A model generated the notes under the pieces. The model ran no database searches. It had not been told where the DNA came from and saw only the letters and a program-made list of their open reading frames with translations. From a phage: DNA of 64,000 bases. Positions 1 through 64,000 of this stretch are shown piece by piece (within the stretch, counting starts at the first letter, position 1; each line of letters opens with the position of its first letter). The stretch lies in assembly GCA_027218345.1 (NCBI GenBank), contig GCA_027218345.1_3950.1; one strand, given 5' to 3'. A program made the position numbers and the translations under genes.

Positions 1-98
1 AAAAAAAGCCCTGTCTAAAAATACTCTTCGGTAGCGAAAGGAAGAATACTTATAGCAGGGCATTATTATTATTTTAATTGAGAGAGAGTAAAATAACT

Positions 99-174
99 TG
101 GAGAATCCGAGGGGACTCGAACCCTTGTAAACCTGTCTTGCAGACAGGTACATATCCATTTCTGTCACGGATTC
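99..174 (-). tRNA. tRNA-Cys (anticodon GCA)
   Basis: Minus-strand cloverleaf by hand: encoded CCA, T-loop TTCGAGT, anticodon loop CTGCAAG, acceptor cggattc/gaatccg, discriminator U. Confidence 0.6.
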
Positions 175-178
175 AAAT

Positions 179-271
179 TGGAGGAAGATACCAGACTTGA
201 ACTGGTACACCGATTTCTCAGCTACTGGCAGTTTAGCAAACTGCTCCCTTACCTTTTAGGGTTAATCTTCC
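179..271 (-). tRNA. tRNA-Ser (anticodon GCU), class II
   Basis: 93 nt, encoded CCA, perfect acceptor ggaagat/atcttcc, T-arm ACCAG-TTCAAGT-CTGGT, anticodon loop TTGCTAA, long variable arm. Confidence 0.6.
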
Positions 272-272
272 A

Positions 273-1007
273 TTATTTCTGTAATGCGTTCTTCATTTCT
301 GGTGTTGCAATAGCATCAATTACACCAGTTTTACAAGCATCATCAAACCAGTCTGGTAAGATACCTGCTAAGAACCCATTGATATTCGTTTTAAGGTACT
401 CTGCAATAAGGGCAGCTTCTTCTTCAATCATCTGCACAACTTCATCTGCATAAGCTGTAATCTTTGAAATACCTTCATTAATCTTACTGACAGCTTGGTT
501 AGCTAAATCAGAAACAGTATCAAGACCCTTGTCAATAGCGTCTTGTAAGTCACTTAACACACCATTAACACTATCTAGTGTACTGTTAATCATGTCAATA
601 GCTTTTTGACCATACTCTGTAGCAACACCCATGATACCACTGAATGGTGTACAACCAACTTGTTCTCCTGCTGCACCCATAACATTGGAGTATCCTTTTG
701 CTACCTGCATACGTGATGAAAACTCATCAATAGACTTTTGACCGTAGTCTGTTAGGGTCTTAGTAGTTGCTGTAGTGCTTGTAAGGCTTGTTGTAAAGCT
801 GTTTAGGAGGACTGTTGTAAGTCCAGCAGCAACAAGTTTCTCCTTCATTGTAGGGTCTGTTACAGAGCTAATAGAGCTTACAAGTGATGTAGAGGCAGCT
901 ACGGTTCCGCCGAGAACTGCTGCACCAGTAATAAGTGGGTTAGAAAACCCTTTACCGGTTTTTAAGAGATTAAAAATCTCCTTACCTTGTCCTGTCATCT
1001 CTTTCAT
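273..1007 (-). CDS. hypothetical Ser/Thr/Ala-rich protein inside the tRNA cluster
   Basis: ORF with ATG (MKEMTGQ) preceded by AAGGTG; upstream part of the listed ORF overlaps a tRNA and is dropped. Confidence 0.45.
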   Translation of the reverse strand: MKEMTGQGKEIFNLLKTGKGFSNPLITGAAVLGGTVAASTSLVSSISSVTDPTMKEKLVAAGLTTVLLNSFTTSLTSTTATTKTLTDYGQKSIDEFSSRMQVAKGYSNVMGAAGEQVGCTPFSGIMGVATEYGQKAIDMINSTLDSVNGVLSDLQDAIDKGLDTVSDLANQAVSKINEGISKITAYADEVVQMIEEEAALIAEYLKTNINGFLAGILPDWFDDACKTGVIDAIATPEMKNALQK

Positions 1008-1025
1008 TAAGCACCTTTGAAATTG

Positions 1026-1100
1026 GTAGTCCAGTGGGATTTGAACCCTCTTCTCATGTTTTTCAGACACGCGCTTTAACCATATAAGCTACTTGGACTA
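1026..1100 (-). tRNA. tRNA, probable Phe (anticodon GAA); CCA not encoded
   Basis: Perfect 7-bp acceptor tagtcca/tggacta, T-loop TTCAAAT, anticodon loop CTGAAAA; D-region irregular. Confidence 0.45.
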
Positions 1101-1105
1101 TAAAT

Positions 1106-1181
1106 TGGGGTGACCTACGGGATTTGAACCCGTATAGACCATGTTCACAGCATGGGTCATTACCATTTATGATAAGGCCAC
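1106..1181 (-). tRNA. tRNA-His (anticodon GUG)
   Basis: Encoded CCA, discriminator C, T-arm ACGGG-TTCAAAT-CCCGT, D-stem tcat/atga, anticodon stem ccatg/catgg with loop CTGTGAA. Confidence 0.65.
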
Positions 1182-1212
1182 ATTTAAGGACTCTCGTAAG
1201 AACCCTTAGAAG

Positions 1213-1288
1213 TGGCAGCGGCATAAGGATTTGAACCTTAATAAGACAGCTTCAGAGACTGCTGCATTGCCAGTTATGCTATACCGCT
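1213..1288 (-). tRNA. tRNA-Gln (anticodon CUG)
   Basis: Encoded CCA, discriminator G, T-arm TAAGG-TTCAAAT-CCTTA, D-stem gcat/atgc, anticodon loop CTCTGAA. Confidence 0.5.
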
Positions 1289-1293
1289 AAATT

Positions 1294-1372
1294 TGGTACT
1301 CCATATCGGATTCGAACCGATACATAACACAGATTTTAAGTCTGGCCTCTCTGCCAATTGGAGTAATGGAGC
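1294..1372 (-). tRNA. tRNA, class-I shape, anticodon probably UAA (Leu-type)
   Basis: Encoded CCA, discriminator A, T-arm ATCGG-TTCGAAT-CCGAT, D-loop AATTGGCAGA, anticodon loop CTTAAAA; short variable region. Confidence 0.4.
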
Positions 1373-1374
1373 AT

Positions 1375-1450
1375 TGGCGGGGGATGTTGGAATTGAACCA
1401 ACTTCTTCGATTTCAAAGACCGAGGTTTTAACCTTGTAAACTAATCCCCT
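1375..1450 (-). tRNA. tRNA-Gln (anticodon UUG)
   Basis: Encoded CCA, discriminator G, T-arm GTTGG-TTCAATT-CCAAC, D-stem gttt/aaac, anticodon stem tcggt/atcga with loop CTTTGAA. Confidence 0.55.
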
Positions 1451-1458
1451 TTAAATCT

Positions 1459-2016
1459 TTACTTTCTCAGTGGATGAATAAAGAATGCCAACATAACTCT
1501 TTCCCTTGAGAATGCTCTTTCTTCTGGGACAACACTTTTTAGTTTCCATCCAATATAAATTCTCCAGTAAAATTGTTTACCAAAGATTTTAATTGATGGG
1601 ATAAAAGCGAATAATCCCCAAGCATTCCTGTTCCACATTAGGAGATAACCAGTCTGATTATCTTCAGGGTTAGAACTTACGTTGATATTACCTTTCCACT
1701 TAGTAACATCTTTTACATCTCTTCCTAACACATGGTAAGAGAAGTTATAAGCTTTGTTTCTCCAGAGCCATCCAACTCTCTGCAAATAGACACCTAGCTT
1801 ACCAATCTTTCTAATCTTAGCCCATCTTTTAACGTGGCCTTCATCACCATCAATTGGGTTATCATATGTCTCCATCCATCTGAATCCAAAAGGGAGATGT
1901 CCTTTCTTCTCACTGTAGAATGGAACTACGAAAGGTGCTAAGATGACTGCTAGGGTTGCTGCAAATGGTTCTAGTAAAGCTAGGAAAATCCATGAAGCAT
2001 ACTTCAAATATCTCAT
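1459..2016 (-). CDS. hypothetical protein with N-terminal hydrophobic segment
   Basis: 185-aa ORF between tRNA genes; N-terminal stretch of about 25 hydrophobic residues. Confidence 0.45.
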   Translation of the reverse strand: MRYLKYASWIFLALLEPFAATLAVILAPFVVPFYSEKKGHLPFGFRWMETYDNPIDGDEGHVKRWAKIRKIGKLGVYLQRVGWLWRNKAYNFSYHVLGRDVKDVTKWKGNINVSSNPEDNQTGYLLMWNRNAWGLFAFIPSIKIFGKQFYWRIYIGWKLKSVVPEERAFSRERVMLAFFIHPLRK

Positions 2017-2035
2017 CTAAATAGCCTCTTAAAAT

Positions 2036-2113
2036 TGGTGTTCCAAGACGGATTCGAACCGTCACTAATACAAGGTTTGAGCTTGCATCCTCTGCCAATT
2101 GGGATACTGGAAC
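2036..2113 (-). tRNA. tRNA, class-I shape, anticodon CAA (Leu-type)
   Basis: Encoded CCA, discriminator A, T-arm GACGG-TTCGAAT-CCGTC, acceptor gttccag/ttggaac, D-loop AATTGGCAGA, anticodon stem gcaag/cttgt with loop CTCAAAC, 6-nt variable region. Confidence 0.45.
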
Positions 2114-2114
2114 A

Positions 2115-2189
2115 TGGTACTCACTAAAGGACTTGAACCTTTTTCTTCATCTTGTAAGGGTGATGTTTTACCATATAAACTAAGCGAGT
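2115..2189 (-). tRNA. tRNA-Val (anticodon UAC)
   Basis: Encoded CCA, T-arm AAAGG-TTCAAGT-CCTTT, D-stem gttt/aaac, anticodon loop CTTACAA. Confidence 0.55.
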
Positions 2190-2284
2190 GTGAAAGAGGT
2201 CTGAAGTTGTGCCGCTAACTCAACTCCGTGGAATTTGTTACGGTCTTCAGTTGACACCAGCGGTCTTTCACTTGACCTCTGAAT

Positions 2285-2361
2285 TGGTGCTGCTCACAGG
2301 ACTCGAACCTGCATTTCCATCCTTACAAGGGATGTGTAATAGCCAATTATACGAAAGCAGC
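2285..2361 (-). tRNA. tRNA-Thr (anticodon UGU)
   Basis: Encoded CCA, T-loop TTCGAGT, anticodon stem catcc/ggatg perfect, loop CTTGTAA. Confidence 0.6.
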
Positions 2362-2367
2362 TTTATT

Positions 2368-2442
2368 TGGAGCATCCAGAGGGAATCGAACCCTCAACCT
2401 CAGTTTGGAAGACTGTAATTTTCCCGTTTAAACTATGGATGC
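2368..2442 (-). tRNA. tRNA-Gly (anticodon UCC)
   Basis: Encoded CCA, discriminator U, perfect acceptor gcatcca/tggatgc, T-arm GAGGG-TTCGATT-CCCTC, anticodon loop CTTCCAA. Confidence 0.6.
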
Positions 2443-2448
2443 ACTAAT

Positions 2449-2524
2449 TGGTGGAGAAGCAGGGAATTGAACCCTGTACTTAAGTTTGCAAAACTTATGT
2501 TTTAACCATGTAAACTACATCCCC
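2449..2524 (-). tRNA. tRNA-Ala (anticodon UGC)
   Basis: Encoded CCA, G3:U70 wobble in acceptor, D-stem gttt/aaac, perfect anticodon stem taagt/actta, loop TTTGCAA. Confidence 0.65.
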
Positions 2525-2530
2525 AATGTC

Positions 2531-2606
2531 TGGTACAGGTGGAGGGAATTGAACCCATCGTCTTACTGATTAAGAGTCAGCCGCATAACCATTTTGCTAC
2601 ACCTGC
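2531..2606 (-). tRNA. tRNA-Lys (anticodon CUU)
   Basis: Encoded CCA, discriminator A, T-loop TTCAATT, anticodon loop CTCTTAA; T-stem has mismatches. Confidence 0.5.
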
Positions 2607-2613
2607 ATTAATT

Positions 2614-2690
2614 TGGTACACCTAGAGAGATTCGAACTCACACTGAGCAGATTCTAAGTCTGCTGCCTCTACCAGTTGGGCTATAGGTGC
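2614..2690 (-). tRNA. tRNA, class-I shape, anticodon UAG (Leu-type)
   Basis: Encoded CCA, discriminator A, D-loop AACTGGTAGA, perfect anticodon stem gcaga/tctgc, loop CTTAGAA, 5-nt variable region. Confidence 0.5.
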
Positions 2691-2948
2691 ATTAAATCTT
2701 TTTAGAGAACTTCTAAGAACCTAAGCAACAAGGTTCCACAACAAGCTGTAATAACCTTAGAAGCCCTCTAAAAAGACCTAAAAAGGTCTTTACATAGTCT
2801 TGTTTAATCCGGTGACTAGAACCTTTGGAGAGCTTGATATTATCTCTTCTCCGTGACACCTACTAGGTGCTTTATCAGTGTGTACGACAATACACGAGGG
2901 ATACCAAAGCAACATCCGAATGAAGCTTGGCTTTAAAATCTTATTAGG

Positions 2949-3036
2949 CGGTAAGTAAAGGAGTCGAACCCTCACCGTATCTCTACAGTGGCAACTGTTT
3001 TCAAGACAGTTTGGCTACCATTAGCCGCTACCTACC
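2949..3036 (-). tRNA. tRNA-Ser (anticodon UGA), class II; CCA not encoded
   Basis: 88 nt, discriminator G, anticodon stem actgt/acagt with loop CTTGAAA, long variable arm, T-loop TTCGACT. Confidence 0.55.
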
Positions 3037-3049
3037 CCTAATAAGACTT

Positions 3050-3132
3050 TGGCATGGGACGGAGGAGTTGAACCCCTTTGAAACGGTGTTGGAAGCCGTT
3101 GCTCATGTCTTAGAGTCTTAACATCGTCCCAC
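3050..3132 (-). tRNA. tRNA, non-canonical 83 nt, anticodon possibly CCA (Trp)
   Basis: Encoded CCA, discriminator G, acceptor gtgggac/gtcccat, T-loop TTCAACT; D region enlarged, fold uncertain. Confidence 0.4.
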
Positions 3133-3275
3133 ACTATAATTCGAAGCTTACCGTATTATCTCAACACTGTAAAGCCCCTTCTCAGATTATTTACATGTTC
3201 TGGAAAACATGAGATACAGACCACCTCCCTACAGGAAGACCCGCTTAGGTCGTCTAAGTAATCTGCTAACTAAAT

Positions 3276-3357
3276 TGGTCGAGGCGGCAGGACTCGAACC
3301 CGCATACTCCACTTACTCGGTTAACGGCTGTTTAGAAGACAGCTGAGATACGCCCCG
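3276..3357 (-). tRNA. tRNA-Arg-like (anticodon UCU), non-canonical architecture
   Basis: Encoded CCA, acceptor cggggcg/cgcctcg, T-arm GCGGG-TTCGAGT-CCTGC, stem-loop gctgt-CTTCTAA-acagc; no normal D-arm found and about 23 nt before the T-arm. Confidence 0.4.
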
Positions 3358-3561
3358 TAATTATCTTTAAAGACTCTCTTAGAAAGCCCTTAAAGATGCC
3401 CACCTTATTAATCATACCGTGGGCGAGTACGCCAAATTCTTTGATGAGGGGTTGGAAGACCTCACTGGTGTTTAGCCTATCAAGCTACTGCCAGAAAAAC
3501 ATTGTCGTTTGCATTTATTTTAAATTTGCAAAATAGACGCTACGCAACGAAAACTAAGGTT

Positions 3562-3590
3562 ACTATAAAGTAGTCACATCTCAGTGTCAA
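3562..3590 (-). promoter_or_regulatory. sigma70-like promoter candidate inside the tRNA cluster
   Basis: On minus strand TTGACA, 17 nt, TATAGT. Confidence 0.35.
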
Positions 3591-3605
3591 CAACTTTATT
3601 GAAAT

Positions 3606-3683
3606 TGGTACTGTGAGAAGGATTCGAACCTTCTGCCTTTCGGTTATCAGCCGAATGCACATCCATATGTGCTAACCCACAAT
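3606..3683 (-). tRNA. tRNA-Ile (anticodon GAU)
   Basis: Encoded CCA, perfect T-arm GAAGG-TTCGAAT-CCTTC, D-arm gcac-ATATGGAT-gtgc, anticodon stem ttcgg/ccgaa with loop CTGATAA; acceptor pairs only with a 4-nt connector. Confidence 0.5.
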
Positions 3684-3760
3684 TGGAGGTTCAGATGGGA
3701 TTCAAACCCACATTCATAGGGCTTATGAGACCCTTGCATTACCTTATCTGCGACTGAACC
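3684..3760 (-). tRNA. tRNA-Met or Ile2 (anticodon CAU)
   Basis: Encoded CCA, perfect acceptor ggttcag/ctgaacc, T-loop TTTGAAT, anticodon stem agggt/gccct with loop CTCATAA. Confidence 0.55.
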
Positions 3761-3764
3761 ATTT

Positions 3765-3840
3765 TGGTAGAAGTGGAGGGATTCGAACCCATCGCCTTTC
3801 AGATTAAAAGTCTGCCGCATCACCATTCTGCTACACTTCC
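3765..3840 (-). tRNA. tRNA-Lys (anticodon UUU)
   Basis: Encoded CCA, discriminator A, T-loop TTCGAAT, anticodon loop CTTTTAA. Confidence 0.55.
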
Positions 3841-3846
3841 ATTAAA

Positions 3847-3986
3847 TTATCTTTGTAGATAAGCTACCCAGACTTGCTTAAGGTCTGTAGCGATGTGCCT
3901 TTTTGGGTTTAAATCTAGAATTTACCCTTTCACCCTTTGTGGTCGCATACTCACAGGTAAGCTTAATAACTTATCTACAAAGATAA
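3847..3986. repeat. pair of identical 16-bp palindromic hairpins in inverted orientation flanking 108 bp
   Basis: TTATCTTTGTAGATAA at 3847-3862 and its reverse complement at 3971-3986. Confidence 0.6.
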
Positions 3987-4268
3987 TTACCAGACCGTTG
4001 TTTATCATCTTAAGTGCTACCATTACACCAACTCGACATCTGCCGAGTGAAGGAATCGAACCTTCGCCTTTTCTTTACCGAGAAATAGATTGTTTAAGTT
4101 TTGCTGTAAACGGTCTTCTGTAAATTTGTTGAGCCAGACCAAGTTTTAAATTTTTCAAAATTAAATTGGCTTGAAATTTTAAGTAACTTGCTGTATTTGG
4201 TCTTCTGCTCCTTTAAAGGATGCTCGTAAGAACCCTTTAAGGGAGGGGCTAAATAGCCCTCTCAAAAT

Positions 4269-4343
4269 TGGCGAGGTGTGCGAGAATCGAACTCGCGGCT
4301 CAGGAGAGACAATCCAGTATTTTACCCGTCTAAACTAACACCC
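4269..4343 (-). tRNA. tRNA, probable Asp (anticodon GUC)
   Basis: Encoded CCA, discriminator G, perfect T-arm GCGAG-TTCGATT-CTCGC, D-stem gttt/aaat, anticodon loop TTGTCTC with one stem mismatch. Confidence 0.45.
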
Positions 4344-4350
4344 CAAAACC

Positions 4351-4779
4351 CTATGTACCATTTCTTAAGTACTTTTCTTTGCGTCTTGCTGAATTATAGT
4401 ATTTACGCCCTTCAGCATTTTTAGAAAGCCTACAAGCCTCACACCTGCATCCTCTTCTATAACCAGAAACTGTACCATGTTTAATTGGTGTGTACTTCCT
4501 TTCACCAATCTGTTTTGGTCTTGTTGCTTTCGAGTTACAGTGTATGTGGCTATATGAGATGTTATCTAGTGAAAAGAAAAGCTCTTTTGCATTTTCACTA
4601 TGTCTCCACGGAGTCTTATGCTCAATAGAGAAATCATCCCTAGTCATTTCTTTCCCGCACTGAAAACATCTATTTTGATTTGTTTTACATATAAAATCAA
4701 ATAGTAAATCTTTTACTAGCCTGTTTTGTGCAGTTCCTAAACTCATACCAAGCTGTGATTTGTATACTTCATCTCTCAT
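4351..4779 (-). CDS. HNH homing endonuclease
   Basis: HNH/zinc motifs CFQCGKE...IEHKTPW...SHIHCN and C-terminal CxC cluster; embedded in tRNA cluster; internal ATG start preferred over TTG. Confidence 0.65.
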   Translation of the reverse strand: MRDEVYKSQLGMSLGTAQNRLVKDLLFDFICKTNQNRCFQCGKEMTRDDFSIEHKTPWRHSENAKELFFSLDNISYSHIHCNSKATRPKQIGERKYTPIKHGTVSGYRRGCRCEACRLSKNAEGRKYYNSARRKEKYLRNGT

Positions 4780-4802
4780 GACTAAGTATCTCAATAAGTG
4801 TT

Positions 4803-4890
4803 TGGTGTGCCGTGTAGGAGTCGAACCTACCGAGTCTCAATGACAAGGGATTTACAGTCCCCACCGCTACCATCTACGGGATAACGACAC
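4803..4890 (-). tRNA. tRNA-Tyr (anticodon GUA), class II
   Basis: 88 nt, encoded CCA, perfect T-arm GTAGG-TTCGACT-CCTAC, anticodon stem-loop gggga-CTGTAAA-tccct, long variable arm. Confidence 0.6.
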
Positions 4891-4899
4891 ATTTAAATT

Positions 4900-4976
4900 T
4901 GGCGGTTAGTCAGGGATTCGAACCCTGTGCCATTCGCTTAACAGGCGACCGCACATACCTTATGTGCTTCCTAACC
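4900..4976 (-). tRNA. tRNA-Asn (anticodon GUU)
   Basis: Encoded CCA, discriminator G, perfect T-arm CAGGG-TTCGAAT-CCCTG, D-stem gcac/gtgc, anticodon loop CTGTTAA. Confidence 0.55.
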
Positions 4977-5053
4977 TTAATACATTGCCAGACCGTGTTT
5001 TTTCTTTTATCCGCAAAAAGTATTTTGTTGCTGAATACGGTCTTCTGCAAAAT

Positions 5054-5130
5054 TGGAGGCGGGTGCAGGAGTCGAACCTGCCGATACCATGCTAATGAGA
5101 CATGTGAGACGCCCTTTCTCTATACCCGCA
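5054..5130 (-). tRNA. tRNA-Met or Ile2 (anticodon CAU), second copy
   Basis: Encoded CCA, perfect T-arm GCAGG-TTCGACT-CCTGC, anticodon stem catgt/gcatg with loop CTCATTA; T1:C72 mismatch. Confidence 0.5.
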
Positions 5131-5221
5131 ATTCTTAATGACCAGACCAAATCTCTTCTTTGTCCGATTTACCTTCAGATGAATAAGATTAAGTTTGCTG
5201 TAATTGGTCTTCTGTCAAAAC

Positions 5222-5299
5222 TGGCGTTCCAGAAGGGATTTGAACCCTCAAATATCCACTTTGAAAGAGTGGTGACTTTACCATTTTGTCTACTGGAAC
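5222..5299 (-). tRNA. tRNA-Glu (anticodon UUC)
   Basis: Encoded CCA, discriminator G, perfect acceptor gttccag/ctggaac, T-loop TTCAAAT, perfect anticodon stem ccact/agtgg, loop CTTTCAA. Confidence 0.55.
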
Positions 5300-5306
5300 A
5301 TTAATT

Positions 5307-5382
5307 TGGTCTCTGTTGGAGGACTTGAACCTCCGGCCTTACCGCCCCAAACGGAACGCTCTACCAAGCTGAGCTAAACAGA
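5307..5382 (-). tRNA. tRNA-Pro (anticodon UGG)
   Basis: Encoded CCA, perfect acceptor ctctgtt/aacagag, D-arm gctc-AGCTTGGTA-gagc, T-arm GGAGG-TTCAAGT-CCTCC, anticodon loop TTTGGGG. Confidence 0.6.
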
Positions 5383-5548
5383 GATAAACTTTTCAAACTC
5401 TATGTAACCACTTTAACATTATTTTTTAGTGGTTGTCAAGAACTTTTTAAAATATTTTTCAGTATCTTAGAAAAGCTCTCATTTCGTTTCTATGTAGAAC
5501 ATATTAAAGGGTATCAAACACATTGTCAATACCCTTTTTTAAAACTTT

Positions 5549-6964
5549 TTACCAGATGTAACGGTCAATCATTACTGCTTTGAGCATTACGCTGATTGGG
5601 TCAAACTTCTCACCACCAAGCAGAGCTTTTAAAGTGGCTGGAGAGAAACCAGATACCATTGCTACACCGTTATCCTTAACAGACACTTCGCAAGTGCCAT
5701 TACGGTTTGCTAAGTACCAGAATACCAGTTGTGGCATCTCATATCCAGCTTTTTTGTACTTACTCTGAATTGCTTCAAAGTTTGTACGACCGTTAGCTCC
5801 ATCAACCTGATTGAACTCCATATCAGAGAAGATGATAAGCTTACTTGGCATATCTTTCTGAGTCAAGTTGTTTCTCTTACCTGTCTCAAGGATGCGGTCA
5901 AAAGCTGCTTGTAAGTTAGTTGAACCGTATTCAACATGTCGCATTACCTGACGGTGACGGTTCTTTAAATCGCCACTCAGTTCGATGAAATGAGGGTTTG
6001 TTGAATAAACCATTAACTCGTTCTTAAAGCAACCTGTATTGCGTTCTGCTACATACAAGGCAAGTGATACACCAATATCAAGGGCAGTAATTGAGCCAAA
6101 ATTCACCCAAGACATTGAACTTGAAACATCAGACATACATAGAATGTTTTCACCCTCTGCCATCCAGTTTGGTAGTGCTTTCCACTGCTCATTAGCAACA
6201 TCTGCATTACCATACTTAACAGATTTAATCACATCGTATGGGTAAACAGCACCAGCATTAATCTTAGTCTCACCTTTTGATAAAGACTCAATGTAAGCTT
6301 TGTAGCGTTCTCCATCTTTACGGTTAAACAGTTTTTGGTAACGTGCAGCAGCAAGTGAAGGAATCTTACTGTAGTCAATCTTACCAAACTCATTAGCAGA
6401 GATTTTTTGCTCAACCGTATCAGATAGTGCAGACAACAGTGTGCGGTACTCTTTCTCACTTAAGTTTGCAAACTTACAGAAACGTTTTACAAACTGCTTA
6501 TGACGTGGTTTGACTCGTGGTAACCACTTAGCTGCTAAACCTGCTGTTGCAGGGTCTAGTAATGCTGCTTCTAAATGTTTGAAGGCATCTGTCTCGAAAC
6601 GAGTACCTACGAAGATTTTGAAGTCATCAAAACGACCAAGTTCTGCAATCTTATCCATAATGCGAAGAACCTGTGTAGGCTCTAAAACTTTATCTTCAAT
6701 CGCTTGAAGCAAAACTGTTCTGAAGGCTTTACGCTCACCCATGCCTTCTCGTACATCTCGCATATGCAGTAAAATACGAACTGCAACATCAACATCCTCA
6801 CGCAAAGCTTTGTAGAACAGGTCTGGTAAGATTTCTACATTGCTACGGCTTGAACCAGCAGCTTTGTAAAAGTCTACAAGAGCAGACATTGATGAAGTAT
6901 GGTTTACAGCACCATTTTCAGTTCGACCTGCATGAAGGTGCGCATGTTTAAATAACTCGCTCAT
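5549..6964 (-). CDS. vWA-domain protein with MIDAS motif (DUF2828-like)
   Basis: 471-aa ORF; DxSxS motif (MSDVSSSM) followed by vWA-like hydrophobic strands. Confidence 0.6.
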   Translation of the reverse strand: MSELFKHAHLHAGRTENGAVNHTSSMSALVDFYKAAGSSRSNVEILPDLFYKALREDVDVAVRILLHMRDVREGMGERKAFRTVLLQAIEDKVLEPTQVLRIMDKIAELGRFDDFKIFVGTRFETDAFKHLEAALLDPATAGLAAKWLPRVKPRHKQFVKRFCKFANLSEKEYRTLLSALSDTVEQKISANEFGKIDYSKIPSLAAARYQKLFNRKDGERYKAYIESLSKGETKINAGAVYPYDVIKSVKYGNADVANEQWKALPNWMAEGENILCMSDVSSSMSWVNFGSITALDIGVSLALYVAERNTGCFKNELMVYSTNPHFIELSGDLKNRHRQVMRHVEYGSTNLQAAFDRILETGKRNNLTQKDMPSKLIIFSDMEFNQVDGANGRTNFEAIQSKYKKAGYEMPQLVFWYLANRNGTCEVSVKDNGVAMVSGFSPATLKALLGGEKFDPISVMLKAVMIDRYIW

Positions 6965-7045
6965 ATTTTACTCTCTTCTCTCATTTGGTGTTTGATGTGA
7001 CAGACTTTAGAGCAATTTTGTAGAGTCTGTCAACATCTTTTAAAA

Positions 7046-7417
7046 TTATTTTTTAAGCGTTGCTACAGCAGAGAACGTTGGTTTGTTATCTGTCTGAGAC
7101 TGACCACCATTATCAGGAGTCTTCTTAGTGTCTGCTGCAAGTGCTTTCATCTCACCTGCTGAGTGAGTAAAGATAGTTTTACCGACCTCAATCATACTCT
7201 TGATGGTTACGTCATCTGTGTTTAACCCGAACTCTGCAAGCTTAGCCGCGTCCCTTGTAACAATCGCCTCAAACAGCTTTGCAGCGAACTCAGCAGAATT
7301 ATCAATGGTCAGTTGAGCTTTTACGAGTGAGCTTTTGTTACGAGAGCCTTTTGGTCTTCCAGATGGGTTTCCAGACTGGCCTTTTTTAAACTGGCCTTTG
7401 TTTGTTCTGTTTTTCAT
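7046..7417 (-). CDS. hypothetical protein (GNPSGRPKG motif)
   Basis: 123-aa ORF, basic N-terminus. Confidence 0.5.
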   Translation of the reverse strand: MKNRTNKGQFKKGQSGNPSGRPKGSRNKSSLVKAQLTIDNSAEFAAKLFEAIVTRDAAKLAEFGLNTDDVTIKSMIEVGKTIFTHSAGEMKALAADTKKTPDNGGQSQTDNKPTFSAVATLKK

Positions 7418-7644
7418 TGGTATGCCTCTTATAAGACCTCTTAAAAGGCTTTTAAGATAAAAGATAGATATCCAGAAAGATATCTGTTTAAATAGCCTTT
7501 TTAGAGGAACCTTTTAAGTTATCTTCTAAGTATTTAGAAGCCTACACCTTGTCAAGTACTTTGTCAACAACTTTTTTAACTTGCAATAGTTCTTGACTTG
7601 TTGTATGGATTACTGTACCATCTTACTTAAGCTGTAGGTCTGCC
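7418..7644. promoter_or_regulatory. divergent promoter region between minus and plus gene blocks
   Basis: Intergenic, AT-rich, multiple TTGACA/TTGTCA hexamers including CACCTTGTCAAGTACTTTGTCAAC. Confidence 0.4.
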
Positions 7645-7808
7645 TTGTTCTACAAAGGAGACTTAATGAGAAAATCAAATAACCCGAAGAAAGGTAAAAA
7701 TACCAATCACTGTAAGGAATCAAAAAGGGTAGAGTTACTCTACTATTCATCCTCTGAAATTGGTCTGTACCTGTTCTTTCAAAATTACAGAAGACAAGAG
7801 GATTATCT

Positions 7809-8042
7809 ATGTGTAGTTCCCAATTAGAAATCGCAGATATTATAGATTTATATAAAACTGCAAAGAGTCATGGCTATATAACCTCAATTGGAAAGAATAG
7901 TCACTACGATGCTTTGACTGGAATGTATTTCAGGGCAATGGCTCAATCTAGTGAACAACACTTAATGGTTTCTTCCAGTGAGTTTACTTCGTTTCTCTAT
8001 TGCAGCAAAATTATAAATCGCAGGAGAACTGAAAAATGTTAA
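7809..8042 (+). CDS. hypothetical protein
   Basis: 77-aa ORF, first of plus-strand block. Confidence 0.3.
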   Translation: MCSSQLEIADIIDLYKTAKSHGYITSIGKNSHYDALTGMYFRAMAQSSEQHLMVSSSEFTSFLYCSKIINRRRTEKC

Positions 8043-8626
8043 CAGTAAGTTTTAATTACAATAGTGATGGCTCTGTATCAATTAATTCACCATATGCAAA
8101 TGACCTGCTTAAAGAGCTAGTCAATCAGTGTGATAGAGGTCTTCACTATGTTCAAAATTCTTTTAAACAGAAGACTATTGCTAATAACTTGATGCGTGTA
8201 ACAGTAACGGCATCGAATCCAAATTATGACTTTGATAGTGAAAGTCCGTACTCATTAGTTGCGCTTGGAGAGAGCAGACAATTCAAACTTGTTTGCCACG
8301 ACTCAGAAACATTCCTTAAGGTCTTTTCCAACCTTATCCATAATAATAAGTACAGCTACGTTGATGGTAGTGTAAATTTCTATCCAGCAAACTATACATG
8401 TTTGTTGGTTGATAATATGAGAAAAAGTAAGCAAGAGCCTACGGAAATTTCATTTGATGTGAACTCTAGTCCAGACGCAGAAACAAGTAAGAACTTTGAT
8501 ATGAGTTACGCATTGTCACTCAGTAAGAAATCCGAGTTCATTGATTATGTCAATGGATTTGGTTTTAAGTTTGATGAGAGTATGAATCTTAAAAAACTTA
8601 AGAACCTACTTAAGACCAAAGCTTAA
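8036..8626 (+). CDS. hypothetical protein
   Basis: 196-aa ORF followed by a hairpin terminator. Confidence 0.5.
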   Translation: MLTVSFNYNSDGSVSINSPYANDLLKELVNQCDRGLHYVQNSFKQKTIANNLMRVTVTASNPNYDFDSESPYSLVALGESRQFKLVCHDSETFLKVFSNLIHNNKYSYVDGSVNFYPANYTCLLVDNMRKSKQEPTEISFDVNSSPDAETSKNFDMSYALSLSKKSEFIDYVNGFGFKFDESMNLKKLKNLLKTKA

Positions 8627-8634
8627 GTGTGAAT

Positions 8635-8662
8635 AGGGGCTGATGCCCCTTTAACTATTTAT
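8635..8662 (+). terminator. candidate terminator hairpin
   Basis: AGGGGCTGATGCCCCT then T-rich tail. Confidence 0.4.
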
Positions 8663-8673
8663 AAGGATATTTA

Positions 8674-9045
8674 ATGAAAGCTAAGAGTGCAAAAGACTTT
8701 TATTGCTTCCTACAATCCTATATCAATTCCGTGCAAAATGGTGAAAGGTACAACCTTAATGATGTTATTCCAACACCTTTGACATGGAGACTCAGTAAAT
8801 GGCCTGAAGAAGATATTACACCAACAATCGAACAACGCACCTACAAACCCGAAATCAATATTCCAGACTCTGAGAATCTATTATATCCAATGTTCCATAT
8901 TGTTGGTCTTGGAAGATTCCTTATGGATATCCAGTATGTAATTGGTAAAGGTTATAAGGTTAAAGGTATTGTTGTTGGTGATGTATCTCCACAACATAAA
9001 GGCTATTTTAGATTAAACGCACGTTTAGAGGCTAAAAAGAAATGA
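8674..9045 (+). CDS. hypothetical protein, paralog of the N-terminal domain of the next gene
   Basis: Shares YKPE/YKPD, LLYP/LLYS and FLMDIQYVIGKG/FFMDLQYAIINGK motifs with the 9042 ORF. Confidence 0.55.
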   Translation: MKAKSAKDFYCFLQSYINSVQNGERYNLNDVIPTPLTWRLSKWPEEDITPTIEQRTYKPEINIPDSENLLYPMFHIVGLGRFLMDIQYVIGKGYKVKGIVVGDVSPQHKGYFRLNARLEAKKK

Positions 9046-9926
9046 TTAAAGCAAAGACTTACCCAGACTTCAAAGAATTTGTAAAGGGTTTCATTGCAAA
9101 TGTAAAGGCTGGTAAGAGGTATGATTTTAGAACATATCAAGAGGCTATTTTACCACTTACCTATAGCTCGTATTGGCCTGAAGCTGATATTGCAGAAGTT
9201 GAGAAGTTTGACTATAAACCAGACTATAAAGTTCCATTTAGTGATGAGTTGCTTTACAGTGTTGGTGCTCAAATGAGAACTTCTGACTTCTTCATGGACT
9301 TACAATATGCAATTATCAATGGCAAAGACGTTGATACAGTTTATTGTGAATGGCTGGCAAGAGTTAAACCATTCTCAATGTTGAATGCTAAGTTGAAGGA
9401 CGCTATCAAGCCACCATCAATCACTCAGCAACCAACCAATCAAACAGTAAATGAAGGTGGTACACTTACCCTAAGCGTTATTGCAACTAATGCCACTGGA
9501 TATCAATGGAAAAAGGATGGTGAGGATATCACTAGCGCCACATCTGCAACCTACACAAAACAGTCTGTAGCACCTTCTGATGCTGGTTCTTATACTTGTG
9601 TTGTGTCTGGAGAGGCTGGTACAAGTGTTACCTCAGATGCGGCAACAGTTACTGTTAACGCACTGCCTGTTATTACACAGCAGCCTTCTGGTCAGACTAT
9701 CAATGAGGGCGGAAACATCAACTTGGTAGTGGCTGCAACAGGTGCAACAGGTTACCAGTGGAAGAAAGGTGAGGAAGATATCCTCGATGCAACCGCTGCA
9801 ACTTACACTAAAGAAGGTGCAACCGCTGCTGATTCAGGAAGCTACACCTGTGTAGTTACTGGTGCAGGTGGCTCTGTAACATCTAACGCAGCAACAGTTA
9901 CAGTTAATCCAGCAGGGGAGGCATAA
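9042..9926 (+). CDS. Ig-like domain protein (two tandem Ig-like repeats)
   Basis: Two ~90-aa repeats each with GYQWKK...ATYTK...SYTCVV...ATVTVN pattern typical of Ig-like folds. Confidence 0.6.
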   Translation: MIKAKTYPDFKEFVKGFIANVKAGKRYDFRTYQEAILPLTYSSYWPEADIAEVEKFDYKPDYKVPFSDELLYSVGAQMRTSDFFMDLQYAIINGKDVDTVYCEWLARVKPFSMLNAKLKDAIKPPSITQQPTNQTVNEGGTLTLSVIATNATGYQWKKDGEDITSATSATYTKQSVAPSDAGSYTCVVSGEAGTSVTSDAATVTVNALPVITQQPSGQTINEGGNINLVVAATGATGYQWKKGEEDILDATAATYTKEGATAADSGSYTCVVTGAGGSVTSNAATVTVNPAGEA

Positions 9927-10390
9927 TGCAACTCTCAAGAAAAGGCTTAGAAGCTATTAAGTTCTTTGAAGGTCTTAAGTTAGAGGCTTACGAAGACTCT
10001 GCCGGAATCCCAACAATCGGGTATGGTACAGTCCGTATTGACGGAAAACCTGTTAAGATGGGTATGAAAATTACTGCTGAACAAGCTGAGCAGTATCTTC
10101 TCGCAGATGTTGAAAAGTTCGTTGCAGCAGTGAACAAAGCCATCAAGGTTCCAACTTCTCAGAACGAGTTTGATGCACTTGTAAGTGAAACATACAACAT
10201 TGGTATCACAGCTATGCAGGACTCTACATTTATCAAGCGCCACAACGCTGGTAATAAGGTAGGTTGTGCAGAAGCTATGCAGTGGTGGAACAAGGTTACA
10301 GTCAAAGGTCAGAAGGTCACTTCAAACGGCCTGAAAAACAGACGTAGAATGGAAGCTGACATTTATCTTGACAGTGTATACCCAAAGTAA
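9926..10390 (+). CDS. endolysin, T4-type lysozyme (GH24)
   Basis: N-terminal FEG...YEDSAGIPTIGYGT catalytic region of phage lysozymes; terminator hairpin immediately downstream. Confidence 0.8.
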   Translation: MQLSRKGLEAIKFFEGLKLEAYEDSAGIPTIGYGTVRIDGKPVKMGMKITAEQAEQYLLADVEKFVAAVNKAIKVPTSQNEFDALVSETYNIGITAMQDSTFIKRHNAGNKVGCAEAMQWWNKVTVKGQKVTSNGLKNRRRMEADIYLDSVYPK

Positions 10391-10399
10391 TATCTTCAT

Positions 10400-10428
10400 A
10401 GGCTCCTTCGGGAGCCTTTTTTTATTTT
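10400..10428 (+). terminator. rho-independent terminator after endolysin
   Basis: Hairpin AGGCTCCTTCGGGAGCCT followed by T7 run. Confidence 0.6.
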
Positions 10429-10442
10429 CTAAGGAGAAAACT

Positions 10443-10841
10443 ATGAAGCTTTGGGCTAGTGACTTTGGGACTTTTAAGTACACTCGTAATGGTTCGCTTG
10501 TACGCATTGTTGGAAACAATGTGGTTTCAAGAGGCGACAAGGTGTATACACGGTTCACTGTAGAGCTTGTTGAACTGTCACCTATTGAGTCTGTGAACAA
10601 TGGCCTGTTCAAGTTTGAGACTTACAATGTCAATGAGCATGGGCAATTCAACCCTCTTGGTGAAAGTGGACTTGATATTATTTCAGAACACCCGTTGACA
10701 AAAGAGCAACTTGCAAGTTATTATAAAACTGTTCTTGAAAGGCAGTTAGCAACACATGAACAAGAAGCTAACTACCATTTACAACATTGCGAAATTTTAA
10801 GAGAAAAAATCGAACAAGCAGAGAGAGGTTTTTATGAATAA
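10443..10841 (+). CDS. hypothetical protein
   Basis: ORF starting MKLWASD with strong AAGGAG RBS. Confidence 0.5.
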   Translation: MKLWASDFGTFKYTRNGSLVRIVGNNVVSRGDKVYTRFTVELVELSPIESVNNGLFKFETYNVNEHGQFNPLGESGLDIISEHPLTKEQLASYYKTVLERQLATHEQEANYHLQHCEILREKIEQAERGFYE

Positions 10842-11229
10842 TAACAGTCATATTCACGTTAAAGTTGATGTCAGTCGTTACAGCGAAAATGAGGAACTAG
10901 ACCTACAAGATGCTCTTCTCTTTGAGAAGAATGGTAATCTTCATTTGCATTTTGAAGGTACAAACACATATCTCCACAGATGCCGAGATGATGCAGATGG
11001 TTGCCCTGTTTTTGCTTGGTATAATTTAGAGTTTCCTCTTTACGCAATCCACTACCCAGATGGTGGAGAAGACTGGACAACTCAATCAATCTTTGATGAG
11101 CTTAACGGTATTCCTGTTGAGCAAGAAGAGCAAGAGCCTGTTGAACTCACCTTCACTTTTATCAAAGAAGAGAAAGTAGGTGAATTGTCCGTAACTGAAG
11201 CAATTCAAGTCACACAGGTTATTCGTTAA
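10834..11229 (+). CDS. hypothetical protein
   Basis: 131-aa ORF, overlapping stop/start with neighbours. Confidence 0.5.
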   Translation: MNNNSHIHVKVDVSRYSENEELDLQDALLFEKNGNLHLHFEGTNTYLHRCRDDADGCPVFAWYNLEFPLYAIHYPDGGEDWTTQSIFDELNGIPVEQEEQEPVELTFTFIKEEKVGELSVTEAIQVTQVIR

Positions 11230-11522
11230 TGAGTAAAGTACAGGTTATTTTCCCTATTTGTGACTTCTCACTAGAGCGTGAACTTGACCTGTACGAAGAA
11301 ATTACTGACGAAATCATCTGGTCTGTTGTAGAAGAGGCTATCAAGAAACTGTATGGTGGCCTCTTAAACCCAGCAAGTAAAAAGCTCAACACTAAACAAG
11401 TAGCTGATACGTACACTTCATATGATGCCTACAGCAAACCTTTTGAGAACACCTGCTTTGACCTTATGGTAGGTAATAACAAAGTCAATTATTTCTTCGT
11501 CAGAGAGTTTAACGATGAGTAA
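11229..11522 (+). CDS. hypothetical protein
   Basis: 97-aa ORF in tightly packed operon. Confidence 0.5.
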   Translation: MSKVQVIFPICDFSLERELDLYEEITDEIIWSVVEEAIKKLYGGLLNPASKKLNTKQVADTYTSYDAYSKPFENTCFDLMVGNNKVNYFFVREFNDE

Positions 11523-11859
11523 GCTCCATGTCACAGTGTACAAAAACTTCTCAGACATCAAAGAGTCTTTAACCAATAAGCTTGATATGCAACGGAAAAG
11601 ACTCTTTTTAATGTACGATATTGACAACTATAACCATCCTAAAGAGTTTAACTACAAAGATGGTACAAAGGTTGTTGAATTTGAAGATTCTGTAACGGTG
11701 TATGTCAAGCATGACTTACCAGCAAAGTATATAGGTATGTTAGAGTACTATATATTCAAACATACAGGTATGCGTGGTGAATCTGTCAAGATATCTTCTA
11801 TAGAAGTTTTTGAGAAACCTAACACACAACTTAAAAAGTATTTAATGAGGAAACTATAA
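11515..11859 (+). CDS. hypothetical protein
   Basis: 114-aa ORF. Confidence 0.5.
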   Translation: MSKLHVTVYKNFSDIKESLTNKLDMQRKRLFLMYDIDNYNHPKEFNYKDGTKVVEFEDSVTVYVKHDLPAKYIGMLEYYIFKHTGMRGESVKISSIEVFEKPNTQLKKYLMRKL

Positions 11860-12440
11860 TGTCCGAAGAGCAACAGAATATTACCCCACAAGTAACACTA
11901 GTCCAACATTTTGGGAACATTGAAGGTTGTGTTGCACTTTTTCAACCAAGTATCAATTCTCCTGCAAAAGTCTGTAAGTTGACTATGAATGTCAACAATA
12001 TCAGTGTTTGCCTTGTTGATGAAGTTCAATATTTCAAGTTTAATGACAGAGAGGTTGATGCTGCACTATTGAAGTACCGAGCAAGCCTCGAAAAAGACAT
12101 CGACCACAAAGAACTTGTAACACTGTTTGGTGACCTTCACAAGCTTCTTGAAAAGGTTATTAAGCGTACATACTACATGAACAATGGTTCAATCGTCACA
12201 ACTTTGATTTCTCCATGTATCTCAGAGCCAATTCTGACTGATGAAGGTGGATACTACGTAGTGGCATCAGCAGATTCTGATTGGTGGATGAAAAATACAG
12301 CACTTAAGACGGTTATTGAGGCTATTCGTGAGCATATCCCTTCATTCAGCCCGTGGAAAGGCAAAAGTGATGATTTCATTGCACTATTGAGTGAAGAGAG
12401 TAACAAGCGCAGTGCATTGCTGCCTAAAAAATACTCTTGA
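11859..12440 (+). CDS. hypothetical protein
   Basis: 193-aa ORF followed by hairpin plus T-run. Confidence 0.5.
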   Translation: MSEEQQNITPQVTLVQHFGNIEGCVALFQPSINSPAKVCKLTMNVNNISVCLVDEVQYFKFNDREVDAALLKYRASLEKDIDHKELVTLFGDLHKLLEKVIKRTYYMNNGSIVTTLISPCISEPILTDEGGYYVVASADSDWWMKNTALKTVIEAIREHIPSFSPWKGKSDDFIALLSEESNKRSALLPKKYS

Positions 12441-12523
12441 CCGAGTATACAACACTGGTTATGATGGGAGCTATCGAGAGGTAGTTCCCTTTTTAGTTTC
12501 TAGATAAGAGACATGGTAAAAGA

Positions 12524-12742
12524 ATGAAAAAACTAACTACAGTTGAAGATTACTACAAACTGTCCCTGTTAGAACAGTATCGTAGGAGCCAGAATATCAG
12601 AAAATGCTACGGTAAACACGCTGAAGGTGACTTTTACCGTTGCTACGATGCAGATTTAAAAGGTGTAACACCTAGAGGGAAAGTCCTGCAAAGACTTGTT
12701 GACCTTGAGTGGAACAAACGATTGAGAGGGGTTGGGAAATGA
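12524..12742 (+). CDS. hypothetical protein
   Basis: 72-aa ORF. Confidence 0.4.
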   Translation: MKKLTTVEDYYKLSLLEQYRRSQNIRKCYGKHAEGDFYRCYDADLKGVTPRGKVLQRLVDLEWNKRLRGVGK

Positions 12743-13242
12743 TTTACGAAGAAAGATACAAAATAGATTACCAGAAGACTGGTCATCATACTTCTCTTAG
12801 AGTAACCAAACCGAATGGAGATACCGGTATCATAGCACATTTTGGTGGTGATTATTGGTACGGTACAGGTTGCTTTGAAGGCTACAGTCAAGAATACTTG
12901 AAAGCTTTCTACAGAGACTTTACAAATGACTACAACAGGGTTGTTGACGAGAAGAATAAGTGCATTAAGCATGAACACCATGCCAGAGGTTGTCTGAATA
13001 TTGCTATGGTACTGGTTTTCTTCTTAGCAACATTACTAGCCGTATCAGCAATCAGCTACATAGCTCAAGACTTAACCATTACACAGATTACTGCAAAGGT
13101 ATATGATGTTTGGTACTTGTATGCTGTCCCTTTAGCTGGTATCATCATCTCACTACTAAGATTCAGAGTTCATAAGAAACGACTCAAAGACTCTGAGGTT
13201 AAACTTGAAGAGGTAAGTAAAGAATGCAACCTACAATTATAG
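12739..13242 (+). CDS. hypothetical membrane protein
   Basis: Two hydrophobic helices in C-terminal half; start moved to internal ATG. Confidence 0.45.
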   Translation: MIYEERYKIDYQKTGHHTSLRVTKPNGDTGIIAHFGGDYWYGTGCFEGYSQEYLKAFYRDFTNDYNRVVDEKNKCIKHEHHARGCLNIAMVLVFFLATLLAVSAISYIAQDLTITQITAKVYDVWYLYAVPLAGIIISLLRFRVHKKRLKDSEVKLEEVSKECNLQL

Positions 13243-13318
13243 CTGTATGTGTTCGTTTTGCAATCGCTGAAATGATTAACAAGGCAATCTTGAAAGATGC
13301 CTATGGAGAAACTAAGTA

Positions 13319-13543
13319 ATGATTAAGACACCTGTACCAATTTTTGGATTCCCTTCTATTGAAGAGTTCAAAGTTTATCTTGACAAAAACTTCTACAATG
13401 AGCAGCCTGTTACTCTGCTGAAGAGTGACCTATCAGAGCTTCTTGACATGGTTATCGAGGCAACTTCTGAGAAGGAACCTGAGCAGAAAGCTGAGAAGAA
13501 GACTAGTAAGAAATCCGATAAGAAAACTGAAAAGTCTGAGTAA
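13319..13543 (+). CDS. hypothetical protein with Lys/Glu-rich tail
   Basis: 74-aa ORF. Confidence 0.45.
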   Translation: MIKTPVPIFGFPSIEEFKVYLDKNFYNEQPVTLLKSDLSELLDMVIEATSEKEPEQKAEKKTSKKSDKKTEKSE

Positions 13544-13596
13544 TAACTTGAGGGGTTACTTGATAGCCCCTTTGTAGGAACTTAGAAGGTAGCGAA

Positions 13597-14061
13597 ATGA
13601 AAATTAAAGAAGTAGTTCAAAAAGCAATGCTTAACAACTCAACTAAAGATGAAATGTACAAAGAGATTTGTGATAAGTTGAATTGTTCAAGACATGCTGC
13701 TAAGGTTCTTGTACATTGTTTTATCTGGGAATGCTCAGAGGCTTATATGAAACATATAGCTTTTGAAAGTTCTAACTTACTAGGTGATGTAGAAGCTGGT
13801 GAGAAACTGAAAGAACCTGAGATGAAAACAGTTCCTAAAGTTGGTAATGTATACCGCCTTAAAGACTTCAAGACTGGAAAGATTGTTGCAAAAGGTGTAG
13901 TAGAATTTGTTTACCATGATGGTAAATACCTACTTAAAATATTTGAGTATGATAGCAGATATACACACTTGTGTGGTCTCACATTCTTAGTAACAGAAGA
14001 AGACCTCATTAAGAACAACAACAACAAGTTTGCAGTACCAGATTACCAAGTTTTACGATAA
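13597..14061 (+). CDS. hypothetical protein
   Basis: 154-aa ORF. Confidence 0.5.
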   Translation: MKIKEVVQKAMLNNSTKDEMYKEICDKLNCSRHAAKVLVHCFIWECSEAYMKHIAFESSNLLGDVEAGEKLKEPEMKTVPKVGNVYRLKDFKTGKIVAKGVVEFVYHDGKYLLKIFEYDSRYTHLCGLTFLVTEEDLIKNNNNKFAVPDYQVLR

Positions 14062-14623
14062 TGGTGTGATAGATATGGAAAAAGATAACTTAAAAGAAGT
14101 TGAAGGTAACTATCTAGTACTTGACTGGAATGATATTCGGGAAGCACTATCTAAAGAAAGCCTTGACATACTAGAGCAACTTATCTTCTCAGTACGTCAT
14201 ATCAGAGAAGTTAGAAATGGTAAAGAGCCACTTGAAGGAATCTTTGTAGAGAAGTCTTATCCGTTCTATGAAGACACTTTACAGAAAGTTAAGATGTACT
14301 TTAGACAGAAGAACCGTAAAGTGGTCACTATGGTCTCTCTTGGTGGACAGAGTATGTCTGTGATGGAAGATATCAACCCTAAGAGACCAAGTAAAGGTGT
14401 TTGTATAAAAATCACAGGTCATGAAGAGTATATCTCAGTGGATGACTTTAGTGCATTCTGTAATGGTTCTGCTGTCTTTAATGGGTTTCACTATGATATC
14501 CGAGTGTACCCAATCAAGGGAGATGATATCATGATGCAGGTATTCGATAACAACAACGGATTTACTCATTTTTATCAGACAACCAAGTCATCACTGAAGA
14601 CAGTTCTGGAAACACTGATTTAA
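14030..14623 (+). CDS. hypothetical protein (start uncertain)
   Basis: 197-aa ORF, last gene of plus block, followed by terminator. Confidence 0.45.
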   Translation: MQYQITKFYDNGVIDMEKDNLKEVEGNYLVLDWNDIREALSKESLDILEQLIFSVRHIREVRNGKEPLEGIFVEKSYPFYEDTLQKVKMYFRQKNRKVVTMVSLGGQSMSVMEDINPKRPSKGVCIKITGHEEYISVDDFSAFCNGSAVFNGFHYDIRVYPIKGDDIMMQVFDNNNGFTHFYQTTKSSLKTVLETLI

Positions 14624-14632
14624 AATATCTTA

Positions 14633-14665
14633 AGAGCCTCCTTAATTGGGGGCTTTTTAATTTTT
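14633..14665 (+). terminator. candidate terminator at end of plus-strand block
   Basis: GAGCCTCC...GGGGGCT hairpin then TTTTTAATTTTTAT. Confidence 0.45.
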
Positions 14666-16249
14666 ATAAAATTTATCGGTTGTCCCAACCTCTGGGTCAC
14701 CATCATATGTGAATAAAATATCTACCCTTCTTAACAACCTTCTTAAGCTTACTCTCTATATATATATAGTTATATAGTACTATATAGTATCTTAGTATCT
14801 ATCTAGTGGTCTTAATAGACCCTCTGTATAGCCCTTCTAAATAGCCCTCTAACAAACCTTCTTAACAACCTATACAATCACCTTAACCATCCCTCTACAC
14901 ACTCTTAGAAGCCCCTATACACCTCTTAATCTCTAGGTCAGCTATGTTACCCTCTATAGGTGTTCACTAGGAAATACTAAGCCTCTATATAGACTGTTTT
15001 AACAAACTTAACAGGAATATCTTTACAGACCTTATCTCACAAGGTCTAACACGGTACTAACAAGGTATCTTATAAGCCTGTTTCTACCTGTATTTTTAAA
15101 AGACTGTATAGGTAATTATTCAGAATTTTAAAATTTTTATAAAATAGAGTTGTCAAGTCATTTTTTAGGGTCTTTGAAGGAACTCAAAAATATCTGTAGA
15201 AGATGTATATCTGCTTGGTAGCCCTTAACAGTTCCTTAACACCCCCTTTGCAAAATTTTAAAATATCATTAACAATCTCTTAACAGTTCTCACATCTTCT
15301 TAACAACTCTTCAAAGGTCTTAACAGATTCTTAACAGAACTAACAAGAGCGTAACAGTTTCTTAACAGTTGATACATAGCCTTTACAGATGCTTAACAGA
15401 TGACTAACAAGAGCTATATAGTTAATTTTTAAGGGTTATTTTGTAAAGATAATTAACAAGTTCCTAACAAGTGTTTAATCTTTTTAACAAGCTATTAACA
15501 TGGTCACTATCTCTTCCCTTATTGTTCCCTTCCTCTCTTAGTGACCCTTTAAACATACCTCTTAAAAGCTCTCTATAGCTCTGTATAGCCCCTTTTAAAC
15601 CTCTTCCTAGTATCTACCCCTCAACTGTATGGATAGCTCTTTATAGGGCTTTACAGGGGCTTTAAAGGCTATGCCAAAGGTTCTTACAAGGCTTTTACAT
15701 GGTTGTAACAGAGATTTAACAAGGGGCTAACAAGTATAACTATGTAGGGTTTGTTAAGAAATTGTTAAGAAAATGTTAAGGGGGCTAGCATTTACGTAAC
15801 TTTTAAGCTATCTATCACGTAACTCTATAGTTTCTTTTACGTAACTTTGAAGTAACTTCATAGCCCCTTTTTAGTAGTTCACAAGGAACTAACGAGATAA
15901 TAAAGCTTATAACCTTATAAGATTCTTTTAAGCCTCTATAAAGCCCTGTAAAGAGCTTTTTAAGGTGAGTTAATGCAATCCATTAAGTTAGGTTGATAAG
16001 GCTGTTATAGGGCTTTGTAGAGCGTTTAAGGGGTTGCCCTTCCCTTTCGGGTTATGGGCTTGTATTTAAGTTGATTTGATAAAAGGCTATAGAGTAGACT
16101 ATAGAGTTATTACTTTTTAAGGTCTGATAAAGTTCTGACTTGTTAGGTGGGTTTTAAGATTCTGGAAAGGGATTTGATAGACGTAAAAAAGCCCCATTTA
16201 AGGGGCTGTAAAGGTATCTGGGGCTATTCAGCCCCCGTTAATTGACAAT
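14666..16249. repeat. ORF-free repeat-dense tract (iteron-like arrays)
   Basis: Clusters of TTAACAG/CTAACAAG, ACGTAACT and GTTAAG direct repeats, TATATAG-rich segment, several GC hairpins; no ORF of 60 aa or more. Confidence 0.6.
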
Positions 16250-16780
16250 TTACAGATTTTTGATTGTCTCGTCAATATCTTTTTCAATATCTTTTAAAGT
16301 TTTTTCTAAGTTCTTGATATTGAAAGTTAAGCCTTCACCGATGGTTTTAGCGTAACCGCTAGGACGTGAGTTATATAGTTCGATTTCTTCCACTTCGAAG
16401 AGACTAACCAACTCACCGCTTACATTGTAAGCCATTGAAACAGTGTTTACAGGGGCTTTATAAAACTTGTTCAATGACTTGAGAGAACGTTCATAAGCCA
16501 TTTTATAACTGTTTAAAAGGCTTTTAACGTGTTTGTGAACGTTTTTACACTCATCTAAGTAAAGCCCTAAAAACATCGGGAGAAGTTCCGCTACAGCTTG
16601 CATAAAATGAGAGGCTGCAACGGTTGCAACATTACGACGATGAACGTAATAAGCCCCTTTTTCTGATTTGGTGATTGTTGCAAAGTGTACACCATTACAA
16701 CGAAATTCGTAGGTATCTTTAACAGGCTTAGACATTACAGCATTTGAGCGGATGTAATTGATGGCTTTGAACTTGTTCAT
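16250..16780 (-). CDS. hypothetical protein
   Basis: 176-aa ORF preceded by conserved type-A cassette. Confidence 0.5.
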   Translation of the reverse strand: MNKFKAINYIRSNAVMSKPVKDTYEFRCNGVHFATITKSEKGAYYVHRRNVATVAASHFMQAVAELLPMFLGLYLDECKNVHKHVKSLLNSYKMAYERSLKSLNKFYKAPVNTVSMAYNVSGELVSLFEVEEIELYNSRPSGYAKTIGEGLTFNIKNLEKTLKDIEKDIDETIKNL

Positions 16781-16999
16781 TTTGACTCTCCTAGTTTAAG
16801 GATTTTATTTAGTGGGGAGGTCATCCCTCCCGTTGATTAGTAATTTACTTGTTTTGATATCTGATTGCAAGCAATTTTTTAAGCTTATCTATAAAGAATC
16901 TTTTAAGTTAATCCCTTTTAGATAAACCCCCTCGAACAACATTACCAATGTCAAGGGGCGTTGTCAATACTTTTTTGAAAGTTTTTTGTAAGTTATTGA

Positions 17000-17341
17000 T
17001 TAACTGATGAATATTTTTTCAGGTTTTACATAGCTGATACGTTGGTTTTTTAGCAGGTCATCCCAGATTAGCGCGGCAATATGAGAATAGCCGGATTCAC
17101 GTAAAAGCTTCATTGCTTTACTTCTCGTTTCGAAGCGGCTTGCATAGTACTCACTATTCAGAGTTGTTCTCTTCCCTTCATTGTCTACATGGATAATCTG
17201 CATCACTTGAAAGGGGCTTGTGTCCTCGCCTTTATTCCACTGTTCAAAGTATTTTAGGCACTGCATAGGTGACATCTTATCACTGACCTGAGTTGACCAA
17301 GATGCGCCAGCTTTATCGGTAATTACGGTTACATAAGCCAT
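17000..17341 (-). CDS. hypothetical protein
   Basis: 113-aa ORF preceded by type-A cassette. Confidence 0.5.
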   Translation of the reverse strand: MAYVTVITDKAGASWSTQVSDKMSPMQCLKYFEQWNKGEDTSPFQVMQIIHVDNEGKRTTLNSEYYASRFETRSKAMKLLRESGYSHIAALIWDDLLKNQRISYVKPEKIFIS

Positions 17342-17430
17342 TTTTGAATCTCCAGTTTAGGACTTTATTTAGTGGGGAAGGTCATTCCCTCCCCGTTGAT
17401 TGACAATTTACAGACTTTTATCAGGCTTGT

Positions 17431-17664
17431 CTAGTCTTTTTCAATGATAATTTCATACTGACCATCTACGCTGTCAAAATAGATACCGTCTTCATCTTCT
17501 GTCTTAAAGTAACATTGGATATCATCACTAGCGGGATAGTCTTGCCTTGCTATCTGGCACACTTGAACAGCATTTTCTTTACTCCCTGTAAACTCCTCAA
17601 GCCCTTTAAAATCGCATGAATGACCGTTACAAATAGAAAGGATGAGATAAACGGTTGTAAGCAT
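17431..17664 (-). CDS. hypothetical small acidic protein
   Basis: 77-aa ORF with hydrophobic N-terminus. Confidence 0.45.
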   Translation of the reverse strand: MLTTVYLILSICNGHSCDFKGLEEFTGSKENAVQVCQIARQDYPASDDIQCYFKTEDEDGIYFDSVDGQYEIIIEKD

Positions 17665-17730
17665 GATTTAAGCCTCCTAAAAGCCCCTACAAGGGGCTGA
17701 TTAGTGTTTATAAGGTGATTGCATAGGTTT

Positions 17731-18273
17731 TTAGAAAAAGCTCTTTAAATCCTCTTCTGCAATGTTTCCTGTCAGTGTATCAATGATGTCACAAAAAACC
17801 TGAATACTGTCTGACTGTTGAACACTTTTAGCGAGAAGCTCCAGAGACTCATCAAGATAGTTTAAATTTGGGTTATCCAATGAAGGAAGACAAAAAGGTG
17901 AATACATAGCGTTAAACTCTGTTGTATAGACCTTTTTAATCCAATTTACATCAAAGTACTCTGTAAAACTTGCTACACTCGACATATTATCACAAGAATA
18001 ATCATCATTTAGTTCATCCTCTGGAATATCGAGTTCTAAGATAACAATATTTTGGGTTTTCATCTGGAAGGCCGCCGTAATAGTGGCGTTCCCTAGAGCT
18101 TGCTGGATACCTTCGGATGTTATCTCTTCCTCATCGTCGCCACAGATTTTATTTTCTGGATACACGTAAAAATTGCCGTCCATATCCGAACAATTCCATG
18201 CGCCTGATGGTTTATCACCGTTATTAATCAGGTTGAGGAAATTTTCTTGAGTAGTACCGTGAAAACATTTCAT
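17731..18273 (-). CDS. hypothetical strongly acidic protein
   Basis: 180 aa, very high Asp/Glu content and few basic residues; preceded by type-B cassette. Confidence 0.5.
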   Translation of the reverse strand: MKCFHGTTQENFLNLINNGDKPSGAWNCSDMDGNFYVYPENKICGDDEEEITSEGIQQALGNATITAAFQMKTQNIVILELDIPEDELNDDYSCDNMSSVASFTEYFDVNWIKKVYTTEFNAMYSPFCLPSLDNPNLNYLDESLELLAKSVQQSDSIQVFCDIIDTLTGNIAEEDLKSFF

Positions 18274-18360
18274 TTTTGAATCTCCTAGTTTAAGGATTGA
18301 GTGGTAAAGCTCTTTATCTGGGGCTTACTTTATCGAACTATAAGCCCCTTGTAAAGTGCT

Positions 18361-18609
18361 TTATTTAACTTTCTTTGAGAAAACTAGTTTGACTGCAACT
18401 GTAGGAATCTCGCCAGCAGTTGTAACCAGCATTACTTTTTGAGTAACCAACCTATAGCCGTTCTTTGCAGCGTATGCGGTGAAACGGTTAACATTGTAAC
18501 TATAAGTTTTTGCCGTGTTATCTGGCATGTGGTAAATGAAAGGTTTACCCAAATTTTCTTCTTGTGTCAATAATCTACAGGTATCGGGAATGTTAAAGTA
18601 GTTCATCAT
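18361..18609 (-). CDS. hypothetical protein
   Basis: 82-aa ORF preceded by type-B cassette. Confidence 0.45.
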   Translation of the reverse strand: MMNYFNIPDTCRLLTQEENLGKPFIYHMPDNTAKTYSYNVNRFTAYAAKNGYRLVTQKVMLVTTAGEIPTVAVKLVFSKKVK

Positions 18610-18702
18610 TTTTAGAATCTCCAGTTTAGGATTTAGTGGTAAAGCTCTTTATCTGGGGCTTAAGTTATCAACTTTTAAGCCCCTTGTAAAGTACTTTATT
18701 TG

Positions 18703-18900
18703 TTATTTTTTGACAACTTTTAAAACTGCAAGATAGCCTAAGCAATAAGAATCACCGAAGAGAGTCCTACCCATGAAAGAATCCTCTTTGATATCCTTTG
18801 CAGTGACAGTTTTTTCTACGCCGTTGGAAAGGACTATATCGCCAACTTTGATATCTTTGATGTGTGTAGTTTCAATGGTTAAACCATTAATAATAGCCAT
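18703..18900 (-). CDS. hypothetical protein
   Basis: 65-aa ORF preceded by type-A cassette. Confidence 0.45.
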   Translation of the reverse strand: MAIINGLTIETTHIKDIKVGDIVLSNGVEKTVTAKDIKEDSFMGRTLFGDSYCLGYLAVLKVVKK

Positions 18901-19000
18901 TTTTGAATCTCCAGTTTAGGACTTTATTTAGTGGGGAAGTTCATTCCCTCCCCGTTGATGTGTAATTTAATCTATCTAAAAACCAGTGTCAACAAAATTT

Positions 19001-19405
19001 TTAGAGTTCTGCATAAATTGCATCACAGATATCACGGAAGTCGTGATTAGTCAAATTACGCTGCAACCAAGTGGCGAAAAAGTCAGCGATTGCAAAATTA
19101 GCATCATACTCGACAGATAGCCACACTTTAACAGCAAATCGGAACATTTTCAAATCTAACTCTTTATTCATTACCTTAGATTTGCCTAACATGTCGGACA
19201 TTTCATATTGCGCACCGTCTAGCGTGATACCTGCTGCAACGTCAGCCAATGAATTTTTTACGTTTTCAACGTCTAAAATAACGCTTTGAATCTTTCCGAT
19301 AATGTTGTGCAATGTCTCATCAGGCGCTGATGATGTCATAATGTTGATTCGATTAACGGTCAAACGTGCTTTTAAGGTTGATAATTCACGGTTATTAATA
19401 GCCAT
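19001..19405 (-). CDS. hypothetical protein
   Basis: ORF trimmed to ATG (MAI...) after GGAGAA RBS inside type-B cassette. Confidence 0.5.
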   Translation of the reverse strand: MAINNRELSTLKARLTVNRINIMTSSAPDETLHNIIGKIQSVILDVENVKNSLADVAAGITLDGAQYEMSDMLGKSKVMNKELDLKMFRFAVKVWLSVEYDANFAIADFFATWLQRNLTNHDFRDICDAIYAEL

Positions 19406-19491
19406 TTTTAAGTTCTCCAATTTAGGATTGAGTAGTAAAGCTCTTTATCTGGGGCTTAAGGTATCAACTTCCAAGCCCCCTGTAAAGTACT

Positions 19492-19764
19492 TTACACTAA
19501 ATGCAGTTTTTTACCTTTTACTATAATGTAACTCGATGCGCTATTGCTACATACATCTTGATAAATTCTGCGCAAACGGCCTTCGTAGTGTACTTTCCAA
19601 CTGGTTGGAATCTTTTTACCGTATCCCGTAGCAGTTTTTTGGAGTCCTGCTACTTGCCAATCTAAGATATGTTGTTCAGCTTGTAAATCTTCAAAGTGCA
19701 TCACCCCGTTGATGTAGTGGCGTAGGGTTACATTCAAAGTGCGACCGTTGTTAGTAGTATACAT
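19492..19764 (-). CDS. hypothetical protein
   Basis: 90-aa ORF preceded by type-A cassette. Confidence 0.45.
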   Translation of the reverse strand: MYTTNNGRTLNVTLRHYINGVMHFEDLQAEQHILDWQVAGLQKTATGYGKKIPTSWKVHYEGRLRRIYQDVCSNSASSYIIVKGKKLHLV

Positions 19765-19852
19765 TCTAGAATCTCCAGTTTAGGACTTTATTTAGTGGGG
19801 AAGTTCATTCCCTCCCCGTTGATGTGTAATTTAATCTATCTAAAAATCAGTG

Positions 19853-20185
19853 TCAAACACTTTGTTTTCGTTTGCTCAATTCTTGAACAATTACAGCGTG
19901 ATAGTCTTTCAAGTCACTGATATTTAAAGCATTTATTAGTGAATTATAATCATCGACTAACTGAAAATTATCTTTGAAAATGTCACTGATTTGATAAGTT
20001 CTTGCCCTGAATCTGAAGCTCATCTCTAACCGTTTTAATTGTTCATCACTTAAACGCTCTAGAAAGCTCATTACAAGGCTATTGCTAACCTGTTGTGTGA
20101 TTGCCTTACTTGCCAGATTATAGGCGCTATAAGCCTTATAGAGCGCCAGAATAGCGATGATTGCAGTTATGCCCATCATTAACAT
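19853..20185 (-). CDS. hypothetical membrane protein
   Basis: 110-aa ORF with N-terminal hydrophobic helix. Confidence 0.45.
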   Translation of the reverse strand: MLMMGITAIIAILALYKAYSAYNLASKAITQQVSNSLVMSFLERLSDEQLKRLEMSFRFRARTYQISDIFKDNFQLVDDYNSLINALNISDLKDYHAVIVQELSKRKQSV

Positions 20186-20475
20186 GGTGTTGCCTCTTTA
20201 CGTGATACTTTGCCATTTACAGATATCTCATAAGATTCTAATAAATCGCTTTTAGACTTTACTGGACTTTTAAAAGTATCATCATAGATATTGACTTGTA
20301 ATACAGGTTTTTTATACTCCCTGCAACTGTTCCATAAGCAAATAACTACACGACGACCTTTTATTTTGCCGTGTAACCATTCCATAACATCATGGCTATT
20401 CCTTGATGTTTCAATGAAATCAATTTTGTTGAGTAATTTGCTCAGATTTTCACGCACTTGATTTGATAATTTCAT
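20179..20475 (-). CDS. hypothetical protein
   Basis: 98-aa ORF preceded by type-B cassette. Confidence 0.45.
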   Translation of the reverse strand: MKLSNQVRENLSKLLNKIDFIETSRNSHDVMEWLHGKIKGRRVVICLWNSCREYKKPVLQVNIYDDTFKSPVKSKSDLLESYEISVNGKVSRKEATPC

Positions 20476-20567
20476 TTTAGAATCTCCTAGTTTAAGGGCT
20501 TTATTTGGTAAATCTCTTTATCTGGGGCTATCCTACCAGCTTGATAACCCCGTGTAAAGAAATCTAT

Positions 20568-21080
20568 TTAGTTCTTAAAGATATTCATCACTGAATCTTT
20601 CAACGATTCCAAACGTTCTAATACTTCAGTTTCTGCGTCTGAGTTGTTCACTTCTTCTTTTAGTCTGTCATCTAAATCATCGCCGTCACTATAGCACCAA
20701 TCAAAAGCGTAACCAATATAAAAACTGTCTAAAATTGTTTGACCATTTGCATCGACAACTTTCGCGGCAAGGTTGTACTCTGAAGCCTCTAAATCTCTTT
20801 CTAGTTCTTTCTGTAAGCTTGCGTAAGCCTCTTTTGATGGATTTTCCCGGCCTTGTTTTGCATAGTCACTAGAAAGCTGTTTAAGGCTGTAATGTAAAGG
20901 GATTGCATATTTAAATTCATTACGCTGACAGTTGGGATTTTTAACAGTCACGCCGCCTTGATGGTCATCTGTAAACTTCCAATTATCAAGATTATGGCTT
21001 GCTTCATAACAATTGACAGCTTCGTAAATAATGGTGAATTTTTCTTTTACAACTTCAAAGGTAGCGTCTACAGTTTTCAT
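20568..21080 (-). CDS. hypothetical acidic protein
   Basis: 170-aa ORF preceded by type-B cassette. Confidence 0.5.
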   Translation of the reverse strand: MKTVDATFEVVKEKFTIIYEAVNCYEASHNLDNWKFTDDHQGGVTVKNPNCQRNEFKYAIPLHYSLKQLSSDYAKQGRENPSKEAYASLQKELERDLEASEYNLAAKVVDANGQTILDSFYIGYAFDWCYSDGDDLDDRLKEEVNNSDAETEVLERLESLKDSVMNIFKN

Positions 21081-21167
21081 TTTTGAATCTCCTAGTTTAA
21101 GGATTTAGTGGTAAAGCTCTTTATCTGGGGCTTAAGATATCAACTTTTAAGCCCCCTGTAAAGTACT

Positions 21168-21461
21168 TTATTTGTTAATTTTCAGCTTTGCATAACTTCT
21201 CATTGTACGAATGGGGGATGTTAATGCTACGCGTCTAATGTATGCCTTTTTCGTGTATACAGTTGTCTTCCCGATATTGTTTACACATGTAAAAAGGTTT
21301 ATCGGTGAATTTTTTAACTTCAACTGTTTATCAGCCTTCACGCCCCACCTTACAGCAGATTGTTTTCCGTTGTCAACCACTTTCCCGCATAACTTTTTAG
21401 CCATAACGCGAGCGTCATCACGAGTTTTTGCAGCAATTACAACGTTTTTGATAATAGCCAT
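21168..21461 (-). CDS. hypothetical protein
   Basis: ORF trimmed to ATG (MAII...) after GGAGAA RBS inside type-B cassette. Confidence 0.5.
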   Translation of the reverse strand: MAIIKNVVIAAKTRDDARVMAKKLCGKVVDNGKQSAVRWGVKADKQLKLKNSPINLFTCVNNIGKTTVYTKKAYIRRVALTSPIRTMRSYAKLKINK

Positions 21462-21547
21462 TTTTAAGTTCTCCAATTTAGGATTTAGTGGTAAAGCTCT
21501 TTATCTGGGGCTTACTTTATCGAACTATAAGCCCCTTGTAAAGTACT

Positions 21548-21931
21548 TTATTTGTTAATTTTGAGGATTGTTACATAACCATCACTACCGATGATTTGCG
21601 ACGCTCCAACTTTTTCTACTGAATAGCCCATATTTTCAAGATGATAGACAGCATCATCATAACCATATGCGCCGCCCTGATAACGTCTCTTATCGCATCT
21701 TATCAGGTTTTTCCCACGTCCAGCAAGTGCATTGAGAATAGTTTTTTCGCTTGAAAGCGTACCATCTATCATAGTTGCCGTGTAGTGGTTGATTTTATTC
21801 CCGTTGATATCATACTTAAAATTGAATGCGTGAACAACAATTTTATTCCCTTTAAAATTCTCATCAAGTGACTTCTCCAGTGCGTTGCGAAAGTTGTCTT
21901 TGTTGATGAATTTAGGTGCACGATATGCCAT
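21548..21931 (-). CDS. hypothetical protein
   Basis: 127-aa ORF preceded by type-A cassette. Confidence 0.5.
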   Translation of the reverse strand: MAYRAPKFINKDNFRNALEKSLDENFKGNKIVVHAFNFKYDINGNKINHYTATMIDGTLSSEKTILNALAGRGKNLIRCDKRRYQGGAYGYDDAVYHLENMGYSVEKVGASQIIGSDGYVTILKINK

Positions 21932-22452
21932 TTTTGAATCTCCAGTTTAGGACTTTATTTAGTGGGGAAGGTCATTCCCTCCCCGTTGATGCAAATACTA
22001 GATAACCACGTTCAAAGAGTCAAGAAAAAATTTTAAAAATATTTTTGGCAAAACTGTAATGAAACGGGCGCACACGACTACCACAAAACAGAACACAAAT
22101 CAAGAATTATTTCTCAATCCGCTACAAATTTTTCTCTTGACTTTTGGGGAGAGGGGGAGTAAGAGGGGGAGAGGGGTTGGTCTGGCTCTCTATAAAAACC
22201 TACCTGCACAATCCTAAAATGATTTTTCTTGCCCGACCTGAGTGTGGTCTGCACGTTTTGAAAATGAAAAAGCTCTTTGGAGATTATCTGCACAGTTTGA
22301 AAATGAATTTTCTCTTTGGAGTTCAAAATTCTCTCTACAGATTTCTCTACAGAACTCTACCTGCACAATTCTGAAATGAAAAAGCCCTCCTTACCTGAAA
22401 AATTTACCAGATAAGAAAGGCTTAGGCTATTGTGAATATACTACAGAGTTTC

Positions 22453-23238
22453 TTAGTTCTTTGCGTCTAAGAAGGTAACTTCTGGTGAAGAGAAAACTGT
22501 CTCGATATCCTCATCAGTTCTTGCATAGATATAAGTATCTGCATCACTGCCAAATGTTACTGCAATCCTGTGATTGCTCTTCGACAGGTGGGTAACTAGA
22601 GCGTTACTCAGAGACATCTTTTCAACCGGAGGGTTACTTTGATGTATCTTACCTTTTCTTCGTCTGAAGAGGGTAACTGCGTTATCTGTGAACACTGCTA
22701 CACCTGCAAAGTATTCTGGTTCACAGTAGTTCTTCCAACCTGAGAGTAACTTGTGGTACATCTCTCCTTCATAGACATATAGATAAACATCTACACTCTT
22801 CATCACCTGATTGATGATAACTGTGACGGCTTGAGGGTCAAGTCCATCGATACCTGCACCAATCATAGGTAAACCAACTTTCTTCAACTGATTGACTTCA
22901 CAGTATCTGTTAAGCTGCTTCAAAGATGACTCTAAAGCACTGTATCGGGCATCTTTACCAGTATGAAGTTGGGTGTAAAGGTTAGCTATACGACCTTGTT
23001 TTAAACGTGCTACAGAGAAATTACCTAGTAAATTTTCACAGGGTTTGTGGCGAATGCCACCTGCAAACAGGTAAACTTCTGTGTCAGTATCATACACTTT
23101 TGGATAACGCTTAGAAATAGTTGCTGCAATACCTGCACCCATGAAATTCATACAGTTGCAACCATGACCAATGATGTCAAACTTACCTTTATCAAATGCG
23201 TCAAATATATCGCCATTGATGATTTTTACAATACCCAT
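22453..23238 (-). CDS. macro-domain protein (putative ADP-ribose processing enzyme) with C-terminal extension
   Basis: N-terminal GDIFDA...DIIGHGCNCMNFMGAGIAATI and LPMIGAGIDG resemble macro-domain ADP-ribose binding loops. Confidence 0.55.
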   Translation of the reverse strand: MGIVKIINGDIFDAFDKGKFDIIGHGCNCMNFMGAGIAATISKRYPKVYDTDTEVYLFAGGIRHKPCENLLGNFSVARLKQGRIANLYTQLHTGKDARYSALESSLKQLNRYCEVNQLKKVGLPMIGAGIDGLDPQAVTVIINQVMKSVDVYLYVYEGEMYHKLLSGWKNYCEPEYFAGVAVFTDNAVTLFRRRKGKIHQSNPPVEKMSLSNALVTHLSKSNHRIAVTFGSDADTYIYARTDEDIETVFSSPEVTFLDAKN

Positions 23239-23439
23239 TTAACATCTCTCCCAAGATTCTTTATCTTCTGAAGGCTTTACACGTTGCCCTTCGTGGTCTA
23301 CCCAGATACATCCACAACCTTCACAGATTACTGGCATTGCATAGCCAGCTTTAAAGTCATCTTCAGTGATAAGACCTTTTAAGTCTCCTGTATCACGCCC
23401 GAACATTTCGATAGCACAATCTTTGCAGAAGTCAGCCAT
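23239..23439 (-). CDS. small zinc-ribbon protein
   Basis: CKDC...CEGCGC cysteine pairs; start moved to internal Met. Confidence 0.4.
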   Translation of the reverse strand: MADFCKDCAIEMFGRDTGDLKGLITEDDFKAGYAMPVICEGCGCIWVDHEGQRVKPSEDKESWERC

Positions 23440-23659
23440 GAATAATTGCCTCTTGAATGATGATACCTTTGCCACAACGACTTTTGAAGTCTTCCAATGG
23501 TTGTGAGATGAAGCCACGCAAGCAATAACTAAATGCTAATTTTTCCCTGTAGGCTATCACATCATTTGCTGTAAATGGAATCACTTTATTTCTTCCAATG
23601 AATACTGCTGAACGTACAATCTTGCGGGTCTTTTTATCTCTGGCTAGTATTACTTTCAT
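23432..23659 (-). CDS. hypothetical protein
   Basis: 75-aa ORF. Confidence 0.35.
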   Translation of the reverse strand: MKVILARDKKTRKIVRSAVFIGRNKVIPFTANDVIAYREKLAFSYCLRGFISQPLEDFKSRCGKGIIIQEAIIHG

Positions 23660-23960
23660 AGTTTACCTTCTCAGTTAGCTCATACAAGTCAACATGCTCA
23701 ATGCTATCAATGTTGATACCAATCTTTTTGAAGCGTTCTATCACTTCGTTGTCAGTCATCCATATCAGACACCAATGATTCTGAATGGATTCTTCAAGAA
23801 GGTCAACACAATCTTTAAAAGTTTTTGTATCACTTCTTGTTCCGACTACTGCGATTGTCCCATACAACCACTTACCATTACCATAAGATACTTGTGCTAC
23901 GCCAACTTCTTTATCTTTCTCGTAGTAAACGGCTACAAAGTCTCTTCCATTAATCTGCAT
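23634..23960 (-). CDS. hypothetical protein
   Basis: 108-aa ORF. Confidence 0.45.
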   Translation of the reverse strand: MQINGRDFVAVYYEKDKEVGVAQVSYGNGKWLYGTIAVVGTRSDTKTFKDCVDLLEESIQNHWCLIWMTDNEVIERFKKIGINIDSIEHVDLYELTEKVNYESNTSQR

Positions 23961-23962
23961 AG

Positions 23963-24235
23963 TTACTTCCTCGTTTTAAGAACTGCTAAGATTTCTTTAG
24001 AGTCTGGTAAGAACCATGTGTAGTGATTCTCTTTGATTTCTGGATGAGTGTCAACCTTTATTTTGCACTCTTTACCAACATGCTTAAGCTGTGCTGTGAT
24101 ACCTTGCATAAAGATGTGACACATTACATTATCCATAATCGTAGGTAAGAAATCAATCCTCATGTAAGTATCTTTCGGTCTCGGTAGAAGTAAGTAACCT
24201 TCTGTGTAGAAAGTTTCATCATTACTTTGTGTCAT
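23963..24235 (-). CDS. hypothetical protein
   Basis: 90-aa ORF. Confidence 0.45.
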   Translation of the reverse strand: MTQSNDETFYTEGYLLLPRPKDTYMRIDFLPTIMDNVMCHIFMQGITAQLKHVGKECKIKVDTHPEIKENHYTWFLPDSKEILAVLKTRK

Positions 24236-24474
24236 TACTGCTTATTCCCTAATAAAATCATATCAATCAAGTTGTTAGCTTTCATAGTACACTGATAGTA
24301 CCCGTCACGATAAAACTCAAGGGCTTCTGATAAGTCTGCACCAGTGTTACCTTTGACAGCATATCTTACATCTTCCTGAGTGTACTTATCACTTTCACTT
24401 ACTTGGGAGTTTTTGAATGTATTGCTCACTTTGTTCGTTGAACACCCTGACATAGTTATCAGTAACACAAACAT
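24235..24474 (-). CDS. putative outer-membrane lipoprotein (o-spanin-like), overlapping the previous gene in another frame
   Basis: Signal peptide with lipobox LITMSGC; overlaps 3' end of the 24395-24742 ORF. Confidence 0.4.
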   Translation of the reverse strand: MFVLLITMSGCSTNKVSNTFKNSQVSESDKYTQEDVRYAVKGNTGADLSEALEFYRDGYYQCTMKANNLIDMILLGNKQ

Positions 24475-24742
24475 TATAAAACTCTGGCTTAGTCTTTTCA
24501 TATGTCAGTACCTCTTTTGTGTGCTTATTCTTAGCAAGCACGTCTTTCAAATCATTTTTGTAATTGGTGCTCAGTGTAGCTAATCCTTCCTGATAAGCAT
24601 CTTTAGCAACACTTATTAGCTTCTGGTTGTTTAGCTCAGTTTCAGCAACTTGGTAGTCTCTATAAGAGTATCCTCCCCAGACACCTGCCCCAACTAAGAA
24701 AACAATTATGAAAGTAGCTTGACAGAACTCTTTAAATGTCAT
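24395..24742 (-). CDS. putative i-spanin-like protein (N-terminal TM helix, helical periplasmic domain)
   Basis: N-terminal hydrophobic helix FIIVFLVGAGVWGG then charged helical region; overlapped by lipoprotein ORF. Confidence 0.4.
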   Translation of the reverse strand: MTFKEFCQATFIIVFLVGAGVWGGYSYRDYQVAETELNNQKLISVAKDAYQEGLATLSTNYKNDLKDVLAKNKHTKEVLTYEKTKPEFYNVCVTDNYVRVFNEQSEQYIQKLPSK

Positions 24743-24754
24743 TTAACAATCTCC

Positions 24755-24785
24755 TGAAATGAAAAAGGCTCCCGAAGGAGCCTGT
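24755..24785 (-). terminator. rho-independent terminator
   Basis: Minus-strand hairpin GGCTCCTTCGGGAGCC followed by TTTTT. Confidence 0.55.
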
Positions 24786-24794
24786 ATCTTAACC

Positions 24795-25259
24795 TTAACC
24801 GAGGACTTTAGCAAGGATATTCGCAGCCATCGAAGAAGCTTTTGCAGCAGCAACTACGCCAGCTTTGACAGTGCTATCCTTAATAGCAGATACCGTTGCA
24901 GCATCAGTAAAGAGATAAGTGATTGTTTTGGAACCACTTGTAAAGGAAAGCATAAGGGTAGTTTCCAGATTGAAAGAGCGATACGGAGCACCTTCTTTAA
25001 CGATACCTTCAGCACCTAACTCTGAAGCCTTACCCATATCATAGATAGTCATCAGGTTTTCTTTGTGTGCAGTCGTTGAACCAACACCTTTTACGTGCTT
25101 CTTAACGTTCAACAATGCACGATATTCACGAATGCTGCCATCAGCTTTTACATTAACAGCACGGAAAATTTTACCTTCAAAGTTACCTTGAATCATTTTA
25201 CGAACTACTTCAGATTTGTTTGCCGTATCGTCCAGTGCTACCGTAATGATATTGTTCAT
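24795..25259 (-). CDS. hypothetical protein
   Basis: 154-aa ORF followed by hairpin terminator. Confidence 0.45.
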   Translation of the reverse strand: MNNIITVALDDTANKSEVVRKMIQGNFEGKIFRAVNVKADGSIREYRALLNVKKHVKGVGSTTAHKENLMTIYDMGKASELGAEGIVKEGAPYRSFNLETTLMLSFTSGSKTITYLFTDAATVSAIKDSTVKAGVVAAAKASSMAANILAKVLG

Positions 25260-25269
25260 AAGTTTTCTC

Positions 25270-25965
25270 TCAATGTTTAACTAACATGGTTTTAATGTGT
25301 GGAAGGATTCTGTTTACCTTCTGAACATTCTTCTCTGTATCTTCTATAAAGCATACTATATTAAAGTAAGGAAGAATGCAAGACTGAATCATCCTCACTT
25401 TCAAACTTTCTGCACTTATAGAGTTAGCTCCAAAACCACGCATAAAAAGCATGTAATCATGCTCTATGTAATGCCTTAAAAACATCTCAGTAGGTACTCT
25501 CTGAGATTCACCTCTCGCTGTCAAGAGTCCAATAGTAGCATGATTAGAGATTGCATCAATAATATTGAAAACATACGTTGGTTTTGCACTTACAGAATCA
25601 AGCAAATTAGTGTACTGTGAAAATGAACCATCAATCAGTTCCGTTGAGCAATCTTCGTGATTAAAATTTGTAAGAACACCATCAATATCTGCTAAGATGA
25701 GGTTACCTTTTTCTACAAGGTCTTTATTGACTATGACTAAACTGTCACGTCTTACACCTATAGATTGCCCCGTCTCTTTATCCACAACGTTCACAATCGG
25801 TTCTGAAGTGTGGAACTCTTCAAGTGAACATACAACTTCTCTTGCAGTGTCTTCAAAATCCCTGCACTGTTCTGGAGTCCATACACAGGAATCAAGACCT
25901 AACTCATGAGGATGTAAGTCATAAGCATGACACAGGACTTCATCAGACTTTCTTAATTTTTTCAT
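25270..25965 (-). CDS. HAD-superfamily hydrolase-like protein
   Basis: Motif LILADIDGVLT matches HAD motif I (DxDG). Confidence 0.5.
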   Translation of the reverse strand: MKKLRKSDEVLCHAYDLHPHELGLDSCVWTPEQCRDFEDTAREVVCSLEEFHTSEPIVNVVDKETGQSIGVRRDSLVIVNKDLVEKGNLILADIDGVLTNFNHEDCSTELIDGSFSQYTNLLDSVSAKPTYVFNIIDAISNHATIGLLTARGESQRVPTEMFLRHYIEHDYMLFMRGFGANSISAESLKVRMIQSCILPYFNIVCFIEDTEKNVQKVNRILPHIKTMLVKH

Positions 25966-26491
25966 GGTTTACCTTAGAAATGTTTGTTGCAAATTCACAT
26001 TGAGCAATAACTTTCATGTTGTTATAGACATCTTGAGAATATTTCTTAGCTTTAGGGATTCTGTACGAATACCCAGCATTATATGATGCTAAAACTTTTT
26101 GTAAAGTCTTCTTTGACTTTGGCTGACCATGCACCTTTGTCCAAAACTCAAGTTCTTTGTGCGTTTCCTTTGCAGCATAGTCAAAGTCTTTTAAGAGTTT
26201 CTTTTTAGCCACATTAGGACTAATTTTGTTACGCTTTACAACAGTCTTCAAGTGATTCTGGAAAATACCATAATCATGTGTCTTTTTATTCTCTACCTTC
26301 AGACCTAACTCTGACTCTTGTAAGGCTATAGCAGCTAGAGTGATACCCCAACCTTTACCCATGTTATTCTCACCATACTGGTAAGCTTTTAACATGTTTA
26401 CTTTTTGGCTAATTGATAGCTCTGGGCAGTCAACTGCATAAGATAAGTGTGCTGTAAACATTAAGCACAAACCTAGAATCAATTTCTTCAT
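25943..26491 (-). CDS. secreted protein with lytic-transglycosylase-like motif
   Basis: N-terminal signal peptide; ES...GL...YGIFQ resembles SLT catalytic region. Confidence 0.45.
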   Translation of the reverse strand: MKKLILGLCLMFTAHLSYAVDCPELSISQKVNMLKAYQYGENNMGKGWGITLAAIALQESELGLKVENKKTHDYGIFQNHLKTVVKRNKISPNVAKKKLLKDFDYAAKETHKELEFWTKVHGQPKSKKTLQKVLASYNAGYSYRIPKAKKYSQDVYNNMKVIAQCEFATNISKVNHEKIKKV

Positions 26492-26552
26492 TGGTTCTCC
26501 TGTTTAGTTTATCGTGACAACAATTATACAGCACTCTGCACAAAATACAAAT

Positions 26553-26582
26553 AAAAAAGGCCGCCGAAGCAGCCTTTTAAGA
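26553..26582 (-). terminator. candidate terminator after rIIB
   Basis: Minus-strand GC-rich hairpin (GGCTGCTTCGGCGGCC) then T run. Confidence 0.45.
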
Positions 26583-26591
26583 AATTACTTA

Positions 26592-27701
26592 TTAGATTTC
26601 ACGTTTACGTTGAGAGATGAGTTCACCAGCAGTGCCAACGATGACATGCAAAGCTTCAGTCTTACCGTCCCATGCTTCCAGCACTTTACGTTGATTATCA
26701 ACGATTGCTGCAACTTCATAACGAGAGGAACGCATCTTCATATCGTTGTAATCAGTTGGTACGGATACAACGTCTCGTGGATGGACACGAACCTTCAGAA
26801 TTGTATCACCTGAGAAGCAACGAACATAATCCCAAGCACCAACGTGAAGACCTTGAGAGCAAGTCACGTTACGGTTATTATCAACCATCCAACGTGGCAT
26901 TTCTACAACGTTACCCAAATCATTAGGTACTCTGTAGGTGTGAGAGTCAACCAGCTTGCCTTCACGAGTAGAGACTTTCTTCCAACCAATGATGTAACCT
27001 TCTTCATCAATTTCAACATCAAGGTGAGATACAAATCCCCAAAGTTGTTCTACGGAATCTTTAGATGGGTTTTCCATCAGCTTTTCGAAGAACATTACAA
27101 GGCGTTCAAAACCCTTATCTCCAGTCTTCATCATGTGAAGAATACGGTCAACCAGAGTAGAACGCATCTCAACAGCACCGTAGAATAACTTATCACCTTT
27201 GATTGTGATAGCACCCTGAGTGAAGTTTTCGATAGACTTACGAATGTTCATCAGTTCAAAGGCTTTCTTAAACTCACCTTTCACAACATGAACTACAATC
27301 TCTTGATAGTTCGGATGAGTAGACTCAACAATTTCAGACTCTGAACCATAAGTCATAATTACAGAGTCACCAGTAATCATGTACTCAATCTTGTCATCTT
27401 TCTGCATAGCTTCATGTAGTTTATTTACTGGAGCTTTCTGTACAGACTCTTTAACAACCTTTTCAACTGGTTTGTCAGCTTTCTTTTTAAAGGTCTTAGC
27501 AACTTGCTTCAAAGTCTTCGTAGCTGGTGTAGAAGTCGCCTTCTTATTCCCTTTTAAGGTTGCTTCATGACGCTCTACAGCACGACCGACTGAACGGGTT
27601 GAGGTGTTAAATTTCTGTGCAATAGCTGTTTTAGTCAGCTTGCCCTCTTTAACCAGTTTGTAAATTTCTGCGTCAATCTGTGCTTTAGTTTTAGTAGTCA
27701 T
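26592..27701 (-). CDS. rIIB: rIIB-like protein
   Basis: 369-aa ORF directly downstream of rIIA-like gene with N-terminal HTH-like region; assignment by synteny. Confidence 0.5.
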   Translation of the reverse strand: MTTKTKAQIDAEIYKLVKEGKLTKTAIAQKFNTSTRSVGRAVERHEATLKGNKKATSTPATKTLKQVAKTFKKKADKPVEKVVKESVQKAPVNKLHEAMQKDDKIEYMITGDSVIMTYGSESEIVESTHPNYQEIVVHVVKGEFKKAFELMNIRKSIENFTQGAITIKGDKLFYGAVEMRSTLVDRILHMMKTGDKGFERLVMFFEKLMENPSKDSVEQLWGFVSHLDVEIDEEGYIIGWKKVSTREGKLVDSHTYRVPNDLGNVVEMPRWMVDNNRNVTCSQGLHVGAWDYVRCFSGDTILKVRVHPRDVVSVPTDYNDMKMRSSRYEVAAIVDNQRKVLEAWDGKTEALHVIVGTAGELISQRKREI

Positions 27702-27779
27702 CTTATTACTCTCTCTTGTCAGTTAATAATCATTTTGTGATGCTATTTTAAGGGGCTTTGAAGCCCCTTGTCAAATACT

Positions 27780-30146
27780 TTAATCGTAATCTGTTGTACC
27801 TTCTGGAACACATTTTACATCAAAGCCTAAGAACTTACTCACTTCGATGGGTGACACTTTATTCCAATCTAAATGAGAAAGCAAGAAGTTTTCTTGTTTT
27901 CTTTTTGAAAGGTAGTTTGTCACCTTAATAACCATACGGTCACCAGCTTTCTTAATTTTCTTGTACAGCTTTGTATCATTGTCAAGACAGTCTTTCAAAG
28001 TTTTCAATACACTAATGGTATAAGTGTATGCAAATGGTGCAGCAACGTATTGGATTTTACCGAACATTGCCTCTACAGCCTCTTCATTTCCTTCTAGGAA
28101 GATAGTTTTGTTTGTATCCCTTGAATAACAATACCCGCGAGAAATCTTCCTGTTATTAAACGTAAAGTCTCTGGCAATAATCCAACTGCTTGTAAGGTCA
28201 AGGACACCATTCATATAGATACGCGTCATATATCTGTTATGGTTAATCCAGTGAACATCAGTTAAGCTGTCGTTCAAGAGTTTCTCATCTACTTCAATCC
28301 AATCTTCTGGTATCTTTTTCCAATTTGCTTTTCGGAAAACATAGACTGTCTTACCTGTAACATTAGCAACTGACTTAGCTACATCTTCTGGAGATGAGCA
28401 AAAACATTCACCATCAACTGTGTCACCAATTGCCTTAATGTAAAGCTGAGGTTCTTCAATTGTGTCTAAGTCCTCTGACACCTCTTTGTAGGAGGCTACA
28501 CCTTCTGCTGGAACAGCTTTCCAGAGTTTTACAACACCTCTTACAGCTTCTTTACGCTGATAATGGTGTTCCTTATCAGACATCTTCACAATCTTTAACA
28601 AACTCTTATCAAGTTTGTGTAGATTGATTAGGTCGTCTAACTCTTTCTCATTAGAGAATACGAAGACAATACCGTTGTATCTGTGAAACAGACTTGACTC
28701 GCTGGCATAGTCTCGACATGCACCACGTAGAATCTGGTTGCGTCCTACAGTCTTCTCAGTACCGTTTTTATTGCGACGGTCATTAATCACGAACAAAAAC
28801 TGTTCAATTTGGCTTTTACGCATTACACCAAAGATATTGAACATACTTGCCTCTTGAGTGTAGGAAAGTGCTGTTGCACGAATCTTACTCTCTAAAGAGT
28901 TGAACTTGACATAAGCAACTGGGTTATAAAGATAATCTACTTTAGGGATATTGTTCCCGTTCCTATCAACCTTAATATTGCCTTTACCGTCACGTTCATA
29001 AATGACTGAGCCGTCTTCTGCGTAGATAATCCCACGACGAATGTTTAGCAATTCTTCTTCCAGAGAATCAAGCTTAACGCCTCCCCACTCTAGCTTTGGA
29101 CACACAGCATTAAACATCTCTCGTGAGTTCAAACGTAACTCAGCATAAGCCTGTGCAGCATCCATGAGTGTAGGTTGGCTATTAACTTTCTTGATAACAT
29201 CCTTTGTAATGGCTTCAGTTATCTTTTTAGTAGCCTCAATGATAACATTTTTTGTAGTGTCATTCATCTGCAATGCTTCACGAGAAGCTGCAATAGCAAC
29301 TGAACCAATAGGCATGTAGATGTTTACAAGGTCTACGCTCCTACGGAAAAATTCTGGCAATACTTTGAAGAAATCATCTCCAAGTAATGCTTCCATGTTA
29401 ACAGGGTAGGCAATGTTACCCATCACCACATTAAACTCTGTTCTGTTAGCGCCAGAACGCCAGCTTTGCTTATGAATCATGGCATCATAAACACCTTCTT
29501 CACGGGCAATGACGTTCATATCTGCTAATACATCGTCGTACTCAATATTACTTTCTGGTTTTACAGTGAAGTATGAGTACACATTCCCAGCTTCTTCAAA
29601 GAACTTTGAGATACGGTGGTCAGCAACTGCCACACGTACAGCTAAACCATTAGGTTCTTTTGTTGGGTTAGTTGTCAGCTTAGTTACTTGAGGGATACCA
29701 TTCTCAAGATAAACAGAGTACTTATTAACAACACCGTCAACATAGCTAGATACTGTGAATGACTGAGCAATTGCAAATGGTGACTTTGAGCCGATACCCA
29801 TTGCACCAATGTAGTCATTAGAGTCATTCTTCGTAGAAGCTCCATAGTTTAGGTACAAACTCATAACTTTATCATGAGTCAATCCAGTTCCAAAATCACG
29901 AACTTCGAAGTAAGGCTCAAAACGAGTAGGTAAATGCACATGGAATGGAATGTTCTCTTTTCCAGCTTCTTTCTGAGCATCTACTGCGTTACATGACAGT
30001 TCACGAATCACTGCCCTTTCTTTAAAGGTGTATACACCAGAACTCAAAAGGCTGAACATCTCAGGTGTCATTGTAATCTGTGCTTGAGATGTCTCTAAAG
30101 AAGTTGAACTCTTAATCACTTCTGCGTGGTCATTTACCATGCGCAT
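27780..30146 (-). CDS. rIIA: rIIA-like protein with N-terminal GHKL-type ATPase fold
   Basis: 788 aa; motifs VRDFGTGL and GAMGIGSKS (Bergerat fold) near N-terminus. Confidence 0.6.
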   Translation of the reverse strand: MRMVNDHAEVIKSSTSLETSQAQITMTPEMFSLLSSGVYTFKERAVIRELSCNAVDAQKEAGKENIPFHVHLPTRFEPYFEVRDFGTGLTHDKVMSLYLNYGASTKNDSNDYIGAMGIGSKSPFAIAQSFTVSSYVDGVVNKYSVYLENGIPQVTKLTTNPTKEPNGLAVRVAVADHRISKFFEEAGNVYSYFTVKPESNIEYDDVLADMNVIAREEGVYDAMIHKQSWRSGANRTEFNVVMGNIAYPVNMEALLGDDFFKVLPEFFRRSVDLVNIYMPIGSVAIAASREALQMNDTTKNVIIEATKKITEAITKDVIKKVNSQPTLMDAAQAYAELRLNSREMFNAVCPKLEWGGVKLDSLEEELLNIRRGIIYAEDGSVIYERDGKGNIKVDRNGNNIPKVDYLYNPVAYVKFNSLESKIRATALSYTQEASMFNIFGVMRKSQIEQFLFVINDRRNKNGTEKTVGRNQILRGACRDYASESSLFHRYNGIVFVFSNEKELDDLINLHKLDKSLLKIVKMSDKEHHYQRKEAVRGVVKLWKAVPAEGVASYKEVSEDLDTIEEPQLYIKAIGDTVDGECFCSSPEDVAKSVANVTGKTVYVFRKANWKKIPEDWIEVDEKLLNDSLTDVHWINHNRYMTRIYMNGVLDLTSSWIIARDFTFNNRKISRGYCYSRDTNKTIFLEGNEEAVEAMFGKIQYVAAPFAYTYTISVLKTLKDCLDNDTKLYKKIKKAGDRMVIKVTNYLSKRKQENFLLSHLDWNKVSPIEVSKFLGFDVKCVPEGTTDYD

Positions 30147-30332
30147 AATACTTTCCTCTTAGTTTACTGTTAAATTACTTATTAAACATTTTACCAGAAC
30201 CACCACACATAGGGCAACAACCTGCTCTTGTATACCCTTCTCCGTTACAGTAGTCACACTTCTTGTGTTCTGCAAAGTACTTACAAAGAAGATAAACAAG
30301 GACTGCTACACTACCAAGTGACAGTAAAATTT

Positions 30333-30668
30333 CTATCCAATATGCTTGCATGACTCACCTCTCATATTTTTGTAAAGGATAAAGCTTCTGTCATGGACGA
30401 TACTTGTAGATACTGCAAAGTTACTTTCAAGCATCTGTTTGTTTGGATTGTAGAAGCTTTTTTTAAACTCGTCAAGTGCAAATTGGTGATTATCTGGAAG
30501 ACCTTTTATGCAGACCTTTATTGTGATTGCTGCTGCGACCTTGCCAGTCAGTTCTTCTTTAGCTGCTACTAAAATTTTGTTAAGGAACTTATGACCATCT
30601 TCAGGATTCTTGATGTTCTCCCAACGTTCTTCTAAGATAATGTTGATGTTCATCTCTTTTATTTTCAT
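30333..30668 (-). CDS. hypothetical protein
   Basis: 111-aa ORF. Confidence 0.45.
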   Translation of the reverse strand: MKIKEMNINIILEERWENIKNPEDGHKFLNKILVAAKEELTGKVAAAITIKVCIKGLPDNHQFALDEFKKSFYNPNKQMLESNFAVSTSIVHDRSFILYKNMRGESCKHIG

Positions 30669-30683
30669 AGTTTTCTCCAGAAA

Positions 30684-30710
30684 TTAAAAAGGCTCCCGTA
30701 GGAGCCTCTT
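30684..30710 (-). terminator. rho-independent terminator after nadV
   Basis: Minus-strand hairpin GAGGCTCCTACGGGAGCC then TTTTT. Confidence 0.55.
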
Positions 30711-30721
30711 ATCATATACTT

Positions 30722-32505
30722 TTAAAGCTGCTTGTCAATATTATTTCGAATATCGCCAAGAGTTGTGTAACCGAACTGCTCAGAGTCACTAAAGACTAAA
30801 CGTAAAGCACAAGCTGGATGTTCAAGCACATCTGCAAAGCTCTGGAATCCATAGCCATCTACAGCTTTCAGCTTATCACCATCCCACATGGGCGCTACAC
30901 CACCAAAAGCAGACTTCTTAACACCGCTATCTGTTTTAGGGTCTTTTGCAAGCATAATCTCTTTACCACCAATGCTTGCAAGAGTTGCTTTGACAGCAAA
31001 TGCAAAGGTGTCACGAGTCATGTACTGGTAAGTATAAGAACCTACACCAAACACTACGTTAGAGCTTGCAAAACCCATTTCATACAGACGCTTCAGGATT
31101 TCGTTTGCACGTTCCAACGTGATAGAGTCACCATAGATAAGGCCGATATGTTCATCCAGTACCTTAAAACCTTTAGAGTTGATAGTTCCTCCAAAGATGT
31201 TATACAAGGTCTTAATAGCTCCATCAATCTCTGCTACAGGACGTGTTACAACGTTTGCAGAACCAACCATATAAGCATTCTTCAACATCACTGTATCAGC
31301 AACTTCAAAGTCTTCTCTGTCAACAACCATTTCGTAGCCTTCTGACAGTAGCCATCCAGCAATGCCATAGTTGATGTTTTCAAGCTTCATGTTCAGAACA
31401 GCATTCAACATTGTGTCACTAGCTTCCAGCTTGCTTAGGTGCTCGTAATAAGCCTTCTTAGCACACTCTAAGTGGATTGCTTTATAGCCTGTGACAATAT
31501 GTACAGGGTCTCCAGAGTCAGGGCGAATTACCAGTTTGCCGTCACGTTCCATAATCTCTTTACGAAGTGCTGGTAATATAACTGATACAGTTCTCCAGAA
31601 GTTATAAGTATCTGAAACAACACTTGCAATACCAGTTGGGTAAGTTTCTGTTAAGAAACGACGGAAGGTTTGTAACTCACCTTTAAAGCGTCTTTCTTCT
31701 TCAATCAACTCATTACCACCTTCCCAAGCAATGTTTGCACACATTACAGAGTGTTCAGTGGCTGGTACAGAACTGCCAATATCAGAAATTGGGTAAGACT
31801 GTCCATAGATGCGTTTAGCTGTATATACAGCAGGGAAGCTATCAGTTCCTTTAAAGCTGGTTAAGTGACCTACAGCATTAAATGCGTCATCGGTAAAGCC
31901 GGACATACCACGCATAGCAAAGTCATGGCACTGATAAGGTAAATGTAAGTCATTGTCACAAGTAAGGTCAGCCCACTTCTTACAGATGCGTTTATAATGC
32001 AATGCAATAGTCGCAATGGTACAAGCCTTCCAAATCTCAGCAGAGAAAGCATCTTCCAGATAACCTGCTACCCAATGGAAACCTGAAACAGTGTTCTGGA
32101 AGACAATCATTGGGACACGCATAGGGACAACTGTGCCTTCTTCTACAGCGTATACTTCAACTGGTAGATAACCTAAGTCGTGAAGTGCTTCCCAATGCTC
32201 TCGACCGATAGCATCTTTACCCAGAACACCATTCATGACTTCTAAGATTTCGTCAATTGCTTCTTTTTTATCACGTTCAAAGAAAGTGGCGTTCCAGTGG
32301 TCTATCAAGTAATCTTTAACAAAACGTTGAATACCAAAAGCCACTACACCATCAATTGCTAAGGGGCTGTTAAACCATTTATCACTACGTGGTGTCAGGT
32401 TGAACATCAAATATTCTGTTGCACTAGGATATTGATTGATATGGCCTGATTTGTAGCAATCTGCGTTAAGTCCTGCTGGAACTGCATAAAGTGATTTAGT
32501 CATCT
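30722..32505 (-). CDS. nadV: nicotinamide phosphoribosyltransferase (NAMPT)
   Basis: Large ORF with NAMPT-like regions; start set at MTKS after a hairpin; terminator hairpin downstream. Confidence 0.75.
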
Positions 32506-32550
32506 TGTAATCTCTCTCAAAAGTGGGGCTTACAAGCCCCATGTAATAAT

Positions 32551-33450
32551 TTAATCAAGGTTTGCTACAGTTACTTGACCATAGTGTGACAAACCACGGT
32601 CTTTCGCTTCACCTAAAGTATTTGTAGTGTAGATATGGTCGATTCCGTTGTCAAGCAAGTTTTCAACACCTTTAGAGAAAATCCCATGTGTTACATATAG
32701 TTCCACACGTTTTGCACCTGCTTCACGAAGATGTTTGGCTGCTTCTATGAAGGTTCTACCACCATCACAGATATCATCCAGAATCATGACGGTTTTATCT
32801 GTCAAATCAACATCATCAAGGATTCGCATACCAGTAATTTCACCAGTCTTAAGGTTACGCACTTTAGACATTGTGATGTATGGTTTATCCACCTCTTTAG
32901 CGGTCTCTGCAACCTTCTTAGCAGCACCTGCATCTGGGGCTACTAAGTAATCAATCAGTGGGTCATTTGCATAGTGGACTGCAATTTCCTTTTGAGGAAT
33001 ACTCTGGAAGCAATTGAAAAGGTTATCTGGAACGTAACTGTGAGGGTCAACTGCACAGACTGCACCAAATCCCATTGCATTCACCTGTTTAGCAAAAACC
33101 TTTAAAGCTGCTGCATCACCTTTAAACATGTGACGGTCATATCGTGCATTTGGTAAGTAGTAAAAAATGACAGTCTTCAGGGCATAATCATGAGGAACTA
33201 AATCATCAATTGATTCTTTAGCAAGTGCCACAGCAAACAATGTGTCTTTGTCATAACCCTTTACAATCATAACCACATTGTTAATAGATGATGCTGCATA
33301 AGCAGTAAAATCAACAAGCTCTTGTGAAAAATGTCCACCAATCTCACCAGAAGGGAATTGGATGATGTTAAACTCTTCTTCATGAGTTCCTTTAGTCGGT
33401 GAATGAACTGTAACACGGATAGATGTTTTCATAGTTTCTCTCTTAGTCAA
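32551..33450 (-). CDS. prs: ribose-phosphate pyrophosphokinase-like (PRPP synthetase family)
   Basis: PRPP-binding loop VMILDDICDGGRTF and LVAPDAGAAKK typical of PRPP synthetase fold. Confidence 0.7.
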   Translation of the reverse strand: MTKRETMKTSIRVTVHSPTKGTHEEEFNIIQFPSGEIGGHFSQELVDFTAYAASSINNVVMIVKGYDKDTLFAVALAKESIDDLVPHDYALKTVIFYYLPNARYDRHMFKGDAAALKVFAKQVNAMGFGAVCAVDPHSYVPDNLFNCFQSIPQKEIAVHYANDPLIDYLVAPDAGAAKKVAETAKEVDKPYITMSKVRNLKTGEITGMRILDDVDLTDKTVMILDDICDGGRTFIEAAKHLREAGAKRVELYVTHGIFSKGVENLLDNGIDHIYTTNTLGEAKDRGLSHYGQVTVANLD

Positions 33451-33721
33451 AAGTTACGTTTGTTACTGCCATTGCAGATTTGCATTTTGCAGGGTCTACA
33501 ACGTGATAAAGTACACTACAGTTACCTGTGCTGTCTGGGACAGGCTTTACCCATTGATGCTTTATAGTTGGCTCTCCTAAGTCTTTGTAAGAACCATCTG
33601 TAAAGTTGTTTACCATCTCAAGTGCAATTGGTTCTGGAACATGACCGCGTATCATGTACATCTCACAACCATTACCACCTTCACTGACTAATGGTAAAAT
33701 CTCCCACTTTTCTTTAGCCAT
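33443..33721 (-). CDS. hypothetical protein
   Basis: 92-aa ORF. Confidence 0.4.
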   Translation of the reverse strand: MAKEKWEILPLVSEGGNGCEMYMIRGHVPEPIALEMVNNFTDGSYKDLGEPTIKHQWVKPVPDSTGNCSVLYHVVDPAKCKSAMAVTNVTFD

Positions 33722-34229
33722 TGTAAGTTGCTCTATAAACTGTCTCGAACTTCAACAGGAGAGATATTGCCAAATCTGTATAGTTGTTGTCAAGCACATC
33801 TGGCATATTATTTTTGATATATTTCTCTTGCTCTTCATAGGTCATCTTAGGGATACTTAGGAGGCTATCTCCTTGCTTCTGGTTATCAGCTTTAGTTTGG
33901 ATAAACCAGTTCGCACAGTGATGTTCACCACCTTTTGTAACAGGTTTGTGGTGGCCTAGTGTAAATGTTTGCTTACCCGTATACCTGCAAAGATTGTTCA
34001 GTGTTGCAATGGTGTTCTTCACAACACACCATTCATACAGGTTATCTATTGTGTAGTGTGGGTAATAACGGACAAGTGCTCTTTCACGGAAGTTATCATG
34101 ATTCCAAAGAACCATGTGATTAGAATTTGAAGGGTCATATTTGTGGGAGTCTATAAACTCTTGACGCTCATCAAAGCTGAGTCTTAGAACTGACATTGCA
34201 ACCGAACGTTTCAGGTTTGACAGGTACAT
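33714..34229 (-). CDS. HNH endonuclease
   Basis: Motif LGHHKPVTKGGEHHCANWFIQTKADNQKQGD (His-Asn-His core). Confidence 0.6.
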   Translation of the reverse strand: MYLSNLKRSVAMSVLRLSFDERQEFIDSHKYDPSNSNHMVLWNHDNFRERALVRYYPHYTIDNLYEWCVVKNTIATLNNLCRYTGKQTFTLGHHKPVTKGGEHHCANWFIQTKADNQKQGDSLLSIPKMTYEEQEKYIKNNMPDVLDNNYTDLAISLLLKFETVYRATYNG

Positions 34230-34280
34230 TTTACCTCCAAAATAAAAAGGGAACCTTTACAGTCCCCTTATAGTATCTGT

Positions 34281-34601
34281 TTACTGAGCTACTTTCAAGA
34301 TGCTTGTGAATGAAATCTCACTCTCATCCATAAACTCTTTTGCTTCTCCAGTAACTTTCACAAAGTTATCTAGGCAGATAATCTTCTTATCTTTCTTGCT
34401 GTAGGTTAGCTTAACCTTTTCAATATCTTTCTTAGAACTTTTCTCTTCATTGAAGAGTTTTACAGCCTCTTTAAACGGTAGGTATGAACCATCGTCGTCG
34501 CTAATAAAACCTGTGCCACAATAGTAGAAGTTGTATTCTTTAGCCATAAACTGGCACAGTACGAAAATCTGTAATTTGCGAGTGTTATAAACTTTGCTCA
34601 T
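34281..34601 (-). CDS. hypothetical protein
   Basis: 106-aa ORF. Confidence 0.45.
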   Translation of the reverse strand: MSKVYNTRKLQIFVLCQFMAKEYNFYYCGTGFISDDDGSYLPFKEAVKLFNEEKSSKKDIEKVKLTYSKKDKKIICLDNFVKVTGEAKEFMDESEISFTSILKVAQ

Positions 34602-34603
34602 GA

Positions 34604-34861
34604 TTATTTAGCCTTCTTATTGCGTTTACGGTTACGAGCTTTCTTAGCTGCTCGTTTAATAGCTGCTGCACCAGTTGGTCGATGTGCTTGTTTTTTACCA
34701 CCTTTACCACGGCCTACATAGATACTTTTCATAATCTCATTAGCCAGCTTCTCATCCATCTTGAAGTTCTGCATAAGGTGAGTCACATCAACGCCAGTGA
34801 GCATACCTAATGAAGCTAGTGCTGCTTTTACTTTTGATTTAAAACTGTTCCAGAGTCCCAT
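34604..34861 (-). CDS. hypothetical protein with basic C-terminus
   Basis: 85-aa ORF, Lys/Arg-rich tail. Confidence 0.45.
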   Translation of the reverse strand: MGLWNSFKSKVKAALASLGMLTGVDVTHLMQNFKMDEKLANEIMKSIYVGRGKGGKKQAHRPTGAAAIKRAAKKARNRKRNKKAK

Positions 34862-34984
34862 TTCGTATCTCTCTCAATCTTTTCACAAAATGTTTTAAGT
34901 TCTTTTCAGTGACACAAACGGTTAAGTTTGTTCTGTAGAACATTGTAAAGTGCCCTTTACCGATAACCTACTTTACGACTAGAC

Positions 34985-35470
34985 TTACTCTGCTCGCCAT
35001 TGACAATCGCCTTGCCATCCATACTCTTTTCTCCAGAGGTTTTGGTTATCAGAACCACGATATGGTTTAACTGTTGGTTTAGAAGAATCATACTTACCAT
35101 CAATCACCACGTCAACATATTTCATCACATCTAGATGAATTTTTTCGTGTAACTGAAAACCTGTCCAGAGCCAGATAGACTTTTCTGGGTAAACAGTTTT
35201 AATACGTTTACATATGTTGGTGACTTCTTGAATGTTTCTGTCATCAAGAGGTTCTCCACCAAGTATTGACAAACCACTGATGGCCTCATCATCCATTAAT
35301 TTAATGATGCCGTAGAGGTTTGCATAAGTAAACTCTTTACCAGCATTAAACTTCCAAGACTCCCTGTTAAAGCAGCCTTCACAGTGATGTTTACAACCAG
35401 CTACGAAGAGGCTTACACGAACCCCTTCGCCATTAGCTGTGTCAAATGGTCGAATCTCCATGTAATTCAT
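34985..35470 (-). CDS. nrdG: anaerobic ribonucleotide reductase activating protein (radical SAM)
   Basis: CKHHCEGC radical-SAM cysteine motif; adjacent to nrdD. Confidence 0.8.
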   Translation of the reverse strand: MNYMEIRPFDTANGEGVRVSLFVAGCKHHCEGCFNRESWKFNAGKEFTYANLYGIIKLMDDEAISGLSILGGEPLDDRNIQEVTNICKRIKTVYPEKSIWLWTGFQLHEKIHLDVMKYVDVVIDGKYDSSKPTVKPYRGSDNQNLWRKEYGWQGDCQWRAE

Positions 35471-35479
35471 CTAGTTACC

Positions 35480-35779
35480 TCACCAATACATATAAGTGCT
35501 CTGAGCAGCTTTCTTTGGAGACTTGCTGTCAATGTCAAAATCTTCATCTAAGAAGGATGTCTTAGAAAGCTGACTGATTTGTGTTCTTGTAAGACGTTTA
35601 GTAGCCTTCTTAATCTCTCTACAAGGCTGACTTGTAAAGTCATAAGAGCCACCTTTTCTGGACATCATATCAGAATGGAAGTAGACATCTGAAGCATTTT
35701 CTCTGTTACGTACCTCATTTCTCCACTCATAGAGTCCGTGAACGTTCTTTAAACCTTTTCTTCGAATTGTTTTACTCAT
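35480..35779 (-). CDS. hypothetical protein
   Basis: 99-aa ORF. Confidence 0.45.
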   Translation of the reverse strand: MSKTIRRKGLKNVHGLYEWRNEVRNRENASDVYFHSDMMSRKGGSYDFTSQPCREIKKATKRLTRTQISQLSKTSFLDEDFDIDSKSPKKAAQSTYMYW

Positions 35780-36171
35780 TCAAACACCACCTGACAAGGA
35801 ACCTGTTTAGTAATAAATTCTTCACAGTGTTCTTTAATGAAGTTTTGTAATGGCACACAATCTTGTGCACAAGTCATTAGCATAATGTACTCTGGATTCA
35901 TGATGTTTTCAAGAGTGTAGAAGACAACATCATCAGATAATTCATGACCGTCTTCTTCAGACCAAGTTCCAGAGACTACAGCTAATTTGTCAAGCAACTC
36001 ATTAGGCAACGCTGCACCATCTTCTACGGAATCACTTAGAACGTTGTCACTGATGTACAATGTGAAGGTCGTATGGAATGTTGAATATCTTACGTGATTC
36101 TTTTCGCAAGAGCCACACTCTGAGGCGTAATCTTTAATCCACTCTAACTGTTTTTGATTCAACTTAATCAT
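35776..36171 (-). CDS. hypothetical protein
   Basis: 131-aa ORF. Confidence 0.45.
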   Translation of the reverse strand: MIKLNQKQLEWIKDYASECGSCEKNHVRYSTFHTTFTLYISDNVLSDSVEDGAALPNELLDKLAVVSGTWSEEDGHELSDDVVFYTLENIMNPEYIMLMTCAQDCVPLQNFIKEHCEEFITKQVPCQVVFE

Positions 36172-36368
36172 AATTTCACCTTAGTTGGTAATGCACTGAA
36201 TGCTATAGCTAACCCTAAAAATGGTTTGAAACATGACCATAAATCCATCTGACCATGATATGCGAAACTCCATTGTGGGTCTGAAAAACCCCATACCATA
36301 ACACTAACCCCAAAGAAGAAGATTAGAATGTGGAGTATGTATATCAACGTTTTTGATATTTTAAACAT
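36168..36368 (-). CDS. small membrane protein
   Basis: 66-aa ORF, hydrophobic. Confidence 0.4.
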   Translation of the reverse strand: MFKISKTLIYILHILIFFFGVSVMVWGFSDPQWSFAYHGQMDLWSCFKPFLGLAIAFSALPTKVKL

Positions 36369-36522
36369 TTTAACTTATCTCTCAACTCACAATAAGAGAG
36401 TCCTAAAAAGAACCCTAGTAAGACAGAACCTATGAACAACCCAATAATACTCTCTGCCATATCTAACATCCAATAAAAAAGGTGATGTAAGCCTATCAAG
36501 ACTCACACCACCTTGTCAAGTT

Positions 36523-37470
36523 TTACATAGAAACTCTGTCACGAATCTCAGCAATTTTTGCATCATTCATTCGGGATTCACCTTTAATCTTAGTCCATCC
36601 AAGATAACCACACACCCTGTTAATCACAGAGATATCATGTGAATGGCAAACCTCACATTCTTCAACATCAGCCTTTGGTCTGTTACCACAATGCTCACAG
36701 ATTGCTAAGTCAAAGTTAAGCCCCTGATAAAAACCTTTCAACATCCCTCTGGTAATACAACTTTTAAGTGCTGTTAAGTTTTCTGGGTTAGCTACCCTTA
36801 CATACTGGATTCTGCCACCTCTACAGATGTGGAAGAATGGCTCTTCTAAGTCCTGCTTCTCAAATGGTGAAATGTTTGCTGCAACATTCATATGGAAACT
36901 GTTTGTAAAGTATTCCTTGTCAGAAACGCCTTTGATAACACCAAACATATCTCTGAACTGTTTTAGCTGAGTTCCACACAATGACTCTGCTGGAGTGCCA
37001 TATACTGCATACAGGAAGCCATCTTCATTCTTAAACTCTTCAGTTTTCATGTTAATGTATGCCAGAACATCGTATGCAAAACTAGAACTTCCAACTTCAT
37101 GGAGTCGTTTACCTTCAGCAAGAACAGATAACTCATCAAGCGCAGTAACCCCAAAAGAAGCTGTGAAGGACTTCACGATATCCCAACCAACCTTGTCGGT
37201 AGGTTTTTTAGTTCCTTTGTACAAACCACCTTGTGTGAATGCAAGAGGGTTAGAACTTGCTGGCATATTAGCAATCATTTCGTAGCGTTTCTTGTGGAAG
37301 CTGCGAATCATCTCTAGGTACTTATCAAGCTCTTTCCAGAAATCTAAACCATTCTCTTTAGAATACTGGTAAATCATTGGTAAGTTCAAAGATACCGCAC
37401 CAATGTTAGCACGACCTACATAAAACTCTTCACCATCTTCGTTATGGTATGGTGATAAAAATGCTCTACA
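36523..37470 (-). CDS. nrdD: anaerobic ribonucleoside-triphosphate reductase, exon 2
   Basis: Frame continues upstream of the listed ORF to CRAFLSPYHNEDGEE; C-terminal glycyl-radical motif RVCGY and CxxC...CxxC. Confidence 0.85.
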   Translation of the reverse strand, partial: CRAFLSPYHNEDGEEFYVGRANIGAVSLNLPMIYQYSKENGLDFWKELDKYLEMIRSFHKKRYEMIANMPASSNPLAFTQGGLYKGTKKPTDKVGWDIVKSFTASFGVTALDELSVLAEGKRLHEVGSSSFAYDVLAYINMKTEEFKNEDGFLYAVYGTPAESLCGTQLKQFRDMFGVIKGVSDKEYFTNSFHMNVAANISPFEKQDLEEPFFHICRGGRIQYVRVANPENLTALKSCITRGMLKGFYQGLNFDLAICEHCGNRPKADVEECEVCHSHDISVINRVCGYLGWTKIKGESRMNDAKIAEIRDRVSM

Positions 37471-37786
37471 CTTGTTGTTCAGGTAAGTTCGCTACGCTTA
37501 CCCCGCTTTATTCAAGCTGCTTACTGTCGCCAGTAAGTCCAGACTATATCTTCTACTTATTTCTAAGTAGCGTACCATTTCGAGTCGCTTGACCCTACAC
37601 CGCTACATTCATCACGGTTAGTCGTTCGGCATTTAGATGTATTCAAACTCATATTCGAAGTTACTTGGCATGTAAGACTCCTATGTTGTATAGTTTCTTA
37701 CATCGTACATCATTTAGCACAGGATTGTCTACTCTTGTAGAGTTTCCCTGTTTAGGCACGTTTTAGATGAGCTATAGAGCTTGTTA
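37471..37786 (-). mobile_element. group I intron (ORF-less) in nrdD
   Basis: 316 nt between exons; 5' exon ends in U, intron ends in G; conserved core similar to T4 td/nrdD introns plus GACUA/UAGUC P7 pairing. Confidence 0.7.
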
Positions 37787-38983
37787 ACCCATCGGCGAAA
37801 TAACCTTGCCAGAACGCTCAAAAGCTTCTGCTACAGCACCATGACCAGATACACTTAAGAAATCTGGATACATCGCTTTAGAGCAACACTCAATAGCTTT
37901 ACTGTACAGGTGACTTTGACAGATATTTTCATCATGTCTCTTCTGGTCATAAATATAAACCAGTTTAGGGAATACAACAGGCTTCTTGCTCTTACCTTGT
38001 CCATTCATACGAACATCTAGGAGAGTACTTGCAATCATGTATTGTAGCCGGTTGTCTTCATTAGACATATCTGAGTCAAGTAAACCAAATGTCAAAGTTG
38101 TGAATGCGAAATCACCACGGCTGCAAGGTACGGTGTTTAGCTTCATTTCAAGTGATTGAAAACCTTGAGTCAATTCAAGCTGTAGCTGCTCCATGACATA
38201 ATTATGGTAATGTTCTTTAGGAATACCATAAGATGCTGCTTTCTCAGCATGGTAACGTAGAGACTTCTTAGCATACGGTACAAGTACCTTATCAATCTCT
38301 GCTAAAGTAAAGCCACCAAATTGCTGTGCAGTTGCTGAAAGAACTACATCACCAATAACCTGTAAGGCTGACAGCACAGACTTTGGTTCACAGTATTCAA
38401 TGCCAGACATTTCAAAGCCACCTTTCAGTACTTTACCAATGTCAAACAAGCAACAGTTAATACCACCAAAAATTAGGTCTCTTAAATCATGGATATAGAT
38501 AAACCCTTTTTCAATGGCTTCAAGTTCCTCTGGTGTTAAGTGGTACTGTTTAAAGATTTCTTTAGTCAGATAACCACGAATAATTGAACCTTTTGTAGAA
38601 ATTAAACTGCTGTCAAAATTAGCGTTTTCTCTGTCACCTAAGAAGAGTGTATCTTTGGTCTTCTGGTAGAGTTCATCCCAATTTTGAGCAACCTCTTTAC
38701 GGTAATTTCTATATGTTGAGTAAGACTCATAAATCTCGTGATTGACTTCTGCCAAAGCACCCTCAACAATACTGTGAATATCATTTACTGAAACGAGTAA
38801 ATTATTCTGCTTAGTGGACTTTACCAGAATCCTCATAAATGCTGACTCAAGAGCTTGGGTAACATCTGGTGGAAGCTCTTTATAACCAACTCTGTTAGCT
38901 GACTTTGTGACTGCTACTAAAACTTTTTTGATATCAGGTTCTTCGAGTGAGCCATTCTTTTTAATAATCTGTACTTTGTTCAT
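37787..38983 (-). CDS. nrdD: anaerobic ribonucleoside-triphosphate reductase, exon 1
   Basis: ORF ends ...ISPMG then in-frame TAA that begins the intron; joins exon 2 to give conserved SPMG-CR. Confidence 0.85.
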
Positions 38984-39001
38984 TATTGCCCCTTTACATG
39001 C

Positions 39002-39026
39002 TAAAAAGGTCTCCGAAGAGACCCTT
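39002..39026 (-). terminator. rho-independent terminator upstream of nrdD
   Basis: Minus-strand hairpin GGTCTCTTCGGAGACC then TTTTT. Confidence 0.5.
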
Positions 39027-39031
39027 TCATT

Positions 39032-39238
39032 TTAAATCTTTTTAGAAAACTTCGCAAAGAGTTCTCTTAGTTTTTCAGTGATGTCCAGATGTATCTCTAG
39101 GATTTCAAATATAACCCATAGTAACATGACTCCAAACAACAAACCTTGTTTAAAGTCAGTAAATAGGTTAGCAATAAGCATACCAATTACAATAACTGGT
39201 GCATCAATAACCAAACCTTCCCAAAGGCGTTTAAGCAT
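39032..39238 (-). CDS. small membrane protein
   Basis: 68-aa hydrophobic ORF. Confidence 0.4.
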   Translation of the reverse strand: MLKRLWEGLVIDAPVIVIGMLIANLFTDFKQGLLFGVMLLWVIFEILEIHLDITEKLRELFAKFSKKI

Positions 39239-39473
39239 TATTCACCTCTGCCATAAAATTCTGTAGCGTCCCAACAGGTTTTAGGTTTTGTCCATCAGTT
39301 TTCATGATGAATGGCATCTGACGAACTGGCATCTGTGCAATGTCCATTAGTTCCGATAGCTCATAGTCCTGCCCTAACATTCTCACAACATGGTCAATAC
39401 CACGAGCTTTTGCAAAATTCTTTGCAGTCTCACACTGAGGGCATCCAGTTTTGGAGTAAATTACATAAGTCAT
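39231..39473 (-). CDS. glutaredoxin-like protein
   Basis: CPQC active-site motif after beta strand, 80 aa, adjacent to nrdB. Confidence 0.7.
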   Translation of the reverse strand: MTYVIYSKTGCPQCETAKNFAKARGIDHVVRMLGQDYELSELMDIAQMPVRQMPFIMKTDGQNLKPVGTLQNFMAEVNNA

Positions 39474-40547
39474 TAAGGAACCTCTAAAAATCCACTATTC
39501 AAATCATCTACAACAGTATTCAACAGGTACGCGCCATTCTGTTGCTCCTGATTAGCATTCTGCTCTTTATCAATTTCCATCTTCTTAATCATGTACTTCA
39601 AAGGTGGTTCTTTAGGAGCTACAAAATCTCTTTGAATGCCAAACATATCATACAGTGGGGCAGCATTATAGTAAACCCACTCATGAAGAAGCTTTGTATT
39701 CAAGCCAACTACAGCACGTCCTTCGGAGAAGATATAATACGACCATTTCTCTTCACTTTCAACTACTTCATCTAAGATTACTTTAATCTCTGGAAGAATT
39801 TGTTGAAAAGCTTTCTGCCACTCATCATCTCTTAAAGTTTCTTTTAAAACTTCAATATCAATTTTAGTGTGAAGGATTTCGTCAAGCATAATTTTCTGGA
39901 CAGCTTGAGCAATACCCTGAAATTTATCTTGAGCATCAAGTGCAAAGGTACATGCAAAGGATGCCATAAAAGATATACCTTCAAGTGCAGTCACTGCAAA
40001 CAGCCCTTTTAGAATCACTTTATGGAAGTGTAAAGGGTCTTTGTCCAGAAGTGAATCACGCACATAACTCAGACGGTAGTTTATACCTTCATCCAGTAAT
40101 TCTTCAAGAACACGATTCACAGTTTTTAATCGGTCTTGCACAGCAACATTCTGGTTAATCTCATCTAAGATTGTTTCAGGGTTTTTAATACATTGCCTCA
40201 CAATCTCTGAGTAAGTAAGAGCATGTAGGTTTTCAATCTCAGACTGCTTCATAATTGCAGTTGCATAGATGTCATCAGAGATAAATGGTGCAAAGGCAAA
40301 TGCCAAGCTCTTAGCAACTTGAGTATCCGCCTCCCATTGCCACTTAAGAATCTCAAGCATTACACCTGACATTGATGCTGGGACACTCTCAAAATCAAGA
40401 CGAGATTGTTCAAAAGGGAACTCATCTTCTGACCAGTCTTGTGCTTTTTGTTGTTTATAAAGTTCAAAGATTTTTGGGTAGTGTTTATTAAGTGAGTCAA
40501 AAGTTTTTCTCTCACCACCTAAAAAGATTGGGTGCTGGTTAATCATA
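39473..40547 (-). CDS. nrdB: ribonucleotide reductase class Ia beta subunit
   Basis: Ferritin-like di-iron ORF next to nrdA; start set at MINQHPIF. Confidence 0.85.
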
Positions 40548-40801
40548 GCGTGATTTCTCCTTTCTTTATCATTTCTAAGGCTTGTTTTCTGTCTAAAACT
40601 TCCCAATTTTCTTTGTTAAACATCTCATAAGGTCTTGCGTAGATTTTACCATCTGCTATAGAGATGTAAGAGATACCAGCAACCCATGAGTCATCCTTTT
40701 GTTTTATCATCATATCTGTGCTACTCACATAGTACATCGTTTTCCGAGGCTTGTGGAGCAAGTATATAGGCCGCTCATGTTTTTCTATTAAATCTTTCAT
40801 G
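40544..40801 (-). CDS. small hypothetical protein between nrdA and nrdB
   Basis: ATG after GGAGAG RBS; stop overlaps nrdB start (ATGA). Confidence 0.4.
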
Positions 40802-40855
40802 GTCTCTCCAAAGTTATTTTTAAAGGGTCTTTTACGACCCTCATAGTTGTTAAAA

Positions 40856-43090
40856 CTAAACACCACAACCCTCGCAATAAGCATCTTGCAGTGCAGATTT
40901 ACCTACACCAATGCGACTGTTAAGGTAGTACATGGTTTTCATACCTACCGAGTTGGCATAAATCATGTACTTCAAAGCTTGAGCCAATGATACCTTCTTA
41001 GCTTTTGCGTAGTCAACATAGAAGTCTGAAGAGATAGCTTGACCAGTGAACTTTTGAACAATTGCATAACAATCAATCAGGTCAAAGGTGTCAATACCCC
41101 AAGCAATTTCATAGACATACTTCAACTCTTCATAATCTGGAACAATAAACAGTACGTTACCAGTTGCAGACTTTTTAGTTAAAATAAAGTCACGAATTGG
41201 GTACAAGCCATTTGTTGTATTAGTTGCTAGTGAAGAACTCTCGTTAGGCATGTAAGCTTCTAATACAGAGTTACGGATTCCACCATTTTCTTTAATACGT
41301 TGTGCTAAGTCATCCCAATCATATCTTAGTTTTGCATCATGCTTCTCATCAATCTTCTTGTTAGCTGTCTTTGGAGGAACCCACCCTTCAGGATACTTAG
41401 TGAACTGCATATACTCAGGTACACCACGTTCTTTAGCAAGTCTTAAAGAAGCTTCGTGTAAGTAGTAAGAGTGCATTTCAGCAAGCTCATGAAGCTTCGT
41501 CTTACCTGCCCTTGAAGAATAGTTCACGTAGTTCTTCGCAAGGTAATGAGCCACATTCGTAAGGCCAATCCCAACAGAGCGACGCTTCTGAACATGGTTG
41601 CGCATCGACGGATACGGATAATCCATAAGGTCAATAACGGAGTCAACCATTGCAAGAGCATAATAAGCAACGTCAGCGTATTCATCTTCTGAAATTCTCC
41701 CTGCAACCAAACTAGCTAGGAAGCAAAGAGCCACCTCACCATCCTCTTTCACAGCATCGTCTCTGTAAAGGTCTGTCTCCTTCTCAAAGCCGTATACTGG
41801 CAACACAATTTCCATACAAAGATTTGACATCTTCAAAGGCTCTTTAAATGGTGTATGTGTGTTTGCATTATTTGTGAAGAATGGGTACACACGACCTGTT
41901 GCGTAACGTTGCTGGATAAACAGTTTAGCAATTTCACGAGCCTTTACTCGTCTGTGCTTAACACCAGAATGTACTGCGTGACCAACTGCCATAGCAAACT
42001 CATCAGCAGATGCAGTGTAGAACATATCATAAAGTTTTGGTGCATCCTTGTAAGAGAATAGCAACCAATCTGTATCATATTGAACACACTGCCAGAAATA
42101 ATCATTTGTACCAAATGAGTAGTCCATCTCATTAATACGTTTAGAAGGGACCGTTGTAGGGTGCTTCAAACGTAGTAAATCTTCAATCTGCGGGTCTAGA
42201 GCGGTGTAGAAGTTGTTAGCTGAACCACCACGACTCTTCTGTTTATTTGCCTCTACAGATGAACGTACAAGCTTGTAATAAGGTAGTTTACCCATGTGTT
42301 CAATAGTGTTTTGACGGATACCATCACCAATAGTACGAGTCTCCATCAACATACCAATACCAGCTTGCTTCGTAGTCATATCATAAGCAACCTTTGCAGC
42401 AATACCCAGCGACTCAGCAGTATCGTTTGCCTTAATCAAACAGCATGACGCATAACCTGACTTAGTAGCACGTAAACCATTCAGATAAGGCGTAGGAGCG
42501 TTAATCTTCAGGTCAGATAGGTAAGTGTACAGCTTAATAACATCTTGCAGTCTACGGTGCTTTGGTTGCTTCTCGAAGGCTTTCATAGCCATACCCATAA
42601 ACATAAATTGTGGTGACTCAAAAAGTCTTCCCGTTTTAATATCACGGATACCATATTTATCTCTGAACTGCTTCAACACTGCATAGCCGTAAGAGATATC
42701 TTTTGAGTGCACAATGTATCCTTGCAGATATTCAAGCTCTTCCTGAGAATAGTCCATCTTCTCCCAAAGTCCTGCTCTCTCCATATTTTTAACGAAGGTA
42801 ACCAGCGTAGGAACCTTAGTAAAGCCTCCAAAGGCTTCTTTGTAGATAATACCCAAAAGCAGTCGTCCAGCCATATCTGAGTACTCTTGAGTTTGTTTAT
42901 CAACACAAACATCAATCATGGCTTGGTGCATCTCTTTTGTAGTGCAACCCTCATAGACACGTTTCATAGCTTCCATAGTGACTTCTGACCAGATAATTCC
43001 ACGTTTATCTGCCCATGATGCCCACTTATTCAGTCTTTCTGGGTCAAAGCTTACTACTGTACCGTTTGATTTTTTAATTGTCTTAATCAT
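40856..43090 (-). CDS. nrdA: ribonucleotide reductase class Ia alpha subunit
   Basis: 744-aa ORF, N-terminal ATP-cone-like region, C-terminal CEGC. Confidence 0.9.
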   Translation of the reverse strand: MIKTIKKSNGTVVSFDPERLNKWASWADKRGIIWSEVTMEAMKRVYEGCTTKEMHQAMIDVCVDKQTQEYSDMAGRLLLGIIYKEAFGGFTKVPTLVTFVKNMERAGLWEKMDYSQEELEYLQGYIVHSKDISYGYAVLKQFRDKYGIRDIKTGRLFESPQFMFMGMAMKAFEKQPKHRRLQDVIKLYTYLSDLKINAPTPYLNGLRATKSGYASCCLIKANDTAESLGIAAKVAYDMTTKQAGIGMLMETRTIGDGIRQNTIEHMGKLPYYKLVRSSVEANKQKSRGGSANNFYTALDPQIEDLLRLKHPTTVPSKRINEMDYSFGTNDYFWQCVQYDTDWLLFSYKDAPKLYDMFYTASADEFAMAVGHAVHSGVKHRRVKAREIAKLFIQQRYATGRVYPFFTNNANTHTPFKEPLKMSNLCMEIVLPVYGFEKETDLYRDDAVKEDGEVALCFLASLVAGRISEDEYADVAYYALAMVDSVIDLMDYPYPSMRNHVQKRRSVGIGLTNVAHYLAKNYVNYSSRAGKTKLHELAEMHSYYLHEASLRLAKERGVPEYMQFTKYPEGWVPPKTANKKIDEKHDAKLRYDWDDLAQRIKENGGIRNSVLEAYMPNESSSLATNTTNGLYPIRDFILTKKSATGNVLFIVPDYEELKYVYEIAWGIDTFDLIDCYAIVQKFTGQAISSDFYVDYAKAKKVSLAQALKYMIYANSVGMKTMYYLNSRIGVGKSALQDAYCEGCGV

Positions 43091-43105
43091 TTTTGAATCC
43101 TACAG

Positions 43106-43132
43106 ATGAAAAGAGCCTCCGAAGAGGCTCCC
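43106..43132 (-). terminator. rho-independent terminator upstream of nrdA
   Basis: Minus-strand hairpin GAGCCTCTTCGGAGGCTC then TTTTC. Confidence 0.55.
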
Positions 43133-43136
43133 TAGT

Positions 43137-43475
43137 TTAAATCTTGAAAATTTGCTCATTCTGCCACATATCGTAAAACTTATCACTTACTTTTGTGACT
43201 GAAGAAGTGTGCATACAATTCAGGGAGAACCATGATGATGTATTATCATCCATAAGTGTTTCAAGTTTTTGTGTAACGTTCACATCCATGTCTGCAACAA
43301 CGTAATTGCCTCGCATCTTGCAAACAATTCTTCCAAACAAGATTGCACTTCTACCTCTTCGGTCATCACAGTACATAACTGTGTCCCCGTGCTTAACATC
43401 TTGTCCGAGGCTGTCAACGCCTAACTTAGCACCTGAGACAATATCATCATAAGATAACTTTTTTGCTTTAGACAC
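43137..43475 (-). CDS. hypothetical protein
   Basis: 112-aa ORF followed by terminator hairpin. Confidence 0.45.
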   Translation of the reverse strand: MSKAKKLSYDDIVSGAKLGVDSLGQDVKHGDTVMYCDDRRGRSAILFGRIVCKMRGNYVVADMDVNVTQKLETLMDDNTSSWFSLNCMHTSSVTKVSDKFYDMWQNEQIFKI

Positions 43476-43800
43476 GGTATTTCTCCAAGTTTCTTTTTAG
43501 ATATAACCAACCATAGTCAGTCCTTTCTACACCCATAAAGAGCGGAGCCATCACAACTTTACCGAAAGTATTTCTGTGTTGGCAGATTTCAAAGGAATAC
43601 TCTTTCTCAATATCAATCCCATATTTGTACAGGACTGCTTTTAAAACTTGTTCATTGTCCAGAAGTGTATCTGGAGTCTCACCATATTTTTCTAGTAACG
43701 GGTCATTCATGAACACCGTCATAGAAATATTGTAGTTTGAGAAGTGGCTCTTCTGAGCCACACCCTCTTTATTAATGTTCTGTGAATCCATTATAACCAA
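43468..43800 (-). CDS. hypothetical protein
   Basis: 110-aa ORF. Confidence 0.45.
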   Translation of the reverse strand: MVIMDSQNINKEGVAQKSHFSNYNISMTVFMNDPLLEKYGETPDTLLDNEQVLKAVLYKYGIDIEKEYSFEICQHRNTFGKVVMAPLFMGVERTDYGWLYLKRNLEKYRV

Positions 43801-44527
43801 CCCCTTTTAACCAGCACTTCAGGTTATTAGCATCATAATTCAGTTTCGGGTATGAGGTTACATGGAACTGCTCACCATCATAATAGACAATATCTGCAAT
43901 CCATAGTCCATTCTCTTTACAGAAGTCTTTATCTGCTTTAGAGGTAATTGGATTAACTTCTACAAAACCATCTACACCCAAATCCTTTAAGCTACCTACA
44001 ATACCTTTGCAGATAACGCATGTCTCAGATACTACCACAAAAAGTTCTTGGCTTTCAAGTTCTACAATGTATTCACCAAGCTGTACTTTTGGGAGATTCG
44101 ATTGCTTCATAATCTTCCCATCGGCTACACGAACAATTGCGTACCACTCTTTACCATCAACTATTGACATTCTGACAATACAATCTTGACCAGTACGCTT
44201 CTCAATATCTGCAAGACGTTTTAAAGCTTCTTCATAGTTATCTGTGTACTTCAGGTCATTATTATGGCAAACAGCTTTCATAGCACCGTTATGGTCATGT
44301 TGTGACAGATAAATCAAGCCGTCAAGAACATATTGCAAATCTGCCTGAGCATCCAGTGTCTCAATGGGGTCTTTCTCTTCAATTGCTTTTACAAGCTCTT
44401 TTGCTTCTTCAAGCATACACAGAGATTGAGATTTCAAAGATTCCCAATACTCATTACTGTAAGGTTGCTTTTGAGTGTTTCCACAACGAAGGTTCCAGTT
44501 TTTTACTGATTCTCTTGAGTTAAACAT
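43772..44527 (-). CDS. hypothetical protein, possible MazG-like NTP pyrophosphohydrolase N-domain
   Basis: N-terminal EEAKELVKAIEEKDP...DLQYVLDGLIYL weakly resembles MazG helices. Confidence 0.35.
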   Translation of the reverse strand: MFNSRESVKNWNLRCGNTQKQPYSNEYWESLKSQSLCMLEEAKELVKAIEEKDPIETLDAQADLQYVLDGLIYLSQHDHNGAMKAVCHNNDLKYTDNYEEALKRLADIEKRTGQDCIVRMSIVDGKEWYAIVRVADGKIMKQSNLPKVQLGEYIVELESQELFVVVSETCVICKGIVGSLKDLGVDGFVEVNPITSKADKDFCKENGLWIADIVYYDGEQFHVTSYPKLNYDANNLKCWLKGVGYNGFTEH

Positions 44528-44766
44528 TCGGACTCCTTAAAATATTTGTTAACCTTTAGCTCTCGTGTTTCAATATATTCTAGATGCTCACGTAGCTCTT
44601 GACGTTTAAGCATTAGGTGCTGCATTTGAGACTCAACAGCTTCAACTTCTTTAATTATTGATTCTCTAGCATTTGCAAGGATGCGCTCAAGTTCTTCAAT
44701 CTTGCTGTCAACTTTTGCTACATGACTCACAGCTTTGCTTTTGTTAAACATTTTATTCTCTCTCAA
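44503..44766 (-). CDS. hypothetical coiled-coil protein
   Basis: 87-aa ORF, heptad-like charged repeats. Confidence 0.4.
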   Translation of the reverse strand: MRENKMFNKSKAVSHVAKVDSKIEELERILANARESIIKEVEAVESQMQHLMLKRQELREHLEYIETRELKVNKYFKESECLTQENQ

Positions 44767-44772
44767 TAGTTG

Positions 44773-45270
44773 TCAAGCACAATTTGCTTTCATTACCTTA
44801 TGGATTCTTTTTTCAGCGTCTTCATAAGTTTCTTTAGTGATAAACTTAATTGCTGCAATATTGGCATTGTAGAAGAGTCTGAGCTTCGAGTCAATCCTTT
44901 TTGTCATTACATCGAATTTATGTTGAAGGTTAGCTTCACCATAAACTAGGCCACCTTTTGTGTAGTAGGTCTGAATAATGTAAAAGTCAAAAAATTCTTT
45001 TCCAAAGCTTTCAATATCTTTTTTAATATACTCAGAAGAAGTTTCATAAGTCATCCAATCACTCTCCTTAGTAACTACCTTCTTCCGAGTCTTGCCAGCA
45101 ACTTTTCTTTTGGTCACGCTATTAAACTGTTTCCTTCCGATATAATATTGCCCAGTCTTCTTACAGTGTACTAAATAGACAAAACCAAAATGTTTAGTGG
45201 GGTCAACTTCCCCACATAAAGATACCCAATGACCGTAGGTGGGGCAATTGCCAAATCCTTTAATTTTCAT
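44773..45270 (-). CDS. putative GIY-YIG-type endonuclease
   Basis: FVYLVHCKKTGQYYIGRK resembles the GIY...YIG motif. Confidence 0.45.
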   Translation of the reverse strand: MKIKGFGNCPTYGHWVSLCGEVDPTKHFGFVYLVHCKKTGQYYIGRKQFNSVTKRKVAGKTRKKVVTKESDWMTYETSSEYIKKDIESFGKEFFDFYIIQTYYTKGGLVYGEANLQHKFDVMTKRIDSKLRLFYNANIAAIKFITKETYEDAEKRIHKVMKANCA

Positions 45271-46300
45271 TCATACATGGCTCCCAATTATATTTCTTAA
45301 AAGTGAAATCGTCTTTCTTGTTTCTTTCCTGATAAGCTAAGAAAAAGTGTTGCTGCATTAACTCTAAAGGTGTTCTGGTAATTGTTTGACCATCCCATGA
45401 TACATAAGTGTAGGAGTCTTTCTTAGCATATAGCTCGTAAATTGCATCAAGACACTCTTTATAAGTATTTTTCCCTTCAAGAGCCTTCATCACAGCAGCT
45501 TTGCCAACACCCTTTAAACCAAAATAATTATCCGCATTATCACCAGCCACAGCTTGGTAACAAAGAAATTTAAAACCTACCCCAACTGTCTTCTTAGCTT
45601 TTGGTGTCGATTTTATTGGACAATCCCAAATTTCACCAACGTTGTTATCAGCAATGAAAATCAAAGGTGACTTTTCATAGGTCATATCAATGCAGTAAGT
45701 CCCTTCAGCTTGACGAAGGTCTTTATCAATACTCATTAAGGCAGCCTTTTTTCCCATCTTTTCAGCTTTAGCAATAACGATAGAGTCAGCTTCAAATCCA
45801 TCAAGAATCAATTTGAACTCTGGTCTTGACAGAAGGTATTCACGACAAGCGACTAAGTGTGTTGGTGTGACAGCATCTTTACGGTTACCTTGATATTGGT
45901 GCTCAAGACCTTTAATGTCTTTGTGTTTATGCACACCTTTCTCTGTTAAATAACCTACCCAAGTTCTTTCTTTACCAACAACCTTAAGCCATTCCTGAAG
46001 CACCTGTTGAGTAGCCATGATAGCTTCTTTTTCACTCTTAGCTTCTTTCCAAGTCTGTCTTTCCCATTCATCTTCATCAAATGTCAGGCCAAGTTCTTCC
46101 ACAAGGATTCTCTGGTCTGCTAACCATCTTGCAGCATCTTTCGCATTGTCAAATGGTTCAGATTCTTCTGCTGTGAGTTTATTGACGTATTTATATTTTG
46201 CTTTCTCAACTACACAAGCACCTTTATAGGCAATGCTGTCAGAGTCAATAAAAACATGTGTAACTGAATCGGGAAGTTTTGTTAATGTGTACTTCTCCAT
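45260..46300 (-). CDS. 5'-3' exonuclease / flap endonuclease
   Basis: N-terminal VFIDSDSIAY acidic motif and helix-hairpin-helix GLKGVGKAAVMK typical of FEN-family nucleases. Confidence 0.75.
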   Translation of the reverse strand: MEKYTLTKLPDSVTHVFIDSDSIAYKGACVVEKAKYKYVNKLTAEESEPFDNAKDAARWLADQRILVEELGLTFDEDEWERQTWKEAKSEKEAIMATQQVLQEWLKVVGKERTWVGYLTEKGVHKHKDIKGLEHQYQGNRKDAVTPTHLVACREYLLSRPEFKLILDGFEADSIVIAKAEKMGKKAALMSIDKDLRQAEGTYCIDMTYEKSPLIFIADNNVGEIWDCPIKSTPKAKKTVGVGFKFLCYQAVAGDNADNYFGLKGVGKAAVMKALEGKNTYKECLDAIYELYAKKDSYTYVSWDGQTITRTPLELMQQHFFLAYQERNKKDDFTFKKYNWEPCMNEN

Positions 46301-46362
46301 TATGGCTCTCCATATGAAAAAGCCCCATACTAAGTACAGGGCTTTAAAGTAACTTTTAGAGA

Positions 46363-47220
46363 TTAGTCTTCTGTATCGAAGTCTTCATCTTCTTCGTCAT
46401 CTGGGTCTGGCAAATCTTCATCATCACCATCATCAGAATCATTCGAAGGTTTATGGTCTTTTGCGTCTTCTTCAGTGATTTCACCGTTATCTTCAACACC
46501 ATCAAGACCAAGCATAGCCAGTTCGTCTTCATCCAGTTCAGGTTCACCGTTAGCACCGTTACCACCAGTGTAAGGTACAAGAGTATCAATGATAAACTGT
46601 TCCTGAATAGGTTTTGTCAGAACATTGTTCTCAAAAGTGTAGAAGTGAGTAGAAAGAATCACACTACCAAAAGAACCGTTACCGACTGCAATATCTGGAT
46701 GAATTACATCATAGTTCTTGTCATCTTCATGTTTATCAGATGCTTGAGCTTTGATTTTCTTCATCGGCTGTTTAACAGCTACACGCTTACCATTTACTTC
46801 TTCAATCAGCATCACAGGGAATGACTGTTTAGCTGTCCATACAGCACCATCTTTATAAGCTGCTGCACGACTTACTTTCAAGATGTGGTAAGTGTCTGCT
46901 TCAAATGGTGGTTTGCAACCAAACTTCTCTTCGAAGTCATCTGCATCAACTGCTTCAGTAGTAACTTTATCCCAACCTTCTGGGTTTTTCTTAGACTTAG
47001 TAAACTCTTTAAATAGTTTGTTACCATCTTCTGCCAGAATTGAAACACTGTAGTTACAATCTTTTCCTGGGAATTTCTTATCAATGGATTTACCTTTTGC
47101 CGGACGTGGTGAAGTGTTCAGGTAATAAAACCAAACATCTTTCAACAGGTAACGCAGAGTTTGACGTTCAGTACCATTGTACTTCTCTACCGGAGCTTTC
47201 ATTTTAACAACTTTAGACAT
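46363..47220 (-). CDS. putative single-stranded DNA-binding protein with acidic C-terminal tail
   Basis: 285 aa, C-terminal ~45 residues almost entirely Asp/Glu, placed between exonuclease and primase-helicase. Confidence 0.45.
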   Translation of the reverse strand: MSKVVKMKAPVEKYNGTERQTLRYLLKDVWFYYLNTSPRPAKGKSIDKKFPGKDCNYSVSILAEDGNKLFKEFTKSKKNPEGWDKVTTEAVDADDFEEKFGCKPPFEADTYHILKVSRAAAYKDGAVWTAKQSFPVMLIEEVNGKRVAVKQPMKKIKAQASDKHEDDKNYDVIHPDIAVGNGSFGSVILSTHFYTFENNVLTKPIQEQFIIDTLVPYTGGNGANGEPELDEDELAMLGLDGVEDNGEITEEDAKDHKPSNDSDDGDDEDLPDPDDEEDEDFDTED

Positions 47221-47292
47221 TATTTAAACCTCTATCTCAATTTATGAAGAGTACCAATTCTAATTTGTTGATACTCTATTGTCAAACATTAA

Positions 47293-47442
47293 TTACTGGA
47301 AGTTGTGCTTATCTTTAGAAGCTGCTTTACGTGCAGTTTTTCCAGTTCTTACACGCTTCTCTTCATAGTATTTTGCTGGTTTACCAGCAGTGGCTTTTAA
47401 GGAATCCCCAAAAACTTGTTCAAATGCTTTAGAGTGTTTCAT
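47293..47442 (-). CDS. small basic protein (below the ORF-track cutoff)
   Basis: ATG after strong GGAGAA RBS; about 49 aa, Lys/Arg-rich. Confidence 0.4.
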   Translation of the reverse strand: MKHSKAFEQVFGDSLKATAGKPAKYYEEKRVRTGKTARKAASKDKHNFQ

Positions 47443-47726
47443 GATATTCTCCGATATACTTGATATTCAAACACATTTTCTTTAATTATAAACAGCCAAC
47501 CAATATTATGTCGAGGTATAGTAATAGTGACTGTTATTATACTGTGATGGAACTTTTCTTCTACCTCAACGCCTCCATCACATTTCATGTAGAGCATTCT
47601 ATAGAACCTATCAACCTTTGTCAAACACTCTTCCTGAAATTTATTTAAACTTTTTTCTTCAAAGAAGGGTATGAACCCCTCTCTTTTATAACTATCACTC
47701 AGTTTCAAACGGGCAGTCATCTGCAT
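47439..47726 (-). CDS. hypothetical protein
   Basis: 95-aa ORF. Confidence 0.4.
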   Translation of the reverse strand: MQMTARLKLSDSYKREGFIPFFEEKSLNKFQEECLTKVDRFYRMLYMKCDGGVEVEEKFHHSIITVTITIPRHNIGWLFIIKENVFEYQVYRRIS

Positions 47727-49686
47727 CCTCGCTTAATACAGGTGGAATTGTTGAGCTTTGACGTTGTTCTTCAGTATAGACTTCACCAGTCTCACGGTCA
47801 AACACTTCATCCTCATAATGAGGTAAAGAGTCATCGTAATGGTCTTCAGCTTCACCAATACCAAACTGTTGACGAATATTTTCTGCTGCACCATCAATAT
47901 CAACACCACATCCAGAAGCTTTGATAAGACGTCCTGTATCTGGATTGTACCAAGTATGACCAGCAATACCTGTTGACTTACCATGACGACGACATTTAGT
48001 TAACTTGATTTTTGTCAAGTTTTTCTTAACAGGGTCTGGGTCAACCTTGTTACGCATTAACAGAATGTTGTTCATAGAAATCTGGAAATACGCACCAGAG
48101 CCTTTGATATCCTCTTCAGAGATATCTCCACCTTCAGAGTTGGCTTTCTGACCACCTGCACTCTTACGAACGTGACAGACGTTTACCTGTGCATACTGGT
48201 AGCGTTTGCAACGACGCAATAGCTCAGATAAAACTTCCTCTTCATCCGTATCTGAACGTGACAGAGCCAACGTAATAGGGTCAAGAATAATAATCTTACA
48301 GTCTAAGCTGTTAACAAGATAGTCAACAAACTCCAGCAAGTTATCTTGGTCAATTGCCCCTTGATGGTCTACGATGTGGATACGACGACCTTTAGACAGT
48401 TCTGCGTGTGCCTTCTTCAATTCATCCCAATCACGTTCGTCATAAGGAATCTCAGAAATCTGCTTGCTTAGGTGGATTGCACAGAGCATCTCCATCAACT
48501 CTTCATAGGTATCTTCTACAGGAATTACACCAATATTGTAATCGGTATCTTTCCAAGCAGTATAAATCATTTCACGAGTGTATGCAGATTTACCCACTGA
48601 AGATGGTGCTGCCAGAGTTGTAATCTCACCTAAACCATAACCGCCATAAGTCAGTCTGTTCAAATCTCCGAAAGATTCTGGGAAAGGAATCAATGGAATC
48701 TGACCACGATTCTTCATTGCCTCAAAACCATCTGCGAAGTTCTTGATACCAGCAGGACAGTAACGAGGTGCATTGTAGATACGCTGCTTAAATCCTTCCA
48801 GAACTGTATCTTTCTCTTTATAGAACTTTGTCCACCATTCGTTAAGGTCTTTTACACCTTCTGGATACTGGAATAAACGAACCTTCTCAATAGGGAGGAT
48901 ACCAGCAGCCTCTTTGGTAGCTTTAGCACCTGCTTCATCGTTATCAAAGCACAAGTAAATCTCATCAAATGATGTGATGTACTGATAGTTGTCTTTGATA
49001 GACTTAATGTTTGCACCGGATGGAACAGATACGTGACAGTAATTCTTACGACGAGACTTGTCTTTAATCGCAAGAGAAGTCATATAGATTGCTGTCGCAC
49101 ATTCCATCTCACCTTCCCAGATGAATAGACGGTTACCACCTTCTGGAGCAATCCATGAACCGAACATTGCCAGCTCACCTTTAATGTCTCCAACACCACC
49201 AGAAAAGTCTTTTAGCTTACCACGTAGGTGCTCTTTTGGATGGTCTTCTGGGTAACGGTGACGAACACGGTAGCCAACATGCTCTAGTTTGCCATCTTCA
49301 TTGCGTTTGTAAGTTGGGTAGAAATGTGCGTCAATTTCACCATCACTGTCAATGTCAACCTTGATACCTAAGCGTTCAAGAACTTTTGCAGGAATCTTCC
49401 TATCTTTCAAGTCCATAGCTTCTAGGTTTTCTTTTACATCTTCTAAGTCCATTCCACGGAAAGTACGGTTTTTATTGTCTGAACCAGTAGAATAAGTGCT
49501 CACGATTTGTCCTTTATCAAAATCCCACTCTGGGAAACCTTTGTTACAACTAAAGCAAGTCATTGAATAAGAATCATCGTCATGATGATAGATTGAACCA
49601 GCATCTGATGAACCACAACGTGGACATGCACAATGACCAATAAACTGACCAGCCTCTTTCAATTTACGACCTTTAGACATTAGCAC
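47695..49686 (-). CDS. bifunctional DNA primase-helicase (T7 gp4-like)
   Basis: N-terminal zinc ribbon CPRCGS...CFSCN, central primase region, C-terminal Walker A GLGEITTLAAPSSVGKSAYT. Confidence 0.85.
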   Translation of the reverse strand: MLMSKGRKLKEAGQFIGHCACPRCGSSDAGSIYHHDDDSYSMTCFSCNKGFPEWDFDKGQIVSTYSTGSDNKNRTFRGMDLEDVKENLEAMDLKDRKIPAKVLERLGIKVDIDSDGEIDAHFYPTYKRNEDGKLEHVGYRVRHRYPEDHPKEHLRGKLKDFSGGVGDIKGELAMFGSWIAPEGGNRLFIWEGEMECATAIYMTSLAIKDKSRRKNYCHVSVPSGANIKSIKDNYQYITSFDEIYLCFDNDEAGAKATKEAAGILPIEKVRLFQYPEGVKDLNEWWTKFYKEKDTVLEGFKQRIYNAPRYCPAGIKNFADGFEAMKNRGQIPLIPFPESFGDLNRLTYGGYGLGEITTLAAPSSVGKSAYTREMIYTAWKDTDYNIGVIPVEDTYEELMEMLCAIHLSKQISEIPYDERDWDELKKAHAELSKGRRIHIVDHQGAIDQDNLLEFVDYLVNSLDCKIIILDPITLALSRSDTDEEEVLSELLRRCKRYQYAQVNVCHVRKSAGGQKANSEGGDISEEDIKGSGAYFQISMNNILLMRNKVDPDPVKKNLTKIKLTKCRRHGKSTGIAGHTWYNPDTGRLIKASGCGVDIDGAAENIRQQFGIGEAEDHYDDSLPHYEDEVFDRETGEVYTEEQRQSSTIPPVLSEDADDCPFETE

Positions 49687-49873
49687 CTCTTCGTTGTAGT
49701 TCTGCCTTCAATCCGTTTTCAATCTTGTCCAGTTCATGAATTTCATCTGCAATCTCTTTCCTTCGTGATTCAACTCTCTTAAGACGTTCAATCATTACCT
49801 CATTGGAAAGAGATGAGAGTTCCACTAAACGGTGGTCAATAACTTTAAAATTGTCTTTTACTCTCATCTTCAC
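49673..49873 (-). CDS. hypothetical protein
   Basis: 66-aa ORF. Confidence 0.35.
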   Translation of the reverse strand: MKMRVKDNFKVIDHRLVELSSLSNEVMIERLKRVESRRKEIADEIHELDKIENGLKAELQRRGANV

Positions 49874-49881
49874 TCTCTCTT

Positions 49882-50625
49882 TTAAACTTTAATGATGGCT
49901 CTTAGCTTGTTCTCAAGGTCTGCAAGAGTACCATTATTATGAATAATGTCACGCTCATATTTTGTAGAAATCCCATTTTCTGAAACATGTGATGAAACTT
50001 TGTCCACATTGTCTCTTTTTACTTCAATAGTTTGGTGTGCAAATCTACTCAGCCATTCAGCTTCAGAGTCAAATCTTAAATCACTGATTAAGACAAAACC
50101 ATATTGATTTCTAAGTGAGCACATTTCATGGAATCTAACCATTCTTTTTTCAAGGTCTTTAGACCAGAACTTGTCGCCCATTACTTTACGGACAACTTCA
50201 GTACCCCAAATCTGTTGAATTTGTCTTGATGAGAATTTATACTTTTTACTAAATCCCAGACGTGTTAATAGGGTAGGTTTAGCAACCTTCTTAAGCTCCA
50301 TGATTAATCGTCCGGTTAACTCTGACATAAGCTTGAAGTCCATATGGTAACGTTCATCTCTGAAGGTGAACTCCATAGCTTCCGTAACTTTAAACATCAG
50401 CTCAGGATATGATAAGTCAAATACCTGTGGAGTCTCTTTAGTTTCACCATACAGGTCATTCCAAGTCAGGTCAAATATCTTTGATGCAGACAGTTTAAGG
50501 TTGTCTGCAAAGGCCATTACAGCAACATTGTAACCATACTCATCCTCTAAGATGTTCTTCACAATAGAACATGAAGTGTCTTTTCCAGAACGTGCCTTTC
50601 CAGTAAATGCAATAATATCACTCAT
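49882..50625 (-). CDS. deoxynucleoside monophosphate kinase-like P-loop kinase
   Basis: P-loop GKARSGKDT near N-terminus. Confidence 0.7.
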   Translation of the reverse strand: MSDIIAFTGKARSGKDTSCSIVKNILEDEYGYNVAVMAFADNLKLSASKIFDLTWNDLYGETKETPQVFDLSYPELMFKVTEAMEFTFRDERYHMDFKLMSELTGRLIMELKKVAKPTLLTRLGFSKKYKFSSRQIQQIWGTEVVRKVMGDKFWSKDLEKRMVRFHEMCSLRNQYGFVLISDLRFDSEAEWLSRFAHQTIEVKRDNVDKVSSHVSENGISTKYERDIIHNNGTLADLENKLRAIIKV

Positions 50626-50686
50626 TTTATCTCCCTTAATTACTAAAAAGCCCCCAACTAAGGAGGCTTGTAAGATTTATAAAGAC

Positions 50687-51487
50687 TTAGTGCAGTTGGT
50701 CAGCATACTCTTTTTCAGCCATAGCTGAGATTTGCTTCACAAAATCATCACCGAAGTTAATGCGTAGCTTCTCTTCAATGATTGAAGCACCAATATTCAC
50801 CAAAACATCATTGATTGCTTGCATACTAACGCCACCAGTCATTTCCTCAATGAACTCAATGCTCACACCCATCATCTGTGACAGTTGGATTAGTGCAACG
50901 ATATTCATCATCGTAGAGATAGCTGGAATCATCAGTGCAACTTTCACCTGAAGTGGTTCAATGTCAGCTACAGAGTCATTTTCAGCAGCTTCTTCCAAAG
51001 ACTCTTTAGTTTGCTGGATAATCTCTTTGATTCGTGGGTTTAATTCTTCTACGCCCCAATCAAGTTTTTCATATCGTGAAAGTTTCTCTTCCATACGCTT
51101 CTCAAGAACAGCCATAACAGCACTGGTTGATGAAATTAACAGGTCAATTAGTTCATCATTACCTGCGAGTAGTAGCAAGTCTTTTTCTTCAGTGGTCATG
51201 GCAATATAGTCATTTTTCTGCATCTCATAAAAAATGAACTCTGCAAGAGCATCAACACCTACAACGATAGATGCTAAAGCAAGTGTTTTGTCGCAAAGCA
51301 TCATGTTGACCTGTTCTGCAAAAGCACCGTTATCAGACTTGTCTTCAGGCAAGTTATAGCTTGCAGGCATAAACTGTTCTGTGTAGTTGTTGCCACGAAG
51401 AATCATAGCCATGCTTTCTACGGCATTGATTAAGAACGCTTCGTCAATACCTTTTTCTTCAAGCATCTTTTCTACATCGATATTCAT
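50687..51487 (-). CDS. hypothetical protein
   Basis: 266-aa ORF. Confidence 0.5.
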   Translation of the reverse strand: MNIDVEKMLEEKGIDEAFLINAVESMAMILRGNNYTEQFMPASYNLPEDKSDNGAFAEQVNMMLCDKTLALASIVVGVDALAEFIFYEMQKNDYIAMTTEEKDLLLLAGNDELIDLLISSTSAVMAVLEKRMEEKLSRYEKLDWGVEELNPRIKEIIQQTKESLEEAAENDSVADIEPLQVKVALMIPAISTMMNIVALIQLSQMMGVSIEFIEEMTGGVSMQAINDVLVNIGASIIEEKLRINFGDDFVKQISAMAEKEYADQLH

Positions 51488-51488
51488 A

Positions 51489-51911
51489 TTATTTCTCTCT
51501 CAGTTGGTTAAGTTTCTTTCTAGAACATTTTAAGTTTTCGGATGAAGAAAAGTCAAGTGTCTTTTCAGAACGTGGATAATAGTGCCTATCCCAAGAAGTT
51601 TCAACATCGTTAATCAGTGACGCTAGATTACACAGGTCTGTACCACTTTGCAACCTCTTTTTAAGAGAATCTAGTAAAGCAACTGTGTCTTTAGCTTTAC
51701 GTCTCGCTGTAGCAACATCTTTCATATGCTCAAATACAGAGCATTTTAAGTCATCTTCATAGTTTTCAGACAACTCTATTTCATGTTGTATATCAACCAT
51801 TCTCCTGTGATGGTGAGCATATTCCCGTTGAGCAGCAATGTCAAGTTCTTCCAACTTCTGCAAAGCTCTAACAAAGTCAGCTATGTCTGGGTGAACAAAC
51901 ATTTTCTGCAT
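51489..51911 (-). CDS. hypothetical protein
   Basis: 140-aa ORF, first gene of the minus block. Confidence 0.5.
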   Translation of the reverse strand: MQKMFVHPDIADFVRALQKLEELDIAAQREYAHHHRRMVDIQHEIELSENYEDDLKCSVFEHMKDVATARRKAKDTVALLDSLKKRLQSGTDLCNLASLINDVETSWDRHYYPRSEKTLDFSSSENLKCSRKKLNQLREK

Positions 51912-52168
51912 GTAAGCCTCTTTTAAGTAACTATTAAGTTTTAATCTTTTATCTTAACGTATTCTATACGTTATACTTTAAAGCTTTTTAAAAGCTATTA
52001 AATAATCTTTTAAGAATTTTAAAGTATCTGTATAGTTAAACTGTTAAGTAACCTTTTAAGTAAAAACCCACTTCGCAAAGATTAACACCTTGTCAAGTAC
52101 ATTGTCAACTTGCTTTTTATAATTTTTTGCAGTAATGTATGTGGTTAATGATTTTAGAGGGAGTAAAA
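51912..52168. promoter_or_regulatory. divergent promoter region upstream of DNA polymerase and the minus block
   Basis: Contains CACCTTGTCAAGTACATTGTCAAC, near-identical to the motif at 7556, plus TATAAT. Confidence 0.4.
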
Positions 52169-54311
52169 ATGGAAAACGTAGATTTTAAAAACTTACATTT
52201 GGTTGGCGATACAGAAACTGATGGTTTACTCCTTGAGTTCACTAAAGTACACGTAATGGCTTTCGCAGACTATAAATCTGACGATGAAGAGCCACCTGTA
52301 TGGGTCTTTACAGATGAGCCTATCCTCGGTCACAAGTACACTAAGTACATTAAGGGTGGTTTACGTGAAGGTGTTGAGTTTGCGTTAAAGGCAAAACGAC
52401 TTTGTATCCATAACGGCCTCGGTTATGACTGGTGGGTCTTCAATCACATTGCACCGGATTTATGGAACTTTGATAATCCAAAGTGTAAGCCGTGGAGTAA
52501 TTTCTTTCAGGATTCTCTTATCCAGTCTCGTGTTCAGTGGATGGATAGACCAACTCCAAAGGGTTATAAAGGTGCTCATGGCTTGGCTGCATGGGGTGCT
52601 CGTGTTGGTGTCCGTAAACCAGAGATTGAACATTGGGGTGTGTGGAATGCAGAAATCTTCACTCGTGTTGTGGAAGATATCCGTATTAACGCCAAAACTA
52701 AACGCGCACTAGATAATGAATATCTCAAGCTGAAGAAGTGTGGCATAGACACCTATGAAACCTATATGCGAGCTAAAGAAACATCTTTCTGGATGAGTCA
52801 ACAAGCTATCAATGGTTGGAAAGCTGATAAAGAGCTTATGGAGTTCCATGTAAAGGAACTTGACAAGTTGACTAATGAGCTTGCTTCGGAAGTTGAACCA
52901 CATCTTCCTCCAACTATTAAGACCAAAGGTAAAGTTACTGGGGAAGAGTTTGCAAAAGCTTGGAATGAGTATGTTGAAGCATTTGGTCATGCAGATGGAC
53001 TGAAGAGAATCACCAAGTACCCTAAGACAAAGTATCGTCAGCAGGTACGTAATGGTGAAATGCAGACATATGAAATCAAGCCATTTGGTAAGCCAACTAC
53101 AAAGATTTTTAACATTGAAAAGAGAAATTGCTATACGCCAACCAACTCTGTAACTGGTGAAGAGTACAAGGAAGGTTTTGTAGCAATGAAGGATGCTCGT
53201 GCAATTTGCAATGAGTTGAACGCAAAGATTGGTAAGAAATGCAAAGACTGGAAGCCAGTAAAAACAGTCAAAACTGTGAAGTACTATAACAGCCACGTTG
53301 TTAACCACTTTGAACTTGAGTCAAGTCGCTACACAGGATTGATTGATGCACCATATACACCAATTGAGTTTGAAGTTTCTCGTATGACTCAGGTAGCAGT
53401 TGTTAAAGACTACTTGAAATCAGTTGGTTGGATTCCAGATGACTGGAACTACAAGAAAGACTCAGATGGTCGCCCTGTCAAAGTTTGTCGTTTCAAAGAC
53501 AATAAAAAGATGATTACAAAGCATCCTAAGTGGCAGGAGATGGTTGAGCGGTGTGGTTTGAGCTATGTTGAGCATGAAGGTGTACAGTACATTGAGCATA
53601 ACTGGTCTGTGAAGAAATACACAGATTTGCTTGAGCCTTGCTTAATCCGTACTTCACCAAAACTTACTGAATCATCTTATGATACGATTGAAGGTGAACT
53701 TGGACAGAAGATTGCTAAGTACTATACTTTGATGCACAGACGCAGAACTATTGAGAACTCAAAGGATGATGAAAAAGGTTGGTTGAACCAGATTCGTCCT
53801 GATGGTCGCCTTAGTGCTGGTGCAATGGTATTTGGTACTTCAACTGGACGTATGACACAATATGGTATTGTAAACGTACCGTCTGGTGCTGCTGTCTATG
53901 GAGCACCTATGAGGGCAGTGTGGATTTGTGAAGATGGAACCAACGTAGTCTCCGTTGATATGAACTCAGCCCAGCTAGTTCTTCTTTGCAACTTTATGGG
54001 TGATAAAGAGTTCACTAAAGCAGTAACTGAAGGTAAAGAGTCAGTAGAATTTACCAAGCAAGAAGATGGGAGGTATTATTGCAAACATCTTGATAAGTAC
54101 CTTAATCCAGAAACTGATAAGTATCTTCGTTATGATGCTGAGAATGACCTCTATGAGGTCTACACAGGGACTGATGCGCATACACTGAACAGTATTTACT
54201 TTGGTCTGAACAAGGAGGAAGATATTGTTCGTTGTAGGGAGACACAGGATGAGGAACTTCTTCACGAGATTACAAAAGGCCGTAAGAAAGCCAAAAATGG
54301 CATTTATGCGT
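52169..54311 (+). CDS. DNA polymerase family A, exon 1
   Basis: 3'-5' exo motif LVGDTETDGL at N-terminus; ends inside motif B (RKKAKNGIYA); start set at MENVDF after GAGGGA RBS. Confidence 0.85.
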
Positions 54312-54578
54312 CAGTGGCGCATGTAAAACGTTGTGAATTGCTGGAAGCCTAAGTCTGTAAAGATATGGTAATCAGCAGCGAAGCCTCTTAAGAGGAACGT
54401 TCAGAGACTATCGAAAAGCATACTTAACGTATGAACTGAGTAGAGTAGGGTGGTAAGCTAATGACCATCCCAAGTGCAACGGTAGCACCACTGCTACGTG
54501 ATATAGTCCGACACTCCGTAGAAATGCGGAGAAGTTCATAAGAGAACTGGTACACCTTGCGAGTGTATTGACCAGATG
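54312..54578 (+). mobile_element. group I intron (ORF-less) in DNA polymerase motif B
   Basis: 267 nt; exon ends in U pairing with intron GCGCAU guide (terminal U-G wobble); P/Q/R/S-like elements AATTGCTGGAAG, AATCAGCAGCG, GTTCAGAGACTATCG, GATATAGTCCG; intron ends in G. Confidence 0.7.
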
Positions 54579-55135
54579 TATTGTTCGGGGCTGGAGACGA
54601 GAAGTTTGCAAAAACTATCAAGGCATCATCTACGGAAGAAGGTGCATTGACTAAACAAACTTACTATATGCGTCTGCCAAAGATTAAGAAGTTACTTGAT
54701 AGCTTAGAAGCCGATTTTAAGGCGTCTAAAAAGGCTCTGGAAGAGGTTTTTGGGAAGAATTCTTCAATTGCTAAAGGTGGTTATATCAGGGTCGCTGGAG
54801 CATGGATATGGTGCAAATCTCCACATAAACTACTGAACTACCTCCTGATGAGTTCGGAAGCACAGATTCAGAATGAGGCCATCAACCTAGCAGCAAGAAA
54901 AGCCTGTGAAGATGGCCTGACAAAACTGAATGCTCGAAAACCAGCTATCGGAGCAAGGTTACTTCTGGCATATCACGATGAAAATAGTTGGGAATGTCCA
55001 GAGGGTATGACACATGATATGAAAGCAATTGCTGACTGGATGTATGGACAAGCTTCAAAAAACTTAGGTTTGAGGAAAGAAACACTTGTAACTGGTACAG
55101 CAAAGGTTGGTAAGAGCTGGTATGAGGTACATTGA
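54579..55135 (+). CDS. DNA polymerase family A, exon 2
   Basis: Begins LLFGAGDEK (rest of motif B), contains motif C YHDE; spliced product gives RKKAKNGIYALLFGAGDEK matching T7-type motif B. Confidence 0.8.
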
Positions 55136-55138
55136 TTA

Positions 55139-55672
55139 ATGGATTTAATTTTACAAAAACGTTTAAAGGAGCTGCTGCACTATGACCCCGAAACAGGGGT
55201 CTTTACTTGGCTTCGTAGAGAAGGTAAATCAAGAGCTGTTAGTGTTTTTAACAGTAATTATGCAGGAAAGGTGGCAGGTAATATCCAGACTGACTCAAGT
55301 GGTCATAAACAGATTAGTATCTATTTTGACAAGAAAGCACATAAAGCACACAGACTCGCATGGCTTTACGTGTATGGCAAGATGCCAAAAGGTATCATTG
55401 ACCATATCAACGGCGACTCACTTGACAACAGGATTGTAAACTTAAGGGAAGCAGATGATTTTCAAAGTGCTTGGAATAAAGGTAAACCAGTCACCAATAA
55501 ATCTGGGTACAAGGGTGTAAGTCTTAAGAAGAAGTCTGGTAAGTGGGTCGCACAGATAAGTTATAAAGGTAAGAAGATGTTTTTAGGTTACCATGACACA
55601 CCTGAAGAAGCCCATAAAGCTTACTGTGAAGCTGCTATTAAACTCCACGGAGAGTTTGCAAAACTAAGTTGA
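55139..55672 (+). CDS. free-standing HNH homing endonuclease with AP2-like DNA-binding domain
   Basis: HNH motif KGIIDHINGDSLDNRIVNLR and AP2-like YKGVSLKKKSGKWVAQISYKGKKMFLGYHDTPEEA; starts 4 nt after polymerase stop. Confidence 0.75.
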   Translation: MDLILQKRLKELLHYDPETGVFTWLRREGKSRAVSVFNSNYAGKVAGNIQTDSSGHKQISIYFDKKAHKAHRLAWLYVYGKMPKGIIDHINGDSLDNRIVNLREADDFQSAWNKGKPVTNKSGYKGVSLKKKSGKWVAQISYKGKKMFLGYHDTPEEAHKAYCEAAIKLHGEFAKLS

Positions 55673-55723
55673 CAAGGTGCTCAGGGAAGAGTACCTTATA
55701 CAATATCTTGTATAGGAGAGCTT

Positions 55724-55933
55724 ATGAGCCACCGTGGAAGAACCCATGCAGCGATGATGAAAGGTGCTTCAAAAGAGACTATCAAAAATCGTAAGCAGAA
55801 GTTGTTTGAGAGAATGAACAGGTTAATTGACAATTCATCTCTTTCAGGTTCTGAGAAGGTTTTCTTGAAAGGTAATCTGAAAAGCATTGCACAAGAACTT
55901 GTAGATATTGAATATTGGAGACATCAAAAATGA
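55724..55933 (+). CDS. hypothetical protein
   Basis: 69-aa ORF. Confidence 0.4.
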   Translation: MSHRGRTHAAMMKGASKETIKNRKQKLFERMNRLIDNSSLSGSEKVFLKGNLKSIAQELVDIEYWRHQK

Positions 55934-56148
55934 CACTTGCAGACGTTATTCAGCAACTTCATGATAACTGCTACACTCCAGAGTTAATTCAGGAGATGTC
56001 CATTGCAGTCATGCCTAGCAAGTTCGTAAAAACCTTTAACAACGACGCTTTAAGGTCTACACACATCCTTATCGTTGACGGTAAGATTGCAAAAGACCGT
56101 ACTGGAGTACTTAAAGGTGAACGTATTGATATTCTGGAGTTGCTATGA
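55915..56148 (+). CDS. hypothetical protein
   Basis: 77-aa ORF. Confidence 0.4.
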   Translation: METSKMTLADVIQQLHDNCYTPELIQEMSIAVMPSKFVKTFNNDALRSTHILIVDGKIAKDRTGVLKGERIDILELL

Positions 56149-56280
56149 AGAAAATGTACAGTCTCTGGGGAAGGGTTGGTGAAGGTTTTGACTGGACACT
56201 TCTTCGTTCAAACGTTAAACGTAGTGAATTACCAGAACTCATCACTCACTATTTAAAAACATACAGAGAGGTAGACTATC

Positions 56281-56538
56281 GTGAACAATAAGGTTAAGAG
56301 TTGTGTGAAAGCAATGGTTGCACTTGGAGTAATTTTTCTATCTGGCTGCAATCCCTCTTACGAGGACAAAAATGCTTCTTATAGTCTCCCACCAGAGATG
56401 CAAGATTGCAAAGTCTATAAGTTAAATGGGGATGCAATAAGCAGAGATATTGTTGTTGTCAGATGTCCAAACTCTCAAACAACAACATCTTATAGCTATG
56501 GCAAAAATGGTCAATCACATACTACGGTTATTGAGTGA
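56281..56538 (+). CDS. small lipoprotein
   Basis: GTG start after GAGAGG RBS; signal peptide with lipobox FLSGC. Confidence 0.5.
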   Translation: MNNKVKSCVKAMVALGVIFLSGCNPSYEDKNASYSLPPEMQDCKVYKLNGDAISRDIVVVRCPNSQTTTSYSYGKNGQSHTTVIE

Positions 56539-56548
56539 GGTTTTCACG

Positions 56549-56755
56549 ATGGAAGTCCTAGTAAACTATATCTACTGTTATGATGTTGTTCACTCCACTA
56601 CAACGGTAGCTCAACGTAACCCAATCGTACCACGAGAAGGTGAATTGGTTCGCATTGAGGGTTGGACTTACACTGTGGAAAGCATCATTCATAAGTTTGA
56701 TGTTGCTGGCGATGTTCAAGTTATCGACGTAGAAATTGGTGGTAAGAGAAAATGA
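56549..56755 (+). CDS. hypothetical protein
   Basis: Internal ATG (MEVLV) after GAGGT RBS; overlap with lipoprotein gene avoided. Confidence 0.4.
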   Translation: MEVLVNYIYCYDVVHSTTTVAQRNPIVPREGELVRIEGWTYTVESIIHKFDVAGDVQVIDVEIGGKRK

Positions 56756-56970
56756 CTGTAGAAGATAAATTTAAGAACGCAGTTCTTACAGAAGATGGTG
56801 AGCTTGAAACATTCATTCTTCGTGTTGATGGTAAGCTATTCCGGTGTCGTTGTGGGTCAAACTGTTTCCATAAACCAGATAAAAATGACTTAGAGCTTTA
56901 CGCATGTAATGCTTGCAATACTTGGTATCACTCAGAGGTTAAAAATGACAATTCTGTACAAACAAAATAA
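56752..56970 (+). CDS. small zinc-ribbon protein
   Basis: CRCGSNC...CNACN cysteine pairs. Confidence 0.45.
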   Translation: MTVEDKFKNAVLTEDGELETFILRVDGKLFRCRCGSNCFHKPDKNDLELYACNACNTWYHSEVKNDNSVQTK

Positions 56971-58045
56971 AGATGGCTCTTTCAATGTCTGGTCATGCGT
57001 TGCTGTAGGTGACAAAGTTATTACAACCTACGGTAAAGAAAATGGCAAGATGATGTTTGAAGAGTATACAGCAGAACCTAAAAACATCGGTAAAAAGAAT
57101 GAGCGTAATGCTGAACAACAAGCTCTCTTTGAAGTTGCTGCTAAGTATAAAAAGCAAGTTGACCGTAAAGGTTATGCTTACACAAAAGAGTCTGCACAGA
57201 ATACTGAGAAGGTAGGTGTACAGCTTGCTCATGATGCTGCAAAGGTTAGCCATGCAAAGTATCTGAAGTTCCCTGCTGATGCTCAACCAAAACTTGATGG
57301 TGTCCGTTGTAGAATTTCAAGAGGTGATGATTCAGTTAGTTTCACGGCTTATTCTCGTGAGAATACTGTTTATAAAATACCTACTGAGCTAACACCTGAC
57401 ATTATGACTATGTTAAGACTCCATGCAGACGTTGATGAGTTTGACGGGGAGGTTTATGCTCATGGGTGGGACTTAGAAGATATTGTCTCCATGATTAAAA
57501 ATGAAGACAACCCAGACAGACATCTTCTTAAGTTTTACTGGTATGACATCTGTGATAGCACTAAGACGTGGCCTGAACGTAGGGATATTATTGAGACTTC
57601 ACCATTGAATGACTTGAGAGATGGCTGTAAAGTTGTCCCTGTTAAGTCTCGTCGTGTAAACTCTTGGGAAGAATTTGATGAAGCTCATGATAAGTGGGTT
57701 GAAGTTAAGTTTGAAGGTGCAATGTACCGTTCAATCTCTGAAGACTCCTTCTATGAGTGTTGTCACCGTTCATACTTCTTGATTAAGCACAAGAAGATGC
57801 ACACTGAAGAGTTTAAAGTGACTGGTGTAAAGACTGATAAACGTGGTCATGGTAAGTTCGTTGTAGAGACTCTTCCTAACGTCTTTGTAGATGTCTCATG
57901 GAAGACTACTCATGAGAAGAAACAGTATCTTGCTGAACATCCTGAAGAGTTTATCGGGAAACCTTTAACGGTTCAGTTCCAGAAGATGACTCGTAAGGGG
58001 TCTTTACAGTTCCCTGTTGGGTTAGTTATACGAGATTATGAATAA
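56945..58045 (+). CDS. ATP-dependent DNA ligase
   Basis: Nucleotidyltransferase motif I KLDGVR; start set at second ATG after GAGG RBS. Confidence 0.75.
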   Translation: MTILYKQNKDGSFNVWSCVAVGDKVITTYGKENGKMMFEEYTAEPKNIGKKNERNAEQQALFEVAAKYKKQVDRKGYAYTKESAQNTEKVGVQLAHDAAKVSHAKYLKFPADAQPKLDGVRCRISRGDDSVSFTAYSRENTVYKIPTELTPDIMTMLRLHADVDEFDGEVYAHGWDLEDIVSMIKNEDNPDRHLLKFYWYDICDSTKTWPERRDIIETSPLNDLRDGCKVVPVKSRRVNSWEEFDEAHDKWVEVKFEGAMYRSISEDSFYECCHRSYFLIKHKKMHTEEFKVTGVKTDKRGHGKFVVETLPNVFVDVSWKTTHEKKQYLAEHPEEFIGKPLTVQFQKMTRKGSLQFPVGLVIRDYE

Positions 58046-58051
58046 AAGTTG

Positions 58052-58079
58052 TTGACATAGAAAATTTGGTGAGTATACT
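58052..58079 (+). promoter_or_regulatory. sigma70-like promoter candidate
   Basis: TTGACA, 16-nt spacer, TATACT. Confidence 0.45.
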
Positions 58080-58286
58080 GAGCAGCATAAACCAACAGGT
58101 ACTCACCAGCATCACTTAAGAGTCTTCTAAGAGGGTTTTAAGTGATGTTTGGTTTGGTATGGAAGGATGGCAGTAGCCTTATAAAAAATCTGCCAAATAA
58201 GCTATAAAATCTGTTGACAAGTCAGGTGTTATAGCTTATTTTTATGCTCAACGTAATACAAAATTTAATATAACTTTGAGGTCATT

Positions 58287-58670
58287 ATGAAAAAGGTTTT
58301 ATTAGCTGCTGCAATGGTTATGGCAATGAATTTACAAGTCAATGCAACAGAACTTCCAAATGTGGACTTGTCAGGTGTTCCAGAAGACACTTGCCAGATT
58401 GTTAAAGGTGTTGCCATAGCTAATGGTGAGTTACTTAAACCAATCTCTGAAGAGTCTTTGACAGAGATGACTGATAAGGTGACTGACTATCAATATCGCG
58501 TTCTTGCAGAGTATTTCCTGCAATCTGCAAATATTAAAGAGAAGCACCATGACGATATTGATGTACAGGCTATGCTCAACCATCGTATCCAGTTTAAAGA
58601 AGATTTGATGCAAAAAGCTATGTATGGTGTTGAGTATTTCTTAGAAAACAGAAGCTGCACAGGTATTTGA
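58287..58670 (+). CDS. secreted/periplasmic hypothetical protein
   Basis: N-terminal signal peptide MKKVLLAAAMVMAMNLQVNA. Confidence 0.5.
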   Translation: MKKVLLAAAMVMAMNLQVNATELPNVDLSGVPEDTCQIVKGVAIANGELLKPISEESLTEMTDKVTDYQYRVLAEYFLQSANIKEKHHDDIDVQAMLNHRIQFKEDLMQKAMYGVEYFLENRSCTGI

Positions 58671-58671
58671 T

Positions 58672-58884
58672 ATGGCTCTTAAAAAGTTACATCCCAGAAG
58701 CGGTTATGGTAAGATAATTGACGATACAGATGGCTTTACAGTCTTTACAGTTATCTGTCAAGATGATTCACAGATTGAAAAGGCTCTTGATGATTATCTT
58801 AACGATGAACGTGAAAAGGTTAGGGCTACAAACATAGATTCATTAATTGACACTTCACGCAAACGGAAGAAGAAAGATGAATGA
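58672..58884 (+). CDS. hypothetical protein
   Basis: 70-aa ORF. Confidence 0.4.
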   Translation: MALKKLHPRSGYGKIIDDTDGFTVFTVICQDDSQIEKALDDYLNDEREKVRATNIDSLIDTSRKRKKKDE

Positions 58885-59176
58885 GGTTTTTGACCCTTAT
58901 GCCCCACAAGATGATTGGGAGGCTGATAGAGAGGCTGAAATGGAGAGCTATATTTGTCCAATGGATGTAGACGAGATGAGAGACTTCGTTGCACATCGTT
59001 TTAAGAGAGAGATTAAATCCAGAGGTCTTTCTCAAGAGCAAGTTGCTAAAATTTGTGGCATCTCTCAGGCTCGTGTATCCAACATAATCCATCTCACTGG
59101 TAACGTCTCACTTGAGTATATGTTGGAAGTGTGTGAAAAATTTGGTGTTAATTTCAATTTAAGGTTGGCAGATTAA
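58877..59176 (+). CDS. helix-turn-helix DNA-binding protein
   Basis: HTH-like segment LSQEQVAKICGISQARVSNI. Confidence 0.55.
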   Translation: MNEVFDPYAPQDDWEADREAEMESYICPMDVDEMRDFVAHRFKREIKSRGLSQEQVAKICGISQARVSNIIHLTGNVSLEYMLEVCEKFGVNFNLRLAD

Positions 59177-59177
59177 T

Positions 59178-59537
59178 ATGAAACGTGAAAACATTATCCA
59201 CTCTGAAAACTTCGCATTAGGCTTTTATGGCGTACCAACTCACCTTGAAAAGTATTATGGTGTGAAGATTCTCTCCAATCTCATTATGGCTTACAAAGAT
59301 GGTAAGATTAAGCACACTGAGAAGAAACGTGTCATGGGCTATATGGCTGTAGGTTCAGCAATCTCGAACATTAAGCTGGAAACCACTAGCAGTCAGACTG
59401 TGAAAGACCACTTCATCAAAGAGCTTTACCAGAATCTTGATGGGGTAGATGTTCAGGCTGTTTGGCTGGATGTTGATGGTCATAACTACACAAGTTTTGT
59501 TTTCAAAAACGATGACATTAAGTGCTTGTTCCCATAA
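59178..59537 (+). CDS. hypothetical protein
   Basis: 119-aa ORF. Confidence 0.45.
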   Translation: MKRENIIHSENFALGFYGVPTHLEKYYGVKILSNLIMAYKDGKIKHTEKKRVMGYMAVGSAISNIKLETTSSQTVKDHFIKELYQNLDGVDVQAVWLDVDGHNYTSFVFKNDDIKCLFP

Positions 59538-59550
59538 TAGGTGATTAACT

Positions 59551-60066
59551 ATGATTGATATCTACTTACAAGATGCTCATGCAGATTTCCTTAAAGAGAT
59601 GCTTAAAAAGTTTATGGCTTCACAGTATGAGAATGAAGCATCTTTTAAAATAGTTACATGTGGTGATGAAGCTGGTTTTGTTGAGATTGAACATGAAGGT
59701 ACTGGTAAGACTGTTTGTAAGCTACCTGATAGTATGTTCTCTAACACATTCTTAACAAAGACTAGTATAAGTGTTAAGCTTGTTCCTCAGATTGAAACAT
59801 ACTCTGGTACAGATTACCCTAAAGGCTTTAAGTCACTGATGAAGCACTTCTTGGATGACTTTGTAAGTAATCTTCTTAGTGAGATAACAGAAAGCCGTAC
59901 AATATTAACTGTAGAGAATATCGGAGGAACTATCAGGATTACTTCTGACCGCTACTCTATGAGTCTCTTCGACTTCGTTCCTAAGAACTTTGATGGTATT
60001 CTGGATGAAGAAGATGACTGTGTAGACTTTATATTGGTTCTTGAACCAGTTTTTGAGGTTAAATAA
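59551..60066 (+). CDS. hypothetical protein
   Basis: 171-aa ORF. Confidence 0.5.
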   Translation: MIDIYLQDAHADFLKEMLKKFMASQYENEASFKIVTCGDEAGFVEIEHEGTGKTVCKLPDSMFSNTFLTKTSISVKLVPQIETYSGTDYPKGFKSLMKHFLDDFVSNLLSEITESRTILTVENIGGTIRITSDRYSMSLFDFVPKNFDGILDEEDDCVDFILVLEPVFEVK

Positions 60067-60327
60067 ATGAAAATTGAACACTGCTATGAGTCTGATGGAA
60101 CACCTATCCGTTGTCCACATTGTGGGTGTACAGACTTGCAAGGTGAAGTTCATGTGATTGTTAATGGTCATATAGCTGAAGAAAGTACTACATGTGTTGG
60201 TTGTGGTGAGCATCTATCATTCTGGGCTTATGGTTCATACCAACCTGCACCACACTTAATCTACCATAGCAATAAAGCTGTGAAGAATGTTATCAATTGG
60301 TTCATTAAGAAAGGATTTACAAAATGA
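60067..60327 (+). CDS. small zinc-ribbon protein
   Basis: CPHCGC...CVGCG cysteine pairs. Confidence 0.45.
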   Translation: MKIEHCYESDGTPIRCPHCGCTDLQGEVHVIVNGHIAEESTTCVGCGEHLSFWAYGSYQPAPHLIYHSNKAVKNVINWFIKKGFTK

Positions 60328-60869
60328 TTAAATTAATCTTTGCAAGTGGTGAAAATGGTGAGTTTGGTACTCCAACTGGTATGCCGTGGCCTCGACATAA
60401 ACAGGACATGCAAGAGTTTAAGAGACTCACTAAAAACAACTTAGTAGTGATGGGTAACGAGACTTTCAAGACTCTGGGGAGTAAGCCTTTACCAGAACGT
60501 GCAAATCTCATCTTAACAAATTCTGTACCATATCTAGGCATAGACTTTGGCAAAGATGATGTGATGTATGCTAAGGCCAGCAAAGAATCCTTTGGAGCAT
60601 TTTTGAAGTATCTTGATAGCTCTATTGATGAAGATGTCTTTGTAATTGGTGGTGCAGGTGTTCTTGTCAATGCTTTGCCGTATGCTGGTGTAGTTTTCCA
60701 TACAGTTTTCCATAAAGTTACTGAAGAGGCCACTGTGTATTTACCTTTTGAAAACTTCTTTGATAAGCTGTATGATAACCGTGTATTTGCAAAGGTACAG
60801 TCAAGACCCTCAGATGATGGTAAAGCAACCTTTGAAATCTATGTTCCACAAGTAAAAGGGCACTTTTGA
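60324..60869 (+). CDS. folA: dihydrofolate reductase
   Basis: N-terminal IFASGENGEFG...MPW and VVMGNETFKTLG resemble DHFR NADPH/folate-binding motifs; adjacent to thyA. Confidence 0.8.
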   Translation: MIKLIFASGENGEFGTPTGMPWPRHKQDMQEFKRLTKNNLVVMGNETFKTLGSKPLPERANLILTNSVPYLGIDFGKDDVMYAKASKESFGAFLKYLDSSIDEDVFVIGGAGVLVNALPYAGVVFHTVFHKVTEEATVYLPFENFFDKLYDNRVFAKVQSRPSDDGKATFEIYVPQVKGHF

Positions 60870-60870
60870 T

Positions 60871-61770
60871 ATGTCACAAGCTGATTTGAGTTACAAAAAT
60901 ATCCTGAACCATGTTTTATCCGTTGGTGAACTGCGTACTACACGAACTGGAGACGTTATCTCTGCATTTGCTCCACCACAGTTTCGTTTTGATATGCGTA
61001 CTGGTTTCCCACTCTTAACATCTAAACAGGTGTTTACAAGGCAAGTTATTGGGGAAGCTTTATGGTTCCTGAATGGTGAGAATAAACTGGGTGAACTCCG
61101 TTACCGTACTTGGGGTGAAAATGACGGAGAACGTTGGACTATCTGGTCAGATGATTTTAAACGCTGGTTAAGTTCTAATTATTCTTCTGAACAAGATTGG
61201 TTAGAGGATGCAGGTGGAAGAATCTATGGGGTTCAGTGGAGAAACTTTGAAGGCCATAACGGTTGTGTTGTAGACCAGTTAGAGACCTTAGTAACGAAGA
61301 TGAAGGGTGATATCACAGACCGTTACATGCTTGTTAATGCTTGGAATGCAGCAGATATTGCAGCAAACTCAATGGCTCTAGCACCTTGTCATGTTCTGTT
61401 TCAGATTTATATTACTAACGAGGGTGAAGTTGACTTACAATGGTATCAGCGTTCTGTAGACACCTTTTTAGGACTTCCATTTAACATTGCATCTTATGGT
61501 TTTATTCTGGAAGTTCTTTGCAAGATGACTGGATACACTCCACGATACTTGATAGGTGTCTTTGGGGATACTCAGATTTATCAGAACCATATGAAGCAGG
61601 TTTATGAACTGATGAACAATGAAGAGTTCCATGCACCTACTTTTGAGATTGGTGTTCAGCTTAACACTCTAAGTGATTTAAAACATCTTACTGCAAGTGA
61701 TTTTATTGGTGGCATTAACAATTACCAACATGCAGGAAAGATTGAAGCACCTTTGTCAGTAGGTAAGTAA
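60871..61770 (+). CDS. thyA: thymidylate synthase
   Basis: Motifs LAPCHVLFQIY (catalytic Cys), RSVDTFLGLPFNIASY; 299 aa. Confidence 0.9.
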   Translation: MSQADLSYKNILNHVLSVGELRTTRTGDVISAFAPPQFRFDMRTGFPLLTSKQVFTRQVIGEALWFLNGENKLGELRYRTWGENDGERWTIWSDDFKRWLSSNYSSEQDWLEDAGGRIYGVQWRNFEGHNGCVVDQLETLVTKMKGDITDRYMLVNAWNAADIAANSMALAPCHVLFQIYITNEGEVDLQWYQRSVDTFLGLPFNIASYGFILEVLCKMTGYTPRYLIGVFGDTQIYQNHMKQVYELMNNEEFHAPTFEIGVQLNTLSDLKHLTASDFIGGINNYQHAGKIEAPLSVGK

Positions 61771-61771
61771 A

Positions 61772-61815
61772 AACAAAAAAGGCTCCCGTAAAAAGGAGCC
61801 TTAAAATTTTATTTT
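61772..61815. terminator. bidirectional terminator between thyA and the convergent minus-strand genes
   Basis: Hairpin GGCTCCCGTAAAAAGGAGCC flanked by an A run upstream and T run downstream. Confidence 0.6.
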
Positions 61816-62180
61816 TCAGTATTCTTTGTGTTCTTCTCAGTAATAGCTTGGAGGGCTGATACTGATTGAGCCAGATTATTCACACTGTCAGAGAATTTAT
61901 CAAGAGTTTTGGTAAGTTTTGCGTTTTCACCCTTAACATTCTCTAACTGAACTTTCTGGTTCTCCATCCCTAGCTGAATCAGTCTCATGTCAGACTGTAA
62001 ATCACGAATAGCTGAATAGTTACTTTTGGAATAATTATCTAGCTGCTGTAACTTTGTTGTGACAGACACTTCTTGCTTACCACTTGAAACTTGCATAGTG
62101 GTATACATCCCAATAACACTAAAAATACCAACTACAATTGCACCAATATTATTTTTAAAAGCTTCCTCTAGCCACTTCAT
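61809..62180 (-). CDS. membrane-anchored coiled-coil protein
   Basis: N-terminal TM helix IGAIVVGIFSVIGMY then helical region. Confidence 0.45.
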   Translation of the reverse strand: MKWLEEAFKNNIGAIVVGIFSVIGMYTTMQVSSGKQEVSVTTKLQQLDNYSKSNYSAIRDLQSDMRLIQLGMENQKVQLENVKGENAKLTKTLDKFSDSVNNLAQSVSALQAITEKNTKNTEK

Positions 62181-62374
62181 TTATTCTCCCCCTTAAAAGC
62201 TTTTTCTAAGTTATCTACGAACTCATCATCAATAGGTGTGTCTGTTTTACTCGCAAGGTATCTTGCAAGCCTAAAGAACACTTTCTCAATCATGTATTCA
62301 CTTAGAAGGGATAAAATGAGTTTCCAGAAGAAGCTACCTAGATTTTTTAGAAGAATTGCTAGGATTGTAGGCAT
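62177..62374 (-). CDS. small membrane protein
   Basis: 65 aa with N-terminal hydrophobic helix. Confidence 0.4.
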   Translation of the reverse strand: MPTILAILLKNLGSFFWKLILSLLSEYMIEKVFFRLARYLASKTDTPIDDEFVDNLEKAFKGENK

Positions 62375-62453
62375 TTAATCACCTCATCAGCCAAGATGGT
62401 GAGAATACCCATAAAGAATATTAACACCATCTTAACAATCAGTCAACAAGGGA

Positions 62454-63986
62454 TTAAGCAGCTCTCACCCAAGCCATTAACTTGTAGAACTGGTTAGTAA
62501 CACTAAATGCTGACCCAGAACCTGTACCACCAGTGTTACCACTGACTGTGTGGCTGTGAGCACCAATACCTACAGAGTGGGAATGGTCGCCAGCACCGCT
62601 TGTAGTACCAGACCATGTATGTGTATGGTTACCAGTTGTGTTAGTGTTAGGGAATTTATTGTCCCTTCTGTCAAGCCAGTCAAGAGTTCTCGTCTTGTTA
62701 TTGCTAACAGTTGTATAACCGTACTGAGCATCACCACCATTAACCAATAGCAGACCTAAGTGGTGAGCGTGGTTACCAGCAGCACTTGTTGTACCACTTA
62801 CAGAGTGAGTATGACCACCAGTGCTATTAGTGTTCTTCGTACCATAATCAAAAGATGAAGTGGTAGCAGAGAATCTATGGGTGTGTGATGGTAAGTTGCC
62901 AACAGATAGCGTCACAGAATCTGAACCACCAGTTGTAGCAACATCTGAACCATTTGCTGCTGCAATTCTGATAGTTCTCCCAACACCATTGTTCAGGTAC
63001 GTCCAAGTTAGACCAGGAAGTGCTGTATTAGGGTCAACATTACTGTTAAACCACGTTACGATACCTACTGGATAGATTTTGTTAAGGTCTGTAGAGTCAC
63101 TTACTGCCTGTGCAATCTTCTGGTCAGTTTCTGCTTTAGTGTATGCACCAATTTCTGAAGGGGTTGGTTTATCTTGGTCTGTATAGATTTTAGACCATAC
63201 CTGCTCAAAGCCATACCCATCTCGTGCTGTTCTATACCAAAAACCCCCATTTCTGTAGAGAAATTTTAACTGAACGGCTGGTGTAGAACCAAGACCCTGA
63301 AACATATGGTAGACTAGCTGTGTTGAACCAGCAGTTTTATCCGTAACACTATACAGACCTGTTTTTGCATTCCATGCAACACCATCACCATCCTTTTCAG
63401 AAGCTGTGCCAGTAACACTTGCGAGCATATACCTAGAGTTTGCGGCAGATTGGGTATAGTATCTAGCATCTAAGTTAGAGAAGTCAGATGGTTGAACTTG
63501 ACCAGTAATGATTAGATTCTTATTAGCCTTAATCGCTGAAGGCATAAGAGTAATTTGAGTCCCAGAGTAGCTGTTGTTTAAGGCTACATCATTAGAGTTT
63601 GTGCCACCTACACCTACCCACCACCTAGATACATTCTCAGTGTCAACACCACGGATATATTGTGGAAGCCCCTGTGTTAAGTTCCTCAATACTAAGCCTT
63701 CATTATTTGATACAATAGTCTGCACATTCACGAAAGTGTTAGACACATTAATCTTAGCAAGATTATTCAAAGTAGCTGCTGGAATATATCTAGAGTCAAT
63801 GTTAGTCCAATCAGATGGTTGAACTTGACCAGTGATTTTTACACTCTTATTAAATGTAGCACCAGACGAGTTTAAGACAATTGAGGTATTGCCCTTGTAA
63901 TCGTAAAATGTGATATTGTCATTTGCATCACCTTTACCGATATACCACAGATTATTGTTTTCAACATCTTTTGCTAGGATGAACAA
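62454..63986 (-). CDS. tail fibre protein (partial; 5' end likely beyond window)
   Basis: Gly/Ser/Thr-rich with repeated HxH motifs ([35 protein letters not shown]); reading frame runs to window end. Confidence 0.6.
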
Positions 63987-64000
63987 AGACTCATTAACAG

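Follow-up and report, generated by a model that had tools for sequence, protein, structure and literature searches.

An ORF-less intron of group I in motif B of a Felixounavirus DNA polymerase gene and the HNH-AP2 endonuclease gene beside it

Introduction

The window analysed here is a 64,000-nt stretch of phage DNA (contig GCA_027218345.1_3950.1 of GenBank assembly GCA_027218345.1) from a Felixounavirus (Felix O1-like) phage. Within it, the gene for a family A DNA polymerase breaks off in motif B, and a free-standing endonuclease gene follows almost directly after the polymerase stop codon. A preliminary description, made from the sequence alone, took the interruption for a group I intron lacking an ORF and the arrangement as that expected of an intron spread by its free-standing neighbour (collaborative homing). 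Two questions are raised by this locus: is the interruption a spliced intron with definable borders, and which element moves it? For comparison, a protein-guided search of IMG/VR provided 16 loci, and the sample was then enlarged from GenBank phage records. The counts given below derive from 33 loci, an evenly spaced sample drawn from about 260 genomes and tip-specific counts, and the loci are not independent of one another.

Results

The polymerase exons join exactly within motif B

The following features, all on the + strand, define the interrupted gene:

52169..54311, +, DNA polymerase (family A) exon 1 (open reading frame and sequence; relatives annotate it as DNA polymerase)
54312..54578, +, ORF-less group I intron, IA-type, 267 nt (Rfam, empty sites, pairing, covariation)
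54579..55135, +, DNA polymerase exon 2, UA UUG UUC GGG..., read as L-LFGAGDEK... to the UGA stop

The polymerase ATG at 52169 has the best ribosome-binding site (GAGGGAG). Alternative ATG codons lie upstream at 52139 and 52148, and some records start the polymerase at the equivalent of 52148, which gives 906 aa, as reported for Felix O1. Exon 1 breaks off in motif B one base (U) into a Leu codon (...RKKAKNGIYA|L), and its frame, ...GRKKAKNGIYA, continues for 13 codons into the insert before reaching TAA. The length of the insert is in frame (267 nt), yet it contains seven in-frame stops. When 54311 is joined to 54579, the Leu codon, split U|UA, is rebuilt and the frame reads ...IYA-L-LFGAGDEK... 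through to the UGA at 55133-55135. The predicted ligated exons at the junction are ...AUUUAUGCGU|UAUUGUUCGG..., and the predicted peptide across it contains ...NGIYALLFGAGDEK....

Joining the exons restores a recognisable polymerase. The spliced C-terminal region matches Pfam DNA_pol_A with 54.2 bits (cut-off 34.3), while exon 2 alone remains below the cut-off with 25.2 bits. Motif B (R..AK....Y/F...Y/F-G) is intact in the spliced frame, with GRKKAKNGIYALLFGAGDEK aligned to TRDNAKTFIYGFLYGAGDEK of T7. The spliced product aligns to T7 polymerase residues 517-621, and the junction falls between T7 G527 and F528. This places the intron in motif B, the nucleotide-binding O-helix, at about position 763/764 of Klenow and 527/528 of T7. 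A comparison with intron-less relatives confirms these borders: in 19 of them the gene reads straight through, the exons abutting at exactly the 54311/54579 point and encoding the same peptide (...IYA|LLFG...). The proposal that the frame breaks in motif B and resumes 267 nt later at LLFGAGDEK is thus borne out to the nucleotide.

The insert folds as a subgroup IA ribozyme

The structural elements, again all on the + strand, are as follows:

54305-54311 / 54317-54323, +, P1, exon UAUGCGU with guide GCGCAUG (7/7 pairs)
54312-54316 / 54579-54583, +, P10, loop CAGUG with exon 2 UAUUG (5/5 pairs)
54329..54481, +, catalytic core (pair check, RNAalifold, recurring hairpins)
54329-35/54475-81, +, P3 (pair check; RNAalifold)
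54339-44/54372-77, +, P4 (pair check; RNAalifold)
54347-54369, +, P5-P5a with GUAA loop (pair check; P5 by RNAalifold)
54378-54400, +, P6-P6a (pair check; RNAalifold)
54388..54391, +, P6a terminal loop UUAA, the insertion point of an ORF segment in sister phages
54404-54410, +, P7 5' strand (pair check)
54419-54433, +, P7.1 (pair check)
54448-54470, +, P7.2 (pair check)
54482-54497, +, P8 (pair check)
54498-54509, +, J8/7 and P7 3' strand (pair check)
54514-54531, +, P9 with GAAA loop (pair check)
54534-54547, +, P9.1 (pair check)
54548-54574, +, P9.2 (pair check)

A search with the Rfam covariance model Intron_gpI (RF00028), which the preliminary description had suggested, matched 54249-54531 with 62.8 bits (gathering score 50, E = 1.5e-13); the model wrongly places its 5' end in the exon but aligns the P3-P9 core. 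The same model gives 63.3 bits for a 311-nt variant of the intron and 91.8 bits for the related intron of an N4-like phage. The group I hallmarks that had been proposed are all found. The intron starts with CAGUG and its last base is G54578, every helix from P1 to P10 pairs, and P1 carries a U.G wobble at the 5' splice site (U54311.G54317). The exon partners of P1 and P10 are invariant in 13/13 intron-bearing loci (TATGCGT|...|TATTGTTCGG), and the intron contains the classical blocks P, Q, R and S (AAUUGCUGGAA, AAUCAGCAGC, GUUCAGAGACUAU and GUGAUAUAGUCCG). Also as described, no ORF is found within the 267-nt intron of the window, where P6a is closed by UUAA.

Comparative evidence supports the core. 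RNAalifold applied to seven homologs recovered 27 pairs in P3, P4, P5, P6 and P6a, 12 of which show compensatory changes (in P3, P5, P6 and P6a). P4 and P7 are invariant among the homologs and therefore uninformative for covariation. Within the genus, compensatory changes occur in P6a and P8, the latter as C-G/U-A in six loci. The P7.1 and P7.2 hairpins are kept in position in 6-7 homologs while their sequences differ, and the presence of both extra hairpins between the P7 5' and P3 3' strands assigns the intron to subgroup IA (phage type). With a minimum-free-energy z-score of -1.64, the fold of the whole intron falls short of significance and gives no support in itself; a weak value is expected because the ribozyme is pseudoknotted, P7 being invisible to such folding. 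The centroid fold recovered P1, P3-P6a, P7.1, P7.2, P8 and P9.

The sequence evidence thus confirms a group I intron with exact borders at 54312-54578. Splicing would be expected to proceed as in other members of the family, with the exon end UAUGCGU paired to the guide GCGCAUG and free guanosine attacking after U54311. The terminal G54578 would then take the G site while P10 aligns exon 2, and ligation would restore the Leu codon to yield a single polymerase of 899-906 aa.

Could the gene instead function, or fail, without splicing, as two polypeptides, through read-through or frameshifting, or as a dead gene? Most GenBank records do carry two separate "DNA polymerase" CDSs, and exon 2 offers an in-frame TTG at 54581. 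We nevertheless consider this highly improbable. The insert has seven stops in frame and scores highly as a group I ribozyme, with covarying pairs and with P1, P10 and the terminal G all correct; the break lies inside the O-helix, between catalytic residues; the insert is borne by approximately 97 viable phage isolates; and the exon bases of P1 and P10 are unchanged in all 13 carriers. Read-through, frameshifting and an intein are ruled out by the stops together with the scoring ribozyme, and a two-subunit polymerase is unlikely because the break falls within the O-helix.

The genus contains several forms of the intron

The intron occurs in about 97 of some 261 related phage records. Across the 33 loci the site is polymorphic: it may be empty, or hold the clean 267-nt form, a form of ~800 nt with an ORF, or a 311-nt remnant. 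Among phage records, the clean form was counted in at least 34 and the remnant in ~10. In the ~800-nt form an Endo VII-type homing endonuclease ORF occupies the P6a loop. These sister phages, including JH2, DE7 and PMBT20, have a segment of ~535 nt with a 160-aa ORF at the P6a loop point; the JH2 intron matches bases 1-77 and 80-267 of the window intron around this insert. The JH2-type ORF matches Pfam Endonuclease_7 with 70.5 bits, the motif being C-terminal; some records name the intronic endonuclease a recombination enzyme. The core of the ORF-bearing introns is 96-99% identical to that of the window.

The 267-nt copy would accordingly represent the ORF-less state of a mobile intron whose siblings hold an Endo VII-motif homing endonuclease in P6a, and the genus appears to display the stages of a homing cycle, from the empty site and the endonuclease-bearing intron to the deletion remnant and the clean ORF-less intron. 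Because the 311-nt form retains the flanks of the ORF on both sides, it must have arisen by deletion. Given this remnant and the sibling ORF, loss or turnover of the ORF is a documented route to an ORF-less intron at this site. For the window copy itself such a loss would be no more than a possible origin, because a single deletion from the ORF-bearing form does not yield its clean P6a tip.

The direction of change could also be the reverse, with the 267-nt form ancestral and never invaded, and the Endo VII-type gene a later arrival in the UUAA loop. This is a serious alternative, held at somewhat below even odds. The 4-bp stem and 4-nt loop of the clean form are unobtainable from the JH2 type by one deletion, the conversion requiring a U-A to C-G change plus two extra bases, and a single tip, CCTCTT(A/G)AGAGG, is common to all 267-nt copies. 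In reviews, too, the preferred general account of how mobile introns arose is the invasion of ORF-less ones (PMC3984707). Against an ancestral clean form, ORF deletion is demonstrable at the site in the 311-nt remnant, and the ORF-bearing state is old, since the two variants of the intronic ORF share no more than 73-79% identity. Furthermore, ORF-less and ORF-bearing introns have SNPs in common, indicating that the forms recombine, which blurs any tree. An ancestral 267-nt form is compatible with either of the mobility models considered below.

The downstream endonuclease slot is polymorphic in its own right

55139..55672, +, HNH_3 + AP2 homing-endonuclease gene, type 1, 177 aa (Pfam)

As the preliminary description stated, an HNH-AP2 gene begins 4 nt past the polymerase stop: UGA is followed by UUA and then by ATG 55139, with GAGG 11 nt upstream. 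Both domains score above their Pfam cut-offs (HNH_3 54.4 bits, cut-off 24.8; AP2 47.0 bits, cut-off 33.3), and judged by its sequence the gene is an intact free-standing homing endonuclease. No promoter-like or terminator-like site was found in the interval between the polymerase and HNH genes, and the latter is probably co-transcribed with the polymerase and translated from its own GAGG ribosome-binding site. The HNH-AP2 family occurs in 3,522 phage records, T7 gene 3.8 included, and 40 phage records hold type 1 at ≥ 95% amino acid identity. A sequence search of the PDB with HNH-AP2 returned plant AP2 domains only and no characterised endonuclease.

The slot downstream of the polymerase is separate from the intron site and polymorphic, with at least five HNH sequence types found both with and without the intron. 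The HNH gene is missing in 7 of the 33 loci, and other types replace it elsewhere; the slot is occupied in 12 of 18 intron-less loci, and four different HNH types accompany the 267-nt intron. In genomes with HNH types 2 and 3, the intron site equals that of HNH-free genomes at 119/120 bases (for example L008 versus L011), so these types evidently need no intron for self-protection. BLASTP detected no homology of the Endo VII-type ORF inside the intron to the free-standing HNH-AP2 protein; such a relationship would have paralleled the T3/PhiI pair.

Which element moves the intron?

53950..55650, +, divergent cassette enclosing the intron site and the HNH gene (identity profiles)

Within this cassette the 3' 1.2 kb of the polymerase gene shares only ~75% identity with the Felix O1-type allele, against 95-99% in the flanks. 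The intron itself is 96-99% identical across polymerase alleles with a mutual identity of only ~75%, and the exon tracts that move with it are short and variable (about 7-25 nt per side). This pattern suggests that the intron moved between divergent polymerase alleles by recombination, together with ~7-25 nt of exon on each side. The simplest account of the spread of ORF-less copies would combine two routes, one in trans through the intronic endonuclease of co-infecting relatives and the other through ordinary recombination or hitch-hiking. The intronic endonuclease has its closest outside relative, at 51% identity, in a motif-B intron of a T7-like polymerase, 11 nt upstream of the present site, a location that fits an endonuclease family targeting motif-B DNA. 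HNH-AP2, for its part, probably promotes its own spread and that of the adjacent polymerase 3' tract containing the intron site. Our joint reading of the locus, with a probability of about 0.68, is that a self-splicing IA intron is present here in the ORF-less state of a mobile intron, and that HNH-AP2 is a separate element.

Collaborative (trans) homing, the explanation put forward in the preliminary description, would assign HNH-AP2 type 1 a direct role. The enzyme would cut the intron-less Felix O1-type polymerase gene at or near the insertion site, the carrier genome being protected by the intron or, if intron-less, by a recoded allele, and in the recipient, repair would then copy in the intron together with exon 2 and the HNH gene. 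Several observations are in line with such a process. An ORF-less intron sits 557 bp from an intact free-standing HNH gene beside the same host gene, and type 1 is never found with a Felix O1-type site among 6 loci and the 40 best database records. The six type 1 loci, window included, comprise three with the intron and three with the recoded allele, and ~32 of the ~40 type 1 records bear the intron. Phages bumzen and AN17P8 are intron-less with the recoded allele; Felix O1 and wV8 have the unmodified site and no HNH gene. Type 1 genomes differ from one another in exon 2 and the HNH gene by 0-2 bases per 50 nt, compared with 1-11 per 50 nt in the 300 nt upstream of the intron site, as expected if the stretch from an intron-site break to the HNH gene were always co-converted. 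A downstream HNH gene accompanies the ORF-less intron in 10/10 loci, versus 24/33 loci overall, a comparison that involves four HNH types and non-independent loci and carries no phylogenetic correction. There are also precedents in T3/PhiI and S-PM2 (PMC3984707, PMC6083498).

However, the same data contain a number of points that speak against it. Since types 2 and 3 have the near-invariant exon 2 allele as well, this allele has no specific tie to type 1, and both of these types coexist with an unmodified site. Felix O1-type alleles also harbour the intron, flanked by tiny co-conversion tracts and in the absence of HNH type 1 (loci L003, L004, L025 and L028). An outside helper is unnecessary, as sibling copies have their own intronic endonuclease; physical linkage over 557 bp explains the association; and the two enzymes, free-standing and intronic, show no sequence relationship, in contrast to the T3/PhiI pair. 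The idea that the recoded site confers a special immunity on intron-less type 1 genomes is likewise weakened, because the site differs at ~31% of bases versus ~24% over the whole divergent tract and is not clearly enriched. Collaborative homing for HNH type 1 is therefore possible but doubtful. Endonuclease turnover, which has been proposed for the arrangement of an intron with an adjacent free-standing endonuclease (PMC10448857), would together with hitch-hiking account for the data at least as well.

A more elaborate version, in which three selfish elements converge on one 30-bp stretch of the O-helix, seems to us unlikely. In this version HNH-AP2 type 1 would cut the Felix O1-type motif-B sequence, and its carriers would escape either by the ORF-less intron or by the recoded allele, in which the changes include Ala to Ser within the conserved R..AK; a rival Endo VII-type enzyme residing in the intron would target the same stretch. 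If it were true, Felixounavirus would offer a culturable natural population showing every step proposed for the meeting and fusion of a free-standing endonuclease with an ORF-less intron, with dozens of isolates available for crosses.

Discussion

The importance of these findings is modest, and specialists will find them unsurprising. Their most direct use is in annotation: most of the ~97 related GenBank records split an essential polymerase gene into two CDSs, and the exact intron borders make a correct CDS join possible. The motif-B site (T7 527/528) extends the list of positions at which introns have been published for family A polymerase genes of phages, and lies 11 nt from that of a related intron in T7-like phages. 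Felixounavirus phages are easily grown and widely used for biocontrol of Salmonella and E. coli. Their natural isolates cover all intron states and five free-standing endonuclease types, which makes the genus convenient for testing collaborative homing against endonuclease turnover.

Comparison with known systems

The intron is already known and of a familiar kind, having been annotated for Salmonella phage Meda in 2019. Over its 267 nt the Meda copy is 99.6% identical to the intron described here, sits at the same site and likewise has no ORF, so that the two are one element. As in the window, an HNH gene directly follows the polymerase; in Meda it is of type 2, and exon 2 is mosaic. The Meda paper devotes one sentence to the intron, without borders, structure, splicing data or population context, and full-text literature searches yielded no characterisation beyond this sentence and an automated remark on "two introns" for SPJ41.

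The model for collaborative homing is provided by the PhiI/W31 polymerase intron with I-TslI, together with the free-standing endonuclease encoded by gene 5.3 of T3 (Bonocora and Shub 2004, 2009, as reviewed in PMC3984707 and PMC3428280). The likeness to the window is considerable: an enterobacterial phage family A polymerase gene, an IA intron with an endonuclease slot in P6a and a free-standing endonuclease gene right downstream of the polymerase. The PhiI/W31 intron occupies E. coli Pol I site 881 in motif C, whereas the window intron is in motif B, and the PhiI and T3 enzymes are homologs shown to cut the same position, whereas the Felixounavirus pair is unrelated in sequence. In the second precedent, the S-PM2 psbA intron with free-standing F-CphI (Zeng et al. 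2009; PMC6083498), the intron protects the carrier genome. S-PM2 differs in host gene and phage group, and the roles are exchanged: F-CphI is a free-standing Endo VII-motif enzyme, while in Felixounavirus the Endo VII-type enzyme is intronic and HNH-AP2 free-standing.

Polymerase introns of Yersinia phages Berlin and YpP-G and of LUZ24 also encode Endo VII-motif (DHHRN) endonucleases (PMC6083498). The intronic ORF of sister Felixounavirus phages shares 51% identity with an ORF in a T7-like phage of Yersinia, where the intron is likewise inserted in motif B. Both introns have the same element order and an identical P9.1 hairpin. They differ in that the Yersinia insertion is 11 nt upstream (AKTF|IYGF versus IYA|LLFG) and the window copy has no ORF. 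Among more distant systems, polymerase introns are found at site 674 in SPO1, SP82, Bastille and Pf-WMP3 and at 676 in phiL7 (PMC3428280). These too are IA introns in conserved and functionally critical regions of family A polymerases with an HNH-superfamily association, but at other sites and encoding nicking HNH enzymes; the window's site is absent from the three given in PMC3428280.

The td, nrdB and nrdD (sunY) introns of T4 are likewise IA introns of an enterobacterial myophage, genus-optional and with or without endonuclease ORFs, but in another phage subfamily and other host genes. The window also has an nrdD intron. Finally, in the proposal of Barth et al. (PMC10448857), it is the purging of the intronic gene that leaves an intron next to a free-standing endonuclease, which matches the 311-nt remnant state in Felixounavirus.

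Borders, fold and position of the polymerase intron

The elements at the interrupted polymerase gene are as follows:

52169-54311 (+), exon 1 of the family A DNA polymerase gene
54312-54578 (+), group I intron within motif B (O-helix)
54579-55135 (+), exon 2
55139-55672 (+), HNH-AP2 gene

The first polymerase ORF opens at 52139, with the best start at 52169 (preceded by GAGGGAG), reads ...GRKKAKNGIYA and meets a stop 13 codons on. The same frame is open again, as a second ORF, from ...LFGAGDEK to its end at 55135. Excision of 54312-54578 (267 nt) joins U54311 to UA (54579-80) and restores a Leu codon, giving a product that reads ...NGIYALLFGAGDEK... and is 899-906 aa long, depending on the start. 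The insert is in frame, yet contains 7 in-frame stops. In 19 intron-less relatives the exons directly abut at the same point and encode the same peptide, an exact match to the predicted junction. The ORFs, the splice join and these empty alleles thus confirm to the base the preliminary description of a frame broken in motif B and resumed 267 nt on.

A covariance-model search with the Rfam group I model yielded 62.8 bits (cut-off 50, E = 1.5e-13). The match, 54249-54531, is displaced 5', with P1-P2 of the model forced onto the exon and the P3-P9 core correctly aligned. When pairing was checked, all expected helices were found without mismatch, including the previously claimed hallmarks, the P1 pairing of exon with guide GCGCAU and the terminal G.

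Elements of the intron fold
P1: exon UAUGCGU with guide GCGCAUG, U.G at the splice site
P10: CAGUG with UAUUG
P3, P4, P5/P5a (GUAA loop), P6/P6a (UUAA loop): paired
P7 (bulged A), P7.1, P7.2, P8: paired
P9 (GAAA loop), P9.1, P9.2, terminal G: present

The presence of both P7.1 and P7.2 marks it as a class IA intron, as is typical in phages. Every nested helix was recovered in the thermodynamic centroid fold, and the 19-nt J6/7-P7 core is present in 99 viral contigs. RNAalifold analysis of seven diverse homologs independently found P3, P4, P5, P6 and P6a, 12 of the 27 pairs showing compensatory changes. P5, P6a, P7.1, P7.2, P8 and P9 recur at fixed positions although their sequences are unrelated. 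Within the genus, compensatory pairs occur in P6a (C-G vs U-A) and P8 (C-G vs U-A, six loci). The element is a genuine, well-formed group I intron and, judging from its sequence, is almost certainly self-splicing.

Pfam DNA_pol_A matches the spliced C-terminal region with 54.2 bits, exon 2 alone with only 25.2 bits and exon 1 not at all. Alignment of the spliced region to T7 DNA polymerase residues 517-621 (GRKKAKNGIYALLFGAGDEK vs TRDNAKTFIYGFLYGAGDEK) reveals that the intron falls within the codon for the counterpart of T7 F528, between O-helix Y526 and Y530; our own alignment places this site at about 763/764 in Klenow numbering.

Intron states across Felixounavirus

Of the 261 phage records that match the region, nearly all belong to Felixounavirus, the genus of Felix O1-like myophages that infect Salmonella and E. 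coli; the top match is 96.8% identical. The window also contains a cluster of 23 tRNA hits at 102-5383 (-), typical of Felix O1-like phages. Two records named "Campylobacter phage A132/A126" (MG065664 and MG065668) hold the Felixounavirus polymerase-intron-HNH region at 95.6% identity, and are probably mislabelled or contaminated.

A sample of 33 loci was typed, comprising the window and 32 related loci. Twenty have an empty site (for 19 of them the sequence covers the junction itself), and eight, the window among them, have a clean 267/268-nt intron. A 311-nt form occurs in two loci and an 802-805-nt form in three, the latter with a 160-aa ORF inside the P6a loop. This ORF has a C-terminal Endonuclease_7 motif (Pfam, 70.5 bits) and belongs to the Endo VII-motif "DHHRN" homing-endonuclease family. 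The 311-nt form retains both flanks of the endonuclease ORF, and is therefore a deletion remnant. Across all records, about 97 of the 261 have the intron: at least 34 with a clean tip, about 10 with the 311-nt remnant and about 42 with the endonuclease ORF. Of 257 columns in the intron cores, only 13 vary; SNPs common to ORF-less and ORF-bearing copies show that the forms recombine. Two intron-less loci (L015 and L017) have the junction TATGCGT/T (slash, insertion site), exon sequence otherwise seen only beside the intron, which may be the trace of a lost intron.

The anaerobic ribonucleotide reductase gene nrdD is likewise split by a group I intron, at 37390-37900 (-) (Rfam 54.3 bits, match 37520-37894); the two gene parts are ORFs 37784-38983 and 36523-37389 (Pfam NRDD positions 1-250 and 284-560). 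This intron, too, appears to contain no ORF, so that both introns of the window phage are ORF-less versions; UAB_Phi87, JH2 and Meda have a homing endonuclease ORF at the nrdD position (PMC4837284, PMC6486253).

Allele mosaic around the intron

The polymerase gene is mostly 95-99% identical genus-wide, but beyond about 53,950, as far as the stop codon, it occurs as alleles with a mutual identity of only about 75%. Whichever allele surrounds it, the intron keeps 96-99% identity. Its flanks are invariably TATGCGT/.../TATTGTTCGG, the P1 and P10 partners, with mosaic common exon tracts farther out (about 7-25 nt upstream, 3-20 nt downstream). A conserved intron in divergent alleles with short mosaic flanks bears the signature of homing-type gene conversion.

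The divergent allele covers 53950-55135, the final 1.2 kb of the gene, and has about 75% DNA and about 80% protein identity to the Felix O1-type allele, in genomes otherwise 95-99% identical; all 12 sampled loci with this allele have a downstream HNH gene. At six loci (L002, L005, L007, L019, L024, L026; window 54290-54295) RKKSK replaces RKKAK (GCC/GCT to AGC), an O-helix residue change in divergent alleles that lack the intron's co-converted flank. The recoded stretch resembles the target region of a T7-like intron, and may represent endonuclease-resistance recoding. Otherwise near-identical genomes show a dense mosaic of synonymous differences at 53915-53970, around the sequence coding for motif A (VVSVDMNSAQL). 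Only garuso (L004) matches the window version, and the stretch may be a further hot spot of recombination or endonuclease action.

The downstream HNH-AP2 gene

As first described, the HNH-AP2 gene directly follows the polymerase. It starts 3 nt past the polymerase stop and is preceded by a GAGG of its own; the gap between the genes contains no promoter-like or terminator-like site. It encodes an intact HNH_3 plus AP2 protein of a family very common in phages (3,522 records, T7 gene 3.8 included). At least five sequence types occupy this slot, which has no gene in 7 of 33 loci. The types have about the first and last 80 nt in common (95-100% identity), with strongly divergent central parts; those at the window slot and at L004, L015, L019, L027, L029 and L031 resemble cassettes swapped through conserved ends. 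Type 1, that of the window, occurs in about 40 records, about 32 with the 267-nt intron and the rest intron-less.

It had been proposed that this type 1 enzyme drives the spread of the ORF-less intron by collaborative homing, which we consider rather unlikely. In its favour, all ten ORF-less introns in the 33-locus sample have a downstream HNH gene, and type 1 is never seen with a Felix O1-type site, its genomes having either the intron or the recoded allele (RKKSK). Exon 2 and the HNH gene are also near-invariant in type 1 genomes, next to a mosaic stretch immediately 5' of the intron site, as expected from obligatory co-conversion from a break near the site to the HNH gene. Against it, the identical exon 2 is found with types 2 and 3, and these types occur beside the unmodified site. 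The same intron is accompanied by four HNH types and is also present in Felix O1-type alleles without type 1. With only 557 bp between intron and HNH gene, their association is explained by linkage alone. Furthermore, sibling intron copies hold their own intronic endonuclease, unrelated in sequence to HNH-AP2. Collaborative homing is a plausible inference that faces a documented alternative: Barth et al. suggested endonuclease turnover as the origin of such arrangements, the intronic gene being purged and a free-standing one gained (PMC10448857). The 311-nt remnant beside an HNH gene in garuso and Mushroom fits this turnover model well.

Comparison with known introns

Felix O1 was reported without introns, with an uninterrupted polymerase of 906 aa (PMC3185647). 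The Meda intron is 99.6% identical to that of the window, and its GenBank record joins the two polymerase pieces; most related records continue to list two "DNA polymerase" genes. For SPJ41, a 2023 paper mentions "two introns" from an automated scan, and our full-text literature search found no description of the intron's borders, structure, splicing or mobility. The intron is already on record for a sister phage and is of a familiar phage type; the chief value of the present analysis lies in the correct annotation and in a convenient natural system for testing the association of intron and homing endonuclease.

In the N4-like Escherichia phage vB_EcoP-ZQ2 (L021:460-760), a related, unannotated group I intron (Rfam 91.8 bits, 73% identical to the window intron's core) lies between two CDSs labelled "RNA polymerase". 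The nearest relative of the intronic endonuclease beyond the genus is a 51% identical ORF in a T7-like Yersinia phage (OR671244), whose group I intron and Endo VII-type ORF (L023:2297-3000) lack annotation. That intron interrupts polymerase motif B at AKTF/IYGF, 11 nt upstream of the Felixounavirus site, and has the same element order and an identical P9.1 hairpin. The "DHHRN" family is already known from T7-like phage polymerase introns (PMC6083498). The Felixounavirus site differs from those published for phage family A polymerases, which by E. coli Pol I numbering are 674, 676 and 881 (PMC3428280).
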